Positions 1-64,000 of a stretch of 64,000 bases of DNA are shown here, piece by piece. This DNA is from an uncultured archaeon (lineage in GTDB: Archaea; Thermoplasmatota; Penumbrarchaeia; JASLWR01): positions 64,001 to 128,000 of the forward strand of contig CAYSHM010000003.1 of assembly GCA_964430885.1 (NCBI GenBank), read 5' to 3'. A program made the position numbers and the translations under genes. Numbering within the stretch: the stretch's first letter is position 1; each line of letters begins with the position of its first letter. Under the pieces are notes generated by a model. The model was given only the letters and a program-made list of their open reading frames with translations. It was not told the DNA's origin and made no database searches.

Positions 1-618
1 AAGTGTTATTACCCAGAACCAAATGTAGGTTTCCCCTACAGGGATCCTTTTAAAACACTCATAGCCACTCTTCTTTCGGCACAATCTACGGATAAACAAA
101 CCGGACCCGCAGTGGAAAGTTTATTTGAACAATATCCGACCATTTCGGACATATCTTCGGCCGATATAAAGGATATTCAAGAGATAATAAGGTCCGTGGG
201 ACTTTTCAGGTCTAAAGCCAAATATGTAAAACTTACCGCTCAAAAACTAGTTGAAATTTTCAAATCGAGAGTCCCAGACACTATGGAGGAACTCACAGGT
301 CTTCCGGGTGTAGGAAGAAAGACTGCAAATTTAGTAATATCCAAGGCATTTTCTAAAAATGTTGGTATAGCAGTGGACACTCACGTATTCAGGATATCAA
401 GGAAGCTCGGCATAGCCAAGAGCTCTATCAGAGACAATGTTGAGAAAGAATTGATGTCCATATACCCCTCGGATGATTACTTGAACATCAACACATATTT
501 TATCAAACACGGCAGGAAGATTTGCACAGCAAGGAAACCAAAATGCGACATCTGTCCCCTGAACGAACTATGTGAATACTATAGTAAAAGTTCAAGCTGC
601 TCTTTCAGCACCTCGTAG
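1..618 (+). CDS. nth: Endonuclease III (HhH-GPD glycosylase/AP lyase), 5'-truncated by window edge
   Basis: Frame is open from base 1 (KCYYPEPNVGFPYRDPFKTLIATLLSAQSTD). HhH LPGVGRKTA, catalytic VDTHV, 4Fe-4S motif C-x6-C-x2-C-x5-C. Confidence 0.95.
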   Translation, partial: KCYYPEPNVGFPYRDPFKTLIATLLSAQSTDKQTGPAVESLFEQYPTISDISSADIKDIQEIIRSVGLFRSKAKYVKLTAQKLVEIFKSRVPDTMEELTGLPGVGRKTANLVISKAFSKNVGIAVDTHVFRISRKLGIAKSSIRDNVEKELMSIYPSDDYLNINTYFIKHGRKICTARKPKCDICPLNELCEYYSKSSSCSFSTS

Positions 619-1211
619 GAGGCCATACCTCCTCTGCCGCCATCATCCGTAGTGGTGAAATATCTGATAATGCCATCCTCATCAAGTATATATATGGTGG
701 GGATCAATCTCACATCATAAGTGCTTGCCACAGTTGAGGTTTTTGCTGCAAAACGCCAACTGGCTCCATGGGCCTCCTTTACATTCCCTCTAATCTGCTC
801 TGGGCTCTCAGCATCACTTACACCTAAAGATAGTATCCTGACATTGCGGTTATAATACTCTTCATTGATTCGTTTCAACTCCCCCATTTCCTGGTGACAG
901 GGACTGCAGTAATCAGCCATGAAATCCAATATTACTATCTTCCCCTTGTAGTCACTCAGTGAGAACAGTTTACCGTCAATATCTGTCACCGTGAAATCAG
1001 GAGCCCAAAGTCCAATGTCGATACCTACATTGATATTGTCATTTCCTGATGAATCCTTGTATCGGGAAGGTGTATCCTGATCTCTATCGCTTATGACGAA
1101 ATAGACCAAACTGAACAATAGACCAAAAATAACAACCACAAATATACCATCAAATAGGTATTTTTTCGGTTTTTTCGTTGAATTAGATGACCCCTTTTTA
1201 TCTTTGGTCAA
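579..1211 (-). CDS. Membrane-anchored TlpA/ResA-type thiol-disulfide oxidoreductase (redoxin)
   Basis: One TM helix, APDFTVTDIDGK, CSPC active site, IPT cis-Pro loop. TTG start at 1211 after GAGGG is preferred to the ORF-track start at 1325. Confidence 0.85.
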   Translation of the reverse strand: MTKDKKGSSNSTKKPKKYLFDGIFVVVIFGLLFSLVYFVISDRDQDTPSRYKDSSGNDNINVGIDIGLWAPDFTVTDIDGKLFSLSDYKGKIVILDFMADYCSPCHQEMGELKRINEEYYNRNVRILSLGVSDAESPEQIRGNVKEAHGASWRFAAKTSTVASTYDVRLIPTIYILDEDGIIRYFTTTDDGGRGGMASYEVLKEQLELLL

Positions 1212-1472
1212 TTCAATCCCTCTTGTAACGATAATAATAATAATATACCAACTAAACTGAAGGGTAAAGGAAATAATAGACCATAAAGATAGTCCTGATA
1301 ATATCCATTTCGGCAATAAAATCATGAATAGACTGCCGATTGTTTATACAATGATACCTCCAGGGAGACATATGCAATTCACTGATACATATCAAGCTGA
1401 TAGATGAATTGATTCTTCTAAGCATTATTTAACAAATGCCAGGGATTCGTTTCAAACTGCTTGCTCAATGGT

Positions 1473-2039
1473 TCAGCTGAAAACTGTTTCAAGCACAAAC
1501 TCAATCTCGATCTCACCTGGAATACACCCGAGTGATGAAGCGGTAATTATAGGGGTCAAGGTTTCTTCGACAGATTTAAGGGTGGTCTTGGCAACACCGT
1601 TCTTACACATTACATCCCTCTCAAAAAGAACGCCGCCTGTGGTCCTGAAGGTTATCATCCCATCAAAATGCGTCATAAGGGATCCGTTATGATCACGAAC
1701 GCTTGCGGTTATTGCACACTGGTCCTTTCCATTGGCGATGATCTCAGGTATTCCATTCCCATCCTTGTCCGCCGCATCGGTCTTGATCTGTATAAATGGT
1801 TTGGCCGGTTTCCTATCAATGGATTCAGGTTTCCCAGATTTATTGAAAATGAGATGATAGGCCCAGAGCTGATTCGCTATTGAAGCATCATTGGGAGTGA
1901 AGAAATAATTCACATCGGAGGGCGCGTTTTCAGGATATGAGCTCTGGAAAGTCGGTTCTTTTACCTTCCCCGAACTGTCGTTCATAAGCATTGATACGCC
2001 CACAATCTGTCGGGTATTCTTGTTGTAAAATATGATCAT
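1473..2039 (-). CDS. Hypothetical protein with C-terminal Big_1/invasin-type Ig domain; third gene of tail-like operon
   Basis: ANGKDQCAITASVRD..G...ITFRTTGG....NGVAKTTLKS resembles Big_1. GGAGG precedes ATG 2039. Confidence 0.6.
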   Translation of the reverse strand: MIIFYNKNTRQIVGVSMLMNDSSGKVKEPTFQSSYPENAPSDVNYFFTPNDASIANQLWAYHLIFNKSGKPESIDRKPAKPFIQIKTDAADKDGNGIPEIIANGKDQCAITASVRDHNGSLMTHFDGMITFRTTGGVLFERDVMCKNGVAKTTLKSVEETLTPIITASSLGCIPGEIEIEFVLETVFS

Positions 2040-2050
2040 TTTAATTCCTC

Positions 2051-2527
2051 CTAGGCTACCCCTATGGCAATCCAATTGACAATTCCGTTCTTCTCACCAT
2101 TTCGGGACTGAGCAAATATCCTGAAGCCTTGGGATGAAATATCATGTGGATAGCAAATGATATTAGTTTTTCCTTCTGGTTCATCAACAGTCCCGCTCAA
2201 GGATAACATAACATGCGGCTTAACATCCCAGTTCAATTCGACATATCCCCCGTGGGATGCGATACCCGACGAAAGCATGGTTGAAGATTTATCACCCAAT
2301 TCCTCCATGGCATAGATTATTCCCATTATATCGTCCTTTATCTCCTCCTGCATCTCGTTCCAATCCTCGGAAAGAATTATGTCTCCAGCTTCCTTTATTC
2401 GGGGTTCAAAGTCTGAATCGACCATCCCTGGACCTGTTTTCTTCTTTTTGGAAATGGTTGCTACTTCGATCTTCTTTTCCTTGTCACCGTCGGAAATTAC
2501 TATCTTAGGGGCTTTTTTCTTGGCCAA
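2051..2527 (-). CDS. Tail-fibre-like protein with C-terminal H-type-lectin/gp53-like domain
   Basis: KEAGDIILSEDWNEMQ motif. C-terminal KPHVMLS...ISSQGFRI...VNWIAIG pattern is typical of fibre-tip domains. AGGAGG precedes the TTG. Confidence 0.55.
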   Translation of the reverse strand: MAKKKAPKIVISDGDKEKKIEVATISKKKKTGPGMVDSDFEPRIKEAGDIILSEDWNEMQEEIKDDIMGIIYAMEELGDKSSTMLSSGIASHGGYVELNWDVKPHVMLSLSGTVDEPEGKTNIICYPHDISSQGFRIFAQSRNGEKNGIVNWIAIGVA

Positions 2528-2538
2528 TCACATTCCTC

Positions 2539-3303
2539 CTAGAAAGTTATCTTCCAAATTAATGAAAGAGTCAATTTATCAGTTTTATTAATCTCTGGAA
2601 AGACCACTCTGTTGTACATGGTTCCTTCCCTCTCAGCATTGAATATACCCGCTTCGGAAATGGGAGCATTGCAATCCTCATATCCGAAGGTCGCACCCAG
2701 CGTCAGAGTTGTATCACTCCCGCTTTCCAGGGATGTTCTGGAAAGGTTTACCGGTATGGAGGATACGATTCTTTTTGCATACACAAGCTTCGAATCGGCT
2801 TCCAGTACCTTCTCCACATATTCCTTGTTTCGGGAATTCAAACTCAATTTCTTGAACTCTTCCTCCACAAATCCTTCGTCCGTCTCACCGTAAACATAGA
2901 GGTCAAAAACTTTGTCCGAAGACTTCTTAACCTCTACTGAAATAAAATTCCCCTGCTCTCCAGATAACTTGGAAATTATCTTCAGAACGTCCTTTTTTGC
3001 AGCATCCTTCAATATGAGTGAAGCGCTTTCTTCTTCTTTCAGAAAGCTTTTATCGAAGGCCCGGCGGGGGGACATCTCTTTCTCAAGACCCTTGTCTGTG
3101 GACGAGGGGGTGGCTTTCCCGGTACCAACAGCCATATGGGACATGGGTTTATCTTCTTTACCGCTGAAAAGATCAGCAACATATTTCTTGCCTGATGACA
3201 CAATCAAATTCGGACTCTTGTACTCGTTAATTATATTACCGTCCTTATCACGCAGAATGATCGCTACATTGCCTTTCATATTCTGTTTCTCATCACATAC
3301 CAT
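2539..3303 (-). CDS. Phage/eCIS baseplate- or fibre-attachment-like protein with inserted sheath-like domain
   Basis: NLIVSSGKKYVADLF, SHMAVGTG..PSSTD..LEKE, N.PISEAGIFN, MYNRVVF..I.K....L...WKITF. ATG 3303 follows GGTGG; GTG 3312 is the alternative start. Confidence 0.65.
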   Translation of the reverse strand: MVCDEKQNMKGNVAIILRDKDGNIINEYKSPNLIVSSGKKYVADLFSGKEDKPMSHMAVGTGKATPSSTDKGLEKEMSPRRAFDKSFLKEEESASLILKDAAKKDVLKIISKLSGEQGNFISVEVKKSSDKVFDLYVYGETDEGFVEEEFKKLSLNSRNKEYVEKVLEADSKLVYAKRIVSSIPVNLSRTSLESGSDTTLTLGATFGYEDCNAPISEAGIFNAEREGTMYNRVVFPEINKTDKLTLSLIWKITF

Positions 3304-3660
3304 GGGGTCCACCTTGAAAATGATTCTATAATGCTATATTGATCCTAACACCAAACTTAAACCGTCATTATTTCTGACCAATATTCCATACTTTCTTCAT
3401 TCAATTCAGAGCCTGGGAAATTCATTCATCAAACCTATAATATATATAAAATCCAGACCCGGATAATAACTACACCGACTAGTGAATTAGTATATATGAT
3501 TTATCCTCTTTATGGTTACTTTTTAATAGAGGTACTCCGAAAAACATGATAAACAGAGGAATATAAATCTCATATGACCATTTTTAAAAAACTAGACCAT
3601 AACACCTAAAATACCTCATTGTTGACCCTATTTTATGGATCCTCATACGTCATTTTGTTT

Positions 3661-4185
3661 TCATCGAATATTGATTAAACATTTGATCCTTTCTGGCCCG
3701 TCAACAGATATAATTACTTCAGCGGTATCGGAAGGAACCATATTCATCCATTCTTCAGAAACACCCATCATTTTTCTGATTATTTCACCTTTATACTGTC
3801 CTCTTGAATAAAGATCAGGAGAATATATTGAATAATCCCTACGATGGAATAGGGTTCGGGTCAATTCTGAATTTGTAACCACAACATCGAAAGGAGGAAC
3901 GAGGTCTTCAATATGCGATACCCAGACATTATATCGGTTAATATCATCCACGCCTGTTAAAAAAATCTTGGATTGCCATTTCTCCGGCAATGATCGTTTG
4001 ATCATAAGCATCCTTTCTCCGCATGTAAAGGGATTCTTGGGTGTGAAACTTTGCCTGGAAGATCCTATGCAAATTATTAGATATTGGACATCATGAATTA
4101 TCTCTTGGATTATGGAAAAATGCCCTTTATGGAATGGTTGGAATCGGCCTATGAGCAATGCCCTCTTTCCTGCTACTTTTGTCAC
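3661..4185 (-). CDS. nadM: Nicotinamide-nucleotide adenylyltransferase (archaeal NadM)
   Basis: GRFQPFHKGH, IGSS, NPFTCGER. Confidence 0.92.
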   Translation of the reverse strand: MTKVAGKRALLIGRFQPFHKGHFSIIQEIIHDVQYLIICIGSSRQSFTPKNPFTCGERMLMIKRSLPEKWQSKIFLTGVDDINRYNVWVSHIEDLVPPFDVVVTNSELTRTLFHRRDYSIYSPDLYSRGQYKGEIIRKMMGVSEEWMNMVPSDTAEVIISVDGPERIKCLINIR

Positions 4186-4236
4186 CTGTTATCCCTCTAT
4201 TTGACCCACGGTTACTTTCGAATAGCTTTAATGATC

Positions 4237-5880
4237 CTAAATATATATTGTCCCTGATGTCTTGCATACCGGGCAGGATATTTGCTGTCTATCCATGGAT
4301 TTTTTTCCTTCTCTATCGTCCTTTATTACAATATCCACTATAAGAATCTCTTTGCAGTTTCCACATACCAGAGTCCTGTTCATCCCAGATTTATTTTCCT
4401 TTGGCTCTTTTCTTTTCAGTTCCTTTGAAAATTTCCTCATAGGCGCTTTTACAATGGGCAGTACTTTTTTCCACATGGGTTCTCCGAGGGAGATTGGCCG
4501 ATACGGCTGAACAACCAAGGGAAAATCCTCTTCTGATTCTTCGGTTATACCTTCCTTCTCTCTTTTTGTCTTGATATTGATGAAGCTCACATAACGGCCC
4601 GGGGTAGATGGTTTTCCTGAAGGAGTGTGTCTTTTTCTAGAGATGACAACAGATATTATCAATGATATTATCAGAATGGAAACCACAATGATTACCAATA
4701 GAATTATAATAAGCGTTATGAGGTCTAAACCCAGAAACCAATCCTTCATTGGATTGCGTTCTTCAGGTGCTGAAATCCCTTCGGAAATGGTTAAATTCAG
4801 AATAGCCGTGCTGGCAGACCCTATCTCATCCTCCACGATCAGTTTAATCCTGTATTTCGCTGGATAATCATACTTGAATGTCGGCGTTTCAACCTCTGAG
4901 TCTATCTTATTATCCCCGTCCAGATCCCATTTATAGCTCAGTACATCCTTTGGGTCCAGATCATAGGTCCCTCGGCAGGTAAAGAAAATAACCTCATCAA
5001 CATAATAGTTGCCCATCATGGGGTCTATTATTGCCACTGGAGGATGATTAGGTATTTCGATCATTATCTTTTTTGGAAATACGTTATAATTAACATTGCC
5101 TGCAATATCCATTGGAGCTATGGACAGATACCGTATATCACCTTCCTCCATTGAGAACAGCAGCAGTACGGGTGACCCCTCGATGGGTTCATCCGTATAA
5201 GGGGTTTCATCGCTGACATCGAATACCTCTGTTTTAGTGATAAAAATATAATAACCAACTGCTTCAGGAACCTCTGTAAATGAAACATCCATATCCTCAT
5301 CGCCTTCATAGTAGGTTGTGATATTGAACGGTGATTCAGGGGGTAGAATGTCATAGTCCCCGACTATGGTGTAAGTCCTGTTAAAGGAAACCTCCATTGA
5401 TCCCATATCTATGAGCAATGTGGCATTTTCAAAATCCAATTGGCCTCCTTCCATCTCCACTGGTATTCCTTGGATAACCTCTGCAAATCCCAAAGTATCA
5501 AGATCGAATTCGGCTACTATTTTTTCGCTCTCATATTCAAAGGTATAGCTCATGGTTATATTTAGATAATCCTCTGTGGTCGAGGATATGTTGAAGAAAA
5601 ATCCCAGGGTATTATCGTCAAATGAACCCCCAGTATCAAGAGGAGAAGGGACCTCTTCAATTTTAAGAGCACTCTGTGAAGAACCATTGAAAAAAATATC
5701 AATAACAAAATCCTCACCTATCCAAGTGACCACATTCTCCAATGGAACGCTTCGTCTAGAATCGAAGGCGGTATAGCATTGACAGTGCGGACCTGTATAA
5801 GTTAAGCATAAAGAGATAAGAATTAAAAATGTGATTAAGCCCCGCGGTACAATTTGCCCCTGATAAATATTTAAGTACAC
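4237..5880 (-). CDS. Secreted single-pass membrane protein with PKD domain and cytoplasmic zinc ribbon
   Basis: Signal peptide, NHPPVA...YKWDLDGD PKD domain, long TM, C-terminal CGNC...CPVC. Confidence 0.75.
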   Translation of the reverse strand: MYLNIYQGQIVPRGLITFLILISLCLTYTGPHCQCYTAFDSRRSVPLENVVTWIGEDFVIDIFFNGSSQSALKIEEVPSPLDTGGSFDDNTLGFFFNISSTTEDYLNITMSYTFEYESEKIVAEFDLDTLGFAEVIQGIPVEMEGGQLDFENATLLIDMGSMEVSFNRTYTIVGDYDILPPESPFNITTYYEGDEDMDVSFTEVPEAVGYYIFITKTEVFDVSDETPYTDEPIEGSPVLLLFSMEEGDIRYLSIAPMDIAGNVNYNVFPKKIMIEIPNHPPVAIIDPMMGNYYVDEVIFFTCRGTYDLDPKDVLSYKWDLDGDNKIDSEVETPTFKYDYPAKYRIKLIVEDEIGSASTAILNLTISEGISAPEERNPMKDWFLGLDLITLIIILLVIIVVSILIISLIISVVISRKRHTPSGKPSTPGRYVSFINIKTKREKEGITEESEEDFPLVVQPYRPISLGEPMWKKVLPIVKAPMRKFSKELKRKEPKENKSGMNRTLVCGNCKEILIVDIVIKDDREGKKSMDRQQISCPVCKTSGTIYI

Positions 5881-5984
5881 TGGAACTACCTCTTATTGAA
5901 TTAGCATCATTTCCAATAGGAATTCGCGAAGTTATTCCTACTGCGTCATATATCCCCTGAATCTCCGAAATGGTCATCTGCTCT

Positions 5985-8900
5985 TTATGAATATCTTCCG
6001 CCGGACCATCCATCGTCAGAATCCTCATCGTCCCAGGAATCCCCATCCTCCCACTCGTCCGATTCTAAATCATCGTATTTGCCATATCTTTCATAGTCCT
6101 TGTCTTCAATATCTTCCATTTCTTTATATGACGGTTTGTAAAAATCATCCGAAGCCCCGCCACCATAAGTCCTCCTATCGGATTCCTGACGTTTCTTCTG
6201 CCTTCCTATAATATCCTCTTTTTCCGATATGCGGTCCTCAACCTCCACCAAACGATCCCTCAACTCGCCGAGCTTATTCCTATATGTATGCTTCAGCCTA
6301 TTATATCTCGCCTGGGATATATATTCATCATCGTAATCCCATTCAACCTGGTCAAGCTTCCCCTTGACCCTGTCAATATCCTGCAGTATCTCCTCTCTTT
6401 CCTCTTCAAGCATTACCAGTTCATCCGCAATCTTTCTCTTCAGTTTTGATCTCTTCACTTCCATGAAGAACCACAATATCAGGAGAATTGCAACACCTAT
6501 TACCAGAAATGCTATTGAAGAGATGTAAATCGACTCCAAATCTTTCTCTGATTCTGTCAGGTCATCATCCCCGTCATCGTTATCATCATCGGAGCCGTTA
6601 TTGTCTGGAACATTAACCTTGGAGATGTTTAGAATAATTGTCCTAGTATCCCTGGAACCATCCTTGTCCTTCACCGTCAATTGAACCTGGAATTTTCCGG
6701 ATTTCGAATAAGAATGGTTCAATTGCATGCCAACATCGCCGTTCCCATCTCCGAAATCCCATTCATATATCAATTGGGAATTGTACTCCCCTGGTTTCAG
6801 GTCGGGATCAAAGCTTCCTTCTGCCGAGAAATTGATTAAATCGCCGACCTTGAATTCGGACTGGGCAGGCTGGGTCAGAACCGCGATACAATTCCGGTTG
6901 ATATTGCCCACATCAAAGTTCCAGGTATGCGAAACCAAATCTTTTCCGTCTGACGCCCTAACCATGATGGTATGGTCTCCGCTGGAATTATAATCTGCTT
7001 TGTAAATGTAATTATTTGTTGTAATGTTCTGCTCCAGGCCATCCCGGAACCATGTGTATTCCAGCACGTCCCCGTCCTCATCCTCGCAGGTCAGCACAAA
7101 TTCCCAGCTCTCATTCTCATTCATACTGATCATCGATGCCGGGGAAACATCAACTATCACAGGTGGCTGATTTACGTTGACCACGCTTATGTTCCATTCA
7201 ATGCTGTTTTTGGTAAAATGACCCAAAGTAGCTTCATCGATGACGATGCACCTCACCTTGAATGGTGAATTTATACTGGACATTTCACCCGTATATTCTG
7301 TTGAAAAGGTATAATCCATCATACTAATGTTTCTCTGGACAAGTTCATAATTACCTCCATTTTCAAGATACCAGCTTGTGTTATATTCCGAGAACGGGGT
7401 TTGATTGAGCTCAATGAACAATAACTGGCTTTCACCTTCGTTGAGAGTAATGTTCTCTTCGTCAGGTCCGTATCTTATTATTTCAGGAACTGGTCTTGGC
7501 AGAATATCATATTCCACCACAACATTGTTGTTTGTTTCGAAAGTCTCATTGATCAATTCTTCGGGATCAAGTGTGAAGTTGAAATGATGCAGTCCCAAAG
7601 GTGGAACTGATTCGAACTGGAACTCGCAAATTGCTGTGGACATCGGGCAAAGGGTCACATTCTTGATTTGCGTTACTTGGATCTCTTCATGGACCGCAGA
7701 TACCCTGGCATTTTCCAAAAATGTCAATGAAGGGTTGTTGAGCTCAACGGTAATATTGAATGGAGAGTTCAATGCCGCCCCGGATCCTGGTGAAAAAGAG
7801 ACATTCTCATCAAATATCCTTATGTCAGGTCTTGCCACTGTCAGAGTTTTGATCTCATACAACTCGAAATCGTTAACCATCACTATAACGCCGTGGGACC
7901 CAATATCACATTCACATGGCGTCTCGTCACTTGTCCCTCCAATGAATATTCTCTGATCAAAGCTTCCATTACTGATAGGAATTTCTTCGGACATGTTGAG
8001 TTTCGGAATAATAACAGTGACGGCATCGGATTCAACTCCCATCATGCTTCCTGCTAGGTCCCAGGAACTCTCAGGTGGAATACCAAATGGCATATCCTGA
8101 GTGATATCGTCCCCCAAGGAAAAATCACCTACATCATATGATGTCAGTTCTATACTGCCTTCATCTATACCGATTACAAGATCGGGCAGTTCCAGATAAT
8201 TGCCAGAATTAACTTCGGTGAAGACCACATTCCTAGCATCACCAGAGTAATAACGGACCTGTTCCCCATTCTCAAAATCCAATGAGTAGGTATTAAAATA
8301 TTCTCCTGCGGTATCCTGGACCTCTGTGCCGACGCAGCTTACGGAATTTGATAATAATTGGTTGGTAGTGTTCGTGAAATTCTCACCTGCTATATCTCCT
8401 GACATGTCGGCTTCACGGGTATAGGTCTGATTCCATTCCTCCCCAACTATAAGCGGAAAATCATAATCCTCCAGAGACGCGTCAAAGGTTACATTCTGGG
8501 TCATGTTATAGGTCAATTCGAAATTATCAAAAAAGGAGGTGACGTTGATTATTCCGTTATGAGATTCGGTAATTTTATAGAGCGAAAGATCATCAACACA
8601 CCAGTACTCCATCCCTGAATTATCAGCCACTACTTGAGCGCTCATTAGAGCCCCAGTCATGAAAATATCATAGGTGCCTGTGAAGTTCACCCTGTAGCAA
8701 ATATTATTCCAAGTTCCCATATCAATTGTTTCGATTCCGACAACCGTGTAATCCATATTTCCTGTCAGCGTCCCAGTCAAACTAATGGGATTCCCTTCAT
8801 AATAATAGGTGCCAGTTATATCCATGTCAGTATAATAGCTCCAAGTATCATTAAACAGTAAAGTAGGTACGTCCAGGTAATCAGGCATGCAATCGGCCCT

Positions 8901-9068
8901 GGAATCCGATTCCGAATTTGATGTTGACTTCGGACCCTGGGAGATGGGATGTATTACTGCTGGAACCAATTTATCCAAGTTGATCATAATACTACTCAAT
9001 GAAAGGAAGGATAGGCCGAAAACCATCATCATTGAGAATATAACCGATAGGAGCTTACTCGTTTTCAT
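5985..9068 (-). CDS. Large surface protein (beta-rich domain, CARDB, Ig, PKD) with TM, coiled coil and acidic tail
   Basis: Signal peptide, DPEELINETFETNN (CARDB), YEWDFGDG (PKD), TM, heptad-rich cytoplasmic region. Confidence 0.8.
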   Translation of the reverse strand: MKTSKLLSVIFSMMMVFGLSFLSLSSIMINLDKLVPAVIHPISQGPKSTSNSESDSRADCMPDYLDVPTLLFNDTWSYYTDMDITGTYYYEGNPISLTGTLTGNMDYTVVGIETIDMGTWNNICYRVNFTGTYDIFMTGALMSAQVVADNSGMEYWCVDDLSLYKITESHNGIINVTSFFDNFELTYNMTQNVTFDASLEDYDFPLIVGEEWNQTYTREADMSGDIAGENFTNTTNQLLSNSVSCVGTEVQDTAGEYFNTYSLDFENGEQVRYYSGDARNVVFTEVNSGNYLELPDLVIGIDEGSIELTSYDVGDFSLGDDITQDMPFGIPPESSWDLAGSMMGVESDAVTVIIPKLNMSEEIPISNGSFDQRIFIGGTSDETPCECDIGSHGVIVMVNDFELYEIKTLTVARPDIRIFDENVSFSPGSGAALNSPFNITVELNNPSLTFLENARVSAVHEEIQVTQIKNVTLCPMSTAICEFQFESVPPLGLHHFNFTLDPEELINETFETNNNVVVEYDILPRPVPEIIRYGPDEENITLNEGESQLLFIELNQTPFSEYNTSWYLENGGNYELVQRNISMMDYTFSTEYTGEMSSINSPFKVRCIVIDEATLGHFTKNSIEWNISVVNVNQPPVIVDVSPASMISMNENESWEFVLTCEDEDGDVLEYTWFRDGLEQNITTNNYIYKADYNSSGDHTIMVRASDGKDLVSHTWNFDVGNINRNCIAVLTQPAQSEFKVGDLINFSAEGSFDPDLKPGEYNSQLIYEWDFGDGNGDVGMQLNHSYSKSGKFQVQLTVKDKDGSRDTRTIILNISKVNVPDNNGSDDDNDDGDDDLTESEKDLESIYISSIAFLVIGVAILLILWFFMEVKRSKLKRKIADELVMLEEEREEILQDIDRVKGKLDQVEWDYDDEYISQARYNRLKHTYRNKLGELRDRLVEVEDRISEKEDIIGRQKKRQESDRRTYGGGASDDFYKPSYKEMEDIEDKDYERYGKYDDLESDEWEDGDSWDDEDSDDGWSGGRYS

Positions 9069-9451
9069 TTATCTTCACCCTGACCTCAGCATTTAAAAAT
9101 GCCATGACAATCAATATTTTCAGATTAAATAAACAATGGAAATTGGTTCTATACAAATGGAGTTGACTCTATATATATCCTTCACATTTGTTTTCCGACG
9201 AAAAATCTAAGGTATAGATCTTTCTTCGAATCTACTATCATCTTTTACTGTATTTTGATAGATCTAGAATGAGATTGATGCAGTCCTTTTTGATGCTGTT
9301 TTTTACTTAGCTAACTAAATATTATGCATGAAAATATTAAATAAGGACCAAGCCTTACTATAGTAATATTGAAACATTTGGTCATCAACATTCAATGGTA
9401 AGGTCATATTATCAATGGAAAACTGATACTAATCAAATGGAGGATATGCGG

Positions 9452-11224
9452 ATGAATCAAATTAAAAAACGATATCAAATGGTCCCCTTATTCACCTTCA
9501 TTGCAATATTTATTCTCTATGCAGGATCATTGTCAAACCATACTGATCAGGACATTTCAATCGTTGATTATGAATCCTCCAAATTTATTTTAATTCAGGA
9601 ATTTGAGCGTCCCCCATCGAATGCAGAGAAGGGTACTACTAGGAACAACGGCGCCCCCCAGCTTTTCTGGACCTTGGAAGAGAACTATGAAACCAACGGT
9701 GTTCACCCCATTAATGGAATAAGTACCGACGACTACATTTTCAAAATAAGCTATACTGACACTGACAACGATGATCCCAGAGCAGGCGGGAACTTTATCT
9801 ATCTGGTTCTGAATGGTGTGAACCATAGCCTCACCTGTGTTGACGAGAATTTTGTTGACGGTTCCATATTTCAAACTACCATCAACGGCCTGAATCCCAT
9901 GGACCATGAATACTATTTCCTCTGTTTTGATGGGAATTATACGGTCCGTTTCCCCTCTGAGAACGCATCCCTGCCAGTGATAAATTCCAGACCTGAACTG
10001 ATAATCCCTTACCTCAATCCTTCAGGGGGAAATATTTATTCTGGTAGCGTTTTTCCCAACTTCGCCAATGCTACAGATCCAATTACTTTCCAAGTAATTT
10101 ATCTGGATATCGACAACCATCCCCCCTCATCCGGCCTAGGATCCAGAGGTGTAGTTCTGGATAATGTTTATCACAAGATGAACCCTCAGGAGGGACAGGG
10201 ATTTTATTATGATGGAATCTATTCCAATGGTGAAATGTTCGAGATCTCCTTTCAGGTCAATGTCGGAGACGACCATTCTCACTACTTTGAATTCACCGAC
10301 AGCATGGGTGCAACCAATTATTCCACGCCTATCCAAGGGCCGGTCATTGTTGAAGGATTTCCCGATCTGAGAATCGGCAGGGATTATGAAAGAAGACCTC
10401 TGATCACTGGACAACCCAATTCAGACAATCATACAGAATGGTGGAATATCACCATATCCGCAACCATTGAGAATCCTTCCGAGCATTCCGTCAATCAGCC
10501 CTTCCTGGTAAAATTTGACATATATTATGCAGATATCATTTCCGGGGAATTCTCTTTGGTGCAGGCCGAAGAAGTGACTATCGCCCACCTATATCATACC
10601 CAGCGGAATAAAATAAATATCTCCTTTTCAGCTCTTTCTGTGGGGATATACAAGACAACCGTGACCGCAGACAGCGGATTTGAGATCACCGAGATCGTGG
10701 ATAACAATGATACACACACCAATAATATTGCTAGCGTTCAATTTCAAGTTGGTCCCGACCTGGTCCTGGAAAATGAGAAAATCAATCCTCCCTCTGCTTT
10801 TTCCGGGGAAAGCGTAATAATGTCCGCTACCATATTTAACAACGGCAGGACCACTGCTTATTTTGACAATTCACACCCGCTCATAGTTGAATTCACAATA
10901 AACAATGAAACTTTTATGGATGTCATATCCGAACCTTTGGAACCAGGCGAGCACATAATATCTGATATGGACTATACCTATTTTTCTGAAGGGGAACTGA
11001 TACTCACTGTCAGAGTGGACCGGGACAACAATGTTGAAGAGGCAGGCGACCTCGGCAGCTTCAACAATAATAATGTTGGATTCAAAAAGATCACTTTTAT
11101 AGAAAAACGATATGATTTCAAAACGCCTTCATTTGCACCAAATCTTATCTGGATTTCTCTAACAATGACTCTAGCTACAATAATGAAAACGTTGTTCTCT
11201 AAAAAACAGAAGCAGGACCATTAA
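9452..11224 (+). CDS. Secreted protein with two Ig-like repeats, two CARDB domains and a PSF-variant C-terminal sorting signal
   Basis: Two YxDxDNxxP repeats, PDL...E....NN CARDB motifs, ends PSF-hydrophobic-basic. GGAGG precedes ATG 9452. Confidence 0.75.
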   Translation: MNQIKKRYQMVPLFTFIAIFILYAGSLSNHTDQDISIVDYESSKFILIQEFERPPSNAEKGTTRNNGAPQLFWTLEENYETNGVHPINGISTDDYIFKISYTDTDNDDPRAGGNFIYLVLNGVNHSLTCVDENFVDGSIFQTTINGLNPMDHEYYFLCFDGNYTVRFPSENASLPVINSRPELIIPYLNPSGGNIYSGSVFPNFANATDPITFQVIYLDIDNHPPSSGLGSRGVVLDNVYHKMNPQEGQGFYYDGIYSNGEMFEISFQVNVGDDHSHYFEFTDSMGATNYSTPIQGPVIVEGFPDLRIGRDYERRPLITGQPNSDNHTEWWNITISATIENPSEHSVNQPFLVKFDIYYADIISGEFSLVQAEEVTIAHLYHTQRNKINISFSALSVGIYKTTVTADSGFEITEIVDNNDTHTNNIASVQFQVGPDLVLENEKINPPSAFSGESVIMSATIFNNGRTTAYFDNSHPLIVEFTINNETFMDVISEPLEPGEHIISDMDYTYFSEGELILTVRVDRDNNVEEAGDLGSFNNNNVGFKKITFIEKRYDFKTPSFAPNLIWISLTMTLATIMKTLFSKKQKQDH

Positions 11225-11243
11225 TCTAAGAAGAAGTGATACA

Positions 11244-12374
11244 ATGGACGGCGATTATCTATTTAAATTAGAAATGCTTAGAAAAGGAATTAGATCCAAC
11301 ATCATTTGGATGATCATCATTGCTCTGATAGTCGGAGGCATATATTTAGCTTCTCTTTATGTTTGGTCCGATACTTACCATGACGATTTCAAGCGAAAGG
11401 CAATCCGTGAGTTCGATGTACCCCTTTATACTTGCCCCGTAGAGATCGACATGTCCATCATCAGTAGTGAAGAGGGGATTCCTTTCAATGCTACCGTATT
11501 TCTAATTGAAGAATCCAAAGCGAATTTTCACGATGAAGACGATTATTACGACCACTGTATCGATTACGAGGAGAATACAGATGAATTCGCCTTTGACGGT
11601 GAATTGAAAAAGGGAACCTATCATATTGTGATCCTCATAAATGAAGTGCCTGTTAATTCCAGCCAGGATCTGAGTTTCAAGGGCAATTACGACCCCATAA
11701 AGATATATCTTATTGAACCGCTGATCATATATGTTATCATAGGTGGATGTATAATCGAACTTCTTCTGATCATTTTCATTGTTAGAATGATAATCAGAAG
11801 GAAGCGGATAAGAGAGGAGATGGTCCAGTCAAAGAAGAATAAAAAAGACAAACCTAACCGTCTTTCCAGCGATAGCAGAGGCGGAGGATACCAAAGAATG
11901 GAAAGAGACCGCTATTATTCTGATGATGAGGAATATTATTCTGAATATGATGTAAGAAAGCCGCCCAGGGATAGGCGAACGGAAAGGGAAAGGTTCGATA
12001 TCAGAAGTAATCGTTACAGCAATGATTGGGAAGAGGATGTCAGCATTGAATACATTCCTTCCAGATCTAGGAGCGGTCCTAGATACAATGACGATTATGG
12101 CGATAGGGATTTTCGCAGGGACAGGAGTTCTAGAAGAAATGATTCCAGAAGACCCCCTAAGAGAAATAGACGACATTCTTATTCCGACGAAGATTATTAT
12201 GAAAAACCTCCCAGGCCCACTAGAGAAAGGAGAAGGCCTGAGAAAAGACAGGGGCGGAAAAGGGACAGGGGCGGAGGTCCGAATTGGGATGATGATGATG
12301 TATTATTCTTCGATGATGAAGACAAGGGCCGAAGGAGAAGGGGCGGTTCATCAAAGGATATTGCTTGGGAATGA
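11244..12374 (+). CDS. Two-TM membrane protein with long Arg/Asp-rich disordered tail
   Basis: Two hydrophobic helices flank a ~110-aa beta domain; the C-terminal half is R/D/E/S/Y-rich. Confidence 0.75.
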   Translation: MDGDYLFKLEMLRKGIRSNIIWMIIIALIVGGIYLASLYVWSDTYHDDFKRKAIREFDVPLYTCPVEIDMSIISSEEGIPFNATVFLIEESKANFHDEDDYYDHCIDYEENTDEFAFDGELKKGTYHIVILINEVPVNSSQDLSFKGNYDPIKIYLIEPLIIYVIIGGCIIELLLIIFIVRMIIRRKRIREEMVQSKKNKKDKPNRLSSDSRGGGYQRMERDRYYSDDEEYYSEYDVRKPPRDRRTERERFDIRSNRYSNDWEEDVSIEYIPSRSRSGPRYNDDYGDRDFRRDRSSRRNDSRRPPKRNRRHSYSDEDYYEKPPRPTRERRRPEKRQGRKRDRGGGPNWDDDDVLFFDDEDKGRRRRGGSSKDIAWE

Positions 12375-12489
12375 GACATTCACCTTGGAATATCGTTCAT
12401 GGAACTGACCGGCATTATACTACTTCAGCATCAATAAATTGAAATCTGGTTGAATCTTATTTATTAAGCCACCGTCTCTACAAAAATAT

Positions 12490-12497
12490 TTTATATA
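12490..12497 (+). promoter_or_regulatory. TATA box of tRNA-iMet promoter
   Basis: TTTATATA preceded by an A-rich BRE-like run, about 35 nt upstream of the tRNA. Confidence 0.6.
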
Positions 12498-12531
12498 ATC
12501 AATACTTTACCTCTGAAGGTATTTTAGTTAT

Positions 12532-12606
12532 AGCGGGGTGGGGTAGCCTGGATAACCCGGCGGGCTCATAACCCGCAGATCAGTAGTTCAAATCTACTCC
12601 CCGCTA
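12532..12606 (+). tRNA. Initiator tRNA-Met (CAT)
   Basis: Acceptor AGCGGGG/CCCCGCT (A1:U72), anticodon stem GCGGG/CCCGC around CTCATAA, T-loop GTTCAAATC. CCA is not encoded; a T-tract follows. Confidence 0.96.
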
Positions 12607-12636
12607 CTTTTTTCATCATACCAACAGGTGAAATAA

Positions 12637-12906
12637 ATGGAAGTATGGATAATTATCGTCATAGTTGCAGTGGTTATACTTGCTTTGGTAGGCATAATCT
12701 TCTGGTTGCTTAAGAAAGGTAAGAAGGATACTCCCCAGGAATATGAATGTCCGTCCTGTGGTGCCGTAATATTGGGTCTTCAGGACAAATGCCCTAAATG
12801 CGGGAAGAGCTTCGTACAGAAAAAACACGTATGCCCACACTGTAAGAAGCAGGTCAGGTCAGATGCCAGCATCTGCGATAGTTGCGGAACTGAATTCGAA
12901 TTCTGA
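12637..12906 (+). CDS. Membrane-anchored double zinc-ribbon protein
   Basis: N-terminal TM, then four CxxC motifs (CPSC, CPKC, CPHC, CDSC). Confidence 0.8.
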   Translation: MEVWIIIVIVAVVILALVGIIFWLLKKGKKDTPQEYECPSCGAVILGLQDKCPKCGKSFVQKKHVCPHCKKQVRSDASICDSCGTEFEF

Positions 12907-13045
12907 TGAAATGCGCAAAAATGTAAAACTGCAGGCATTACAAGAAAATCAATGTCGGCATATCTATTTTTCATAATTATAGTTTGATTAATCTAATTTC
13001 TGACTGAAAATTTACCTTAAACCTAGATTGCTTCATTTATTTGGT

Positions 13046-13819
13046 TTATACCCGCAGATAAGAAGCTCCGTTGATATCGATTATTCCTCCCGTCAGAAAT
13101 TCGGAACCTTCACAGGCCAAAAAAAGTGCGGTATGTGCAATCTCTTCCGGTCTGGCAACCCTGTTCAGTGGGCTCTGGGACCTGACTGAATCGCCCTCTG
13201 GACCCTGCAAACTCGAAGCAGCCATCTTTGTATCCACCCATCCCGGGGCAATGGCATAAACAAAAACATTTTGGGGTGCAACCTCCTTTGCCATGGATTG
13301 GGAAAAGGCATTCAATGCAGCCTTGCTTGCCGCATATGCCGGAGCTGAAGGTTCACCCCGAAAAGCACCTCTTGAAGTTATATTGATAACCTTACCTCCA
13401 CCCCTATCAGCCATCCTGTTGATAATCAAATACGATAGATACACCGGGCCCATAAGATTGACATTCATTATTGAATCCCAGGCTCGGTTCCATTCCTCTT
13501 TCCCGCAGGTAAATATCTTATGTTCATCATATATCCCAGCATTGTTGATCAAAACATCAATCGCCGTGACCTTTGAGAATATTTCATTCATCATTTGGTC
13601 TATTGAATCCCTGGAAGACAGGTCTGCCTTCACCGCAAAATGTCCATCGCCTACAAGGTTCCCCAGTTTGTCCTGGGCGCCTTCCTCATCATTATTATAA
13701 TGCATTATCACCCTTGCACCAGCCTGTGCAAAATATTCTGATACGGCAGCTCCGATACCGCCAGATGCTCCTGTTATCAGAACTGTCTTCCTCTTCATAT
13801 CTGAAGTAATTACATCCAT
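13046..13819 (-). CDS. Short-chain dehydrogenase/reductase (FabG-like)
   Basis: TGASGGIG, NNAG, YAASK, APGWVDT. Confidence 0.92.
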   Translation of the reverse strand: MDVITSDMKRKTVLITGASGGIGAAVSEYFAQAGARVIMHYNNDEEGAQDKLGNLVGDGHFAVKADLSSRDSIDQMMNEIFSKVTAIDVLINNAGIYDEHKIFTCGKEEWNRAWDSIMNVNLMGPVYLSYLIINRMADRGGGKVINITSRGAFRGEPSAPAYAASKAALNAFSQSMAKEVAPQNVFVYAIAPGWVDTKMAASSLQGPEGDSVRSQSPLNRVARPEEIAHTALFLACEGSEFLTGGIIDINGASYLRV

Positions 13820-14003
13820 AATAATCACCTTAATTTCTGGAATTAAATCCTCAATTCAGATAAATAGTATTTAGGACCTTGTTCATTTCATAATCAAATG
13901 GTTAAATTACCGCTAGGCCATAGATAAATTTGTTCTGGATTTAATTTTTTAAAAGTTAAAAATATATATGGTGATAAGAGGTTTGTGAACTGTATTTCAA
14001 AGG

Positions 14004-14080
14004 GGGCCAATGGTCTAGTTGGTTATGATATCGCCTTCACACGGCGGAGACCGCCGGTTCGAATCCGGCTTGGCCCACCA
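14004..14080 (+). tRNA. tRNA-Val (CAC), CCA encoded
   Basis: Acceptor GGGCCAA/TTGGCCC, anticodon arm TCGCC-TTCACAC-GGCGG, T-loop GTTCGAATC, ends ACCA. Confidence 0.96.
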
Positions 14081-14267
14081 TTTGTATTTTGGATGGATGT
14101 ACAATAATTTATATTACCAAATAGTTGAAAAGGGATCCCCCTCTAAATCGTGTAATTATCTGAATATGAACCTCTGTAAAACAAATATATATACCTGCAT
14201 ATGGAATCTAAATCTAATTGCTCTGTTATTGAGAAAGGCATAAAACCAAAAGTCGGAACGTGAATAT

Positions 14268-14690
14268 ATGGTGGATATGTTTCAGGGAAACGTTATCACT
14301 TCATACCTATTCTGGATACTAGTTGTCACCGGATTATTGTTATTGGCCTTAGTGGTGATCATCTATCTGAGTAAAATAAAAACAAGACGTGAGATTATCA
14401 AAAGCAAGGAACTTGAACTGGAGAGAAAAAAATTGGAGTTCATGGGGAAACGAATGCTCTTACAGGAACTGAAGGAGAGCTCTAAAGCCCCCTCGGATAC
14501 CGAAAGAGAACAGTTGGACGCAATTCAGATGGATAATACAATCTTGACCAAGAAGATCATGCATATGATGGAGGAAATGGACAAGAGGGGTAAGCGTCTG
14601 GAACTTGGAGCCGATACCGCCAAAATGGTCATGACCATGAGGGAGATCAAGGAAAAGGAAAGACAGCTTTTTGGCAGGGATATCGATTAG
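14268..14690 (+). CDS. Hypothetical membrane-anchored coiled-coil protein
   Basis: One N-terminal TM followed by a charged helical region. Confidence 0.7.
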   Translation: MVDMFQGNVITSYLFWILVVTGLLLLALVVIIYLSKIKTRREIIKSKELELERKKLEFMGKRMLLQELKESSKAPSDTEREQLDAIQMDNTILTKKIMHMMEEMDKRGKRLELGADTAKMVMTMREIKEKERQLFGRDID

Positions 14691-14957
14691 GATTTATTTA
14701 GTAATAATATTGGTCCAATTCTGAATCTCTTCTAATTATCTCTTAACCCACGCAAGTCTTAAAATTTTCATTGCCTTCACTTCCCCATAAATTCAACCAA
14801 AACACCCGTTTCTTTAATTTGTATGATGATCTGCCAAATTCTTATCAAATTCTACTCAAGATAAATAATGGAATTATAATTTTTTAAATATTTGAAAGGC
14901 CCTTTTCTTCCGCTGATGAAAAATTGAATCGAATTAGAACTTATAAAGGTGATAGGA

Positions 14958-16853
14958 ATGTCAGGAAAAAACAACAAGAAAGAAAATGAGGAAATTAAAA
15001 AGGGCGAACTTTCAATTGAGATCGACAACCTATTCCCCATATTGAAGAAATGGATGTATTCCGAAAGAGATATTTTTCTGAGAGAGCTCATTGCAAATTC
15101 ACATGATGCAATAAAAAAGCTTCAGAATCTCACCCGGTTCGGGGAATATGACCAAACAATAGAAGCTCAGATCATTGTAGAAGTAGATAAAGAAAAGGGA
15201 ACCTTGACAGTCAGCGACAACGGATTGGGGATGACCGAAGATGAGATCTCCAGATACATAAACCAGGTAGCTTTTTCAGGTGTGAACGATTTTGTGAAAA
15301 AGTACATGGACAAGGATGAAAAAGATATCACAATTGGTTTTTTCGGGGTGGGATTCTATTCCTCCTTCATGGTCTCCAAGGAAGTGGAGATCCAAACATC
15401 ATCCTATAGGAACGATTCCGAACCAGTAAAATGGAATTGTGAAGGGACGCCCAGTTTTAAAATGGAAAAGGGAACTAGAAACAAAACCGGCACTGATGTG
15501 ATACTACACATAGATGATGAGAACAGCGATCTGCTTGACAAGAACACTGTTAAGAACATCATCAAAAAACACTGCAAATTCCTTCCCATTCCAATAAAGA
15601 TGGATGATGAACTCCTGAACGACCCGGAGCCTCTATGGCTGAAATCCCCCGCCTCTGTTGAAGAAGAGGATTATCAAAAATTCTATCGTGATCTCTATAA
15701 TACTTACCAGAATCCCCATTTCTGGGTCCACCTCAATATAGACTACCCATTCGACCTCAAAGGAATTCTGTATTTCCCAAAATTAGGCCATGAAATGGAA
15801 ACACCCCAGGAACAGATCAAGATCTACTGCAACCACATGTTCGTAACTGACCACAGCAAGGAACTGGTCCCTGAGTTCATGACCCTGCTGCAGGGAGCTC
15901 TGGACTCTCCTGACATACCCCTCAATATCTCAAGAAGTATGCTTCAAAGGGATTCGGTAGTAATAAAGATAGGTCAGCTCATCGTCAGCCAGGTAGCCAA
16001 GGAGCTTAAAGGAATTCATCGTGACGATCAGAAGAGATATGAAGAGATCTGGAAGGACATCGATCCAGTGGTGAAATATGGTTGTATGCAGGATGAAAAG
16101 TTCTACAAAAAGATGAAAGATGATTTGATCTTCAAGACAAACCAAGGTGGGATTACTACCTTAAAGGATTATATGGATCGAAATGAGGAAAAAAATGCGG
16201 AACTCATATTCTATTCCACCGATGAAATAAAGCAGAAATCATATCTGAATCTCTTGAAAGAAAATGATCTCGAAGCCTTGATCATGGATTCCGTGATCGA
16301 TCCCCATTTCATTCAATTTCTGGAACAGGCAGAGGGAAATATCAGGTTCACTCGTGTAGATTCTGACATAAGCAGATTCATACAGAAAACAAATGATGAG
16401 GACGCGGAGATCCCGGGAAATAAATCCAATATGCCCAAATCCAAAAAGAAGACGGCGGACGAAAAGGAAAAGATAAAGGAGCTGTTCAAAAAATATATCG
16501 AGAATGAGGGGCTCAATGTTGAGGTGGAGGAACTGAAGACCGACCGAATTCCAGGAATAATCGTCATTGAGGAACTTATGAGAAGATTCGAGGACATGAG
16601 CAAACTGACAAAGACACAAGTATTCGGTTACAATCCCCAGCATGTCCTTGTGATAAATTCCAGGAACCAGGTCATCAAGAACCTCCTCAAATTGTACAGG
16701 GGTAGAAAAAAGGATAGGGAAGCGCGAATGGAGGCCTTGTGCAGGACGGTTTACGACATGGCTCTTCTGGGCCAGGGAAAGCTTCAGGGAGAAAAACTCA
16801 CAGAATTCCTGGATAGGACCGAGGAAATAATGAAGAAGTTCAGTGAACTCTGA
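14958..16853 (+). CDS. htpG: Molecular chaperone HtpG (Hsp90)
   Basis: DIFLRELIANSHDA, DNGLGM, IGFFGVGFYS, PLNISRSMLQ. Confidence 0.96.
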   Translation: MSGKNNKKENEEIKKGELSIEIDNLFPILKKWMYSERDIFLRELIANSHDAIKKLQNLTRFGEYDQTIEAQIIVEVDKEKGTLTVSDNGLGMTEDEISRYINQVAFSGVNDFVKKYMDKDEKDITIGFFGVGFYSSFMVSKEVEIQTSSYRNDSEPVKWNCEGTPSFKMEKGTRNKTGTDVILHIDDENSDLLDKNTVKNIIKKHCKFLPIPIKMDDELLNDPEPLWLKSPASVEEEDYQKFYRDLYNTYQNPHFWVHLNIDYPFDLKGILYFPKLGHEMETPQEQIKIYCNHMFVTDHSKELVPEFMTLLQGALDSPDIPLNISRSMLQRDSVVIKIGQLIVSQVAKELKGIHRDDQKRYEEIWKDIDPVVKYGCMQDEKFYKKMKDDLIFKTNQGGITTLKDYMDRNEEKNAELIFYSTDEIKQKSYLNLLKENDLEALIMDSVIDPHFIQFLEQAEGNIRFTRVDSDISRFIQKTNDEDAEIPGNKSNMPKSKKKTADEKEKIKELFKKYIENEGLNVEVEELKTDRIPGIIVIEELMRRFEDMSKLTKTQVFGYNPQHVLVINSRNQVIKNLLKLYRGRKKDREARMEALCRTVYDMALLGQGKLQGEKLTEFLDRTEEIMKKFSEL

Positions 16854-16964
16854 GGGCATTTTATGATTATTTCCTGACAGAAATATAAATATAAAATATG
16901 ATATGAACATATATTACTCACTCTGAGGGAAGAGTTACCTTTTAACATTAACCCGGAGGATCAA

Positions 16965-18185
16965 ATGAGGAAAAAGGTCCATATAATCGACTATGAGAGC
17001 GGTAAAAGCGTCACTCTGATAATTGACGATGAAGAAACCATCGATTCTATTGTAAAGAAGGCAAAGGAATACTGGTTGAAAAAGGGCAGTTATGAGATCA
17101 CTTATGGGGGGGAATGGTTAATGCCGCTTTACACTGTTAGGGACTACGAAATCGAGGAGGAAGCATTTCTTAAACTGCAGCACCGGGACACACTAGGGAA
17201 AGTTAAGAAAAAGAGCTTGGCATCAACCCAGCCCGAGGGAATTGAATATCCTGAAGAATGTCCCCAGTGCGGGAAGGTCAAATTCAGATTCCTTTCACAA
17301 AATGAATTCCAGTGCAATATATGCGGTGGGGTAGTTCAAAAAATCAGCAGCGGTTACTCCATGGACCCCTTGGATTCTTTCCTTTCGGAAGATGATTCCT
17401 TCATGACCACTGATGATCCCAACCGGATTATTGAAGAGAGGGAGTCCGAGACCCATCGACTGTATGGAGACATTTACCGCAGCAGGAATTCCCCGGGATA
17501 TTATGGCAACAATACGGCAGATAATGATAATATTTGGGAGGAGAACCCGGAATTCGAAGGGGATTCACTCCAGTATAACAGACCCCCTTCCAGCAGCGGA
17601 CCCCGTATAATTGAACCTGACGAGCGGGACATCTTCCATGATGAAGACGAACTGCTCACTTCTGAGCACAATGAACCTAATGATGAATTTCCCGATGCCA
17701 TCCCTACCTTGACCCCAGTTGTACAGAAAGAAAGAGGGCCGATATGCGATAAATGCGGCATGGAGCTCCGCTACATCTCAAATTATGACAGCTGGTGGTG
17801 CGACAGCTGCAAGAAATATCTGGGGGAGGAAATGAACTATCATTCTCCCGGAAAACCTACCATACTTCCCGCAAAGGAAAAGAAAGTTATTCGGATAATA
17901 GGACCTGAAACGAACAAAACTTCATCACCAGATATAATCGCCGTCCCTCCCGAACCTGACGATAATGTGTATCTGGTCGATCAAGGGGAGAAATGGTTAA
18001 TTAAATTTATGAAGATGTCCGAACCAATTCTTGAGAGATCTGCCGTAATAAATGGTAGTTTCAGAGCACAATACAGGGATGAAAATGGGCGATTCTGCGT
18101 ACTTAAAATGGAAATGAACGGCGATAATATCGAGCCTCTTTTTTACAGTACATCACCCCCGCCAGACGAACTTTTTCAGGAATAA
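16965..18185 (+). CDS. Protein with N-terminal ubiquitin-like domain, two zinc ribbons and disordered linkers
   Basis: GKSVTL/ETI/YGGEWL/TVRDYEIEEEAFLKL aligns by eye with ubiquitin. Zinc ribbons CPQC..CNIC and CDKC..WWCDSC. GGAGG precedes the start. Confidence 0.7.
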   Translation: MRKKVHIIDYESGKSVTLIIDDEETIDSIVKKAKEYWLKKGSYEITYGGEWLMPLYTVRDYEIEEEAFLKLQHRDTLGKVKKKSLASTQPEGIEYPEECPQCGKVKFRFLSQNEFQCNICGGVVQKISSGYSMDPLDSFLSEDDSFMTTDDPNRIIEERESETHRLYGDIYRSRNSPGYYGNNTADNDNIWEENPEFEGDSLQYNRPPSSSGPRIIEPDERDIFHDEDELLTSEHNEPNDEFPDAIPTLTPVVQKERGPICDKCGMELRYISNYDSWWCDSCKKYLGEEMNYHSPGKPTILPAKEKKVIRIIGPETNKTSSPDIIAVPPEPDDNVYLVDQGEKWLIKFMKMSEPILERSAVINGSFRAQYRDENGRFCVLKMEMNGDNIEPLFYSTSPPPDELFQE

Positions 18186-18316
18186 AAAACCATGTTGGTG
18201 GAAACCAGAACATATCATTGAATTACACCAGTAACTTTTAAGTAGAGCAAAGGCTATACTTGGAGATGGTATAAATATTAAAAATCTATAGAATATGTAA
18301 TACGGAGGAAAACAAT

Positions 18317-21300
18317 ATGAGTAGATTATTGAGAAGCAGTATTGCACTGCTGGTGGCTTTGTGTTTCCTTATCCCCGCAGTGAGCGGGATTATGGGAGAA
18401 AGCGAAGAGCAGCCGATAATTGAAACAAACACAATTGAAGAATGGAGAAATCCAAACATGAACAGTTTCAGCTCAAACCCTGACAAATCACCAGTTAGCG
18501 GAGAGCTGCCACAATTGAAAGCCCATAGAGAGAGACAGACAAGGGCCACGCGAGCAGACAACGATGTAGGATTCGATCTCGATGCTACACCATTATTCAC
18601 CGATCTGTCCGATGCGACCTATGATCTTCTTTATATAGATATGCAAGATGGCTATCGTGATTATTTCTGGGGTCACAATGGTCAGGAGATAACATACAAT
18701 CCTGTTGTAGAAAATCTTGGCAATTCCCAATTGAATTCCGTGACTCTCAGACTTGTTGTCACCTATGCGGATTTCGACGAGGGAAATGAAGCCTGGACCG
18801 TTACAGGACAGAATGAACTTATAAACACTACCAAAAATATAGGCCCTATCCCCGGCAACTCCAATACTACTGTAGAGGGTATTAACACCGATATCGGATG
18901 GAAACCTCTAGCAGGCATGAGAGTTAGGATCAATCTGAGGGTCGAGGTCGCTGGCGACCCGGACCCAGAGAACGATAAGCTATACTGGTGGCCGTACATA
19001 TACACTCATTACAATACGGTCGAGACACAAGCCGAGAAGGATATATTCACCCTCGGAGCCGGCTGGTCCACACCAACTCTGAATGCAGGTGAAGATACAC
19101 ACGCTGACCAGCACACAGGTCCCACAGTCCTTGAATCCTCACCCACTGCGACGGGCGATGCAGTTTTCAGCATGGATTTCAGCAACACCAGGGATCGGGT
19201 AATGCCTTTCTTCTTCCCCCTTGATTCTGGAAAGGGCGGATTGATGGGATGCATTTTCTCAGGCGCAGGAGCAACTTCCTCATGGGAGTTCGATCTTTAC
19301 AACACCACAACAAGTTCCTGGGAAGGCGGGGATACTGCACTTTCCGGAACACAGCCCATTAACGACGGATGGTATTCCTATCAGAGTACGGATGGAGGCA
19401 ATCCTCCCCAAGTATATCTCTTCAGGATGTACAGTATACTTTCGGATAACAGCGGAAACGGCGCAAAGGTGAAGGTCTCAGGACAGAACCTGTATCTTGA
19501 TGACTGGTGGTATTCCAGCATAGAGCCGGGAGCTGCTGAAGGATACGTACCTCAGGTAGATCCCCCCAGACCAATGGAATGGGGTTACGAGATCGACCTC
19601 CATGAGGACGAGGATACTCAGAAAGGTTTCGGACCTGGCAACACCACAACTTTCAACTATACGATACACAACATCGGTACAACTGCACAGGATTCCAACT
19701 ATCCCGGATATGTCCTCGGTGCTAACATCACTGACGTGAACATCGTGAACCTTACTTATCACGATGATATGATCTTGGACATCCCCGACCCGATCCTTAC
19801 GGATGACCTTGGCCCTGGAGAATATTATAACTTCTCCATCGAAGTAGAGATACCCGAGGATGCATTGGCCTCAGCCTATTTCGAGGACAACCCATACAAG
19901 ATCAATTTCGATACAACTGCGGATGTAGAGTCCAAACCCTTCCCCACAGTGCCGGCAATCGTCCCGATAGCCGGTAAGAACTACGATAATACCATCGACG
20001 AGGTTGAGATCAACGTTGGAGAGATCGTGGCTTTCGCTGTTTCATCTACTTTGGACAATCAGACCGCCGATAGAGGAACACAGCTGACCTACACACTCAC
20101 CGTTGAGAACAACGGTAACGTTAACCTGACAGAAGATCTCACACCCAGCAAGGATGCGGATGTGCAGGTCAGTCTGGGCGACATCACCACACAGGCGCTC
20201 GCACAGCCCAAGGCCCTCTGGCAGACAAGCGCTACACTCAGCACCCAGTCCTTGGATGTGGAGTATGAGGGCAGCGAAGATGTGACCGTAAGTGTCAGCA
20301 TTCCAGCCAACGCCTATGCAGGCTACTTCGTCCTTGATGTTGAGTTCGAGATCCCCGATTACGACCTCACCATCACAAAGACGCTGACGATCGGTGTCAA
20401 TCAGGTCTACGATATCGAGATGGACTTCGACACACAGCCTCCCGAGACCATCAAGGTCGATCCAAGCAAGGAAGCTGAGAGGACCATACAGGTAGCATCC
20501 GCACCCATCACCTTCGAGATCGGCAACAAGGGTAACGGCGTCGATACCGTTACAGTCGAGACCCTTGCCGATAAGACAGGAGACGACAGCTGGATCACTC
20601 TGGAAGAGGACAAGGAGACCATCGATATCGCAGCCGATGACGAAGAGAAGTTCTACGTGAACATCGTCGTCCCCGAGGACGCGGAACACGGTTATCACAA
20701 TTTCACCGTCCGCGTAACATCCGAGGGATGGGAAGATGACGAAGGAGAGGATATCGTCCTTGAGGAGACCATCACAATACTCGTTCAGAGACCTGATCTA
20801 ATGGTTGGAACAAAGATGGATTTCTCAGACAATCCACCTCAGGTCGGAAAGGAGACACAGATCAACGTGGTCATCTGGAACAACGGAAGCGCAAGAGCAG
20901 GAATTTTCCCCGTATTCTTCTATGTTGACGATGTTCTTGCAGGATACCAGACCGTTGCCGGACTTGACACCAACATACCCAAGAACCTTGATCCTTTCAC
21001 CTACACCTTCACAGACGATGTGGAATACGAGGTAAAGATTGTTGTTGACCCAACCACCGGAGCAACAGATCTGGCAAAAGGCAACATCAGTGAGATCAGA
21101 GAGGACAACAACGAGTTCACTAGGACCATCAAGGTAGTTGCGTCCGATCTTGTGATCGAGAACGCTGACTGGGATATCACCTGGCTGGACATCATGGATG
21201 ACGAGTACACCAGAATTGGTGCTGATGTCGGAAACTTCCTCTTCGAGGGAAAGAAGGACGTCCCCTACTCCATCACAATATCCGTGGCTAACACGGGTGA

Positions 21301-21652
21301 GGCTGATGCAGAGGATATCATGGTGAGATTCGAGGTCACCGACCAGACCACTCTGATAACCTATACATACTGGGAAGAGATATCCAAGCTTGCAGCAGGC
21401 AAAAATGACACCGTGACATTCACATGGACCCCAACAGATTACAAGAACGAATACTTCTTCGCATTCGATGTGGATCCGGACGATAACGTCACAGAGTCAG
21501 ACGACAGCAATAACGGATGGGACCTCAACGCAGACAGCGGTTACATATTCAAGACCGCAAAGAAGCCTTCCAAGGGCGGTCCGGGATTCGGATTGCTTCT
21601 GGCCATAATGGCCCTTGCCGGCGCCTGCATGGTTCTCTACAAGAGAAGGTAG
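18317..21652 (+). CDS. Probable S-layer/major surface glycoprotein with NEW3/CARDB Ig domains and PGF-CTERM
   Basis: Signal peptide, very acidic composition, CARDB motifs, C-terminal PGFGLLLAIMALAGACMVLYKRR. Visibly C-ending codon bias, GGAGG SD and a strong terminator suggest high expression. Confidence 0.75.
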   Translation: MSRLLRSSIALLVALCFLIPAVSGIMGESEEQPIIETNTIEEWRNPNMNSFSSNPDKSPVSGELPQLKAHRERQTRATRADNDVGFDLDATPLFTDLSDATYDLLYIDMQDGYRDYFWGHNGQEITYNPVVENLGNSQLNSVTLRLVVTYADFDEGNEAWTVTGQNELINTTKNIGPIPGNSNTTVEGINTDIGWKPLAGMRVRINLRVEVAGDPDPENDKLYWWPYIYTHYNTVETQAEKDIFTLGAGWSTPTLNAGEDTHADQHTGPTVLESSPTATGDAVFSMDFSNTRDRVMPFFFPLDSGKGGLMGCIFSGAGATSSWEFDLYNTTTSSWEGGDTALSGTQPINDGWYSYQSTDGGNPPQVYLFRMYSILSDNSGNGAKVKVSGQNLYLDDWWYSSIEPGAAEGYVPQVDPPRPMEWGYEIDLHEDEDTQKGFGPGNTTTFNYTIHNIGTTAQDSNYPGYVLGANITDVNIVNLTYHDDMILDIPDPILTDDLGPGEYYNFSIEVEIPEDALASAYFEDNPYKINFDTTADVESKPFPTVPAIVPIAGKNYDNTIDEVEINVGEIVAFAVSSTLDNQTADRGTQLTYTLTVENNGNVNLTEDLTPSKDADVQVSLGDITTQALAQPKALWQTSATLSTQSLDVEYEGSEDVTVSVSIPANAYAGYFVLDVEFEIPDYDLTITKTLTIGVNQVYDIEMDFDTQPPETIKVDPSKEAERTIQVASAPITFEIGNKGNGVDTVTVETLADKTGDDSWITLEEDKETIDIAADDEEKFYVNIVVPEDAEHGYHNFTVRVTSEGWEDDEGEDIVLEETITILVQRPDLMVGTKMDFSDNPPQVGKETQINVVIWNNGSARAGIFPVFFYVDDVLAGYQTVAGLDTNIPKNLDPFTYTFTDDVEYEVKIVVDPTTGATDLAKGNISEIREDNNEFTRTIKVVASDLVIENADWDITWLDIMDDEYTRIGADVGNFLFEGKKDVPYSITISVANTGEADAEDIMVRFEVTDQTTLITYTYWEEISKLAAGKNDTVTFTWTPTDYKNEYFFAFDVDPDDNVTESDDSNNGWDLNADSGYIFKTAKKPSKGGPGFGLLLAIMALAGACMVLYKRR

Positions 21653-21666
21653 GTCAAAGAATTGAA

Positions 21667-21730
21667 ATAACCGATCATAAAACGGTTATGCCGTGTCCTT
21701 CGGGGCACGGCTTTTTTTTTGGATTTTTTT
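21667..21730 (+). terminator. Tandem hairpins plus T-tract after the S-layer-like gene
   Basis: ATAACCG-N9-CGGTTAT, then GCCGTGTCC-TTCG-GGGCACGGC, then T9 and a further T-run. Confidence 0.85.
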
Positions 21731-21862
21731 TAGCGATTTATTAGGTTTAACAATATCATTTGCCGAAAATAATCTTCAAACCTCCATTTAACTTATACAG
21801 GAAAATTTTAAATATTCCCGAACTTCTCATATCGAGGTGTATAAGCTTATGGAGGCTACCAT

Positions 21863-23566
21863 ATGAAGATGATATATAATAGAATGAAATGGAACTCAAA
21901 AGGATCCGCGATATTGAGCACTGTATTGCTAATATTATCCGGAATAATGGCATTAATGATATGCCAATTTTCTTTCTTGCCCTTGGTAAACGGGGAAGAA
22001 CTGACTAGAAACGGCACATTGCCAGAAATGAACGATACAACTGAACTGCCTGACATTATTATGATAGGAGATGTCCTCAACTTCACCGTAATGTACATTG
22101 ATGGCGACGGGGATATCGGAGACGTTAGGATCAAGCTGGAATATGTAAACGCAACCAGAGGTATCGGAGACGGAGGCGACGGCGGTTATCATGCCATGGA
22201 ATATGCGGCAGGCGGGAATTTCTCAGAGGGCGTGGAATACTGGTTTGAGACCGATTTCATCAACCCTGGTACCTACAAATATACATTCAATGTCACCGAT
22301 ATGGAACTGAATGAGACCGTTGTGGAGAACGGAACCACTTTCAACGTGATAATCCCGGTCCCTGACGAAGGGGTTATAGAAGGACACGTCCATGGAATCG
22401 AGGGAAACAGCACTGTGCCCCTGGAAAACGCTGATGTGATCATATATTATCTGGACAACCAGGATAATAATACTTACTATTACAATTCGACAACCAACGC
22501 ATCAGGGTACTATATGGAGACCCTGCCAGTTATAGAGGAGGAATATCACATCTATGTGAACACCTCAGGCTATGCGGATTCAGATACTTCATCATTCTCA
22601 ATAACGACCATTGATAACCATACTGTCATTAATTTCACACTTGACAAGTTCACACCCCAACTTCCCGAGGATACCACTGGAGAAATTGAGGGATTAGTAA
22701 AGGACCAAAATGGTGCTGGAATAAATGGAGTGGTTATCAAATTGATAACTTATACCAAAGAAGCCGTCAACGGGTCCAATGCCACCCTTAAAACCTATCT
22801 CAATTTCACTGCAACTGCGAATGAAACCGGATCTTATCTCATTGAGAACATTCCTCCAGGTTATTGGGAATTATCCGCTGATGCCCTGAATTACGAACCA
22901 ATGTCAAAATTCGTGAATATCACAACTTCATTGTCAACCCTTGATATCACACTGAACATTCTTCCGTCTGTTGACATCTACACCGTTAGAGGATTTATAG
23001 ACCCTCCTGCATCTTCTATTGTGTTCTCAGGCCACGGCAAGGTTGCCCATAATGTCAGCTCTGGTGAATTTACAATAACCGAAGTGATAAACGGTAAGTA
23101 CAATCTGGATGTATCACATCCAGGATATGATGACAAAAAAGTAAGCATAAATGTCAATGGGAGCGATCTCTCTATCAACATAACACTTGATCTGAAAACA
23201 CAGGACGATAATGATACAAAAACTGTCCCTGTGGGTCCTGTTCTTGATGAGGACGGCAAACCTGTAGAAGGCGTTGTTATTGAGGTTGTTATAAATAATG
23301 TCACCTATAACGCGACCACAAATGAGAACGGTATCGCCACTCTCGTTATTCCCCTAGATAAAACCCTTGATAACAACACCAAGGTGAAGGGTACAAAGGA
23401 CGAGAACACAATAGAATGGAATTATACCGACGACATCCCCGCCTATACGGAGACCAATAAAGAATCTGAAGAAGGATCATCCGCCTTCGTGTGGATCGTG
23501 ATAATTATACTATGTGTTATCATTTTCATTGTCATCGGCGTGGTGCTGCTGACAAGAAAAGATTAA
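21863..23566 (+). CDS. Surface protein with carboxypeptidase-regulatory-like (prealbumin-fold) repeats and C-terminal TM anchor
   Basis: Repeated GxIxGxVxD..G..I.G, TNxxGxY motifs; many NxT/S sequons. Confidence 0.8.
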   Translation: MKMIYNRMKWNSKGSAILSTVLLILSGIMALMICQFSFLPLVNGEELTRNGTLPEMNDTTELPDIIMIGDVLNFTVMYIDGDGDIGDVRIKLEYVNATRGIGDGGDGGYHAMEYAAGGNFSEGVEYWFETDFINPGTYKYTFNVTDMELNETVVENGTTFNVIIPVPDEGVIEGHVHGIEGNSTVPLENADVIIYYLDNQDNNTYYYNSTTNASGYYMETLPVIEEEYHIYVNTSGYADSDTSSFSITTIDNHTVINFTLDKFTPQLPEDTTGEIEGLVKDQNGAGINGVVIKLITYTKEAVNGSNATLKTYLNFTATANETGSYLIENIPPGYWELSADALNYEPMSKFVNITTSLSTLDITLNILPSVDIYTVRGFIDPPASSIVFSGHGKVAHNVSSGEFTITEVINGKYNLDVSHPGYDDKKVSINVNGSDLSINITLDLKTQDDNDTKTVPVGPVLDEDGKPVEGVVIEVVINNVTYNATTNENGIATLVIPLDKTLDNNTKVKGTKDENTIEWNYTDDIPAYTETNKESEEGSSAFVWIVIIILCVIIFIVIGVVLLTRKD

Positions 23567-23595
23567 AAAGGTGAAAGGACAAATCAATAATACCC

Positions 23596-25530
23596 TCAAA
23601 AAAAATCCAGGGATGCCTGGGGTTTGGGGGTTTTCTTTTTCTTTTTATCATCTTTCTCAATTACTTCTTTCTCAATTTCAATATCTGGAGCAGGCTTCTC
23701 AAATGTCTTCTTTTCTTGTTTGGGTTTTTTCGGCTTAACCGGTACTGGACCGAACAATCTCATTTGAGGTGAAGTTCCCATCCCTTCCTCTGCTGCCAAT
23801 GCCTCTTCTCCAGTATCCAATACCTTGATTTGAGACCGGTCATCCATTACAGAGGCCGCCTGAACTGATGATGGAGTTTCTTCAATAGTAGATGCGGTTT
23901 CAACAGGTTCGTCCACATCCAGAGGCATCATTCCATCCTTAAGACCATCGCCCTTTTCAGCATTGGAAGGACTTCCCTTGGTGCCCAATCGATCCACGTC
24001 AACCCCTGATTTTCTCATTTTCTCTCGTAGCACCTCAGCACGGAATAGCTTATAGTCATCCCATAAAATATCAAGTTTATCCTTCTTCTTTGTTTTCTTG
24101 GACGGTGGAACATGGTCCAAAAGCATTCCCGCCTCTTCCTTCTTTAGATTCATACTATATATAATGCTGAATAACAACTTGTTATCCGATCTGGCCATTA
24201 TCTTCAAATAGGGTATAATGGTCTTCTTGGCACAGTTGGTGGTGATGTGAAGGTGGTCCGCTATTTTCTTGGCCAGAACTGAAATCCTTTTTCTGCGGTC
24301 ACGATACACAGACATTGACTTGATATAAGACGGAAATTTCATCCTGGTCCATCCATGTCTATAGGCTTTAGAGATACATACTCCGCCTGAAGCCATCTGC
24401 CAAGCATAATACCCGAACCTGTAATGCTGCTGCCTGAAAATTCTGCCTTTGAGAACATCGGCCCTTGAGAGAACATCCATGCCTCTGGCAACCTCGCCGG
24501 GATAGCTGTAGATGCTGGGCAGGTTCTCCCATATCCACTGTATTATCAGGTCCTTCTCCTCACTGCTGTTCTCCATGGACGATATGGCCTTTGCCATGTC
24601 CCTCTCCAAAAGTATCGCTTTCATATTGTCGAATATATTTTCCCTGGAATTCCTTGAACGGTTTATTGATATGACCTGTTTAGCAGTGATCTGATCTGAA
24701 CCGACCATTATACTTTCAAGATCGTTTATAGCTCCCCTGATATCCCCTTTGGATCTGGAGGCAAGCTCCCATAATGCCAAACCTTCAGCCTTTACTCCTT
24801 CCTTAATGGTTATGTATTCCAATCTTTTCTGGATCGCCCTGGGATGAGGTTTCTTGAAATTGATGGTAGTCGTGCAGCCGTGAAGTGCACTGCTTTTTGA
24901 ACCCATGAGATCATACCATTCATTAACAATAAGTATGACTGGGTGACGCGATATCCTTATGGCCTTGATTATTTCCTTCTTACCGCCTTTATCTGTATGG
25001 TCTGCACCTCCACCGCTTCCCTCGGAATCCACCTCATATAGGTTATCGGCTTCATCCAATATTATCAAGGTCAAACTATCTCCGTCATAGCTCTTGAACT
25101 CCATATTGCCTTCCTTGGAAAAACTGAATCCCTGGTTAAGTACGCTCCTGGTCACAACTTCCCTGATCTTTGTGGCATTGCGGGCGTCGGAAGCATTCAG
25201 TTCGAACCAATCCCAGCCCATATCCGAAGCCAATGCCTGGGCACAGGTGGTTTTTCCAATACCTGGACTGCCTGAAAGGACCACGGCAGGACGGAATCCA
25301 TCAATCTTCTTTTTCCTTGGACCTGATCCTTCATAATGATCCTTGAATATCTCGGATTTATGGTCCATGGAATCCCAGCCCTTCCAAATAGGCGCGATTT
25401 CCTTCCATCGGGCTGCCCATTGCTTAAGGGTCCTTACAGCATTATCATTGCCCATGACATCCTTCAGGGTCTTAGGCCTATATTTTTCGGCCAAACCGCC
25501 GTCCTTAACCATTTTTTGTGATACATCCAT
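23596..25530 (-). CDS. rfcL: Replication factor C large subunit
   Basis: EKYRP, GSPGIGKT, ELNASD, LDEAD, GDIR, C-terminal PIP box QASLDFF. Confidence 0.95.
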   Translation of the reverse strand: MDVSQKMVKDGGLAEKYRPKTLKDVMGNDNAVRTLKQWAARWKEIAPIWKGWDSMDHKSEIFKDHYEGSGPRKKKIDGFRPAVVLSGSPGIGKTTCAQALASDMGWDWFELNASDARNATKIREVVTRSVLNQGFSFSKEGNMEFKSYDGDSLTLIILDEADNLYEVDSEGSGGGADHTDKGGKKEIIKAIRISRHPVILIVNEWYDLMGSKSSALHGCTTTINFKKPHPRAIQKRLEYITIKEGVKAEGLALWELASRSKGDIRGAINDLESIMVGSDQITAKQVISINRSRNSRENIFDNMKAILLERDMAKAISSMENSSEEKDLIIQWIWENLPSIYSYPGEVARGMDVLSRADVLKGRIFRQQHYRFGYYAWQMASGGVCISKAYRHGWTRMKFPSYIKSMSVYRDRRKRISVLAKKIADHLHITTNCAKKTIIPYLKIMARSDNKLLFSIIYSMNLKKEEAGMLLDHVPPSKKTKKKDKLDILWDDYKLFRAEVLREKMRKSGVDVDRLGTKGSPSNAEKGDGLKDGMMPLDVDEPVETASTIEETPSSVQAASVMDDRSQIKVLDTGEEALAAEEGMGTSPQMRLFGPVPVKPKKPKQEKKTFEKPAPDIEIEKEVIEKDDKKKKKTPKPQASLDFF

Positions 25531-25586
25531 CTGCACACCGGTTATTTGAAGATATTTTCATGTTCGATTTTCCTGCATCCAGGTTA

Positions 25587-28238
25587 TTATGTAAGTATAT
25601 CTGAAAGCTCCAGGGAGGGCGCTGTTACAATATGTTCCAAATGGTACAGGATCTGACCTGTAGCCGCATTCAGCACCGCAAGATACTGCGTGTCCTCATC
25701 CGAATCCGAATCTGCACTGCTTAGATAATATCCCATATCCCTATCGCGGCCTGAACCTGCGTATATGGATTCCAAGGACAAAGATGGTATATCAGAAGAT
25801 GCCCCCATTCCGGTTACACCGCTGTCTATGTTCGGACCTCCGATCCCGCCCTTGGAGAAGAATATATTCTTGATCATCTCCTGCTGTCTAAATATCTTCT
25901 GAGCTCCGCCGAAGGTTACTATCTCGCCTACCTCGAAGGGATAAATATCAATTTCTCCTACATCCACATTCTGAAAGGCTTCCACAGACTGTCCTTTTAC
26001 ATGAAACCTCAAACCCTTGTCCGAACCGCTTTCTCCTAGAGTTATGTTCCACATTGAAGTGCCATCGGAGATATTGAAATATGAATCAACTACAAAGGCA
26101 TTGGGGTGAGAGAATATGAAGTTTTTGTAATCTGAACGATCATCAATAATATCCATTGCTTCCTCTATTGTAAAACCGGACATGTCACCTGAAATATTAC
26201 CTGAAACTGGAAACAGGTCCATCTGGACAAATTCACCCGCCAATTCCCCTTGATTATCATCCCATCTTTTGGCATGATGGGAGGTCTGATTATGCTGCTG
26301 ATCACAATTAAGAGAAGAAATTGAGGACGACCCCTGCTGATATCCGTTCGGCTTAAGTACTCCAATGAGATCAAAGGTGATCTGAGTACCGTCCTGTTCC
26401 TGCACTATGAAAATGCTGTATTTGACGGGAAATGCCATACCGTTGGAGATCCAAACGGAGATACTGTGCTCTCGGATACCGAAAGCGGACCTTATCTCAT
26501 CTTTGTTCAGATCTATATCCACCTTCAGAGCGGGCATACCGCCAACACTGTCAACATCGTCTATGTTCCACATATAATGAAGCCCGCCTATTCCCCCTGG
26601 TTCTCCGTCCCCGAGCCTGAATGTAAGGTTCGCCCTGAGGGAAGTAATGTCTGGATTGAGGTAATTACCGGACAGGTCCTGATAATTGATCATGGAATCC
26701 CTGATTCTATAGGGGGTATTCTGGTCCAGATCAGTATAGAGCTCCACATCCAGGTCCATCGCGTTCTTGATAGGCCAGCCCGAACTTAGATCGAAATAAT
26801 TTGATGTATGAAACATCAGATCACCTGACAGACGGGTGTTCTCGGAAAATGTACCGGCCTGATTGTAATATTCCAGGGTTGCATTCCCATATAGGTCCAG
26901 GCTCATGTTCATATCACGTCTATAGGTGTCGTGCATAGTTAAAAAACCATCATCTATCATGGAACCTGGTATTTCGTTTGCCAAGGTTTGATCACCTTGG
27001 CCCTGGACATCCATTTCTGTCAGCCGGATCTCATTATCCTCCTGCCCAAAGGATTCTATACCCTCCGGATCCATAATAATGATATTAGACTGCACATCAT
27101 AGGAAGCTGATTGACCCTTTCTCTTCTCGCTAAGCTTTACAACGATGGGCTGAATATGAATACTGACCGAGGAATTATAGATTGAATCATCAACTTGAAT
27201 GGTGTATATGATCTTGAAAGTGGTATTGGATCTGACAGTATAATGGTGTGATGGTTTCGCCTTGGATGAAAGCTCCCCGTCCCCTAAATTCCATTCCCGG
27301 TGCTGAACATCAGCTTCATTTGCATTGACAACTGTGGCCTGGAACTCAATGGATTCACCCGACGAAAAATAACTGCCGTCCTTGGGACTGTCGATCAATA
27401 CCAGAATATCGGGATTGCCATTACCTCCATTACCTTCCGTCCAATCGAAAACATTCTTCCAGGAATCAGGATATAATATGGCCAATCCAGCCAGCACAAG
27501 TATCACTGTGATAACTAAAGCGATAACTGTGTCCTTGGTTCTACTATCGTCATCATCATCACCCCTGCGCCGCTTTTTCGATTTCTTTTTCCCGGTAGGT
27601 CTATGGGAAGAATCTCTTTCTTCCTCCTCAACAGTCGGAGGTATATCATAATAATTATAGCCTTTCTCCAGAGCGGGTTCTTCCGAATTATCCAGTACTA
27701 TTACCCCATCGGATGTACCTGAACTCCTTCCTTTCCCCCGTGGACTGCCGATCAATATCACATCCTCAGGTACAGAACCCGAAACAGGGCTTACTGTGGA
27801 TACTTTGGGTTCCTTGACATGGGCATTTTTTGTGGACGCTTTTTCTTTTAAGGGCTCTTTTCGAGGGGACGGGTCCTTTGGTTTTTCCCCCTGTTCCTTC
27901 TGCAGGGAGATGACCGCAACCTTCTTGACACGGGATTTTATTGTATATTCTGGAGATCGCGCTACTGCGGATCCTCTACCCTTATCAGAAATATCTCTAT
28001 GACCTGCATTTTTCAAAGAACTTCCGGGAATGGGAACGGACCTGCTGGTAGAGATATCTCCGTCAGTGCCACCCCCAAGCTGCCCTTTTAATACCTCGGA
28101 TTTCCTTTTCTTGAACTCATCAAGATCGCTCCTGAGCAGATCTTCTAGTCCCCTTGTATCGAAACCGAGTTCAGACCATTTTCTGATCTTTTTCAGGAAA
28201 TAATCAATCTCGTCCGGCGTCGGTCTTTTCCTTGCCAT
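25587..28238 (-). CDS. Type II membrane protein: cytoplasmic helical N-domain and disordered linker, TM, PKD and large beta-rich extracellular region
   Basis: TM near aa 238-255, EWNLGDG PKD motif. Confidence 0.75.
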   Translation of the reverse strand: MARKRPTPDEIDYFLKKIRKWSELGFDTRGLEDLLRSDLDEFKKRKSEVLKGQLGGGTDGDISTSRSVPIPGSSLKNAGHRDISDKGRGSAVARSPEYTIKSRVKKVAVISLQKEQGEKPKDPSPRKEPLKEKASTKNAHVKEPKVSTVSPVSGSVPEDVILIGSPRGKGRSSGTSDGVIVLDNSEEPALEKGYNYYDIPPTVEEEERDSSHRPTGKKKSKKRRRGDDDDDSRTKDTVIALVITVILVLAGLAILYPDSWKNVFDWTEGNGGNGNPDILVLIDSPKDGSYFSSGESIEFQATVVNANEADVQHREWNLGDGELSSKAKPSHHYTVRSNTTFKIIYTIQVDDSIYNSSVSIHIQPIVVKLSEKRKGQSASYDVQSNIIIMDPEGIESFGQEDNEIRLTEMDVQGQGDQTLANEIPGSMIDDGFLTMHDTYRRDMNMSLDLYGNATLEYYNQAGTFSENTRLSGDLMFHTSNYFDLSSGWPIKNAMDLDVELYTDLDQNTPYRIRDSMINYQDLSGNYLNPDITSLRANLTFRLGDGEPGGIGGLHYMWNIDDVDSVGGMPALKVDIDLNKDEIRSAFGIREHSISVWISNGMAFPVKYSIFIVQEQDGTQITFDLIGVLKPNGYQQGSSSISSLNCDQQHNQTSHHAKRWDDNQGELAGEFVQMDLFPVSGNISGDMSGFTIEEAMDIIDDRSDYKNFIFSHPNAFVVDSYFNISDGTSMWNITLGESGSDKGLRFHVKGQSVEAFQNVDVGEIDIYPFEVGEIVTFGGAQKIFRQQEMIKNIFFSKGGIGGPNIDSGVTGMGASSDIPSLSLESIYAGSGRDRDMGYYLSSADSDSDEDTQYLAVLNAATGQILYHLEHIVTAPSLELSDILT

Positions 28239-28648
28239 TGTAACCTGAACTATCTATCTGAGGCGATATATAACTTTCCGTTTGAAAGAAAAATTCAAAT
28301 ACAATTTATATTGAAATGGAAGCAGCCATTACAAAAAGCGGCGATAAACGCCACAGTAATTATATAATAAATGAGATAATTACGCTGAGTTGAGTTTCTG
28401 ATTCCATCGGTGGAAGTCTGACATATATATATGTGAACTATATTTGCATAAATATTGAGACGGTTCACCGGTATGACCAATGTTTTTACATGGGTTATAT
28501 AATCATGTGTCATTTGGCATATCAAATCCGCTTTGATACTGCGGTATATCGGTGACATACTGGAATTCACAGTAATAATGGAATCATTTGGATACCGTGA
28601 TGAAATCTGAAGGATCATCGGCATAAAAGTAGGAAAGAGGGAAATCAA

Positions 28649-29035
28649 ATGGTCGAGTTCAAGGCAGTGATAAATAATACCAAGGACGGCATGTCCTATC
28701 AGACAGAGATAATTGGACATCATGCTAATTCGCTTGTCGGAAGAAAAATAGGCGACGAGTTTGACGGAATATTCGTAGGTCTCCCAGGATACAAATTGAA
28801 GATTACTGGAGGATCCGATAGTTCGGGATTTCCAATGAGAGGAGATCTGCCGAGCAAATATAGGAAAAAGTTACTGCTCTCTGATTCCACAGGATTCAGA
28901 GAACGGAGGAAAGGACAGCGGAAGAGAAAGACTGTAAGGGGACACACCATCTCATCCGACACTGTCCAGATAAATATGAAAATAATCGCTTTCGGTTCCA
29001 AGGACCTAAGTACCTTGAAGAAGAAAGAAGAATGA
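28649..29035 (+). CDS. rps6e: 30S ribosomal protein S6e
   Basis: KITGGSDSSGFPMR, GQRKRKTVRG; lies upstream of aIF2gamma as usual. Confidence 0.97.
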   Translation: MVEFKAVINNTKDGMSYQTEIIGHHANSLVGRKIGDEFDGIFVGLPGYKLKITGGSDSSGFPMRGDLPSKYRKKLLLSDSTGFRERRKGQRKRKTVRGHTISSDTVQINMKIIAFGSKDLSTLKKKEE

Positions 29036-29049
29036 AAGGAGTATAATAC

Positions 29050-30288
29050 ATGAATGTACCCCAACAACCTGAAGTCAACATTGGAATGGTTGGACATGTT
29101 GATCATGGAAAATCTACACTTACTGAGAAACTATCCGGTGTATGGACCGATAAACACAGTGAAGAGGTAAAAAGAGGCATTTCCATAAGATTAGGTTATG
29201 CTGACGCTGCGTTCTACATATGCCCTAAATGCAGTTTTCCAAAGGGGTATTCAACGAGTCCTGCCTGTCCTTACTGTCAAAGCGAAACTGAACTTCAGAG
29301 ATCGGTATCTTTCGTAGATGCTCCAGGCCACGAGACGCTCATGGCTACCATGCTTTCCGGCGCCGCTATAATGGACGGAGCAATACTTCTGATCGCTGCG
29401 AATGAGAAATGCCCTCAGCCCCAGACAAAGGAACATCTCATGGCGTTGGAGATATCCCGTGTTGAAAATATTATTATCGTTCAGAACAAGATTGACCTAG
29501 TTGATAAAAAAAGACTTCACGAGAGCTATGGGGAAATCAAGGAATTCATTAAGGGAACAGTTGCGGAAAAGGCACCAATTATTCCAATATCTGCACATCA
29601 CGATGTCAACATTGATGTCCTTTTATATTATATTGAAAAAATTATCGAAACCCCAAATTTTAATGAGGAAAAACCTGCAAGAATGCATGTGGCCAGGTCC
29701 TTTGACGTTAATAAACCCGGTGCTACTGAGAATGAGCTTATCGGAGGAGTACTGGGCGGTTCTCTCAAACAGGGAAGATTGAAGATTGGAGACGAGATAG
29801 AGATCAAACCGCCGCGAAATGTAAAGGTCGGCAACATGGATTTCAAATATGACAAACTCTCCACCACAGTTACGGGATTGATATCCGGCGGTTATGAGAG
29901 AGATGAGGTCAAACCCGGAGGTCTTATCGGCATTAGTACCTCATTCGACCCTACCTTTACAAAATCAGATGCTATGATAGGAACTGTTCTGGGAAAGAAA
30001 GGAACTCTTCCGGATACCCTGAATGAAATGACAATTGAGTGCCATCTATTGAGTTTTGTTGTAGGTATGGATAGAAAGAAAGATGTGGAGGATCTCAAGA
30101 TCAACGAGCCACTTATGCTGACCGTGGGATCATCTACTACAGTGGGCATTATCAAGAAACTGTGGGGAAAAAATAAGATCGACACATTCCTCAAATTGCC
30201 AGTATGCGCTGAAAAAGGGGAGACCGTGGCATTATCCAGACGTATAGGCGGAAGATGGAGACTTATAGGCTATGGGATTATAAAGTAA
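29050..30288 (+). CDS. eif2g: Translation initiation factor aIF2 gamma
   Basis: GHVDHGKS, RGISIRLGY, zinc knuckle, DAPGH, NKID, WRLIGYG. Confidence 0.98.
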   Translation: MNVPQQPEVNIGMVGHVDHGKSTLTEKLSGVWTDKHSEEVKRGISIRLGYADAAFYICPKCSFPKGYSTSPACPYCQSETELQRSVSFVDAPGHETLMATMLSGAAIMDGAILLIAANEKCPQPQTKEHLMALEISRVENIIIVQNKIDLVDKKRLHESYGEIKEFIKGTVAEKAPIIPISAHHDVNIDVLLYYIEKIIETPNFNEEKPARMHVARSFDVNKPGATENELIGGVLGGSLKQGRLKIGDEIEIKPPRNVKVGNMDFKYDKLSTTVTGLISGGYERDEVKPGGLIGISTSFDPTFTKSDAMIGTVLGKKGTLPDTLNEMTIECHLLSFVVGMDRKKDVEDLKINEPLMLTVGSSTTVGIIKKLWGKNKIDTFLKLPVCAEKGETVALSRRIGGRWRLIGYGIIK

Positions 30289-30356
30289 TCTCTTGATTTT
30301 TTTTTCTGTTCTTATTCTTGATTCTTATTCAATATAAATCCCCGCAGATGATTAGA

Positions 30357-30734
30357 ATGATGGACCTCGGAAAAATAAAAATTATAGCCGATACAAACGC
30401 CCTCCTTATGCCGTTCCAGTTCAACATAAACCTTGATAGTGAACTAGATAGATTGTTCGGCATGTGGAAATTATATGTGCCCAAGTGTGTCATCTCCGAA
30501 CTTGAGGGGTTATCCAGGGACATGCCCAAGGCCAAGACCGCACTGATATTTTCCAAAAGATATGAGATTATCGAGACTTCTCGTAGAGGAGACGAAGGAG
30601 TACTGGAAGCCCTGAAGAAGATAGAGGGTTACCTGATTACAAACGACAAGATTTTAAAGAAAAGAGCCTTGGAAATTAGTAGCGGCATAATATACCTGAG
30701 AAGCGGAAATCACCTTGAGATACTTAACCCCTAA
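30357..30734 (+). CDS. PIN-domain protein (Fcf1/Utp24-like)
   Basis: IIADTNALL, V..EL, GD, TND..L; conserved position after aIF2gamma. Start uncertain. Confidence 0.85.
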   Translation: MMDLGKIKIIADTNALLMPFQFNINLDSELDRLFGMWKLYVPKCVISELEGLSRDMPKAKTALIFSKRYEIIETSRRGDEGVLEALKKIEGYLITNDKILKKRALEISSGIIYLRSGNHLEILNP

Positions 30735-31780
30735 ACCAAATCATTCATCTTCTTCCTTTTTTCATTAGCCAAAAGGTGAGCCTGCCTCAGAGGTTCAGGA
30801 ATCCTGAACCGGCAGAGACTTTTCACCGTATCCAAGGTAGTCTGGGGTGAGATCCGATGGCCAGGGGAGATATATATCGGGTTTTTACATCGCGCGGTCG
30901 GCAAATATTCATATCCAATTACCTCACCCTGCCTGATTAGTGGAACAGCCTCCTCAGGGATTTTGAATGAAGCCCTTCTTTTGCCTCTTCCCGGGTTTTG
31001 TTCACCATGAACATTAATTCGTTCACAGCATCCCTTTAAAAGCTTCTTGGCAACACCAATTGTCGATCTATTAAGAAGAACGCCCGCATGTGATGCCAAA
31101 CCCAATCCCAAGGGATGAATTACCCCGTTTCCGTCCAAAATGAGAATATCCCAATCATTAAACGATTTTACCAACTCCAGAATTAATGGAAGTTCCCTGT
31201 AGGATAGATATGTGGGGATATATGGTGTGCGGACTTCAGCCGAAACATATTTTACATCAATTATTTCATTCTTTTTCAGGTCCCATAGGACCAATGCACC
31301 GACACCTAGATCTTTGTCAGAGCCTTGGATCCTTTGATATGATACATCCGCCCCCGCACATAAGTTTAATTGATTAAATGAATCCTCGAGAGATACCTTC
31401 AAGGACAATTCCATCTGTTCTTTCCGAAACAACTCCAGAATCCGCTCTGTGCAGAATTCTCCGAATAAAAGGCTTTTAAAATTATCAATTTTTCCTCCAG
31501 CTACCAAAACCTCTTCCTTCCTGAGAATAAGCTCTTTACGATGCGAGCCAGTAGCAAAACCACCTAGAGAGCCATCACCCATCACAACCCTATGGCAGGG
31601 TACAGAGGGAGCATACTGGTTCCTGTTCAGCATCAAACCAACTGCCCTGGACGCCCTGATATCCCCCAAAGCCAAGGCCACTGCTCCATAAGTAGTAACC
31701 CTTCCTTCAGGTACCTGTCTCACAATATGATAGAATTCATCTAGAACCTTGTGGTCATCCAAGCTTATCAATGTAACCAC
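30731..31780 (-). CDS. O6-alkylguanine alkyltransferase - endonuclease V fusion
   Basis: VPEGRVTTYG...PCHRVV (AGT), then GADVSY, PYIP....RE, DGNG..HP, PIYISPGH (EndoV). Confidence 0.92.
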   Translation of the reverse strand: MVTLISLDDHKVLDEFYHIVRQVPEGRVTTYGAVALALGDIRASRAVGLMLNRNQYAPSVPCHRVVMGDGSLGGFATGSHRKELILRKEEVLVAGGKIDNFKSLLFGEFCTERILELFRKEQMELSLKVSLEDSFNQLNLCAGADVSYQRIQGSDKDLGVGALVLWDLKKNEIIDVKYVSAEVRTPYIPTYLSYRELPLILELVKSFNDWDILILDGNGVIHPLGLGLASHAGVLLNRSTIGVAKKLLKGCCERINVHGEQNPGRGKRRASFKIPEEAVPLIRQGEVIGYEYLPTARCKNPIYISPGHRISPQTTLDTVKSLCRFRIPEPLRQAHLLANEKRKKMNDLV

Positions 31781-33600
31781 ATAGGCAGTTGCTTATCAAA
31801 TCCGGAAAGACGGAGACCTGTTACAGCAGCTGTAGAATAATCCTTAGCCAGCAACAAATCCGAACTTAATCCTCCCAGCTCGGAGAGGGAAAGACCTACC
31901 AATGCTCTGACCAATTCACTTCTGTACATGTCAATCCAATCGGACAGCCGTGCACCCAGTTCCTCCGCGATACGGGGGTCCATTTCCGGCTCCCCTAGCA
32001 AGGGACTCAGCTCATGACAGGGGGCGGAGATCTCACATGATTGGCAATCACCGCATCCCACCTTGGGCCATGTGACAATATAGTCAGCCCCCATGGATAA
32101 ACATTTAAGAATGTCCTTAGCGCTGGAAAGATCGGTCTCCAGACCCAAAGATATATTCTGATACTCCGGAAATTCCTCCCTGATACTCCTGATGATCGAA
32201 AGCACTCCAATTAGAGGATACCTATCCCCCTTCAACCTCCGGTCATAACCATTGCGTCCGGTCTTGAAAATAAGGGAATCAACATCGGTCTTCAATAAGA
32301 GCTTCAGATCGCCGTATACATTTCCAGCAGCCAATCTGATCATTACAGGTACCCTCCTCTGGGTGATCTCCCTGATTAGAAGGATGTGGTTCCTTAGATC
32401 TGACATGGATATCATATCCAGATGCCGGTTGGGAACCGGATATCTAAGAACATCCATCCACCCATCTCCTCCGATGTTCTTCTCAAGGGTTGTATCGTAC
32501 CCCAGTATCCCCTGTTCGGTTAACCAATAGGACGATATATCTATTACTACACCGGAACAGTTTGTGAACTTTTCAGTGGATATGTCAATCCTGCTGGGGT
32601 CCCATACGACCACTGGTTGAGAGCCCTTTTTGCCCTCTATCCGGGCCCCCTCCACGTACTTTCCCAAACCCTTGATATAGGGAATTTTTTCATTATCGGA
32701 AACATTGGATATCTGAAGCAATGCTTCCGAGTATAATAGTCCGTCAAAAGGAAGGTTCAGTATAACCGGCAGGGTAGAGACTAGCGGATCCGGGATGTCC
32801 TCATCACCAATTACCATGCCCAAGGCCTCACGGGGAATGTGATAATCATAATCCATTGTCACCGGTGATGAAAGCATAGGTGAAGGAATGAGTATGTTCT
32901 CCAGACCATTGCCATCCTCATCAATATAATCCTGTTCCGCATACATATCAGCTATGGAAGGGTAGGTGAAATCCTCTTTTGCAATTATCTTCATGAAAGA
33001 GCCCGGATCCGCATCTATACCGTAATGTTCGAAATAGATCTGAAGTTTTCTTCTGTCCTTGCTGCTTGATTCGACTGCCTCAACATTATTGGCTAAGGAC
33101 ACAATTTCTCCACCTACGAATATACTTCCTCCTATCATCAAGTGACCCACTCGGCCGCCCACATCTCCGCAGATTATTATTGATCCAGCAGTCTGCATCA
33201 AACCTATATCATTTCCGGAGTTCCCTTCGACAAGTATAGTTCCTCCTGAATTGGCCATACCCGTACCATCACCGGATGAACCGGTGACCAGGAGTATTCC
33301 TCCCTTCATGTAAGCTCCGGCCCCGTAACCGGCGCTGCCGTGTACAATTACTCCTCCATCCAGCATGTTATCGGCCACATACTTGCCGACATCACCCTCC
33401 ATCTCGATCACTGGCCCCTGGTTAAGGGAAGCGAAGAAATCTCCTGCCTCGCCAATAACATTCAATTCAACTTCCTGGGTCATCCCGACTGCAACAGCAT
33501 GCTGCCCACGCAGACCTCCAACCTTTATCTTGGTACTTTTCTCCGTCTGACCGAGAATTGCCCTGTTTATATCCGGTGTTTTAATAGTCTTCGATGCCAA
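31768..33600 (-). CDS. Glutamate-synthase-related protein: GXGXG beta-helix fused to divergent FMN-barrel domain
   Basis: N-terminal GxAGxxxGxxMxGG repeats. C-terminal HLDM.S..DL...I..IRE.T...VPV, DILKCLSMGAD, CGDCQSC. Confidence 0.75.
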   Translation of the reverse strand: MASKTIKTPDINRAILGQTEKSTKIKVGGLRGQHAVAVGMTQEVELNVIGEAGDFFASLNQGPVIEMEGDVGKYVADNMLDGGVIVHGSAGYGAGAYMKGGILLVTGSSGDGTGMANSGGTILVEGNSGNDIGLMQTAGSIIICGDVGGRVGHLMIGGSIFVGGEIVSLANNVEAVESSSKDRRKLQIYFEHYGIDADPGSFMKIIAKEDFTYPSIADMYAEQDYIDEDGNGLENILIPSPMLSSPVTMDYDYHIPREALGMVIGDEDIPDPLVSTLPVILNLPFDGLLYSEALLQISNVSDNEKIPYIKGLGKYVEGARIEGKKGSQPVVVWDPSRIDISTEKFTNCSGVVIDISSYWLTEQGILGYDTTLEKNIGGDGWMDVLRYPVPNRHLDMISMSDLRNHILLIREITQRRVPVMIRLAAGNVYGDLKLLLKTDVDSLIFKTGRNGYDRRLKGDRYPLIGVLSIIRSIREEFPEYQNISLGLETDLSSAKDILKCLSMGADYIVTWPKVGCGDCQSCEISAPCHELSPLLGEPEMDPRIAEELGARLSDWIDMYRSELVRALVGLSLSELGGLSSDLLLAKDYSTAAVTGLRLSGFDKQLPMWLH

Positions 33601-33850
33601 TTACATCACCCTGGTAAATTTTGAGAAAAATCTGCTCTTTCAGTATTTCTGAAATGGATATTGCATAATGAATATTTACCAATATTGCAGTGTTTTAATA
33701 ATAAAAGGTTTATTTATACTAATCTCTACTTTCATACCAAAAAGGAACCATACTGTAAACTTAAGAAGCGCAGTCATCCGTGATAAGTATAAATGCTTGA
33801 TGCAAACAGATTATCAAAAAAAAAATTGGCTGCAGAAATTGTTATAATTG

Positions 33851-35383
33851 CTATAGAAGGGGTATTTCTATAATTTTCTCAATCGCAGAGGTCAGTGCTC
33901 CACTGCGGATCGATCTATGGACAACATCAATATCGGTTTTCATATACCGGTCCCTATCCAAACGGGGGACCTGCTTTCTTATCTCATGATAGGCCGCATC
34001 TGTTCCGAATCCTCGCTCCTGTTCCCTGAATTCCAAGGCCTGGGCTGCAACTATGACACCCATTGACATAACATTGAATACATTTTCAATTACCTGAGAA
34101 CACTTATATGCCGATGTGGAACCCATAGACACATGATCTTCCTGCCCTGCTGATGTTGGAATTGAATCACAGGATGAAGGATGGCACAGTACCTTGTTCT
34201 CTGCCACTAGGGAAGCGGATGAATACTGGAGCAACATCAGCCCCGAATTGAGTCCGCCCTCAGTAGTGAGAAACGGTGGAAGACCTGAAAGATGAGAAGT
34301 GAGCGTTCGGTATATCAACCGCTCGCACCAGTTTGCCACTTCGGACACCCCAATACAGAGATAATCCAGAACAAATGCCATTATTTGACCGTGGAAATTT
34401 CCCTGTGAGATTATATCATTATTATCAAGGAATATCAGAGGATTGTCTGTGGCCGAGTTCATCTCAATCTCTACCTTCTCCCAAACATGTTCTAGAACAT
34501 CTGCGGACGAACCTAGTATCTGAGGCATGCAGCGCAGAGTATATGCGTCCTGAACCTTTGGACAGTCCTTGTGGGAACCAATAATACCGCTCCCTTCCAC
34601 AAGACTGAGGAGGTTTGAGGCTATCTTTATCTGACCCATATGAGGGCGGACCTGATGCACCCTAGGATCCAAGAAACTGTCTGTTGCCATTAATGCTTCC
34701 ATAGCCATTGCCCCGATGATCTGGGCAGTCTTGATAATTAGCTTTGCGTCGTGGCAGGCCGAAGCACCTATTGCAGTCATGTAATGGGTTCCATTTATTA
34801 GAGCTAATCCTTCCTTGGACTCTAGTATCAGCGGCGATAAGCCCAAATTACTGAAGGCCTGTAAAGAGGACATTTTTCCCCCATTAAAATAACATTCTCC
34901 CCGGCCGCAAAGGGAATTAACCATATGGGACGATTGAACCAGATCACCGCTGGCCCCAACGGAACCCTTTGAAGGAACAACGGGTATCAGACCTTTGTTC
35001 AAACATTCAACAAGAGTCTCCACTACCACAGGTCTCACACCTGAAAAACCTTTGGCAAGGGCATTTATTCTTACCACCATCATGGCCCTTACCTGTTCAA
35101 GCTCCATATCCGGCCCTACACCGGTACAGTGAGACAGTATCAGGTTTTCCTGAAGCTCTTTCAAACTGTCCTTATCGATCTTCTTGTTGGCAAGTTCGCC
35201 GAAACCTGTGTTGATCCCGTATACTGTTCTGCCTTCACTAATGATATCATCCACAAGGGATCTGCTGTTCTTTATACGCACCCAGGATTCCTTGGAAACA
35301 CTAACATCAGCATCATTTCTGGCAATGGATACCAGTTCATCAATGGTCAGATGGTTCCCGGTGATCTCGATGATTTTGGACAT
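33851..35383 (-). CDS. hutH: Histidine ammonia-lyase
   Basis: YGINTGFG, GASGDL (MIO), KEGLALINGT, QDAYTLRC, GNFHG, QEDHVSMG. Confidence 0.95.
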   Translation of the reverse strand: MSKIIEITGNHLTIDELVSIARNDADVSVSKESWVRIKNSRSLVDDIISEGRTVYGINTGFGELANKKIDKDSLKELQENLILSHCTGVGPDMELEQVRAMMVVRINALAKGFSGVRPVVVETLVECLNKGLIPVVPSKGSVGASGDLVQSSHMVNSLCGRGECYFNGGKMSSLQAFSNLGLSPLILESKEGLALINGTHYMTAIGASACHDAKLIIKTAQIIGAMAMEALMATDSFLDPRVHQVRPHMGQIKIASNLLSLVEGSGIIGSHKDCPKVQDAYTLRCMPQILGSSADVLEHVWEKVEIEMNSATDNPLIFLDNNDIISQGNFHGQIMAFVLDYLCIGVSEVANWCERLIYRTLTSHLSGLPPFLTTEGGLNSGLMLLQYSSASLVAENKVLCHPSSCDSIPTSAGQEDHVSMGSTSAYKCSQVIENVFNVMSMGVIVAAQALEFREQERGFGTDAAYHEIRKQVPRLDRDRYMKTDIDVVHRSIRSGALTSAIEKIIEIPLL

Positions 35384-35767
35384 AGCTGTCAACCTCTTGT
35401 TGTCAAACTCTTTTTAATTTTGAATGAAATATGATGTTGAATCTCTGTGATTGTGACTGAATCAATATAGCTATTGAAATGCAAGGAATGGACACGGGTA
35501 TTGTATGGAAAATTGTAAATCTCATCTAGTACAGGTCATAAATGCAAATATTTCTTGAAATATTTTGATATGGTTTAAATAATTTTTAGTAAATTATTGG
35601 GATTGAGAGGCATATAATCCGTCCTACATATTTAATATTTGCCAAATTTAATCCGGCCAAAGGCGATATAATCTGGAATGAACATTATACCGGCCCCCAT
35701 AAACATGCAATAAAATATTTATACAAATATGGCTGATATATTAATACCTTTAACAGGGGAGATCGAA

Positions 35768-36292
35768 ATGAACTGGTATTCCAAGGATAGAAGAGCGGTG
35801 TCGCCAATAATTGCCACCATTTTACTGGTAGCCATATCTCTGGTGCTCATAGGTGTAATTTTCATTTGGGTGCAGGAAATAATAGATGTCCCAAAAGAGG
35901 ACGCCCCGGATGTCAACCTCGCGGTAAGCACGGAAACCGCTGGAGACGAAGTATATTTCAGAATACTCATCACCGACATATCCGAGGAGCCTTCCCTGAA
36001 CAATATCGAGTACAAGGTCTTTGACGGAGGAGGGAACCTTCTTGAGGAAATGACCGCAGACTCTGAGGTATATGGTAATTTGGCTCATTTGGAAACACAT
36101 GATGACCAACTTCTGGGCGTAGGTTTTTCCGACAATGATGCAGACGGCAGGCTTTCAACCGGTGATTATTTCCTGGTGAAGAAGTTCTTTGATAAAAATT
36201 ACGCTCAGGACATCGACATATCCGATGGAAAGATGATCCTCATCTACGGCCCCAATAATGCTGCAATGGAAGAAATCTCTTTCGGATTCTGA
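35768..36292 (+). CDS. Archaeal type IV pilin
   Basis: Class III signal peptide DRRA/VSPIIATILLVAI; DNDADGRLSTGD motif. Confidence 0.88.
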   Translation: MNWYSKDRRAVSPIIATILLVAISLVLIGVIFIWVQEIIDVPKEDAPDVNLAVSTETAGDEVYFRILITDISEEPSLNNIEYKVFDGGGNLLEEMTADSEVYGNLAHLETHDDQLLGVGFSDNDADGRLSTGDYFLVKKFFDKNYAQDIDISDGKMILIYGPNNAAMEEISFGF

Positions 36293-36316
36293 TAGGAAAA
36301 CCTTTGATACTGCTGA

Positions 36317-37606
36317 TCAATTTATTCCTGTGAACTTTGTATTTATCCAGTCTATCACATAGCTGTCAGGATCTTTGTCACTTTTCTTGTATACATACTC
36401 CATTATAAACGCGTATAGAAGGGGTGATTTGTATTTGCTGATAAAGACGCTGAGCTGATACAGATAATCGCTGATGACCATTTTCCGATAGCGGGGGCGG
36501 TCCTTTCTGTACCTTCTCAATCTCTCTACATATCTAACTATCATATACTCAAACATATCCGGATCGGAAATGTCCTCCCGGCCTATGAAATAGTTCTTTC
36601 TTCTTTTTACTCCGGGGGTCTCTATTAGCTGGATATCCCTGAATCCCCTTATTATCCTTCTGAACGAGTTCAGTTCATATCCTATCTGTATATCTATCTC
36701 AGAATGAAGCTGTTTGACGGTCTTATGAATTACAAGATCATAATCGGTGAATATCTTGACTATATCCACCAAGGTACGGGACACAAAGGTCCTGGGAAGG
36801 TTTTCCGGATGACACATCCATCTGAAGGAAAATTCCAGTGTGTTCATCAGAAAATCCTTGAGTACATCCTCTTTGGTGAAATCCGTGTTCACAGGCAGGT
36901 CATCGAAGCGCTTGTACCGGGAACTTTTCCTCTTCAGCATGCATTTGGGAACCTTTCTGCGGGATAGAAAGTGGCGTATCTCTTTTTTCAGCTCCTGCTG
37001 GTATTGGATCATGGACCCTTCATTGTTAACTATTATGAGACGGGGTTTGAAGAACTTGTTCTTAGGGCCCCTTCTCTTGAATCTTTCGAAAATGTCAAAA
37101 TAGGAGATCAATATCTTTTCCTGGAGCTCCTTATTCTCAAAGTACTCAGTTATTCCCTCACTGCGCCTTAACGAGGAATTGATCCTTCTCATTGTAGTTT
37201 CTATATCTGAATAAACAAAAATTACCAGATCGGGCACCATGGCCTGAGCATTAACTTCCAGAAGCCAATTTATATCATTGAATCCCTGGGTGCTTTGATA
37301 TGCCAAGGACGAATAGAGATACCGTTCGGTAATTACCACATTCCCCTTCTCTATCTCTGGCCGGATGCAGTTCTCACAATGATGTCTTCTATCCGCTGCA
37401 AAAAGAAGGGCTTCAGTCTCTGAATCAAAGGTCTTGTTCTTAATATTTTCACGGATGAAATGTCCGATATCCTCTTTTGTAGGCTCGTGGGTCATGACTA
37501 TATTGCATTTCAGCTTATCCTCCAGATATTCTTTTAAATATCTCTTGCCGACACCCTTGCCGGAAGCATCGGTTCCCTCAATCACAATGAAATAGCTCGT
37601 GGTCAG
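36317..37606 (-). CDS. tmk: Thymidylate kinase with ~200-aa C-terminal extension; start codon problematic
   Basis: FIVIEGTDASGK, HEPT, ALLFAADR, ERY..SSLAYQ, PDL. Confidence 0.85.
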   Translation of the reverse strand: MTTSYFIVIEGTDASGKGVGKRYLKEYLEDKLKCNIVMTHEPTKEDIGHFIRENIKNKTFDSETEALLFAADRRHHCENCIRPEIEKGNVVITERYLYSSLAYQSTQGFNDINWLLEVNAQAMVPDLVIFVYSDIETTMRRINSSLRRSEGITEYFENKELQEKILISYFDIFERFKRRGPKNKFFKPRLIIVNNEGSMIQYQQELKKEIRHFLSRRKVPKCMLKRKSSRYKRFDDLPVNTDFTKEDVLKDFLMNTLEFSFRWMCHPENLPRTFVSRTLVDIVKIFTDYDLVIHKTVKQLHSEIDIQIGYELNSFRRIIRGFRDIQLIETPGVKRRKNYFIGREDISDPDMFEYMIVRYVERLRRYRKDRPRYRKMVISDYLYQLSVFISKYKSPLLYAFIMEYVYKKSDKDPDSYVIDWINTKFTGIN

Positions 37607-37914
37607 TTCCCCCTGCGCTGAAACATTATTTATCTAAAATCCATATTATACCTTAACCCAAAAGACCCGCAAGTATCGGTCATGGAAAAGTTCTCAAAAT
37701 TATGCTGAAACAAGTTATTTTCATAAGCGCAAACTATCAGTTAATCAATTGAAGTAAATTAGGTTTTCTCTCTTTATGATGGCAGAACGGTTTTTTTATC
37801 AGTGACTAAATTGGGGAATTCAGCAGAATCTTTTATACTCACAGCTGGTCTGTAAGCTGGAAACGTGAAATATATTGAATAAAAAAAGTGAAAAAAGTTG
37901 GTTTAACATATTTC

Positions 37915-37946
37915 GGATATTGGGACATTTGGATATTGGAATATTT
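37915..37946. repeat. Imperfect 8-bp tandem repeat, 4 copies
   Basis: GGATATTG GGACATTT GGATATTG GAATATTT. Confidence 0.5.
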
Positions 37947-37965
37947 TCGAACTGCTGCTTCATCC

Positions 37966-38604
37966 TCATTCGTTCATAATACGCATGTACGCCCGCAGAT
38001 GAACAGGTACTGTGGATTCATTTAATACAAAAGAACGGCCGGAACCTCCGCAGAGATAGCATTTCTTCTTGCCTTTGCAGTGATAACAGCTCCCCAAACC
38101 CTGACATTCGGGACATTGCCCTGAACCCTTGCAGCTGGGACACTTCTCCGTTCCCCCGCAGGCATTGCATCTGCCCAGGGATCTTAGGCAGTAGATGCAC
38201 TCTCCGCTGCCCTCACATATGGTGCAGTGACCTGCCCCTTTACACATGAAACATCTGCTGTCATCGCCGCATTCCCGGCAGATACCCCTTCCGTCACAGG
38301 CATCACATCTCCTCTGGTCATACTGCACACCTGCATTGTAGAAGCACTCCCTGGCATGATCCGCCATCTTGAAATGCATTGCACACACTCCCCTAATGAA
38401 CCATGCTTCTTTATCACCTTCGTTCATCTCCAAAAGAGCCTTACATTTATTGAAGGCTTCCCTGTATTCCCTTTCATTGAGAAGCCTTTTAACGGCATCA
38501 AGACGCTTTTGAAGAGCTTCCTTGCTTGGGAGTTTGGAAGCACAGCCTGCACAGTACAAATAAGAATCTTCGTTCTCCTCGCCGCATTTAACACATTTTT
38601 TCAT
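37966..38604 (-). CDS. Zinc ribbon + TPR + extended DnaJ-type Cys-rich repeat protein
   Basis: CVKC..CAGC, a TPR-like pair (EAWFIRG), then ten CxxC motifs at ~9-aa period. Confidence 0.8.
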   Translation of the reverse strand: MKKCVKCGEENEDSYLYCAGCASKLPSKEALQKRLDAVKRLLNEREYREAFNKCKALLEMNEGDKEAWFIRGVCAMHFKMADHARECFYNAGVQYDQRRCDACDGRGICRECGDDSRCFMCKGAGHCTICEGSGECIYCLRSLGRCNACGGTEKCPSCKGSGQCPECQGLGSCYHCKGKKKCYLCGGSGRSFVLNESTVPVHLRAYMRIMNE

Positions 38605-38828
38605 AGATAAACACCAAATAACTCGATTTGTTAGATTCCAACATTATTCAGGTACTTAAAAATGGTTTTGCTGTTTTTGCAATAATCCTCGGGTTTTCGG
38701 ATGCAAATACCAATAGGTTCTAATAAGCTAATCATAGACTTTATCTTTCCATACGAAGCGTAAAAAAAATGTTTACCATGGAGTATTGACCTAATGATTT
38801 TATATTAATAAGATAATTGCTGTGCTGT

Positions 38829-39476
38829 ATGGCTTCCGAAATAATGGAAAATGTCAAACCTACCAGAATGGAACTCCTCAAGCTCAGAAAGAAATATAAA
38901 CTTGCTGAGAAGGGGCATAAACTGCTGGGTGAGAAAAGAGATGCCCTTGTAGTGGAGTTCATGAAGGTAATTAAAAAACGGGGTAGCCTGCGTTTCAAGG
39001 CCAAGGAGTCACTCCAGAGGGGTTACCGTTCATTGGCCCGCTCCAAGATGACATTAGGAGGGATCAGGGTCGAGGAATTGCTGAAAAGCATGGAATGGAA
39101 AATGGAACTGGATGTCGGAAGCCTCAATATCATGGGCATTACAGTTCCAAAACTTAAACTTAATACCACTGAAGATATTGAAACAAGACTATCACTTCTT
39201 GATTCCAACAGTTATTTGGACGAAGCAAAAAGGGATATGGAGGAAGCATTCAAAAAACTCGTACTTCTCGCCGAAGTGGAGGGCACCATCGAGAGATTGG
39301 CTAGGGAGATCGAGAAAACCAAAAGACGGGTGAATGCCCTGGAATATATCTTCCTCCCCCGCATCAAATCTACCCAGAAATATATTGAAATGATGCTTCA
39401 GGAAAAGGAGAGAGAGGACTTCTTCCGAAGAAAAAAGATAAAGAACGTCATGGAAAGGGAGAAGAAAAACAAGTAA
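38829..39476 (+). CDS. atpD: A/V-type ATP synthase subunit D
   Basis: VKPTRMEL, GHKLL..KRDAL, EIEKTKRRVNALE, EREDFFR. Confidence 0.95.
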   Translation: MASEIMENVKPTRMELLKLRKKYKLAEKGHKLLGEKRDALVVEFMKVIKKRGSLRFKAKESLQRGYRSLARSKMTLGGIRVEELLKSMEWKMELDVGSLNIMGITVPKLKLNTTEDIETRLSLLDSNSYLDEAKRDMEEAFKKLVLLAEVEGTIERLAREIEKTKRRVNALEYIFLPRIKSTQKYIEMMLQEKEREDFFRRKKIKNVMEREKKNK

Positions 39477-39484
39477 TCGAGGGA

Positions 39485-39649
39485 ATGATTTTGGACCTTA
39501 ATAATGATCCGGTGCTCCGAAAATGGAGGGCTGACCCGGAGAAGAACAGGAAACTGCATGTTATGATAACCTTTGGGCTCATATCAGCTATGGTGGGGTT
39601 GACCTTGGGCGGCATTGTACTGATTCTGATAGCAGCAGGGATTATTTGA
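39485..39649 (+). CDS. Small 54-aa single-TM protein (not in ORF track)
   Basis: GAGGG, then MILDLNNDPVLRKWRADPEKNRKLHVMITFGLISAMVGLTLGGIVLILIAAGII*; starts 8 nt after the atpD stop. Confidence 0.65.
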   Translation: MILDLNNDPVLRKWRADPEKNRKLHVMITFGLISAMVGLTLGGIVLILIAAGII

Positions 39650-39719
39650 TCCATGATATGGAATCACAGTATTACGATAATATCCAATTGAAAAATTCTA
39701 TCTTAAAGGTGAAATTATT

Positions 39720-41603
39720 TTGGCCCGACAAACCGCAGACCAGCTGGCAAAGAAACAGCGAAACATATCGATATCTGAATTCTTTGAAAAGAACAAACAC
39801 ATATTGGGATTCAGCACCACTACAAGAGCGCTCCTGACAACAGTAAAGGAAGGAGTGGACAACGCTCTAGACGCCTGTGAGGACGCACAGATACTGCCAG
39901 ATATCTTTGTGAAAATAAATGAAGTGGAAGGCGAAAAGGACGAATATGCCATAACAATATCTGATAATGGACCGGGCATAGTTAGAAAACAGATCCCGAA
40001 GGTATATGGGAAACTGCTCTACGGCTCCAGATTCCACGCTATGAAACAGACCCGGGGCCAGCAGGGTATTGGGATAAGCGCAGCCGTCCTGTACGGGCAG
40101 CTCACCACCGGTCAGCCTACAATTATCGAATCCAAGACCGGAGAGGATATGCCTGCATACCGTATCAAGCTGACCATCGACAGCGCTACAAATTCCCCAA
40201 GAGTAATGAACAAGGAAGTAATACTCATGGAAAGACCCCATGGTACCATGTTCACCATAATACTCAAGGGGAAATATGTGAAGAACAAGAAACAATCCAT
40301 ACTGCAGTACATGAGCTCCACCGCTATTGTGAACCCTCATGCCAGATTCACATTTATTGAACCTGACGGCACTAATAACTATTTTGACAGGGTAACCGAC
40401 GAGCTCCCCCTTGAGACCAGAGAGATCAAACCGCACCCCAAGGGTGTCGAGATAGGAAGCTTCATGAAGATGGCAAAGAAGACATCTTCCTACAAGCTGA
40501 CCTCTTTTCTGGTAAATGATTTTTCAAGGATATCCTATACAACTGCTAGAAAGATCTGCAAGGAAGCAGGAGTGGAAGAAAGCTCCCGGCCTACTTACCT
40601 GAGCCTAGAAAAAATAAAGAAGCTGCTTGATGCTATTGATAAGACAAGCATAATGGCGCCCCCGACAGACTGTCTTTCTCCCATAGGGCCCGAGCTCATG
40701 AAGAAGGGGCTGAGCAAGGAGATCGATGCAAAATTTGTGTTCACCGTGTCCAGGCCGCCAAGTGTTTTTTCCGGAACTCCATTCCAGGTTGAAGCGGGAC
40801 TGGTATACGGCGGCGACATTCCTGTGGATTCCAGAATCGGTATACTGAGGTTTGCCAACAGGGTTCCCCTGCTGTATCAGTCAGGCAACTGCATCATCAC
40901 CAAAGCTATCGAGAACATAGATTGGAGGCCCTATCATCTTGAACAGAGAGGTGGAAAGGGCAAACCTATCGGCCCCGCGGTTGTCCTGGTGCATGTTGCG
41001 TCGGTCAACATTCCCTTCACATCGGAGGCAAAGGTAGCCATCTCCAATGTGGATGAGATGTCAAAGGAGATCGAGCTGGCAGTAAGGGAATGCGCAAGAC
41101 AGATGAGGTCAAACATCAAAAGGAACAAGAAACTGAAGAAGACGGAGAAAAAATTCGACCTCATACAGGAAGTGCTGCCTGAAATAGCTCGAAAATCTGC
41201 GGAGATAATAGAGAAACCAATGCCTCCAATAGGAAAAGTCATATCAAAGATAATGACAGTGATAACCGTAGAGGACAATATCGAGCACCTCAAGGATACT
41301 ACATCCTCCATGGGCAAATGGGTATCGAGGTCGCACATCTCGGTCAATAATTATACAACAGCTAACAAATCCATTGACATACTGGTTAAGATACCCAAAG
41401 GACAAGTGACTAATGTGGAACCTGCTCCAGTCAAAAACGATGGGGATGTATTGGTCTGGGAGATCTCAGACCTTCCTCCGGCCGGATCCACACACCTGAA
41501 GTTCGAGCTTAGCGGTCTGGACAAGGGTGATCACAAGCAGAACGAGATATTATATATGGGCACTCGAAGCTATGTGATAGGAGCCAAAAAACTGCACATA
41601 TGA
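39720..41603 (+). CDS. top6B: DNA topoisomerase VI subunit B
   Basis: ISISEFFEKN, KEGVDNALDA, DNGPG, RGQQGIG, RFANRVPL. Confidence 0.97.
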   Translation: MARQTADQLAKKQRNISISEFFEKNKHILGFSTTTRALLTTVKEGVDNALDACEDAQILPDIFVKINEVEGEKDEYAITISDNGPGIVRKQIPKVYGKLLYGSRFHAMKQTRGQQGIGISAAVLYGQLTTGQPTIIESKTGEDMPAYRIKLTIDSATNSPRVMNKEVILMERPHGTMFTIILKGKYVKNKKQSILQYMSSTAIVNPHARFTFIEPDGTNNYFDRVTDELPLETREIKPHPKGVEIGSFMKMAKKTSSYKLTSFLVNDFSRISYTTARKICKEAGVEESSRPTYLSLEKIKKLLDAIDKTSIMAPPTDCLSPIGPELMKKGLSKEIDAKFVFTVSRPPSVFSGTPFQVEAGLVYGGDIPVDSRIGILRFANRVPLLYQSGNCIITKAIENIDWRPYHLEQRGGKGKPIGPAVVLVHVASVNIPFTSEAKVAISNVDEMSKEIELAVRECARQMRSNIKRNKKLKKTEKKFDLIQEVLPEIARKSAEIIEKPMPPIGKVISKIMTVITVEDNIEHLKDTTSSMGKWVSRSHISVNNYTTANKSIDILVKIPKGQVTNVEPAPVKNDGDVLVWEISDLPPAGSTHLKFELSGLDKGDHKQNEILYMGTRSYVIGAKKLHI

Positions 41604-41723
41604 TCAAGTATCCGCAGGCCTTTTTTCATTTAACATCCTGCTAAAAAGAGATTATATTAATTTTGGATTTTAGGTGATAATTTTATACATTCAAATCTGA
41701 TTATATTATTGAAGGTGATCCCG

Positions 41724-43872
41724 ATGAAAAAAGTGTGGAGTAATTTAACGGCATACCTGATCATAGCGGTGCTTAGCCTAAGCATCTTGGGCATGGCAAG
41801 TCAGAACAACATTGGAACCCGTATCCAAAGCATATCACTATACGCATCCGGTTCTACCCTGGAGAGGTATGTGTTCGGTGACGGTGCGGAGGTGGGTATT
41901 ATAGCTCAAAAAGAGAGCGGTACAGGCGGTACAGATACGGCCAGGATAACTGATACCATGGGAAGCGAGATAATATATGTCACCCTTAATGATGACGGTG
42001 CAGGGGACGATGATACCGCTGCCGACGGGATTTATTCCGGTAATTTTACCATATCCAATGACAGGGGGACCAATGGAGCCTTCACTGACAACTCCACCGG
42101 GGTCATTGATCTGGGAGACGGAGATGGGTTCAAGGTGGAGATCGATCTGAACGGGGACGGGATCAAGGAGAACACCGCCGGTTCTGCAGATTTCTCGGCA
42201 CCAATCGTGGAAATGCACACACCTGACAACCAGTTCTATAATTCATCCTTCACCCTGAACTTCACAGTATCCGATGAGAACCTTGACCTTGATAATGTGG
42301 GATACCGCCTGGATAACGGGCCTTTGGTAAAACTCCAGCCTGTAAATATCACAAGACTTTCCGGAAGAGGAGGTTTCACTTCCTACAGCTATCTCGCAGA
42401 TATCGACTGCACAAATGATACCGAGGGAAAACATACTGTCGATGTAGAAGCACAGGATATGGCCTGGAACATCAATCCGCCAGTCCAGGTCGATATCAAT
42501 GTGGACCACACCGCTCCTTGAAGCAGATCTCCCTTTTGATGGAGGGTACGTTGCCGGAAATCTCACGCTGACGCTCACACTTAGTTATTCAAGCTCCGGT
42601 GGTGAAGAGGTCCCCATGGGAGATGAGACAGTTGAATACACCATTGACGGCGGTCCGAGAGTGCCTTTTCAGAAGATCGGGGAGCACACCTATCAATCGG
42701 TGATCGATACGACAAAGCTGACCGAGAGAGACCACACGCTTACAATATGGGTAACCGATGCAGCGGGAAACACATGGTACAAAACAGAGACCATTACCGT
42801 AGATAATACTATCCCGAATATTACTATCGATGAACTATACCAGAATATTTATGGCGATATTGACGGAAGCTGGATGGTCAATGATACGAATATTGACAAG
42901 GAATCCATGAAATGGAGATATGATGCAAATGACTGGTATACGGTTCCATGGAACGAGGATACTCCAGGTACGTGGGGTATAATTATGCCATTAACTGATA
43001 TCGGGGACGGCCAGCATGTTTTCGATTTCTATGCTTCAGATCTAGCCGGAAACTCATTCATGTTCAGCCAGTACATCAACCTTGTATCACCTCCTGAACC
43101 GGTAGAGGATTATTGGTACTTCTTTACTGAGGAAGGAGGATTTGAGGCTGGAACCAACACGTCCGTTGATGATGGAGATATCATGGCTGCAGTTCTGGAT
43201 TTTGATGGAACGGGGCCTGATCTGAACCCCGAGATTGACATGATAGGAGACGAAGGGAATAATTTCGGCATATTTGAACCAGGAAATTACTATCTATGGA
43301 TACAACCCATTAGAGAAGGTGTTCTTGGACCCCTCACTACGTTTCCCTTTGTGGTTCCCGCACCAAGCCTGGAAGATTTTCAAATAGGAGATTACATCAT
43401 AACTACGGAGAATCCAACGGAAGGGGACGATATTATTGTAACAGTCCCCATAGATTATTCAGGCGTGCTGCCTGTTGATGTCATTCTGGACCTTTACGAT
43501 GGCGAAAACCTTGTTGCCAGCGAAGAGATTACCGTACCCGGATCAGGACCTGAGGATTGGTCGCATGTTGACGCACAATGCACTTGGGAGGACGTTCCTT
43601 CTGGTGAACATCATCTTTCTATGTGCGTAAGATCAGATGAGTTTGAAGAGGCGATCTGTACCGAACCCTTGGATGATGATCCTGATTGGGTCTATTACAT
43701 AGATGAAAATGATGATGAGAATGATACCCAATATGATCCTGACGATTACATCTTCGAACCTGATGAGGAGGAGAAGAAAGATGAGCCTGGTTTTACTGCC
43801 GGTATTTTGTTCTTATGTATTTTCATCATCGTTTCACTGGGATATATTAAGAATAGGAAGAAAAATAAATAA
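41724..43872 (+). pseudogene. Surface protein (choice-of-anchor-X-like, Big/Ig repeats, CARDB-like, PGF-CTERM) split by a frameshift near 42515
   Basis: ORF 41724-42521 has the signal peptide and ends VDHTAP*. The +1 frame continues LLEADLPFDG to the PGF-CTERM at 43872 and has no signal peptide of its own. Confidence 0.75.
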
Positions 43873-43897
43873 AAATCCCTGCACATAGAGGCAATTC

Positions 43898-45304
43898 ATG
43901 AAAAAAACAGCTTTTAGACCTGGCGGCCAAATCTTGGTATTATCAATGATATTCACAATATGTTTTATTTCCAGCCCCTCGATCCTTGAAGCAATTCAAG
44001 GTGAAACTTCCTTTCCTCCATATCATGTGCATCTAAGTTGGACGGATGATCCTGCAACCAGTATGACAATTCTATGGAGGACGGAAAGCCAAACCGAATC
44101 CATAGTGAAGTACTCCAAGATTGATGAGGCGGTCAATATAGTCAATGGAACTGTTTTCAAACCTCAATGGGACAACAGCTACATACACACAGTTCATCTC
44201 AATAACCTTGAATCAGGTACGGAATATTCCTACATGTGCGGCAGTTCCGCAGGATGGAGCCCTGAATATTATTTCATTACAGCCCCTGCCGAACAAGAAA
44301 CATTTTCTTTCCTTCTTGCCGGAGATTCCAGGAACAAGGGTTACAACGATCCGTCATTGGAGGATTGGGAGGCTGTTGTAAGAGCAATGAGAGAGGATAT
44401 GGGTTCCCATGAAGGGGGATACGATTTCTTTCATTTCATCGGTGACAACATATACGATGGAAGTCAGAATCATGTCTGGAATTCCTGGCTGGATATTCTT
44501 GGGATAATATCCGACGGCATACCTTTCATGGAATCAGCAGGCAACCATGAATATGTATACAAGACTTCCACCCCTCACCCACAATACCTTGATCTGTTCG
44601 AGCATCCAAAAAATGAACTTTGGTATTCATATAACTACTCTAGTGCACATATAATAAGCATAGCTACTGACCACCCATTCACTACTGGAACGCCACAGTA
44701 CCAATGGTTGAAAGATGATCTGATTAAGTCTTCAGGCGATGAGAAACGATCCTGGATACTGGTTATGCTGCACAGACCTCCTTTCACTTCAGTTGATGAA
44801 GGGAACGAAGACATTCAGAACCACCTATGCCCTTTATTTGAGGAATACGGTGTGGACATGGTATTTGCAGGTCACGAACACATCTATGAGAGATTCTATC
44901 CCTTGGACTGCAGCGGCAATATTGTTGACCAAAACAGGACATATTATGAAGAACTGTCCGCACCAGTCTATGTTGTAGACGGATGCGCGGGTGCACCTCA
45001 GTATCACGGAACTCCTAAAAATTGGACCGTCCATATGGAAAACAGACTGGGTTATTCAAGAGTGACAATATATGAAAACGGAACATTCCATTTCCAGCAT
45101 ATCAGTCTTACCGGTTCAGGTACTGAAGTTGTGGATGAATTCTATATCAATCGTTTCCATCAGGATAATTCCCGGATAATAGATGAAAATTCTGATGAAG
45201 ATAAAGGGTTCGCACTGATCCCCTTATTGGTCACTGGTGCAGTTCTAGTTTTCTGTATAGTATTGATTGTGTTGATGACCAAGAGGAAAAAAAATCCAAA
45301 TTAG
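43898..45304 (+). CDS. Purple-acid-phosphatase-family metallophosphoesterase, membrane anchored
   Basis: FN3-like N-domain (HVHLSW, HTVHL..L), GD, GDNIY, GNHE, HRP, GHEH.YER; C-terminal TM. Confidence 0.9.
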   Translation: MKKTAFRPGGQILVLSMIFTICFISSPSILEAIQGETSFPPYHVHLSWTDDPATSMTILWRTESQTESIVKYSKIDEAVNIVNGTVFKPQWDNSYIHTVHLNNLESGTEYSYMCGSSAGWSPEYYFITAPAEQETFSFLLAGDSRNKGYNDPSLEDWEAVVRAMREDMGSHEGGYDFFHFIGDNIYDGSQNHVWNSWLDILGIISDGIPFMESAGNHEYVYKTSTPHPQYLDLFEHPKNELWYSYNYSSAHIISIATDHPFTTGTPQYQWLKDDLIKSSGDEKRSWILVMLHRPPFTSVDEGNEDIQNHLCPLFEEYGVDMVFAGHEHIYERFYPLDCSGNIVDQNRTYYEELSAPVYVVDGCAGAPQYHGTPKNWTVHMENRLGYSRVTIYENGTFHFQHISLTGSGTEVVDEFYINRFHQDNSRIIDENSDEDKGFALIPLLVTGAVLVFCIVLIVLMTKRKKNPN

Positions 45305-45828
45305 CTCGGCCGTCTTAGTAAATAGCACACAACAGCCACCGCCAATATTGAACCAGCAAGGTGAAGTTCCACAAAACCAGGTACACCTTCGGATGAACCT
45401 CTTTTGACACCGCCCTCAAAGGGGATATCTCTAAGCTCAGATACCTCATTACCTTGTGAATCCGATGCCGTTATTGTGATCTTTAAGGGTGAATAACAAT
45501 CATCTTTAATGGAGGAGAAACCCCTGTATACAAATGTATTATTCGTTCTGTCAACCATATCGGCCGGGAATGTTATCTCAGAAGAAGACCCTCCGTACTC
45601 ACGGGGTTCAGGGGATTCCAGATAACTAGTGACATTGACCCCGGTTATGTTGTTATCTGAAGTTATCTCAATAAATATATCTACATTAGTCTCAGGGTCA
45701 GGCACCTCCGGTTCCCAATAAACCCTGGTGATAGTCATTTCCCCTCTTACAACGGGAAAAATCAATACTATAAATATCATTGAAATCAATGAAGTTAACG
45801 ATATAATGCTCTTTCTCACTATGATCAC
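45301..45828 (-). CDS. Small Ig-like PGF-CTERM surface protein
   Basis: Signal peptide; ends VPGF-hydrophobic-RR. Confidence 0.75.
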   Translation of the reverse strand: MIIVRKSIISLTSLISMIFIVLIFPVVRGEMTITRVYWEPEVPDPETNVDIFIEITSDNNITGVNVTSYLESPEPREYGGSSSEITFPADMVDRTNNTFVYRGFSSIKDDCYSPLKITITASDSQGNEVSELRDIPFEGGVKRGSSEGVPGFVELHLAGSILAVAVVCYLLRRPS

Positions 45829-45894
45829 CTGTAAAGAATTTTATTGGAAATTAGAATCCCCCATTTTATAAATAATTATTACAGAAATAAATAA

Positions 45895-46647
45895 TTACAC
45901 ATTCCCAAATGTATCAATCTTCACCAGTACATCCTCCATCACGTCCCCTGCATCCTCCCTGAACAGCAAATCGGCCTGATGATCATAGGGGGTATCCCCA
46001 TGGTTGATCATCACAAGTTTGGCTCCGTTATCAAGAGCATGGGCTGGTATATCAGCTGCGGGGGTAACAACAAGGGATGAACCTACAACAACAAAAAGCT
46101 CACAGATTTCGGAATGGTGAAAGGCAAGGGACATTTCTTTCTCAGGCAGCGGATCCCCGAAATTTACAACACTGGACATTAACCTGCCACTGCATTCCGA
46201 ACATTTGGGCTGACCCTTTTTTGGTTCCTGCGTCCTGTAACCCTGCCCCCATCTTGACTTGTCCCAACCCGCATCCCTAAAGGATAGTTGATTATCGCAG
46301 CCCATACACCTCATGAGAGCATGGTTTCCGTGTAGTTCTGCTATTATATCAGGATCAATTCCGGACCTAAGATGCAGGTTATCAACATTCTGGGAAATGA
46401 GAAAGGCCAAAAGGCTTCTATTTTGGAGCTCCACCAATGCATAGTGGGCACGGTTAGGTCGAACCTGGTTGATGGGTTTTGATCTAGGAGGGGGCAGACC
46501 CTTGTCCCTCCTTGTCCAAACGCCGTCGGGTCCCCTGTAATCCGCCAATCCCGATTCGGTACTGATACCGGCTCCAGTGAAAAATACTGCGGATCGGGAA
46601 TTATAAATCCAGTCTGCAAGAAGCCATAATTTCTTAAAATATTCCAT
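45895..46647 (-). CDS. Sir2-family NAD-dependent deacylase
   Basis: GAGISTESG..DYRGPDGVWT, SQNVDNLH, ELHGN, two CxxC, GSSL.V.PA. Confidence 0.93.
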   Translation of the reverse strand: MEYFKKLWLLADWIYNSRSAVFFTGAGISTESGLADYRGPDGVWTRRDKGLPPPRSKPINQVRPNRAHYALVELQNRSLLAFLISQNVDNLHLRSGIDPDIIAELHGNHALMRCMGCDNQLSFRDAGWDKSRWGQGYRTQEPKKGQPKCSECSGRLMSSVVNFGDPLPEKEMSLAFHHSEICELFVVVGSSLVVTPAADIPAHALDNGAKLVMINHGDTPYDHQADLLFREDAGDVMEDVLVKIDTFGNV

Positions 46648-46853
46648 AACGCGCAACCTTGATGAAATCTTTACCCCTACTCATCCATCATTCATTTCAA
46701 TTAATATTCAAGGAAAACAACTTGACGGTGAAAAATATGTTCCCTGACTGAAATCTCATCCCCTCATACATATATTACATTAGCTGATAGTCATTAAATA
46801 AATTATTAATAATTTCCGTGTTCTTAGCTATATGATTCAAAAGGTGTGTTCAA

Positions 46854-47168
46854 ATGGTTAATTACTGTCCCGAATGTAAATCTATCATGTATCCAAGCAA
46901 GGATGAACCAAAGATAATCGTATGCAGAAAGTGCGGTTACAAGAGCGATTCCCGGGGGAAAGATGAGATAATCAAGACCCCCAGCAAGGACAAGGCGTTC
47001 AAGATCATCGAAGAGGAATTGGATACCCTTCCTACAATTAATGTCAACTGTCCCAAATGCGACCATGACGAGGCAAGGTATTTCATGAGGCAGACCCGGG
47101 CTGCAGACGAACCTACGACAAGATTCTATATTTGCTGTGAATGCGGACACAGATGGCGGGAATACTGA
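46854..47168 (+). CDS. tfs: Transcription factor S
   Basis: Two zinc ribbons, QTRAADEP catalytic motif. Confidence 0.96.
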   Translation: MVNYCPECKSIMYPSKDEPKIIVCRKCGYKSDSRGKDEIIKTPSKDKAFKIIEEELDTLPTINVNCPKCDHDEARYFMRQTRAADEPTTRFYICCECGHRWREY

Positions 47169-47301
47169 TGATTGAATGTCTTTGAATAACATACAATTCT
47201 AGGATCATTCAAAGGTTTGGGTCAAGCCTATTATTCCCTGCTTTATAGACTGAAAAAGACCATTTCAGATCACACCATATTCATAGAGGAGTCAGAATCA
47301 A

Positions 47302-49887
47302 ATGTGGAGCAGAACCAGAAGAGCAATTTGGTGTTTGCAGGGGGACCCCCAGCTGGATAGAATATATATGGGTCTTGGTTATCCTGACCCTGCATTGATA
47401 TGTCTCAGCAAGGAAGGGGAAATGTTATGGAAATGTGACATGGATCGACCCCCGAAAATCATCAAGATATATTCCAGTTCTAGAAATATATTGGTTTTTC
47501 TAAAGAAGAAGAAACTTCCGCCTACTTTGCTCTGCATATCCAATAAGGGCGAACTGTTATGGAGACAGTACCTCAAATATGATCTGAAGTCCATTGACAT
47601 TACTGACAATGGAAAGATCATAGTGCTCGGAACAGTGAATTCCACGGTCCTGCTTCTGGAGGAAAGGGGAGAGATACAGTTCAGAATACAGCCTGAGAAA
47701 TGGATCAACGGTATTACGGCCCATTTCTTCGATAGAGATATTATGGCTGTATCAGACAGAGGTTTTCTTTATGTAATGGAAACATACCGGAACCGATTGA
47801 ATATCAAGGAAAAGGTGGATCTGGAGAACAATGTTAGCCTCATGAAGAAGCAAAATGACCGGTTGGCATTTTTGGACCAATGCGCCAAGACCGGGAATAT
47901 TCTTCACCTCTATAACTGGGAAGGGAACAGTTACTTAAATATAAAATATAAGAAGAGAATTAAAAATTTCTCCTATGCGGGGAACCGGATCTGGAGCGTA
48001 CTTGATAACTCAATTATCTGCCTTTTTGATGAGAACCAGGGTTTCAGGACTGGACTTGACATGGGTGAAAGGATCTACGACATTACCACGGATTATTATG
48101 GTGGCTATATTGTTGTAGGTACTGAAAATTTCAAGGTTCTATTGATGGATCGGAGCGGGCAAATGATATGGGGAATGGACACCAGAGGTAAGAAATTGGC
48201 CGCAAATTATGCCGAAAAAACATTCAAAAGAATGAGGGAGAGCGAGCTCATCTCCGAGGACGAAGGATTGGACTGCTACGCACATAACACACTCATATCA
48301 TCTATTGAAAAGAATTTCATAGATATACCAGTAGAAAAGGAGGAAGATGGAGATGACGGCTGGATAACAGACGGGGAAGAAATTGAAGATGGTTGGCTGG
48401 TAGATGATGACAAATTGGCCGGAAGAAGAAAATTACTGAGCGGATTCAAACCCACACCCGTCAAAAGGAAGGTGACCATCAAATCCCAAATGGCAATGAT
48501 AAAACAGCGGCCAAGTCTGCTTGTGCATATAGAGAACACAACAAGCAAATCTATCACCAATATCAAGGTAGACATCACGATGGATAAAACCCTATTCTCC
48601 TACCGCAAGAACCTTACCCAACTACCGGTGGTAACCCCCAACACCGCTAAACGGATGATAATACCCATGATATCCAAATCCGAAGAAGGTTCATGCATTG
48701 TCAGCGGAACCATCAGCTATAACTATCAAGGTAAGGAAAGAACTGAGGATTTGGCAGAGTTCAAACTTGTTAATCGATGGAAGAAATTGGAAGGGCTCAT
48801 CATCAAGGAAGATAGTTGGAATAATTTTATTCATGGAATGAATGAGACCCAGGATGAACTGTTCACCTCTCTGACACCGCCCTACCTCGGACCTCTCATG
48901 GAGACAATAGCCACAAAACACGGATTCAAGGAATACAAAATCGAAAAGATCGATGATGACCTTATGATCTATTTCGCAGCACAGGCCAAAAATCGCCATT
49001 ACGGTTTGAAGAACGTAATCAGACCGTCTAGCCTGGAAAGGGGCGTTTGTGTTATAAAGATATTCCTATATGGAACAGATCCCAATCTGGTGCGTCTGAA
49101 GGATATGCTGATAAATGAGCTTGAAGATGCCATCTGTTTTGAGGAAGATACACTTCATGGTGATGAAGACATTCCTCAAGTGGTGATAAAAGATACAAAG
49201 AGAAAAGAGACTGCTGAAAAGCTCAGGGAAATTTCAATATCTGACGGAAAGGATTATGGAAAGGATGAAACGGATGTTCCCGTTTGGTATCCCGAAGCGG
49301 CTCCAGCTCCAAAATACTCTCCAAAAAGTCTTCCCATAGACTACGGTCTTTACAAGAAATACAGTGAATATTACAAGGATTACTTTGTCCCATATCCTGA
49401 AAAGAAAGATGCACTTTCCGTGGTTCCCAGAAAGGGCTACATATATCTTTTCAAGGAGCAAACTCCTGATCGTGCCTTCCGAATATTCAAGGCTATGATA
49501 AATTATAACCTGGAAGGATTGTTCATTTCCCGGAAATATCCAAACAACATCGTCGACAAATATTCCCTGGGCGGAATTCCCTATTTATGGCTGTCCAAGA
49601 CGGGGGAAAAGAACGCCATCCGTCCCACGGCAACAGAGAAGATAAGGCATGAACTTGAAAAATTCCTGAACAATAAAAAGAACAAAGGGAACAGTGTTGT
49701 TCTTTTCGAGGGCATTGAATATCTGGTCATACACAATACCTTCAATACGGTAATCAAGTTCCTGCAATCTTTGAAGGATTGGGTATCACTAAGCAATGGA
49801 ACCCTTCTGCTCTGTATTGGACCTTCCACACTTGAGACAAGGGAACTTATGATGATAGAGAAGGAATGCGATGAGATAATATCCTGA
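47302..49887 (+). CDS. Cytoplasmic multidomain protein: beta-propeller, Ig-sandwich plus alpha/beta platform-like domain, DUF835
   Basis: PQQ/WD-like repeats (GEMLW, GELLW, GQMIW). C-terminal GLFISRKYP, YLWLS, VVLFEGIEYL..HN.F..V.KFL is DUF835. Confidence 0.75.
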   Translation: MWSRTRRAIWCLQGDPQLDRIYMGLGYPDPALICLSKEGEMLWKCDMDRPPKIIKIYSSSRNILVFLKKKKLPPTLLCISNKGELLWRQYLKYDLKSIDITDNGKIIVLGTVNSTVLLLEERGEIQFRIQPEKWINGITAHFFDRDIMAVSDRGFLYVMETYRNRLNIKEKVDLENNVSLMKKQNDRLAFLDQCAKTGNILHLYNWEGNSYLNIKYKKRIKNFSYAGNRIWSVLDNSIICLFDENQGFRTGLDMGERIYDITTDYYGGYIVVGTENFKVLLMDRSGQMIWGMDTRGKKLAANYAEKTFKRMRESELISEDEGLDCYAHNTLISSIEKNFIDIPVEKEEDGDDGWITDGEEIEDGWLVDDDKLAGRRKLLSGFKPTPVKRKVTIKSQMAMIKQRPSLLVHIENTTSKSITNIKVDITMDKTLFSYRKNLTQLPVVTPNTAKRMIIPMISKSEEGSCIVSGTISYNYQGKERTEDLAEFKLVNRWKKLEGLIIKEDSWNNFIHGMNETQDELFTSLTPPYLGPLMETIATKHGFKEYKIEKIDDDLMIYFAAQAKNRHYGLKNVIRPSSLERGVCVIKIFLYGTDPNLVRLKDMLINELEDAICFEEDTLHGDEDIPQVVIKDTKRKETAEKLREISISDGKDYGKDETDVPVWYPEAAPAPKYSPKSLPIDYGLYKKYSEYYKDYFVPYPEKKDALSVVPRKGYIYLFKEQTPDRAFRIFKAMINYNLEGLFISRKYPNNIVDKYSLGGIPYLWLSKTGEKNAIRPTATEKIRHELEKFLNNKKNKGNSVVLFEGIEYLVIHNTFNTVIKFLQSLKDWVSLSNGTLLLCIGPSTLETRELMMIEKECDEIIS

Positions 49888-50065
49888 TTACCTTTCAGGA
49901 TTTATTGGATGGAAGATCCGCTGGCTCTCCTGACTTTTTTGTATAAATGTTCCCTTGGAAAATAATTGGAGTTAAGTTAATAAAATAAAAGTATCTTTTA
50001 TGGCACGATTCGGGCTAGAAGCACGAATATTATGAAATGGGCTAATCACAGCCTGGGTGATGGAC

Positions 50066-51094
50066 ATGGGTCTTTTTGGAAAGAAAAAGAAGGAATTTGA
50101 TTTCAAATCGGTCAACAAGATCGACCAGGAAACCTTCTTTCAGATGCTGAATCAGCAGGGCTGGACCGAGGTGGATACTCCCTTCGAATACCAGAAGGAT
50201 TGGCCTGTAAAAAAAATCAGAAAGAATGCCCGATCCTACGCCATGAAAGAGATGGAAGCCGACCTCCTTGTAGAAGTTGACGACCCTTCATTTTCAAATA
50301 ATCCATATAATCATTATGTGTATTATACTTTCAAGAAATCCACCACCCCTCCGTCTCCAAATCCTAACATGAATCCAACACAGCCTCAAACCGATCTATA
50401 CGGCAATAACCAACAGAACCTGTATGGCCAGAACCCGTACCCTGCTACTAATCCAAATGACCCATACAACCAACAACCGCAAGACCCTTACAATCAGAAC
50501 AATTTCGATCCATACAACCAACAACAGCAGCAGGACCCTTACAATCAAAACACTTCAGACCCATACAACCAACAGCAGTTCTATGATCCCAATGCTCCCA
50601 TGACCCCTCCTGCTCCTGAACCCCCATCTTCACCTTATCAGCCGGATGAGGAGGGAAAGGTACTGGTGACCCCTACCCAGGAAATGTTCCTAAAGGCGCA
50701 CTATGCAACCCATGAGGAAGCCTTCTATCATTGTTTGGATAACCTAGCAAAGATGCTGACAATGGAAAGTGGACCAATTAAATTCACGGATAAAAGAGAG
50801 TTTCTTCATCCTATCATGCGTATCAAGGACAGGGCATACTACCATATTGGTCAAAGACCAATGAATCTGATCCTTATGAAGGAAGCTATACATGATTTCC
50901 TACTTCTAGGTAATGAAGGCCACCAGGTGGGAAAAGCAAGTGGACGCAGGGATGATCTCATAATGATAAAGACACTTGGTACTCCTTCCTTCATGCTGAT
51001 GAACGATTATCAATTGCTTCCTGACGAAGCGAAAGGACAGGTTGCACAGACGCTTTTCAACCTCCTCGAGCAGTTCCTTCCGAAGTTCGGATAG
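50066..51094 (+). CDS. Hypothetical protein with MGLFGKKKK N-terminus and central DPYNQ repeat region
   Basis: GGTGA precedes ATG 50066; two globular domains joined by an N/Q/P/Y-rich linker. Confidence 0.75.
   Translation: MGLFGKKKKEFDFKSVNKIDQETFFQMLNQQGWTEVDTPFEYQKDWPVKKIRKNARSYAMKEMEADLLVEVDDPSFSNNPYNHYVYYTFKKSTTPPSPNPNMNPTQPQTDLYGNNQQNLYGQNPYPATNPNDPYNQQPQDPYNQNNFDPYNQQQQQDPYNQNTSDPYNQQQFYDPNAPMTPPAPEPPSSPYQPDEEGKVLVTPTQEMFLKAHYATHEEAFYHCLDNLAKMLTMESGPIKFTDKREFLHPIMRIKDRAYYHIGQRPMNLILMKEAIHDFLLLGNEGHQVGKASGRRDDLIMIKTLGTPSFMLMNDYQLLPDEAKGQVAQTLFNLLEQFLPKFG
50459..50581 (+). repeat. Coding tandem repeat GAYCCWTACAAYCAR (DPYNQ), 5 copies, 24-27 bp period
   Basis: Units start at 50459, 50483, 50507, 50534, 50558. 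Confidence 0.85.
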
Positions 51095-51115
51095 AACAAT
51101 GAGATATTTTACCTT

Positions 51116-54100
51116 CTACAAGTCTCCAAAAACCGAATCCAGATCATAAGGAGGTTTGTGACGGGGAGTAGCAGGTTCATTTTCCGGAGTTTCTTCTTCA
51201 TCATTTATCGGTTCTGAAACCTCGTTATACTCTTCAAATGATGCCAAGGTTACCATCCCGCCGCAGCCCGGACAGCGGCCTGCTCTCATAACGCAATCCT
51301 TGTGGGAGGTGAAACCGCATTTACATTCCGAATAGCTATCACCAGCACTCATTCTTCCGAAACAAATTCTGCATTTTTTAGGGATTTCTGCTTCAAGCAA
51401 TTGGATCCTTGCAATTTTCCCCTGTTCAGGTATTTCTGGCGGTGCTTCCGGCAACGCAGGCCGATCCTGCGGAGGAGGTACTGCAGATGCCATATCCGGC
51501 AATGATATATTGGGGACCGAAGGGCTATATTCTGCAGTTGATAATAGCACGCCTGATGCGGGAAGATCCGGGGCAGCTGCAGGGGGTTCATCAGGAGGTG
51601 GAGGGAGTTCACCCTCGTCCTCTCCCATACCCTGAGCTGCGGGCAGTTCAGGTATATCAAGGATCTCGGCTGGCCTCACCTCAGGGGAAGAAGGAACTTC
51701 CGAATCAAAACTAGGTTCTCCAAACGGTTCAATATTTTCAGGTCCTGCAGAAACATCTGCTTGTTCATTGTTTTCTTCTGCCGGTTCATTCAGGTCCGCC
51801 ATGTTGTCAGGATAACTATCGCTCCCCAGTTTCAATACCATCTTGGATGAATCATCCTGTTCATAGTCTGCAGGTTGCGGTACTATATCATCAAAATACG
51901 CTATATCCTCATTGTTGTATTCAGAAGCTGCAGAAGGAGGAGAATCGTTCTTATCCTCGGTTTCACCTATAAACATGGTGTCCCCATAGAGATCGCTCGT
52001 GGAGCTCTTCTGGATTTCAGGTTCCTTATCGGTTCCCATATCATCCATTGAATCGTCAATAGCATCATCTGCAGGATCCTTTTTTCTCAGTCGAATAACA
52101 ATGAAAATCACCACGGCTAAAATAACCATGACAATCAGTCCGATTATAATATAAAGAAGCATATCGCGGTTACCGGATGAATCTTCACCATCCTCATCAA
52201 TTGGGCGGATGGAATTTATTGAGAAATAGAAAAACCTTTGACCGCCGGGATAAGCGGCCTTGAGACTTACATTATAGACATCTAGAGCTGCATTCTCGCT
52301 AACACTGAATACTAGAGGAACCGTGATATTGCTTCCGGCTCCCACCGTAGTGTTCTTTGGAGCATCAACATAAACAAAGGTAGAACCTCCCTTTGTGAGT
52401 GTGACCTGCCTGTTGATGTCCCCTATATTCATAATTGTCAGATAAATTGTCACTTCAGATCCCAATTCGATATCTGCAGCTTTCCGGTCCAACTGGAATT
52501 CCAGAATATCCGGTTCCGGCATAGGCATTTCTATCTTGAAATTCCATGTTCCCGATATACATATTCCGGTAACACCATCAGCAACCGGAACTACTTTCCA
52601 GTAATATGTTGTGTTGTCGACAAGACCTGTAAGGTTGTAAAAGGTTTCATAAACGGTCTCAATAAGATTAAGGGAATCAAGGGAGGTACCAACAAAAATC
52701 CGATAGACATGAGTGGTATTAGCAGCGGGAAGGGAAAACCAGCTCAATGTGACATTAAGCATATCTACTGCCGATCCGTTTACAGGATACAAAAGCAGCG
52801 CTTCAGAGGGATCCGCAGACCCATTCAGAGTAAATGTCCAGTAGGGAACTTCGCACCATCCGATACTGTCCAGATCCCTAGGTATGATTTTCCACTTGTA
52901 TTCCACGCCAATATCGAGGCCTGAAATAGTCACATTGAAACCTGTTATATTTGAACTGAATTTCTCTAAGGGAAGGGATTCACCGAGATAGAGATCGCAC
53001 CTAATATCTTCCGGTAAATTATCCGCATCGATCACAAACCAATTCAATGTCACTTCGTCACCCTCGATCAAACTTCCATCCTGGGGAGTTATAAGAAAGG
53101 AAAAAGGAGGAGAATTAAAATCATTGACTATCACTGGAACCGTGAGATTCCCGCTCCGGATCACTGGGTTAGAGGTTTCATAGGCTGAAATATTGAGAAC
53201 GGTAACTCCATACCAATCGCCCTCGGCAGAGACCTTTATACTGTAATTATCAATAAGTTCCGCGGTAATGTTCTCATTCCCCGGTATAATTGTGAAATTC
53301 AGTGTGCTGTTCTCGGAATCAAATATATAATCCATCAAGCTCCAATTCACCGAAATTGCTGAACCCTCCAAAAGACCAATGGAAGGTGGCATCCCAATCC
53401 ATACAGGGGCATCAGGCAGGTCCATGATAATGATATTGAAAGGATTTGATGAGGCGGTCCTGTTAAAATAATTGGTACAGTTCACAACTACACTAATATT
53501 ACCTGTAAAATTTTCAGCTAGATAGGTTATATCCAAGAATGAGCCGTTCAGGCTAATTGTGGCATTCGAATTATCAGATATGTTTTCCAAGGAAAATGAA
53601 AGATTCCCGAATTGAGCATATTGGTTCAAAAAGTGGTCCGCCAAGTCAATCAAACCTTCAACCGGGGTCTCCTCAAGCACCTGTACGTCATTTATCTCGG
53701 AGGTGATGGCAGGGGGCATTATCGGGGTCCAATTAATGCCCCAATCCAATATCTCAGGGTTCTTATCATTGTATGACACCATTTCTCCGATTATCACAAG
53801 GGAGCTATGATCAAGAGGATTCACTGAAGAAAGGTCCTGAATTACTTCAGCTGATCGGGAGGTGTCGTTCAGGATCATTTCTCCAGTATTACCGTCGAGA
53901 AGGGTAATATTGGCGTAGATCAGCTGGGGCAGGGGAAACTCCCTATGACACACCAAAGAGTTCCAGGTCATATTCTCCGGAAGAACTACAGGTTCCGATA
54001 TGAAGGTGGTATTATCATGGTACAATCTTTGAGAGAATAACTCATAATGATCGGATATATCTGCATCCGATAAAGCCCTGTTGAATATCAGTATCTCATC

Positions 54101-55882
54101 CATACTTCCGTTCAGGAGCGCAGTTTCCTGGGGGTCGCAGCCGAGGTAAACAGGATTTGCAGTTGTTGTCAGAACTCCGGGGGCATTTTCCGTTGAAACT
54201 TCCTGACCGTCAATATAGCACCGGACATGAGTACCGTTCCAGACGGATGCCAGATGGTACCACTGATCCACGGCCGGCATCCACATATATTCGAGCATCC
54301 CGCCGTACCAGGACCCGCCTAGTTTTATTCTCATGTGGAATGTATTGCCGCCTCCTGAATTCTGTCTTTCAAAATAGAACTCATCCTCCTTTGATACTAT
54401 GACGCATTCCGTTCGGTTCTCCCATTTGACCCAGGCCTCTATTGTCAGGGCGCCTGTATCATAATCGGCCAGCTGGTTGCATACTGCATGGTCGTCCACA
54501 CCGTCCAGGTGAAGGGCGCTATCCCTTACCCCATTGACGTGAACGGTATCTTCTGTATTCTTCAAATGGGCAAATCCGCTTTCGGAACTGTAATCTCTAG
54601 CCAATCCGCCCTTCCTCTCGCTTAGTTTCCAGTAACCCACACACGATGAGTCTGGCTTGAAATCAGTTTCAGATATGGAAACACTGCCCCCGGTAACATT
54701 TATATGGTTATCATAGGCCATGAAAATTTCCATTGATCTGCGGGGTATGGAGGACAATCTCACATCATCGATGATCCCTTCGAAGTAGCCGCCATTATCT
54801 GGACCCATGCCGCCCAAGTAAACATTTCCATGGGATTGAAGATCAACAACCGTATTTATTGAATCAACCTCAGAGCCGTCAATAAAAAGCCTGTAGGTTA
54901 TATCTTCCTTCACGGCAGCCACATAATGCCATCCCTTGTCATATGGATCAGGGGAGGACACGATTGTCTCATTATTCGGACCCCACAACTCGAACTTATC
55001 GGAGCTTTTATTGAAGCCCAAACACCAACCATCACCGCCTTGAGAGACGATACTCTGGTTTCCCGAACCGTTATCCGGTATGAAAACAAAGGCTTCGATT
55101 GTGAAATCATCCACAAGGTCAATGTTCGGCCCGCATACAGCATAGTCATCAAATCCATCGAACCAAAGTCCATTATCAGTCCATCCGCGTACCCATGATG
55201 TATGGTTCATATTGTATAGACGGCCGTTGTTCTCATTCCAGCTGAGATCCGAGGTAGAATTGCCCATGCCTTCAATAAAACTCCACTGTCCCATAATGTG
55301 GATATCCGATGCATAGGGATAAATAAGACCGCTGTCCCCTGTAAAACTATCCATCCAGGATGTATTGGAAACATATTCCACTCCCCAGCTTTTCAGAACT
55401 GGTGAAATACTGCCGTTTCCGACTAGTTCAGCCACAAGCAGAATGGATTCTTCTGTGATATTGGTAATATCTATATTGCGGTCCTTGAGAGCCCCGAATC
55501 CTGGTATTGTATCATTGGTCGCATTCCTTACAGACAACAAGATCGAGGTTTCCTCGGATTCAATTTTAAGAAGTGAAAGTAATGACCATCTGTGATCTGA
55601 CGGTAAGTTGATCACAGGCGAAACCACAAAACCCGGTTCTGCGATACCATCCCCTCCAAAATCATCGAACCACGAACCTCCCATACCTTCATGGAAATTT
55701 GCAGCGCGTGAACGGGCAGCAGGATTTAAAAACGAAGGGTCGGCCTTCTCTTCGAAGGTATTATCCGCATTCTCAGGATCGCTTTTAAGATGATCTGTTT
55801 TCAAGTCCTTTTCAACAATATATAATGGAAACATTGATACGGTCAATAATAATATGATGATAATATAGGATGTGATTTTCAT
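51116..55882 (-). CDS. Single-pass receptor-like protein: 2x LamG, Ig/FN3-like repeats, TM, acidic Pro-rich tail, C4HC3 RING-like finger
   Basis: Two FDG.DD...FTIEA...W..V...F.G.ID LamG units; CRIC-x12-CKC-x4-H-x2-C-x6-CPGC. ATG 55882 gives a proper signal peptide. Confidence 0.8.
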   Translation of the reverse strand: MKITSYIIIILLLTVSMFPLYIVEKDLKTDHLKSDPENADNTFEEKADPSFLNPAARSRAANFHEGMGGSWFDDFGGDGIAEPGFVVSPVINLPSDHRWSLLSLLKIESEETSILLSVRNATNDTIPGFGALKDRNIDITNITEESILLVAELVGNGSISPVLKSWGVEYVSNTSWMDSFTGDSGLIYPYASDIHIMGQWSFIEGMGNSTSDLSWNENNGRLYNMNHTSWVRGWTDNGLWFDGFDDYAVCGPNIDLVDDFTIEAFVFIPDNGSGNQSIVSQGGDGWCLGFNKSSDKFELWGPNNETIVSSPDPYDKGWHYVAAVKEDITYRLFIDGSEVDSINTVVDLQSHGNVYLGGMGPDNGGYFEGIIDDVRLSSIPRRSMEIFMAYDNHINVTGGSVSISETDFKPDSSCVGYWKLSERKGGLARDYSSESGFAHLKNTEDTVHVNGVRDSALHLDGVDDHAVCNQLADYDTGALTIEAWVKWENRTECVIVSKEDEFYFERQNSGGGNTFHMRIKLGGSWYGGMLEYMWMPAVDQWYHLASVWNGTHVRCYIDGQEVSTENAPGVLTTTANPVYLGCDPQETALLNGSMDEILIFNRALSDADISDHYELFSQRLYHDNTTFISEPVVLPENMTWNSLVCHREFPLPQLIYANITLLDGNTGEMILNDTSRSAEVIQDLSSVNPLDHSSLVIIGEMVSYNDKNPEILDWGINWTPIMPPAITSEINDVQVLEETPVEGLIDLADHFLNQYAQFGNLSFSLENISDNSNATISLNGSFLDITYLAENFTGNISVVVNCTNYFNRTASSNPFNIIIMDLPDAPVWIGMPPSIGLLEGSAISVNWSLMDYIFDSENSTLNFTIIPGNENITAELIDNYSIKVSAEGDWYGVTVLNISAYETSNPVIRSGNLTVPVIVNDFNSPPFSFLITPQDGSLIEGDEVTLNWFVIDADNLPEDIRCDLYLGESLPLEKFSSNITGFNVTISGLDIGVEYKWKIIPRDLDSIGWCEVPYWTFTLNGSADPSEALLLYPVNGSAVDMLNVTLSWFSLPAANTTHVYRIFVGTSLDSLNLIETVYETFYNLTGLVDNTTYYWKVVPVADGVTGICISGTWNFKIEMPMPEPDILEFQLDRKAADIELGSEVTIYLTIMNIGDINRQVTLTKGGSTFVYVDAPKNTTVGAGSNITVPLVFSVSENAALDVYNVSLKAAYPGGQRFFYFSINSIRPIDEDGEDSSGNRDMLLYIIIGLIVMVILAVVIFIVIRLRKKDPADDAIDDSMDDMGTDKEPEIQKSSTSDLYGDTMFIGETEDKNDSPPSAASEYNNEDIAYFDDIVPQPADYEQDDSSKMVLKLGSDSYPDNMADLNEPAEENNEQADVSAGPENIEPFGEPSFDSEVPSSPEVRPAEILDIPELPAAQGMGEDEGELPPPPDEPPAAAPDLPASGVLLSTAEYSPSVPNISLPDMASAVPPPQDRPALPEAPPEIPEQGKIARIQLLEAEIPKKCRICFGRMSAGDSYSECKCGFTSHKDCVMRAGRCPGCGGMVTLASFEEYNEVSEPINDEEETPENEPATPRHKPPYDLDSVFGDL

Positions 55883-56419
55883 AACAAAACCCTCTATTTT
55901 AATCCAATAATGAAATATTATTCTAAAATAAATCTGATATATATGGTTTACATTGTTTGAAATATATAAAATAATTATCTTCATTTCACTATAGAATCAG
56001 TTATTGGCTTATACTTAATTCAAAACAAAATAAATCCTCCCTCTTGGTACGCTAAAACACAGAACCAATCTTAAAAAACCATGAGCTAAATAAATTGCAC
56101 CCATAGGAAAACCATTCCCGCCCTCTGGATATGTTCGCAAGTCACCAACAGGGTTCTCCAATTCGGATCTTGTTAACTTGGAGGTCATCTAGTTATACAA
56201 CATATTCGGGGCCCTTTCATGCATAACTAAACAGAAGCCCAATTCAATTAACTTTCATTAATTATAACCTACAAATTTGTACAATTAATTTCTACATTAT
56301 TTTTTCACTAAGACCCAATATACGCGTCCGGAAATTTGGAACTGCTGTACCTTCCATTGACCTGAACATAATGGAACTTAGAATGAATTTTACTCTATGC
56401 TGAAATGATTTATCCAAGC

Positions 56420-56890
56420 TTAAATGAAAAGGTTTACAGTTCCCTCGTCGGCTTCTCCCAGATAGGTTGCCACACCTGCATATTCCAGCCCAGTTATGAG
56501 TTCCTTTTTCTGGATCCCCATAACATCCATGGACATTGTACAGGCTATGAACTTGACACCCATCTCCTTGGCGGATACCATCAGTTCCTGAAGGGCCATA
56601 ACATTCTTCTTCTTCATTATACTCTTCATCATTCCGGTACCCATTCCAGCCATATGCATCTTGGACAGTTTGGCCCTATTAGGCCCTCTAGGCATCATCC
56701 AGCCAAACATACGCTCCATGAAGGTCTTCTTAACCTTTACTTTCTTGTGCTTGCGAAGAAGATTCAAACCCCAGAAGGTGAAGAACATCGTTACCTCGTT
56801 ACCCATGGCCGCTGCGCCGTTAGCTATTATCATCGATGCCATTGCCTTGTCTAGATCTCCACTGAAAACTATCAATGTATTCTTAGTCAT
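56420..56890 (-). CDS. DsrE/DsrF/DrsH-like (DsrE2) sulfurtransferase
   Basis: FSGDLDKA, MFFTFWGL, ACTMSMDVMG. Confidence 0.92.
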   Translation of the reverse strand: MTKNTLIVFSGDLDKAMASMIIANGAAAMGNEVTMFFTFWGLNLLRKHKKVKVKKTFMERMFGWMMPRGPNRAKLSKMHMAGMGTGMMKSIMKKKNVMALQELMVSAKEMGVKFIACTMSMDVMGIQKKELITGLEYAGVATYLGEADEGTVNLFI

Positions 56891-56907
56891 TGAAACACCA
56901 CATGTTT

Positions 56908-57132
56908 TTATGCTTTCTTGATGGTCGCCGTGTAGGCAGGTCCCTTTGTGCCTTGCTTGACCAATTGATTCCCCGTCTTCTTACACCAGGCCCGAATATC
57001 CTTAACAAAGCCTTTATCTGTCGCTTCTACCTGTATAATATCACCCTTTGCCGCCTTGTTGACGGTCTTGAACACCTGTACAATGGGACCGGGGCACTGC
57101 ATGCCCTTTGCGTCTATCTTGTGTGTTGCCAT
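56908..57132 (-). CDS. TusA/SirA-family sulfur carrier
   Basis: DAKGMQCPGPI, ATDKGF..DI.AW. Confidence 0.92.
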   Translation of the reverse strand: MATHKIDAKGMQCPGPIVQVFKTVNKAAKGDIIQVEATDKGFVKDIRAWCKKTGNQLVKQGTKGPAYTATIKKA

Positions 57133-57210
57133 ACCTTACATCTCCTGATTTCTATTTCCAATTGCTTATTAACTGCGTAAATTTTGAATTCGAATTGATT
57201 GATTGAGGAG

Positions 57211-58881
57211 CTATTCCGACTCAAAGGGCCAGGCCTTCATTCCACCCTCCAAAACCGAAAGGTTCCCGAACCCCATATGCTTCAATCGAAGGAAACTCTC
57301 GTACGCCCGCCTTCCCACATTGCACAGGATTACTACCTCTTTATCCTTCAAAGCCTCAAGTTCAAGCAGCCGCCCCTCAAAATCGGTCATGGAAATGTTC
57401 AGAGAACCTGGGATCGTGCTTATCATGTACTCGGGTATCTCCCGGACATCCAAGATCACACCGTTCCAATTCGGACCCTTCATCTTTCCATGCAGTTCCC
57501 AGGGATTTATACTTTGGAGCTTCCCCTTGAGCTTGTTGGAAAGCACGGTAGCTGCCAGGTTCAGGGGATTTATAGCCGAGGAATAAGGCGGTGAATAGGC
57601 AAAATCCATCTTGGCAAGATCATCAGCCTTGGCCTTTAATGTAATGGAAGCTACTAGAGCGTCCAAAGGTTTATCCACGCATCCCTCACCGAATATCTGC
57701 CCGCCCAATATTCCCCTGGATTCGGCGTCTGCCACCAATTTTATGAATATCTTCTCGGCACCGGGATAATAATGAGCCCGGTCATCCGCTGGCACCAGTA
57801 CTGAGACCACATCGTATCCTGCCTTGTTTGCCTCTTCCTCGCTCATACCGGTTTTTCCCACACCCATATCGAAAATCTTTACTATTGAAGTACCGAGAAC
57901 ACCTGGGAAATGATCCGTCTCTCCGGACAATGTCATAGCCGTAGCCCTTCCCTGTTTATTCGCGGTGGATCCCATGGGCACCCATACCTCATCTCCCGAT
58001 ATGCAGTGCTTTGTGGTTGCACAGTCTCCAGCTGCAAATATTTCGTCAATATTCGTGGTACCGTCAGGTTGCACACAGATGGCTCCACCTGTGCCGCATT
58101 TGATGCCAATATCGTCACATAGATCAGTATTTGGTCTTACCCCTATACTAACCAGAACTGCGTCGGCCTCTACGACACCCTTGTCTGTCATCACCCTTGT
58201 TACCCATCCATCCTCCCCTTCAAAGGCCTTTACACAGGTTGAAGTCATGATGTTCAAACCCATCTCCGCAGCATGGTTCTCTATGAAAATTGATATCTCA
58301 GGATCGAAAAGTGGAATAATTCTGGGAAGCATCTCTATGACCGTAACATCAACACCCTGCTCCTTCAGGTTCTCGGCGGTCTCCATACCAATATACCCGG
58401 CACCAACAATGGTTACTTTTTTAACCTCATCGGACACAATCCGTTTTTTGATCCTTACAGCATCAGGGACGTTCCGGAGGGTATAAACACCATCCAGTTC
58501 AATTCCTGGCAATGGAGGTAAAAAGGCCCTAGCTCCAGTAGCCAATACTAATTTCCGATATCCAAATTGTTTCATTTCTCCATTCTCGATAAGCTCCACT
58601 TCAACGACCTTATCCTGGGGCTTAATCTCAACTACCTTATGCCCGGTGAATATATCCAGATTCCGAGAGGCACTGAGTTCCTCCGGGGTGTTCACAAGAA
58701 GCTGTCTCTGAGTGGTTATCACATCACCGATATAATAAGGGAGGCCGCATCCTGCATAGGATATGTGTTCATCATCAGTAAGCACAGCTATTGACCAATC
58801 CTGCCTTTCACGCCTGGTTTTGGCTGCAACCTTCGTTCCGGCAGCAACTCCGCCGATAACTACCACATCGTATCTATTCAT
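57211..58881 (-). CDS. CoA-disulfide/persulfide reductase with C-terminal rhodanese domain
   Basis: GGVAAG, SYAGCGLPY, GAGYIG, AAGD, YSPPYS; rhodanese DVRE..E and CNVGRRA. Confidence 0.92.
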   Translation of the reverse strand: MNRYDVVVIGGVAAGTKVAAKTRRERQDWSIAVLTDDEHISYAGCGLPYYIGDVITTQRQLLVNTPEELSASRNLDIFTGHKVVEIKPQDKVVEVELIENGEMKQFGYRKLVLATGARAFLPPLPGIELDGVYTLRNVPDAVRIKKRIVSDEVKKVTIVGAGYIGMETAENLKEQGVDVTVIEMLPRIIPLFDPEISIFIENHAAEMGLNIMTSTCVKAFEGEDGWVTRVMTDKGVVEADAVLVSIGVRPNTDLCDDIGIKCGTGGAICVQPDGTTNIDEIFAAGDCATTKHCISGDEVWVPMGSTANKQGRATAMTLSGETDHFPGVLGTSIVKIFDMGVGKTGMSEEEANKAGYDVVSVLVPADDRAHYYPGAEKIFIKLVADAESRGILGGQIFGEGCVDKPLDALVASITLKAKADDLAKMDFAYSPPYSSAINPLNLAATVLSNKLKGKLQSINPWELHGKMKGPNWNGVILDVREIPEYMISTIPGSLNISMTDFEGRLLELEALKDKEVVILCNVGRRAYESFLRLKHMGFGNLSVLEGGMKAWPFESE

Positions 58882-58939
58882 TCGTTCTCACCAATCCAAT
58901 CTGATACTATTCAAAGTCGATTTCCAATCGATAATATTG

Positions 58940-59233
58940 CTATTTATGGCATTTCTCAATACATCTCAGAATACCGCATACGTTCTGGTCCCTTACCCGA
59001 TATTTGTGAACATTCCCTTCCTTGACATAATCCACTATCCTCTGGTTCCTCATGGCCTGAAGGTGCTGTGAGACAGTTGCCTGGGGTATCTTCAGGAACT
59101 CCTGGATCTCTGAAACAGAATGGGGGCCATTTTCCATGAGAGACAGTATCCTCAGCCTCACGGGATGGGACAGCACCCTGAACCTTTGGGACACATCGTC
59201 GAGAAATTTATCCTTCATGTAACATACTTTCAT
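58940..59233 (-). CDS. ArsR/SmtB-family repressor
   Basis: LSHPVRLRIL, SVSEI, TVSQHL; Cys residues at both termini. Start 59233 chosen from the TATA position. Confidence 0.9.
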   Translation of the reverse strand: MKVCYMKDKFLDDVSQRFRVLSHPVRLRILSLMENGPHSVSEIQEFLKIPQATVSQHLQAMRNQRIVDYVKEGNVHKYRVRDQNVCGILRCIEKCHK

Positions 59234-59270
59234 GCTATCGGAATAGCACATCAATATTCGAATATATAAA
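59233..59270 (-). promoter_or_regulatory. Promoter/operator of the ArsR sulfur operon
   Basis: Minus-strand TTTATATA at ~59263-59270, palindrome ATATTCGAATAT (59254-59265), inverted repeat TGCTAT-N4-ATAGCA (59233-59248). Confidence 0.55.
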
Positions 59271-59383
59271 TATTAATATATAGTTTACAGAAATCTGTTT
59301 TTTTCGATATAAAATGAAAGATCAAATCCCCCTCAAAACGCTGTGTTCAGCTTTCAGTGAAGATGCCTTGTTTGAGGAGGATT

Positions 59384-61906
59384 TCAGGCGTTTGCCGGTT
59401 CGTACGGATTGAAAGCGGGATCCCCATGGAGCACGTAATGCTGGAACATGATATAGGATTCAGCCCGGATAGCTCCGGAAGAGATGTCCTCCGGGAGATA
59501 TTTGTTCTTTGCATTCCGAAGTGCAATACCTGCCGTTTCATCCTTGACAAGTTCTTCAAGGAAATATTCGCTCAGAAGAACTGCACCCTCCGGCTCCAAG
59601 AACCTCATATCGAAATCAAGGTCGGGATCGATCCAGCCCAGAGTTGAGCGTGTGGCGCCAACATAAGCGTTCACGCCGCCGTGCATATAGGTCATTGCCA
59701 AGGCGTTCCGGGGATTGAGACCGTCAATCCGACCTGTGATGCATGATACCAGGAAAAAGGTGGACGGACCGAATGATAGCTCCCTTGTGTTGGTAACATC
59801 GTAAGCACTGCCTCCGGCGGTCTTCTCCCATCTGCAGGACGGCACATACCAGTAGTAGTTGCCGTGAACTCCTCCAATGACATAATTGCTGCCCTCCTGG
59901 AACTGGCTGGTTAGTTTGATGTCGGAGGCCTCCTCAGATGAATGACGCACATCCTCAAATCCTCCCTGAGTATATAGGTTCACACAGTGATCTACCAGGG
60001 TTCCGTACATGGTCTCTACGGGTATCTTCGATCCCAGGAAAGCATAGGCGTTGTTCTTCCAGGATTTGTCCGAGTCCACCGAATAGGTATCCTGATTATC
60101 TATGATATCGTAATAGAAGAAGGTCCTGGCCAAAATGGACGATACGTCCTTGGCATCCCATCCGCATAATCTGCCGATGGGCAGTTCAACATCCTGAATC
60201 GCAGCATCCACCAATCCATCTCCTAGATCCATATTGGTATCTGCAGGGTCGATATCAATATCGGCATAATAGATGTCGCCAGGCTGACCCACACCGTGTG
60301 AAGGGTTCTCTCCGCCCACATGGTAATAATGGGGGATCATGTTTGTATCGGCTATGATCCCTATATTGACGGGATCGTCATAGTAATTGTCAGCCATATC
60401 CACAAGCATATTTCCATTTTTCAGAATGACGTTGGGGTCGAATCCTCTTATCTCGGCCAGCAGTTCCATGAGATCGGCCCGGACAATATAGGCTCTCTCA
60501 TTGGCATGTTCCATAGCCGCTGGAGACATGCTGGGCTCCTCACAGCTGACATCCTGGGTCTCACCCAGATAATGCATTGCATACTCGGTCTTGGCCAGGA
60601 CCACCCCCTTTCTGAACGAGGCAAGATAAGGAGCCAAGGAAGATAACTTGGGCATCAGGGGATAAATGGGGGAATCCAGATCAGTGATCCTCACCGACAT
60701 CTGGAACTGGACGGGGATCTCATTAACATAGGGTACCGGCACTCCTTCATAGGTCATTCTTCCCTCTACGTGGAGAACATATTTGCCTGTTCGATTTAAC
60801 ACTGGCAGATCGAAATCAACTATCTCCATGTTGTTGTCCTTGTATCCGGCAGGGGTTCCAAAATAATTCACCTCGATCATGTTTCCCTCATCGTTCTCCC
60901 AGAGGACAAATACATACATTCTCTCACCATCGATCTCATCCTGTTCATGAGGATAATAGGAAAGGGATATTCTCATCATGGAATTCTCATACTCTCCAGG
61001 CACCTCCAGTTCAAAATCCACACCCTCAGACATCTGCTCCAATCCCGCATAGGCACCGGTGCTGGACACGTGGAATACCTCACCCTGAAATTCTCTTTGA
61101 AATTCATCGGTCACGGCTGGGAATTCCGCGTCCGCAGGGTTGGCAATTGCTACATATTCAGGCTGCATCTGGAGCCCTCGTTCCATGAACTCCATCACCA
61201 GAGAATTTGTGGTTGTCATATTAACAATATCCAGAACTTTGCCGTATCCTTCTATGTCTCCGCAGGTGATTGTATATTTCACATCCAGAGATCTCATTAC
61301 GCCTCTGACCTCCGCATCCATATCGTCGGTTATGATTATTGGTATATTAACATAGCTGGCCAGAGGTGCTGCCCAAAGGGCCTCCTGATATCCCGTTTCA
61401 TCCTTCTTCACTATGACAGCCCCGTCAGAGCTCTGCCAGAACATTTCGGCCAGACCCAATGAGGTTACTTTGGGGCATGAGAACGGCACCTTTGCTGCAA
61501 TATCATAGCCGTGATCATCCGCCGGACCAACAAGAACAACACTGTCAGGAAGATAGGAGTTGTAAAACCGTTCCAGAGGATCCTGCACTGAATCTGGCTG
61601 GGGAACATCCACCAGAAGCGGACAGGATTTCATCCCGCTCCTGTTGTAGTAGCAACCCAAAGGTGTGGCCATCAGTGCAAAATATGCCGAATTGCCGGAT
61701 ACTATCAGACCTTTGGCATCACTATGGCGGACTGAATTAGAAGCCAATAGATCATTTATAGTAGCCGCCGGGACTCCGCTGTCCTTTTTGGTGACATTCC
61801 AGACCATAAAAGCGGATATCAGAAATATGAAAACCAATACCACTGCAATAATTTTTTTCCTTTTACTGCCAGTACTTGGTTGGGTATTTTTCTTATCAGC
61901 TGTCAT
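59384..61906 (-). CDS. Membrane-anchored C25 (gingipain-family) cysteine peptidase
   Basis: N-terminal TM, GDIYYAD, ELPIGRL, VHGN (His), LVSCITG (Cys), AYVGATR, YVLHGDPA. Confidence 0.85.
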   Translation of the reverse strand: MTADKKNTQPSTGSKRKKIIAVVLVFIFLISAFMVWNVTKKDSGVPAATINDLLASNSVRHSDAKGLIVSGNSAYFALMATPLGCYYNRSGMKSCPLLVDVPQPDSVQDPLERFYNSYLPDSVVLVGPADDHGYDIAAKVPFSCPKVTSLGLAEMFWQSSDGAVIVKKDETGYQEALWAAPLASYVNIPIIITDDMDAEVRGVMRSLDVKYTITCGDIEGYGKVLDIVNMTTTNSLVMEFMERGLQMQPEYVAIANPADAEFPAVTDEFQREFQGEVFHVSSTGAYAGLEQMSEGVDFELEVPGEYENSMMRISLSYYPHEQDEIDGERMYVFVLWENDEGNMIEVNYFGTPAGYKDNNMEIVDFDLPVLNRTGKYVLHVEGRMTYEGVPVPYVNEIPVQFQMSVRITDLDSPIYPLMPKLSSLAPYLASFRKGVVLAKTEYAMHYLGETQDVSCEEPSMSPAAMEHANERAYIVRADLMELLAEIRGFDPNVILKNGNMLVDMADNYYDDPVNIGIIADTNMIPHYYHVGGENPSHGVGQPGDIYYADIDIDPADTNMDLGDGLVDAAIQDVELPIGRLCGWDAKDVSSILARTFFYYDIIDNQDTYSVDSDKSWKNNAYAFLGSKIPVETMYGTLVDHCVNLYTQGGFEDVRHSSEEASDIKLTSQFQEGSNYVIGGVHGNYYWYVPSCRWEKTAGGSAYDVTNTRELSFGPSTFFLVSCITGRIDGLNPRNALAMTYMHGGVNAYVGATRSTLGWIDPDLDFDMRFLEPEGAVLLSEYFLEELVKDETAGIALRNAKNKYLPEDISSGAIRAESYIMFQHYVLHGDPAFNPYEPANA

Positions 61907-62293
61907 TGTAAAACACTCTCACATCAATTTATCCTCCGAAGCCGAGGGTATAATATTCTAGTATTATAAATCCAAATTATTAGTATCTTGCTTCATTTCT
62001 AACTTAAATATTAATAGGGTCGGCAGGTAACATATTTTTTAATCTAAAAGTAATCAGGAACAAGGCATCAATGTTTCCTTAAATAATATAGGGGAGATAA
62101 TGGTCAAAGGAGATATTTAGGAAATACATTAATACATAATTGGATATGGACATGAGATAGCATTCTGAGGACAAGCCATAACATCGATCTAGATGACATT
62201 CTCTTCAATTAATTACTCACTGCTGCCGTCCCCGCTACATAAGAAGATTATGAGTTTCGGCGCCAAATACAGAGAACCTAAGAAGGAAATACC

Positions 62294-63577
62294 ATGAGCC
62301 AGGAAAAAAGTAAAACAAGAAGGGGTTATTTAATTCTGCTCGGTGCTCTGCTCACCATTTCCCTGCTCATCTCCCTGTCCGCTCTGGGCTATTATGCTCA
62401 CCTCATCATCAATGTCGATGATATGAAAGGGACCACCGAATTAAGGGGAAGCTATTTTGACGATAGGGACCGAGAGGTTCCAGGAGTCAAGGTCAGCATA
62501 GAAGGGACTGGCCTTGATACCTATACGGATGAAGATGGAGATTACCGATTGAAAGACGTTCCCTCAGGGGAACAGACCGTGATCTTTGAAAGGGGCGGAT
62601 TCCCAACGCTGAAGGTTAAGAACATAATGTTCCCCGAAAGCAGATTGAAAAACGGTAGAAAATACAATATTCTTCATATTCCTGACAACTTAGAGGGAGG
62701 AACCTTGGTTGAAAAACCCCATTATCACTATGACAGGATCGCAGGTGGAAGCGAGAATACCTCAATGAACGGTACTATACAGGTTTACGGAAAGGACTTC
62801 AATCTCACTTCGGTGAATGTCTTAAACAAGACTGCGGACCTCGCCAACATTACCATTTCCGATAAAAACAGATTCCGTATTGTAGGCGTGGAACCCGGCC
62901 CCATGATGTTCAACGCTACAACCGATGGCGGAAAATATATTGGGCTGGCATTTCTCAAAAGAGGAGGTAACAACATAACCTTTGAGATATCCGGCAGTAA
63001 TCTCAAACCTGTTGGAGGATACGATGAGGTCCAGATCAACCTCTCCTTCACCGATCTTCCAATGGATACAAATCCATCGGTCTACATCACCCCGCGTCTG
63101 GAAAATCCACTTAACCGCACCATGGCTTCCAATATCACAGGGTTTCCCATGGGTGATTCCATTGAGTTCCTACACGGTATAGATGATTTCATGGTTCTAG
63201 AGGGGCACACCTACATGATCGAGGTTCTGGTGCCCGGCCATGAAGCGGTGATCTACAGTGAGTTCATTTACAACGGAACAAACACCATCCAAAGGGAATT
63301 GGGCGATGAACTTGGAATTGAAGTATACTCCTATTCCCTTTCTGCCTATATCGTTGCTGTGATATATCTCCTTGTCCTTTCTGCCGTAATAGCCTACGGC
63401 ATCCCCTTCGCTTTCAGGGGAAAGAGTTTCGGACGATGTTTGGTCTCAATTCTGGCGGTCTTCTTCAGCAGCGCTTCAATCCCTCTGGAGGCTGTGCAGA
63501 ACAATATAGCACATAACTGGATATTGGGAATTGCTGCCTTCTTCCTTCTTTTAGCATACAGAAAAGAGTTCAAGTAA
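62294..63577 (+). CDS. Membrane protein with carboxypeptidase-regulatory-like domain and C-terminal TM helices
   Basis: N-terminal TM, VPGVKVSI...TDEDGDY.L..VP.G, three C-terminal hydrophobic segments. Confidence 0.75.
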   Translation: MSQEKSKTRRGYLILLGALLTISLLISLSALGYYAHLIINVDDMKGTTELRGSYFDDRDREVPGVKVSIEGTGLDTYTDEDGDYRLKDVPSGEQTVIFERGGFPTLKVKNIMFPESRLKNGRKYNILHIPDNLEGGTLVEKPHYHYDRIAGGSENTSMNGTIQVYGKDFNLTSVNVLNKTADLANITISDKNRFRIVGVEPGPMMFNATTDGGKYIGLAFLKRGGNNITFEISGSNLKPVGGYDEVQINLSFTDLPMDTNPSVYITPRLENPLNRTMASNITGFPMGDSIEFLHGIDDFMVLEGHTYMIEVLVPGHEAVIYSEFIYNGTNTIQRELGDELGIEVYSYSLSAYIVAVIYLLVLSAVIAYGIPFAFRGKSFGRCLVSILAVFFSSASIPLEAVQNNIAHNWILGIAAFFLLLAYRKEFK

Positions 63578-63647
63578 GAAGAAAAAATGGATTCAGCATA
63601 GAAAACTGACCAGTAAAGAAAAATCATATATTTCACGGTGAGATTTT

Positions 63648-64000
63648 TTGACATCCCATAATCCTGAGAATGAAATACCTGAACCTAAGTCTTCACCGTC
63701 TGTTATTAGGATAATTCTAATGAGTATCGTATTGACCATTGTAATGGCCATAATCTGCGGCATCATATTTTCAGCGTTATTCATTACTAGCAAACTGGTT
63801 GATATGCCTGGATTTCTTAGTGATAATCGGTGGTTATTGTCTATAATAATCGGTTTGTCGGTTCTGTTCATTCAGCTGACAAGTCACTTCTACCACAAGA
63901 GGATCATGTTCCTTCCATTTTTCCTATCTTCCATGGCTCTAGGTATTATAATTTACGGGTTCATCGCTACAATGATCACCTCGACAATGTATGCTGTCCT
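63648..64000 (+). CDS. Polytopic membrane protein, 3'-truncated by window edge (not in ORF track)
   Basis: GGTGA then TTG. The frame stays open to the end with three hydrophobic helices (IILMSIVLTIVMAIICGIIF, WLLSIIIGLSVLFI, FLPFFLSSMALGIIIYGFI). Confidence 0.7.
   Translation, partial: MTSHNPENEIPEPKSSPSVIRIILMSIVLTIVMAIICGIIFSALFITSKLVDMPGFLSDNRWLLSIIIGLSVLFIQLTSHFYHKRIMFLPFFLSSMALGIIIYGFIATMITSTMYAV

What the first reader, a model, noticed from the sequence alone, without database searches (positions are those of the whole stretch)
1473..3303. Orphan contractile-injection-system / phage-tail tip module in an archaeal chromosome
Seen: three co-oriented genes with 11-nt gaps and SD motifs, flanked by housekeeping genes, with no integrase, capsid, portal or terminase in the window. 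Recognised by eye: gene 1 matches the NxIVxxG/SHMAVGTG/EAGxFN/RVVF/WxITF family found beside baseplate genes in tailed phages and eCIS loci. Gene 2 has a GDxIxSEDWN motif plus an H-lectin/gp53-like tip. Gene 3 ends in a Big_1 adhesin-like domain. Inference: this is the target-recognition part of a capsid-less tail machine (eCIS, tailocin or cytoplasmic CIS), with tube, sheath and baseplate encoded elsewhere. The intact ORFs suggest domestication rather than decay.
Basis: partly seen in the sequence, partly recalled or inferred. Interest (0 to 1): 0.72.

Follow-up and report, generated by a model that had tools for sequence, protein, structure and literature searches.

The report
Fibre module of scattered archaeal tail machine
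Three small genes in a marine archaeon encode the fibre-and-adaptor end of a phage-tail-like injection device whose other parts (sheath, tube, spike, baseplate) lie scattered over five other places in the chromosome, an arrangement kept across several related archaeal families.

Summary
Three intact minus-strand genes (254, 158 and 188 aa) have 11-nt gaps and GGAGG sites and sit between housekeeping genes.

- **Gene 1** belongs to viral family phrog_5417 and carries an inserted copy of a tail-sheath surface domain.
- **Gene 2** models as a helix plus a lectin or fibre-tip-like knob.
- **Gene 3** ends in a sub-threshold Big_1/Invasin_D3 domain.

The same genome holds five other small islands, each among housekeeping genes:
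- a lone sheath
- a tail-chaperone-like gene
- tube–tape measure–hub
- spike–X–PAAR
- gp25–J–I

All 14 genes are single copy. No capsid, portal or terminase family was found.

In nine bacterial loci, homologues of gene 1 lie directly after the wedge protein I, and six of them show the contiguous order spike–gp25–J–I–gene 1. The archaeal islands therefore look like pieces of one former cluster.

In a 251-genome phylum sample, the sheath occurs in nine genomes of one class. Full-length gene 1 occurs in seven of those nine and in none of the other 242. The triad evolves under strong purifying selection (dN/dS 0.07–0.11).

I read it as the target-binding module of a domesticated, head-less contractile machine with an unusual, conserved, dispersed gene layout. 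Function and assembly are untested.

The parts
2539..3303 (-). g1, 254 aa. Baseplate or fibre adaptor of family phrog_5417, with a ~105-residue inserted copy of the tail-sheath surface domain (about residues 90-198).
   Evidence: - phrog_5417 E 2.3e-24. The N-terminal 9-81 matches tail-fibre family phrog_4176 at 9.1e-6.
- Model pLDDT 90.7.
- The insert matches the H. borinquense sheath 9ezm_A with Z 14.6, rmsd 2.6 and 104 residues aligned.
- The core matches an HFTV1 tail chain with Z 11.5 and a phi812 baseplate chain with Z 9.1.
- hhalign of the insert against this lineage's own sheath gives prob 97.3 and E 1.8e-11.
- Bacterial homologues lie directly after wedge protein I.
2051..2527 (-). 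g2, 158 aa, TTG start. Short fibre-like protein with a Lys-rich, low-confidence N-terminus, one long helix (53-80) and a C-terminal beta-sandwich knob (83-157).
   Evidence: - Model pLDDT 74.8.
- The 12 best VIA matches (Z 5.3-6.9) are all H-type lectins or phage and pyocin fibre or tailspike tips.
- Foldseek's best match is the SLL-2 lectin at E 5.1e-3, with none at 1e-3 or better.
- Gp53-like_C scores 0.017 and 16.1 bits, below the 24.9 cut-off.
- WIAG-tail scores 0.02.
- The family is small: 13 representatives at E <= 1e-10 among 1.84 billion proteins.
1473..2039 (-). g3, 188 aa. N-terminal ~100 residues of unknown fold plus a C-terminal Ig-like (Big_1 / Invasin_D3-like) domain. Probably a second surface-binding or decoration protein.
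   Evidence: - Invasin_D3 4e-6 (27.7 bits, cut-off 33) and Big_1 9.1e-6 (26.1 bits, cut-off 34.9).
- Homologues lie downstream of g1 in Bacteroidota and cyanobacterial clusters: L018 at 1.3e-27, and two copies in L016.
- The L018 homologue has the same sub-threshold domains.
- The nearest Atlas clusters score 0.92-0.95 and carry Invasin_D3/Big_1 in 10-33% of members.
2528..2538 (-). 11-nt g1-g2 spacer containing AGGAGG.
   Evidence: Read directly from the sequence. An RNA-library contig spans 2436-2626 across this junction.
2040..2050 (-). 11-nt g2-g3 spacer containing GGAGG.
   Evidence: Read directly from the sequence.
3304..3660 (-). 357-nt AT-rich intergenic region upstream of g1. Presumed promoter region.
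   Evidence: - No ORF of 50 aa or more on the minus strand here.
- An RNA-library contig covers 3189-3419.
- No motif shared with the upstreams of the other five islands beyond chance.

Best explanation
The three genes encode the outermost, target-binding layer of a phage-tail-like contractile machine. The rest of its genes are scattered over the chromosome.

**Proposed roles (inferred)**
- g1 is an adaptor that docks on the baseplate wedge, next to the gpI-like protein. It has acquired a copy of the sheath's own surface domain.
- g2 is a short, probably trimeric fibre with a lectin-like knob.
- g3 is a small Ig-domain protein that binds or decorates.

**Other islands in the same genome**
- Sheath: C6:21001-22428.
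- Chaperone-like gene with a frame-shifted extension: C32:16800-17505.
- Tube, tape measure and hub: C1:175850-181104.
- Spike, X and PAAR: C18:55763-57662.
- gp25, J and I: C12:63670-66845.

**Proposed mechanism (inferred, nothing assayed)**
1. The tube polymerises on the hub and spike, along the tape measure.
2. The sheath polymerises on gp25.
3. The fibres bind a surface glycan or protein on a target.
4. The baseplate opens and the sheath contracts.
5. The PAAR-tipped spike and tube are driven through the target envelope.

Because fibres are present and no head genes were found, I favour a released tailocin or eCIS-like particle, at about 55% of this reading. A cell-anchored, T6SS-like mode, as in haloarchaea, remains possible.

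**Shown**
- Gene identities at the stated strengths.
- The dispersed layout.
- Co-occurrence of the islands.
- Purifying selection on the triad.

**Inferred**
- Assembly into one machine.
- The role of each triad protein.
- The mode of action.
For: **1. Identity of the triad**
- Family scans.
- Models.
- Fold searches.
- Of 46 viral models matching g1 at E <= 1e-3, the named ones are tail fiber, minor tail, tail protein and tail sheath.

**2. Other parts in the same genome, each between housekeeping genes**
- Sheath: PF04984 46.7 bits, above cut-off, and phrog_279 3e-29.
- gp25: phrog_975 3.5e-19.
- Baseplate_J: 1.5e-33.
- gpI-like: phrog_1160 1.3e-12.
- Spike: Phage_base_V 28.4 bits against a cut-off of 23.8. 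PAAR: 1.9e-18.
- Tape measure: phrog_15478 2.3e-6.
- Hub candidate: DNA_circ_N 0.0015 and phrog_184 0.0019.
- Tube candidate: its three PDB profile hits are all tube proteins, namely diffocin CD1364 at 0.0079, an XkdM-like protein at 0.0085 and XkdM at 0.52. Its Atlas neighbours carry tube families.
- All 14 genes are single copy.

**3. Contiguous relatives**
- In 9 of the 33 bacterial loci (L016-L019, L022, L023, L028, L029, L039), the g1 homologue lies directly after an I homologue.
- 6 of these 9 also hold spike, gp25 and J in the order spike-gp25-J-I-g1.
- g3-like genes follow in 2 of them (L016, L018).
- Pfam confirms GPD hub, base_V, sheath initiator and Baseplate_J in L018 and L028.

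**4. Co-occurrence in 41 relatives**
- Sheath and J occur in the same 9 genomes.
- Spike occurs in 8 of the 9, the chaperone in 8 of the 9, and g1 in 7 of the 9.
- Among the other 32 there is only one weak g1 hit (58 residues, 1.8e-4) and one weak chaperone hit with a stop codon.

**5. Co-occurrence in the phylum sample**
- The sheath profile hits 9 of 251 genomes.
- Full-length g1 occurs in 7 of those 9 and in 0 of the other 242.

**6. Conserved dispersal**
- In G002, G003 and G014 the parts lie on different contigs.
- In G003, two parts share a contig but sit 51 kb apart.

**7. Selection**
- dN/dS between two orthologous triads is 0.087, 0.105 and 0.068.

**8. No head genes**
-.

**9. Published context**
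- Passages of PMC12923769 say that eCIS fibre genes lie downstream of Tail_P2_I or Afp11/12 homologues in about 90% of cases.
- The same passages list H-lectin and Invasin_D3 among fibre domains.
Against: - No experiment or structure shows that these proteins assemble.
- g1 was not found in 2 of the 9 sheath-bearing genomes (G006, 89% complete; G007, 85% complete).
- The tube query found only 4 of the 9.
- In G001 the J match is a 52-residue fragment, and in G007 it is weak at 23% identity.
- The tube, hub and chaperone assignments rest on weak scores (0.0019-0.0094).
- Pfam gp19 and DUF2001 gave no tube hit.
- No Phage_GPD was found, and no sheath terminator or cap.
- No ATPase was tested.
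- The lectin-like fold of g2 has only middling scores (Z < 7), and no Foldseek hit reaches 1e-3.
- No shared upstream motif links the six islands.
- Divergent head genes could escape Pfam, as the tube did.
- The spike island lies on a contig of 50.7% G+C against 43.5% for the genome, in a metagenome-assembled genome.
Confidence: 0.68

Rival explanations
1. Same machine, different mode. It stays inside the cell, anchored to the membrane, and fires outward like the haloarchaeal T6SS-like CIS. The triad then serves anchoring or positioning rather than binding targets from outside.
For: - The sheath profile's best solved relative is the H. borinquense CIS sheath (9ezm_A, E 1.8e-12).
- The g1 insert's best fold match is the same chain.
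- That system is membrane-bound and mediates contact-dependent killing (PMC11566945, abstract and passages).
- No lysis or release gene was identified here.
Against: - Lectin-tip fibres and Ig-like adhesin domains are typical of released particles that must find a target.
- None of g1, g2 or g3 shows an obvious transmembrane segment by eye. This was not tested with a predictor.
- Homologues of the haloarchaeal membrane anchor were not searched for.
Confidence: 0.2
2. The triad is a phage-derived lectin and adhesin complex that now works on its own, for example in cell-surface attachment. Its co-occurrence with sheath and baseplate genes reflects only common ancestry in one clade.
For: - The triad is its own transcription unit, far from all other tail genes.
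- It was not found in 2 of 9 sheath-bearing genomes.
- No shared promoter motif was found.
- Kin share genes, so co-occurrence within one clade is weak statistics.
Against: - The g1 family occurs in tail or baseplate gene contexts in every locus where context could be read.
- g1 carries a copy of this lineage's own sheath domain. That is hard to explain without contact with the tail.
- No signal peptide or anchor is evident by eye. This was not tested.
Confidence: 0.1
3. The islands are decaying remnants of one or more old proviruses, with no present function.
For: - The genes are of viral type.
- They are scattered and lack head genes, as eroded prophages do.
Against: - All 14 ORFs are intact and single copy.
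- The triad, the gp25-J-I triplet and the sheath are conserved across five families: the sheath at 57-75% identity and the triad at 45-73%.
- dN/dS is 0.07-0.11.
- No integrase lies near any island.
Confidence: 0.03
4. It is a complete head-and-tail particle, either a gene-transfer-agent-like element or a virus with dispersed genes. Its capsid, portal and terminase are too divergent for the Pfam models used.
For: - The tube escaped Pfam.
- The sheath has no match in 50,697 phage records or by single-sequence PDB search.
- Divergent head genes could therefore be missed.
- Known alphaproteobacterial gene transfer agents also have dispersed loci. This is recalled; I saw only the search listing of PMC5721377.
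Against: - Five head or packaging families gave nothing above cut-off in G000, and two of them nothing in G001 and G002 either.
- Large terminase is usually the most detectable viral hallmark.
- PAAR-tipped spikes fit protein injection devices.
Confidence: 0.07

Closest known systems
Haloarchaeal contractile injection system of Halogeometricum borinquense (T6SS-like; PMC11566945; sheath PDB 9ezm)
   Same: - It is an archaeal contractile sheath machine.
- Its sheath is the best solved relative of this lineage's sheath (E 1.8e-12).
- Its sheath is also the best fold match of g1's inserted domain (Z 14.6).
- It has baseplate J, gp25, spike and PAAR-type parts.
   Different: - Its 14 structural genes sit in one plasmid-borne cluster of two sub-clusters (passages). 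Here the genes lie in six chromosomal islands.
- The spike here is a small gpV-like protein (225 aa).
- No Phage_GPD, DUF4255 or other cap was found.
- A tape measure is present here, but is reported missing there.
Contiguous spike-gp25-J-I-g1 clusters of Bacteroidota, Terriglobia and cyanobacteria (loci L017-L019, L023, L028, L029; uncharacterised)
   Same: - They hold direct sequence homologues of spike (to 1.7e-33), gp25 (to 4e-21), J (to 1.6e-56), I (to 3.5e-18), g1 (to 1.6e-26) and g3 (to 1.3e-27), in one order.
   Different: - The clusters are contiguous.
- Their g1 is the short ~150-aa form without the sheath-domain insert.
- Their J and I are larger.
- Whether they are prophage tails, tailocins or eCIS was not determined, because only 10 kb of flank was held.
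P2/Mu-type myovirus tails and R-type tailocins (gene order V-W-J-I-H-G; FI-FII-E/E'-T-U-D). The order is recalled, not tested.
   Same: - A small gpV-type spike.
- gp25/W, J and I, followed by fibre genes.
- A sheath, tube, chaperone with a frame-shifted extension, tape measure and hub set.
- R2 pyocin fibre tips are among g2's fold matches.
   Different: - No heads.
- The genes are not clustered.
- The fibre function is split over three small proteins.
- The adaptor carries a sheath domain.
- The system is archaeal, vertically kept and single copy.
eCIS tail fibres with N-terminal baseplate-anchor (eBAP) domains (PMC12923769)
   Same: - Fibre genes lie downstream of Tail_P2_I or Afp11/12 homologues.
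- H-lectin, SLL-lectin and Invasin_D3 appear among the binding domains (passages).
   Different: - Here the anchor (g1) and the binding parts (g2, g3) are separate proteins.
- Whether g1 corresponds to any eBAP domain was not tested. The supplementary profiles were not opened.
- Cluster-based eCIS detection, as described there, would not score a dispersed system.

Membership tests
Contractile injection systems / contractile phage-tail-like machines | Contractile sheath protein | tested here: met
   PF04984 at 46.7 bits (cut-off 31.4). Phage_sheath_1C at 32.3 bits (cut-off 26.9). phrog_279 at 3.1e-29. Located at C6:21001-22428, not in the window.
Contractile injection systems / contractile phage-tail-like machines | Inner tube protein | tested here: inconclusive
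   - Pfam gp19 and DUF2001 gave no hit.
- A 133-aa candidate lies directly before the tape measure.
- A profile of its 7 homologues hits only tube proteins in the PDB, at E 0.0079, 0.0085 and 0.52.
- phrog_365 tail protein scores 0.0028.
Contractile injection systems / contractile phage-tail-like machines | Baseplate core: gp25-like sheath initiator and Baseplate J | tested here: met
   - Baseplate_J scores 116.5 bits (cut-off 21.1).
- gp25 is below the Pfam cut-offs (24.2 bits for GPW_gp25, 27.2 for Sheath_initiator), but phrog_975 scores 3.5e-19.
Contractile injection systems / contractile phage-tail-like machines | Central spike with PAAR tip | tested here: met
   Phage_base_V at 28.4-29.9 bits (cut-off 23.8). 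PAAR_motif at 66.9 bits (cut-off 27).
Contractile injection systems / contractile phage-tail-like machines | Genes in one cluster or operon, as in all described eCIS, tailocins and the haloarchaeal CIS | tested here: not met
   There are six islands on six contigs, each flanked by housekeeping genes. The same holds in relatives.
eCIS in the strict (Afp/PVC-like) sense | DUF4255/Pvc16 cap, AAA+ ATPase and a large VgrG-type spike (Phage_GPD) | tested here: inconclusive
   - Pvc16_N gave no hit, but the control genomes were silent too.
- Phage_GPD gave no hit while its controls did ring.
- An ATPase was not tested.
Integrated provirus | Capsid, portal, large terminase and integrase near the tail genes | tested here: not met
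   - No match above cut-off for PF05065, PF03237, PF17289, PF03354 or PF04860.
- There is a single tyrosine recombinase, at C18:199-684, 55 kb from the spike island.
- Divergent genes could be missed.
phrog_5417 (g1) | Full-length match to the family profile | tested here: met
   E 2.3e-24 and 87 bits, covering profile positions 9-156 of 156 and interrupted by the insert. It is the only match in the genome.
Gp53-like_C / H-type lectin tip (g2) | Sequence match above Pfam's cut-off | tested here: not met
   - Gp53-like_C scores 16.1 bits against a cut-off of 24.9.
- No H-lectin family is listed at E <= 1.
- Fold resemblance only: Z 5.3-6.9 and a Foldseek best of 5.1e-3.
Big_1 / Invasin_D3 (g3 C-terminus) | Sequence match above Pfam's cut-off | tested here: inconclusive
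   - Big_1 scores 26.1 bits (cut-off 34.9) and Invasin_D3 27.7 bits (cut-off 33), with E of 4e-6 to 9e-6.
- The same pair of domains appears in the L018 homologue and in Atlas neighbours.

The most novel reading that the evidence does not exclude
A clade of Thermoplasmatota has turned a Mu/P2-like contractile tail into a vertically inherited cellular device of at least 14 single-copy genes. These were broken at module boundaries into about six chromosomal islands. It would be the first dispersed contractile injection system, invisible to cluster-based searches. Its fibre adaptor has copied the sheath's own surface domain.
Probability: 0.55. Interest if true: 0.85.

Novelty: new variant of a known kind. 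Interest (0 to 1): 0.77.

Why it matters
**Detection.** As I understand current practice, contractile injection systems are found by looking for gene clusters. The eCIS survey I read identifies loci by scoring clusters (PMC12923769, passages). A system whose parts are scattered yet conserved would mean such surveys undercount them, especially in uncultured archaea.

**Evolution.** It would give a clear example of how far a viral tail can be absorbed into a host chromosome. The closest parallel I can recall is gene transfer agents.

**Ecology.** It points to a possible weapon or delivery device in an abundant marine archaeal group, where almost nothing is known about cell-cell antagonism.

**Structure.** A sheath domain inserted in a fibre adaptor is an unusual domain transfer within one machine.

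**Literature searched.** Four full-text searches found no paper describing a dispersed system or one in this lineage:
- "contractile injection" with "Thermoplasmatota"
- "tail sheath" with "Thermoplasmata"
- "eCIS" with "archaea" and "Thermoplasmat"
- "contractile injection system" with "scattered" and "archaea"

Subscription journals are not covered.

Tried and rejected
**Sequence and collection searches with no useful result**
- Single-sequence PDB search with g1: only chance hits, E > 0.8.
- g1 against 50,697 phage records: two partial hits in Achromobacter phages, both annotated hypothetical.
- Sheath against the phage records, and single-sequence against the PDB: no match.
- Sheath protein, then the sheath alignment, against IMG/VR viral contigs: no relative.
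- Pairwise BLASTP of g1 against the genome's own sheath: not significant. Only the profile comparison shows the relationship.

**Apparent hits judged to be chance**
- The Pfam gp19 hit at C2:103220 lies in the acidic tail of a surface protein.
- The sub-threshold capsid and terminase hits lie inside 811- to 1653-aa ORFs.

**Shared upstream motif**
- The best 10-mer (1 mismatch) and 12-mer (2 mismatches) occurred in 3 of the 6 upstream regions.
- 25 random sets of AT-rich regions gave 2 to 5.
- There is no evidence for a common promoter element.

**Complex prediction**
- The job used g1 x3 with g2 residues 1-75 x3.
- It returned no answer (score 0.00), which is neither support nor evidence against binding.

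**Chaperone frameshift**
- I saw no canonical slippery heptamer at the chaperone overlap.

**RNA libraries**
- Five short contigs (155-231 bases) from two seawater metatranscriptome runs of one study lie on window 1-6000.
- One spans the g1/g2 junction (2436-2626). One covers the g1 start and 116 nt upstream (3189-3419).
- The tool warns that DNA may be present in such libraries, so this is at most a weak hint of transcription.
- A third run from the same study held nothing.

**Not done**
- L005 (C3:44001-64000) was fetched but not analysed.
As a result the tube, hub, X279, chaperone and g3 N-terminus were not folded, and the window's other genes were not scanned.
Full report
**What is in the window**

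Searches show three co-oriented minus-strand genes:
- g1, 2539-3303, 254 aa, ATG after GGTGG.
- g2, 2051-2527, 158 aa, TTG after AGGAGG.
- g3, 1473-2039, 188 aa, ATG after GGAGG.

Each pair is separated by exactly 11 nt. The mechanical ORF list gives longer frames for g1 and g3. The shorter starts match the ribosome-binding sites and the homologue lengths.

The neighbours are ordinary:
- An NMN-adenylyltransferase-like gene lies upstream.
- A thioredoxin-like ORF and an endonuclease-III-like ORF lie downstream. I named these two by eye only.
- There is no tRNA within 12 kb.
- The genome's single tyrosine-recombinase match is on another contig.

**What the three proteins look like: g1**
- It matches viral family phrog_5417 (function unknown) at E 2.3e-24.
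- Its N-terminal 70 residues match a tail-fibre family at 9.1e-6.
- Its middle weakly matches a tail-sheath family at 7e-4.
- The alignment shows a ~150-residue core, found alone in many bacteria, interrupted by a ~105-residue insert.
- The model is confident (pLDDT 90.7).
- The insert (residues 90-198) superposes on the protruding domain of tail sheaths. The best match is the Halogeometricum borinquense CIS sheath 9ezm_A, with Z 14.6, rmsd 2.6 and 104 residues aligned. Next is phiCD508 with Z 11.9.
- The core matches a chain of the HFTV1 tail (Z 11.5, 127 residues), a 176-residue chain of the phi812 baseplate (Z 9.1) and the GP4 fibre-tail adaptor (Z 7.3). I could not tell from the papers which phi812 or HFTV1 protein those chains are.
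- A profile comparison shows the insert is homologous to residues 90-178 of this lineage's own sheath (prob 97.3, E 1.8e-11).

**What the three proteins look like: g2 and g3**
- g2 is a small family, with 13 representatives at E <= 1e-10 in 1.84 billion proteins.
- Its model (pLDDT 74.8) has a poorly defined Lys-rich N-terminus, one long helix and a beta-sandwich knob.
- The knob's 12 best matches are all H-type lectins or phage and pyocin fibre tips, but only at Z 5.3-6.9.
- Foldseek gives nothing at 1e-3 or better.
- g3 ends in an Ig-like domain with sub-threshold Big_1 and Invasin_D3 matches.
- The N-terminal half of g3 is unexplained.

**The rest of the machine is elsewhere in the genome**

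The window is C3:64001-128000 of a 3.13-Mb, 44-contig, 91.6%-complete assembly. Family searches of the whole genome, followed by inspection of flanks, gave five further islands.

- **(A) Sheath.** A lone sheath gene at C6:21001-22428 lies between a giant AglB-type protein and a radical-SAM gene.
- **(B) Chaperone-like gene.**
  - It is a 170-aa gene at C32:16800-17312.
  - A 72-aa ORF overlaps its end in another frame. One relative encodes both parts as a single 265-aa ORF, which weakly matches a tail-assembly-chaperone family at 0.0094.
  - In four other families this gene sits right after the sheath.
- **(C) Tube, tape measure and hub, at C1:175850-181104.**
  - It holds a 133-aa tube candidate, a 1124-aa tape-measure protein (2.3e-6) and a 426-aa hub candidate (DNA_circ_N 0.0015; baseplate hub 0.0019).
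  - It lies between ribosomal-protein genes and a NOG1 GTPase.
  - The tube profile's three PDB hits are all tube proteins.
- **(D) gp25, Baseplate J and a gpI-like wedge protein.** This island, at C12:63670-66845, lies between CTP synthase and a C25 peptidase.
- **(F) Spike, X and PAAR.** At C18:55763-57662 lie a gpV-type spike, a 279-aa unknown protein and a PAAR protein.

All 14 genes are single copy.

These families gave nothing above cut-off: T4 gp19, DUF2001, Phage_GPD, HK97 capsid, Terminase_6N, Terminase_6C, TerL_ATPase and Phage_portal. Pvc16_N gave nothing either, but its controls were silent.

**Why the window triad belongs with them**

I ran the 14 proteins against all ORFs of the 33 bacterial loci that hold short g1 homologues.
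- In 9 loci, the g1 homologue lies directly after a homologue of the wedge protein I.
- In 6 of those 9 (Bacteroidota, Terriglobia, Saprospiraceae and two Nostoc), the contiguous order is spike, gp25, J, I, g1.
- g3-like genes follow in two loci, and a larger g2-like fibre follows in the Nostoc loci.
- Pfam confirms the hub, spike, sheath initiator and J assignments in two of these clusters.

The archaeal islands F, D and the window triad therefore read as one ancestral cluster cut at module boundaries.

The short g1 form also occurs at the tail tip of a podovirus-like prophage and a siphovirus-like prophage. That fits a general fibre-adaptor role.

**Distribution among 41 relatives**
- Sheath and J were found in the same 9 genomes. 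The J match is a short fragment in G001 and weak in G007.
- The spike occurs in 8 of the 9, the chaperone in 8, g1 in 7 and the tube query in 4.
- The other 32 genomes gave only two weak partial hits.

**Distribution in the 251-genome phylum sample**
- The sheath profile hit 9 genomes, all of one class and from five families.
- Full-length g1 occurred in 7 of those 9 and in none of the other 242.
- Kin are not independent, so I treat this as consistent evidence rather than a statistical test.

**Layout and selection**
- The dispersed layout recurs in G002, G003 and G014.
- In all 5 archaeal loci with the triad, no other component lies beside it.
- dN/dS between two orthologous triads is 0.087, 0.105 and 0.068. 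Against the window copy, synonymous sites are saturated.
- Island G+C (0.435-0.513) is at or modestly above the genome mean of 0.435. The spike contig as a whole is 0.507.

**Reading**

The best explanation is a head-less, domesticated contractile tail machine whose fibre module is the finding.

I favour a released tailocin or eCIS-like particle because fibres with lectin-like and Ig-like tips are present. A membrane-anchored mode, as in haloarchaea, is the main alternative (PMC11566945, abstract and passages).

Decay is very unlikely. A stand-alone adhesin role, or hidden head genes, cannot be excluded.

The complex prediction gave no answer. No common upstream motif was found. RNA-library contigs give only a weak hint of expression.

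**Comparison and novelty**
- The parts are of known kinds.
- The unusual features are the conserved scattering of a full part-set in an archaeal chromosome and the sheath-domain insert in the adaptor.
- Four full-text searches found no description of either.
- A sheath survey lists one Thermoplasmata sheath homologue, without gene context (PMC9230969, passages).
- An eCIS fibre catalogue reports that fibre genes lie downstream of Tail_P2_I or Afp11/12 homologues, and lists H-lectin and Invasin_D3 among fibre domains (PMC12923769, passages). Its supplements, which hold the anchor-domain profiles, were not opened.

**Earlier scan notes**

Notes on this genome describe it as a marine Thermoplasmatota archaeon. 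None concerns these genes.

Noticed in passing
G000 C32:16800-17505 (L065:9800-10505): The chaperone-like gene ends at TAA. A 72-aa ORF in the +1 frame overlaps its last 26 nt. In relative G005 both parts form one 265-aa ORF. This looks like a programmed frameshift of the gpG/GT type, but I saw no canonical slippery site.
   Followed up: partly
G000 C6:20061-21000 (L003:16061-17001): About 940 nt upstream of the lone sheath gene hold no ORF of 90 aa or more. That is unusually long for this compact genome. It could be a regulatory region or an RNA gene.
   Followed up: no
G000 C18:56459-57298 (L085:12459-13298): A 279-aa Pro/Ala/Met/Gly-rich protein with no family match sits between the spike and PAAR genes. 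It is conserved there in G002 and lies next to PAAR in G010. It could be a cargo or a spike-associated protein.
   Followed up: partly
G005 C59 (L068:3916-13126) and other G005 contigs: One relative has two tandem sheath-chaperone pairs, followed by a tube gene and a low-complexity tape-measure-like ORF. It also has six tube matches and a divergent third sheath (33% identity) on C260. This is either a more clustered ancestral state or several systems. The assembly has 980 contigs.
   Followed up: partly
g1 model against BFVD: Proteins of filamentous archaeal viruses (a Betalipothrixvirus protein and AFV1 ORF274) are among the significant fold matches to the g1 core (E 5.5e-9 and 3.9e-4). These viruses have no contractile tail.
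   Followed up: no
window 4237-5880 and 5985-9068 (minus strand): There are two large membrane-anchored surface proteins here. One ends in a Cys-rich zinc-ribbon-like tail and the other in a long acidic tail. I read this by eye. Earlier scan notes on this genome describe such proteins.
   Followed up: no
G000 contig C18 (61 kb): The contig with the spike island has 50.7% G+C against 43.5% for the genome. Spike homologues in 8 of 9 related genomes argue against mis-binning, but the contig deserves a check.
   Followed up: partly
protein P0021: A full-length long-form g1 homologue (46% identity) is labelled by its source as [Eubacterium] cellulosolvens. All other long forms with context are from Thermoplasmatota archaea. 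It may be a mislabelled or contaminating contig, or a transfer.
   Followed up: no
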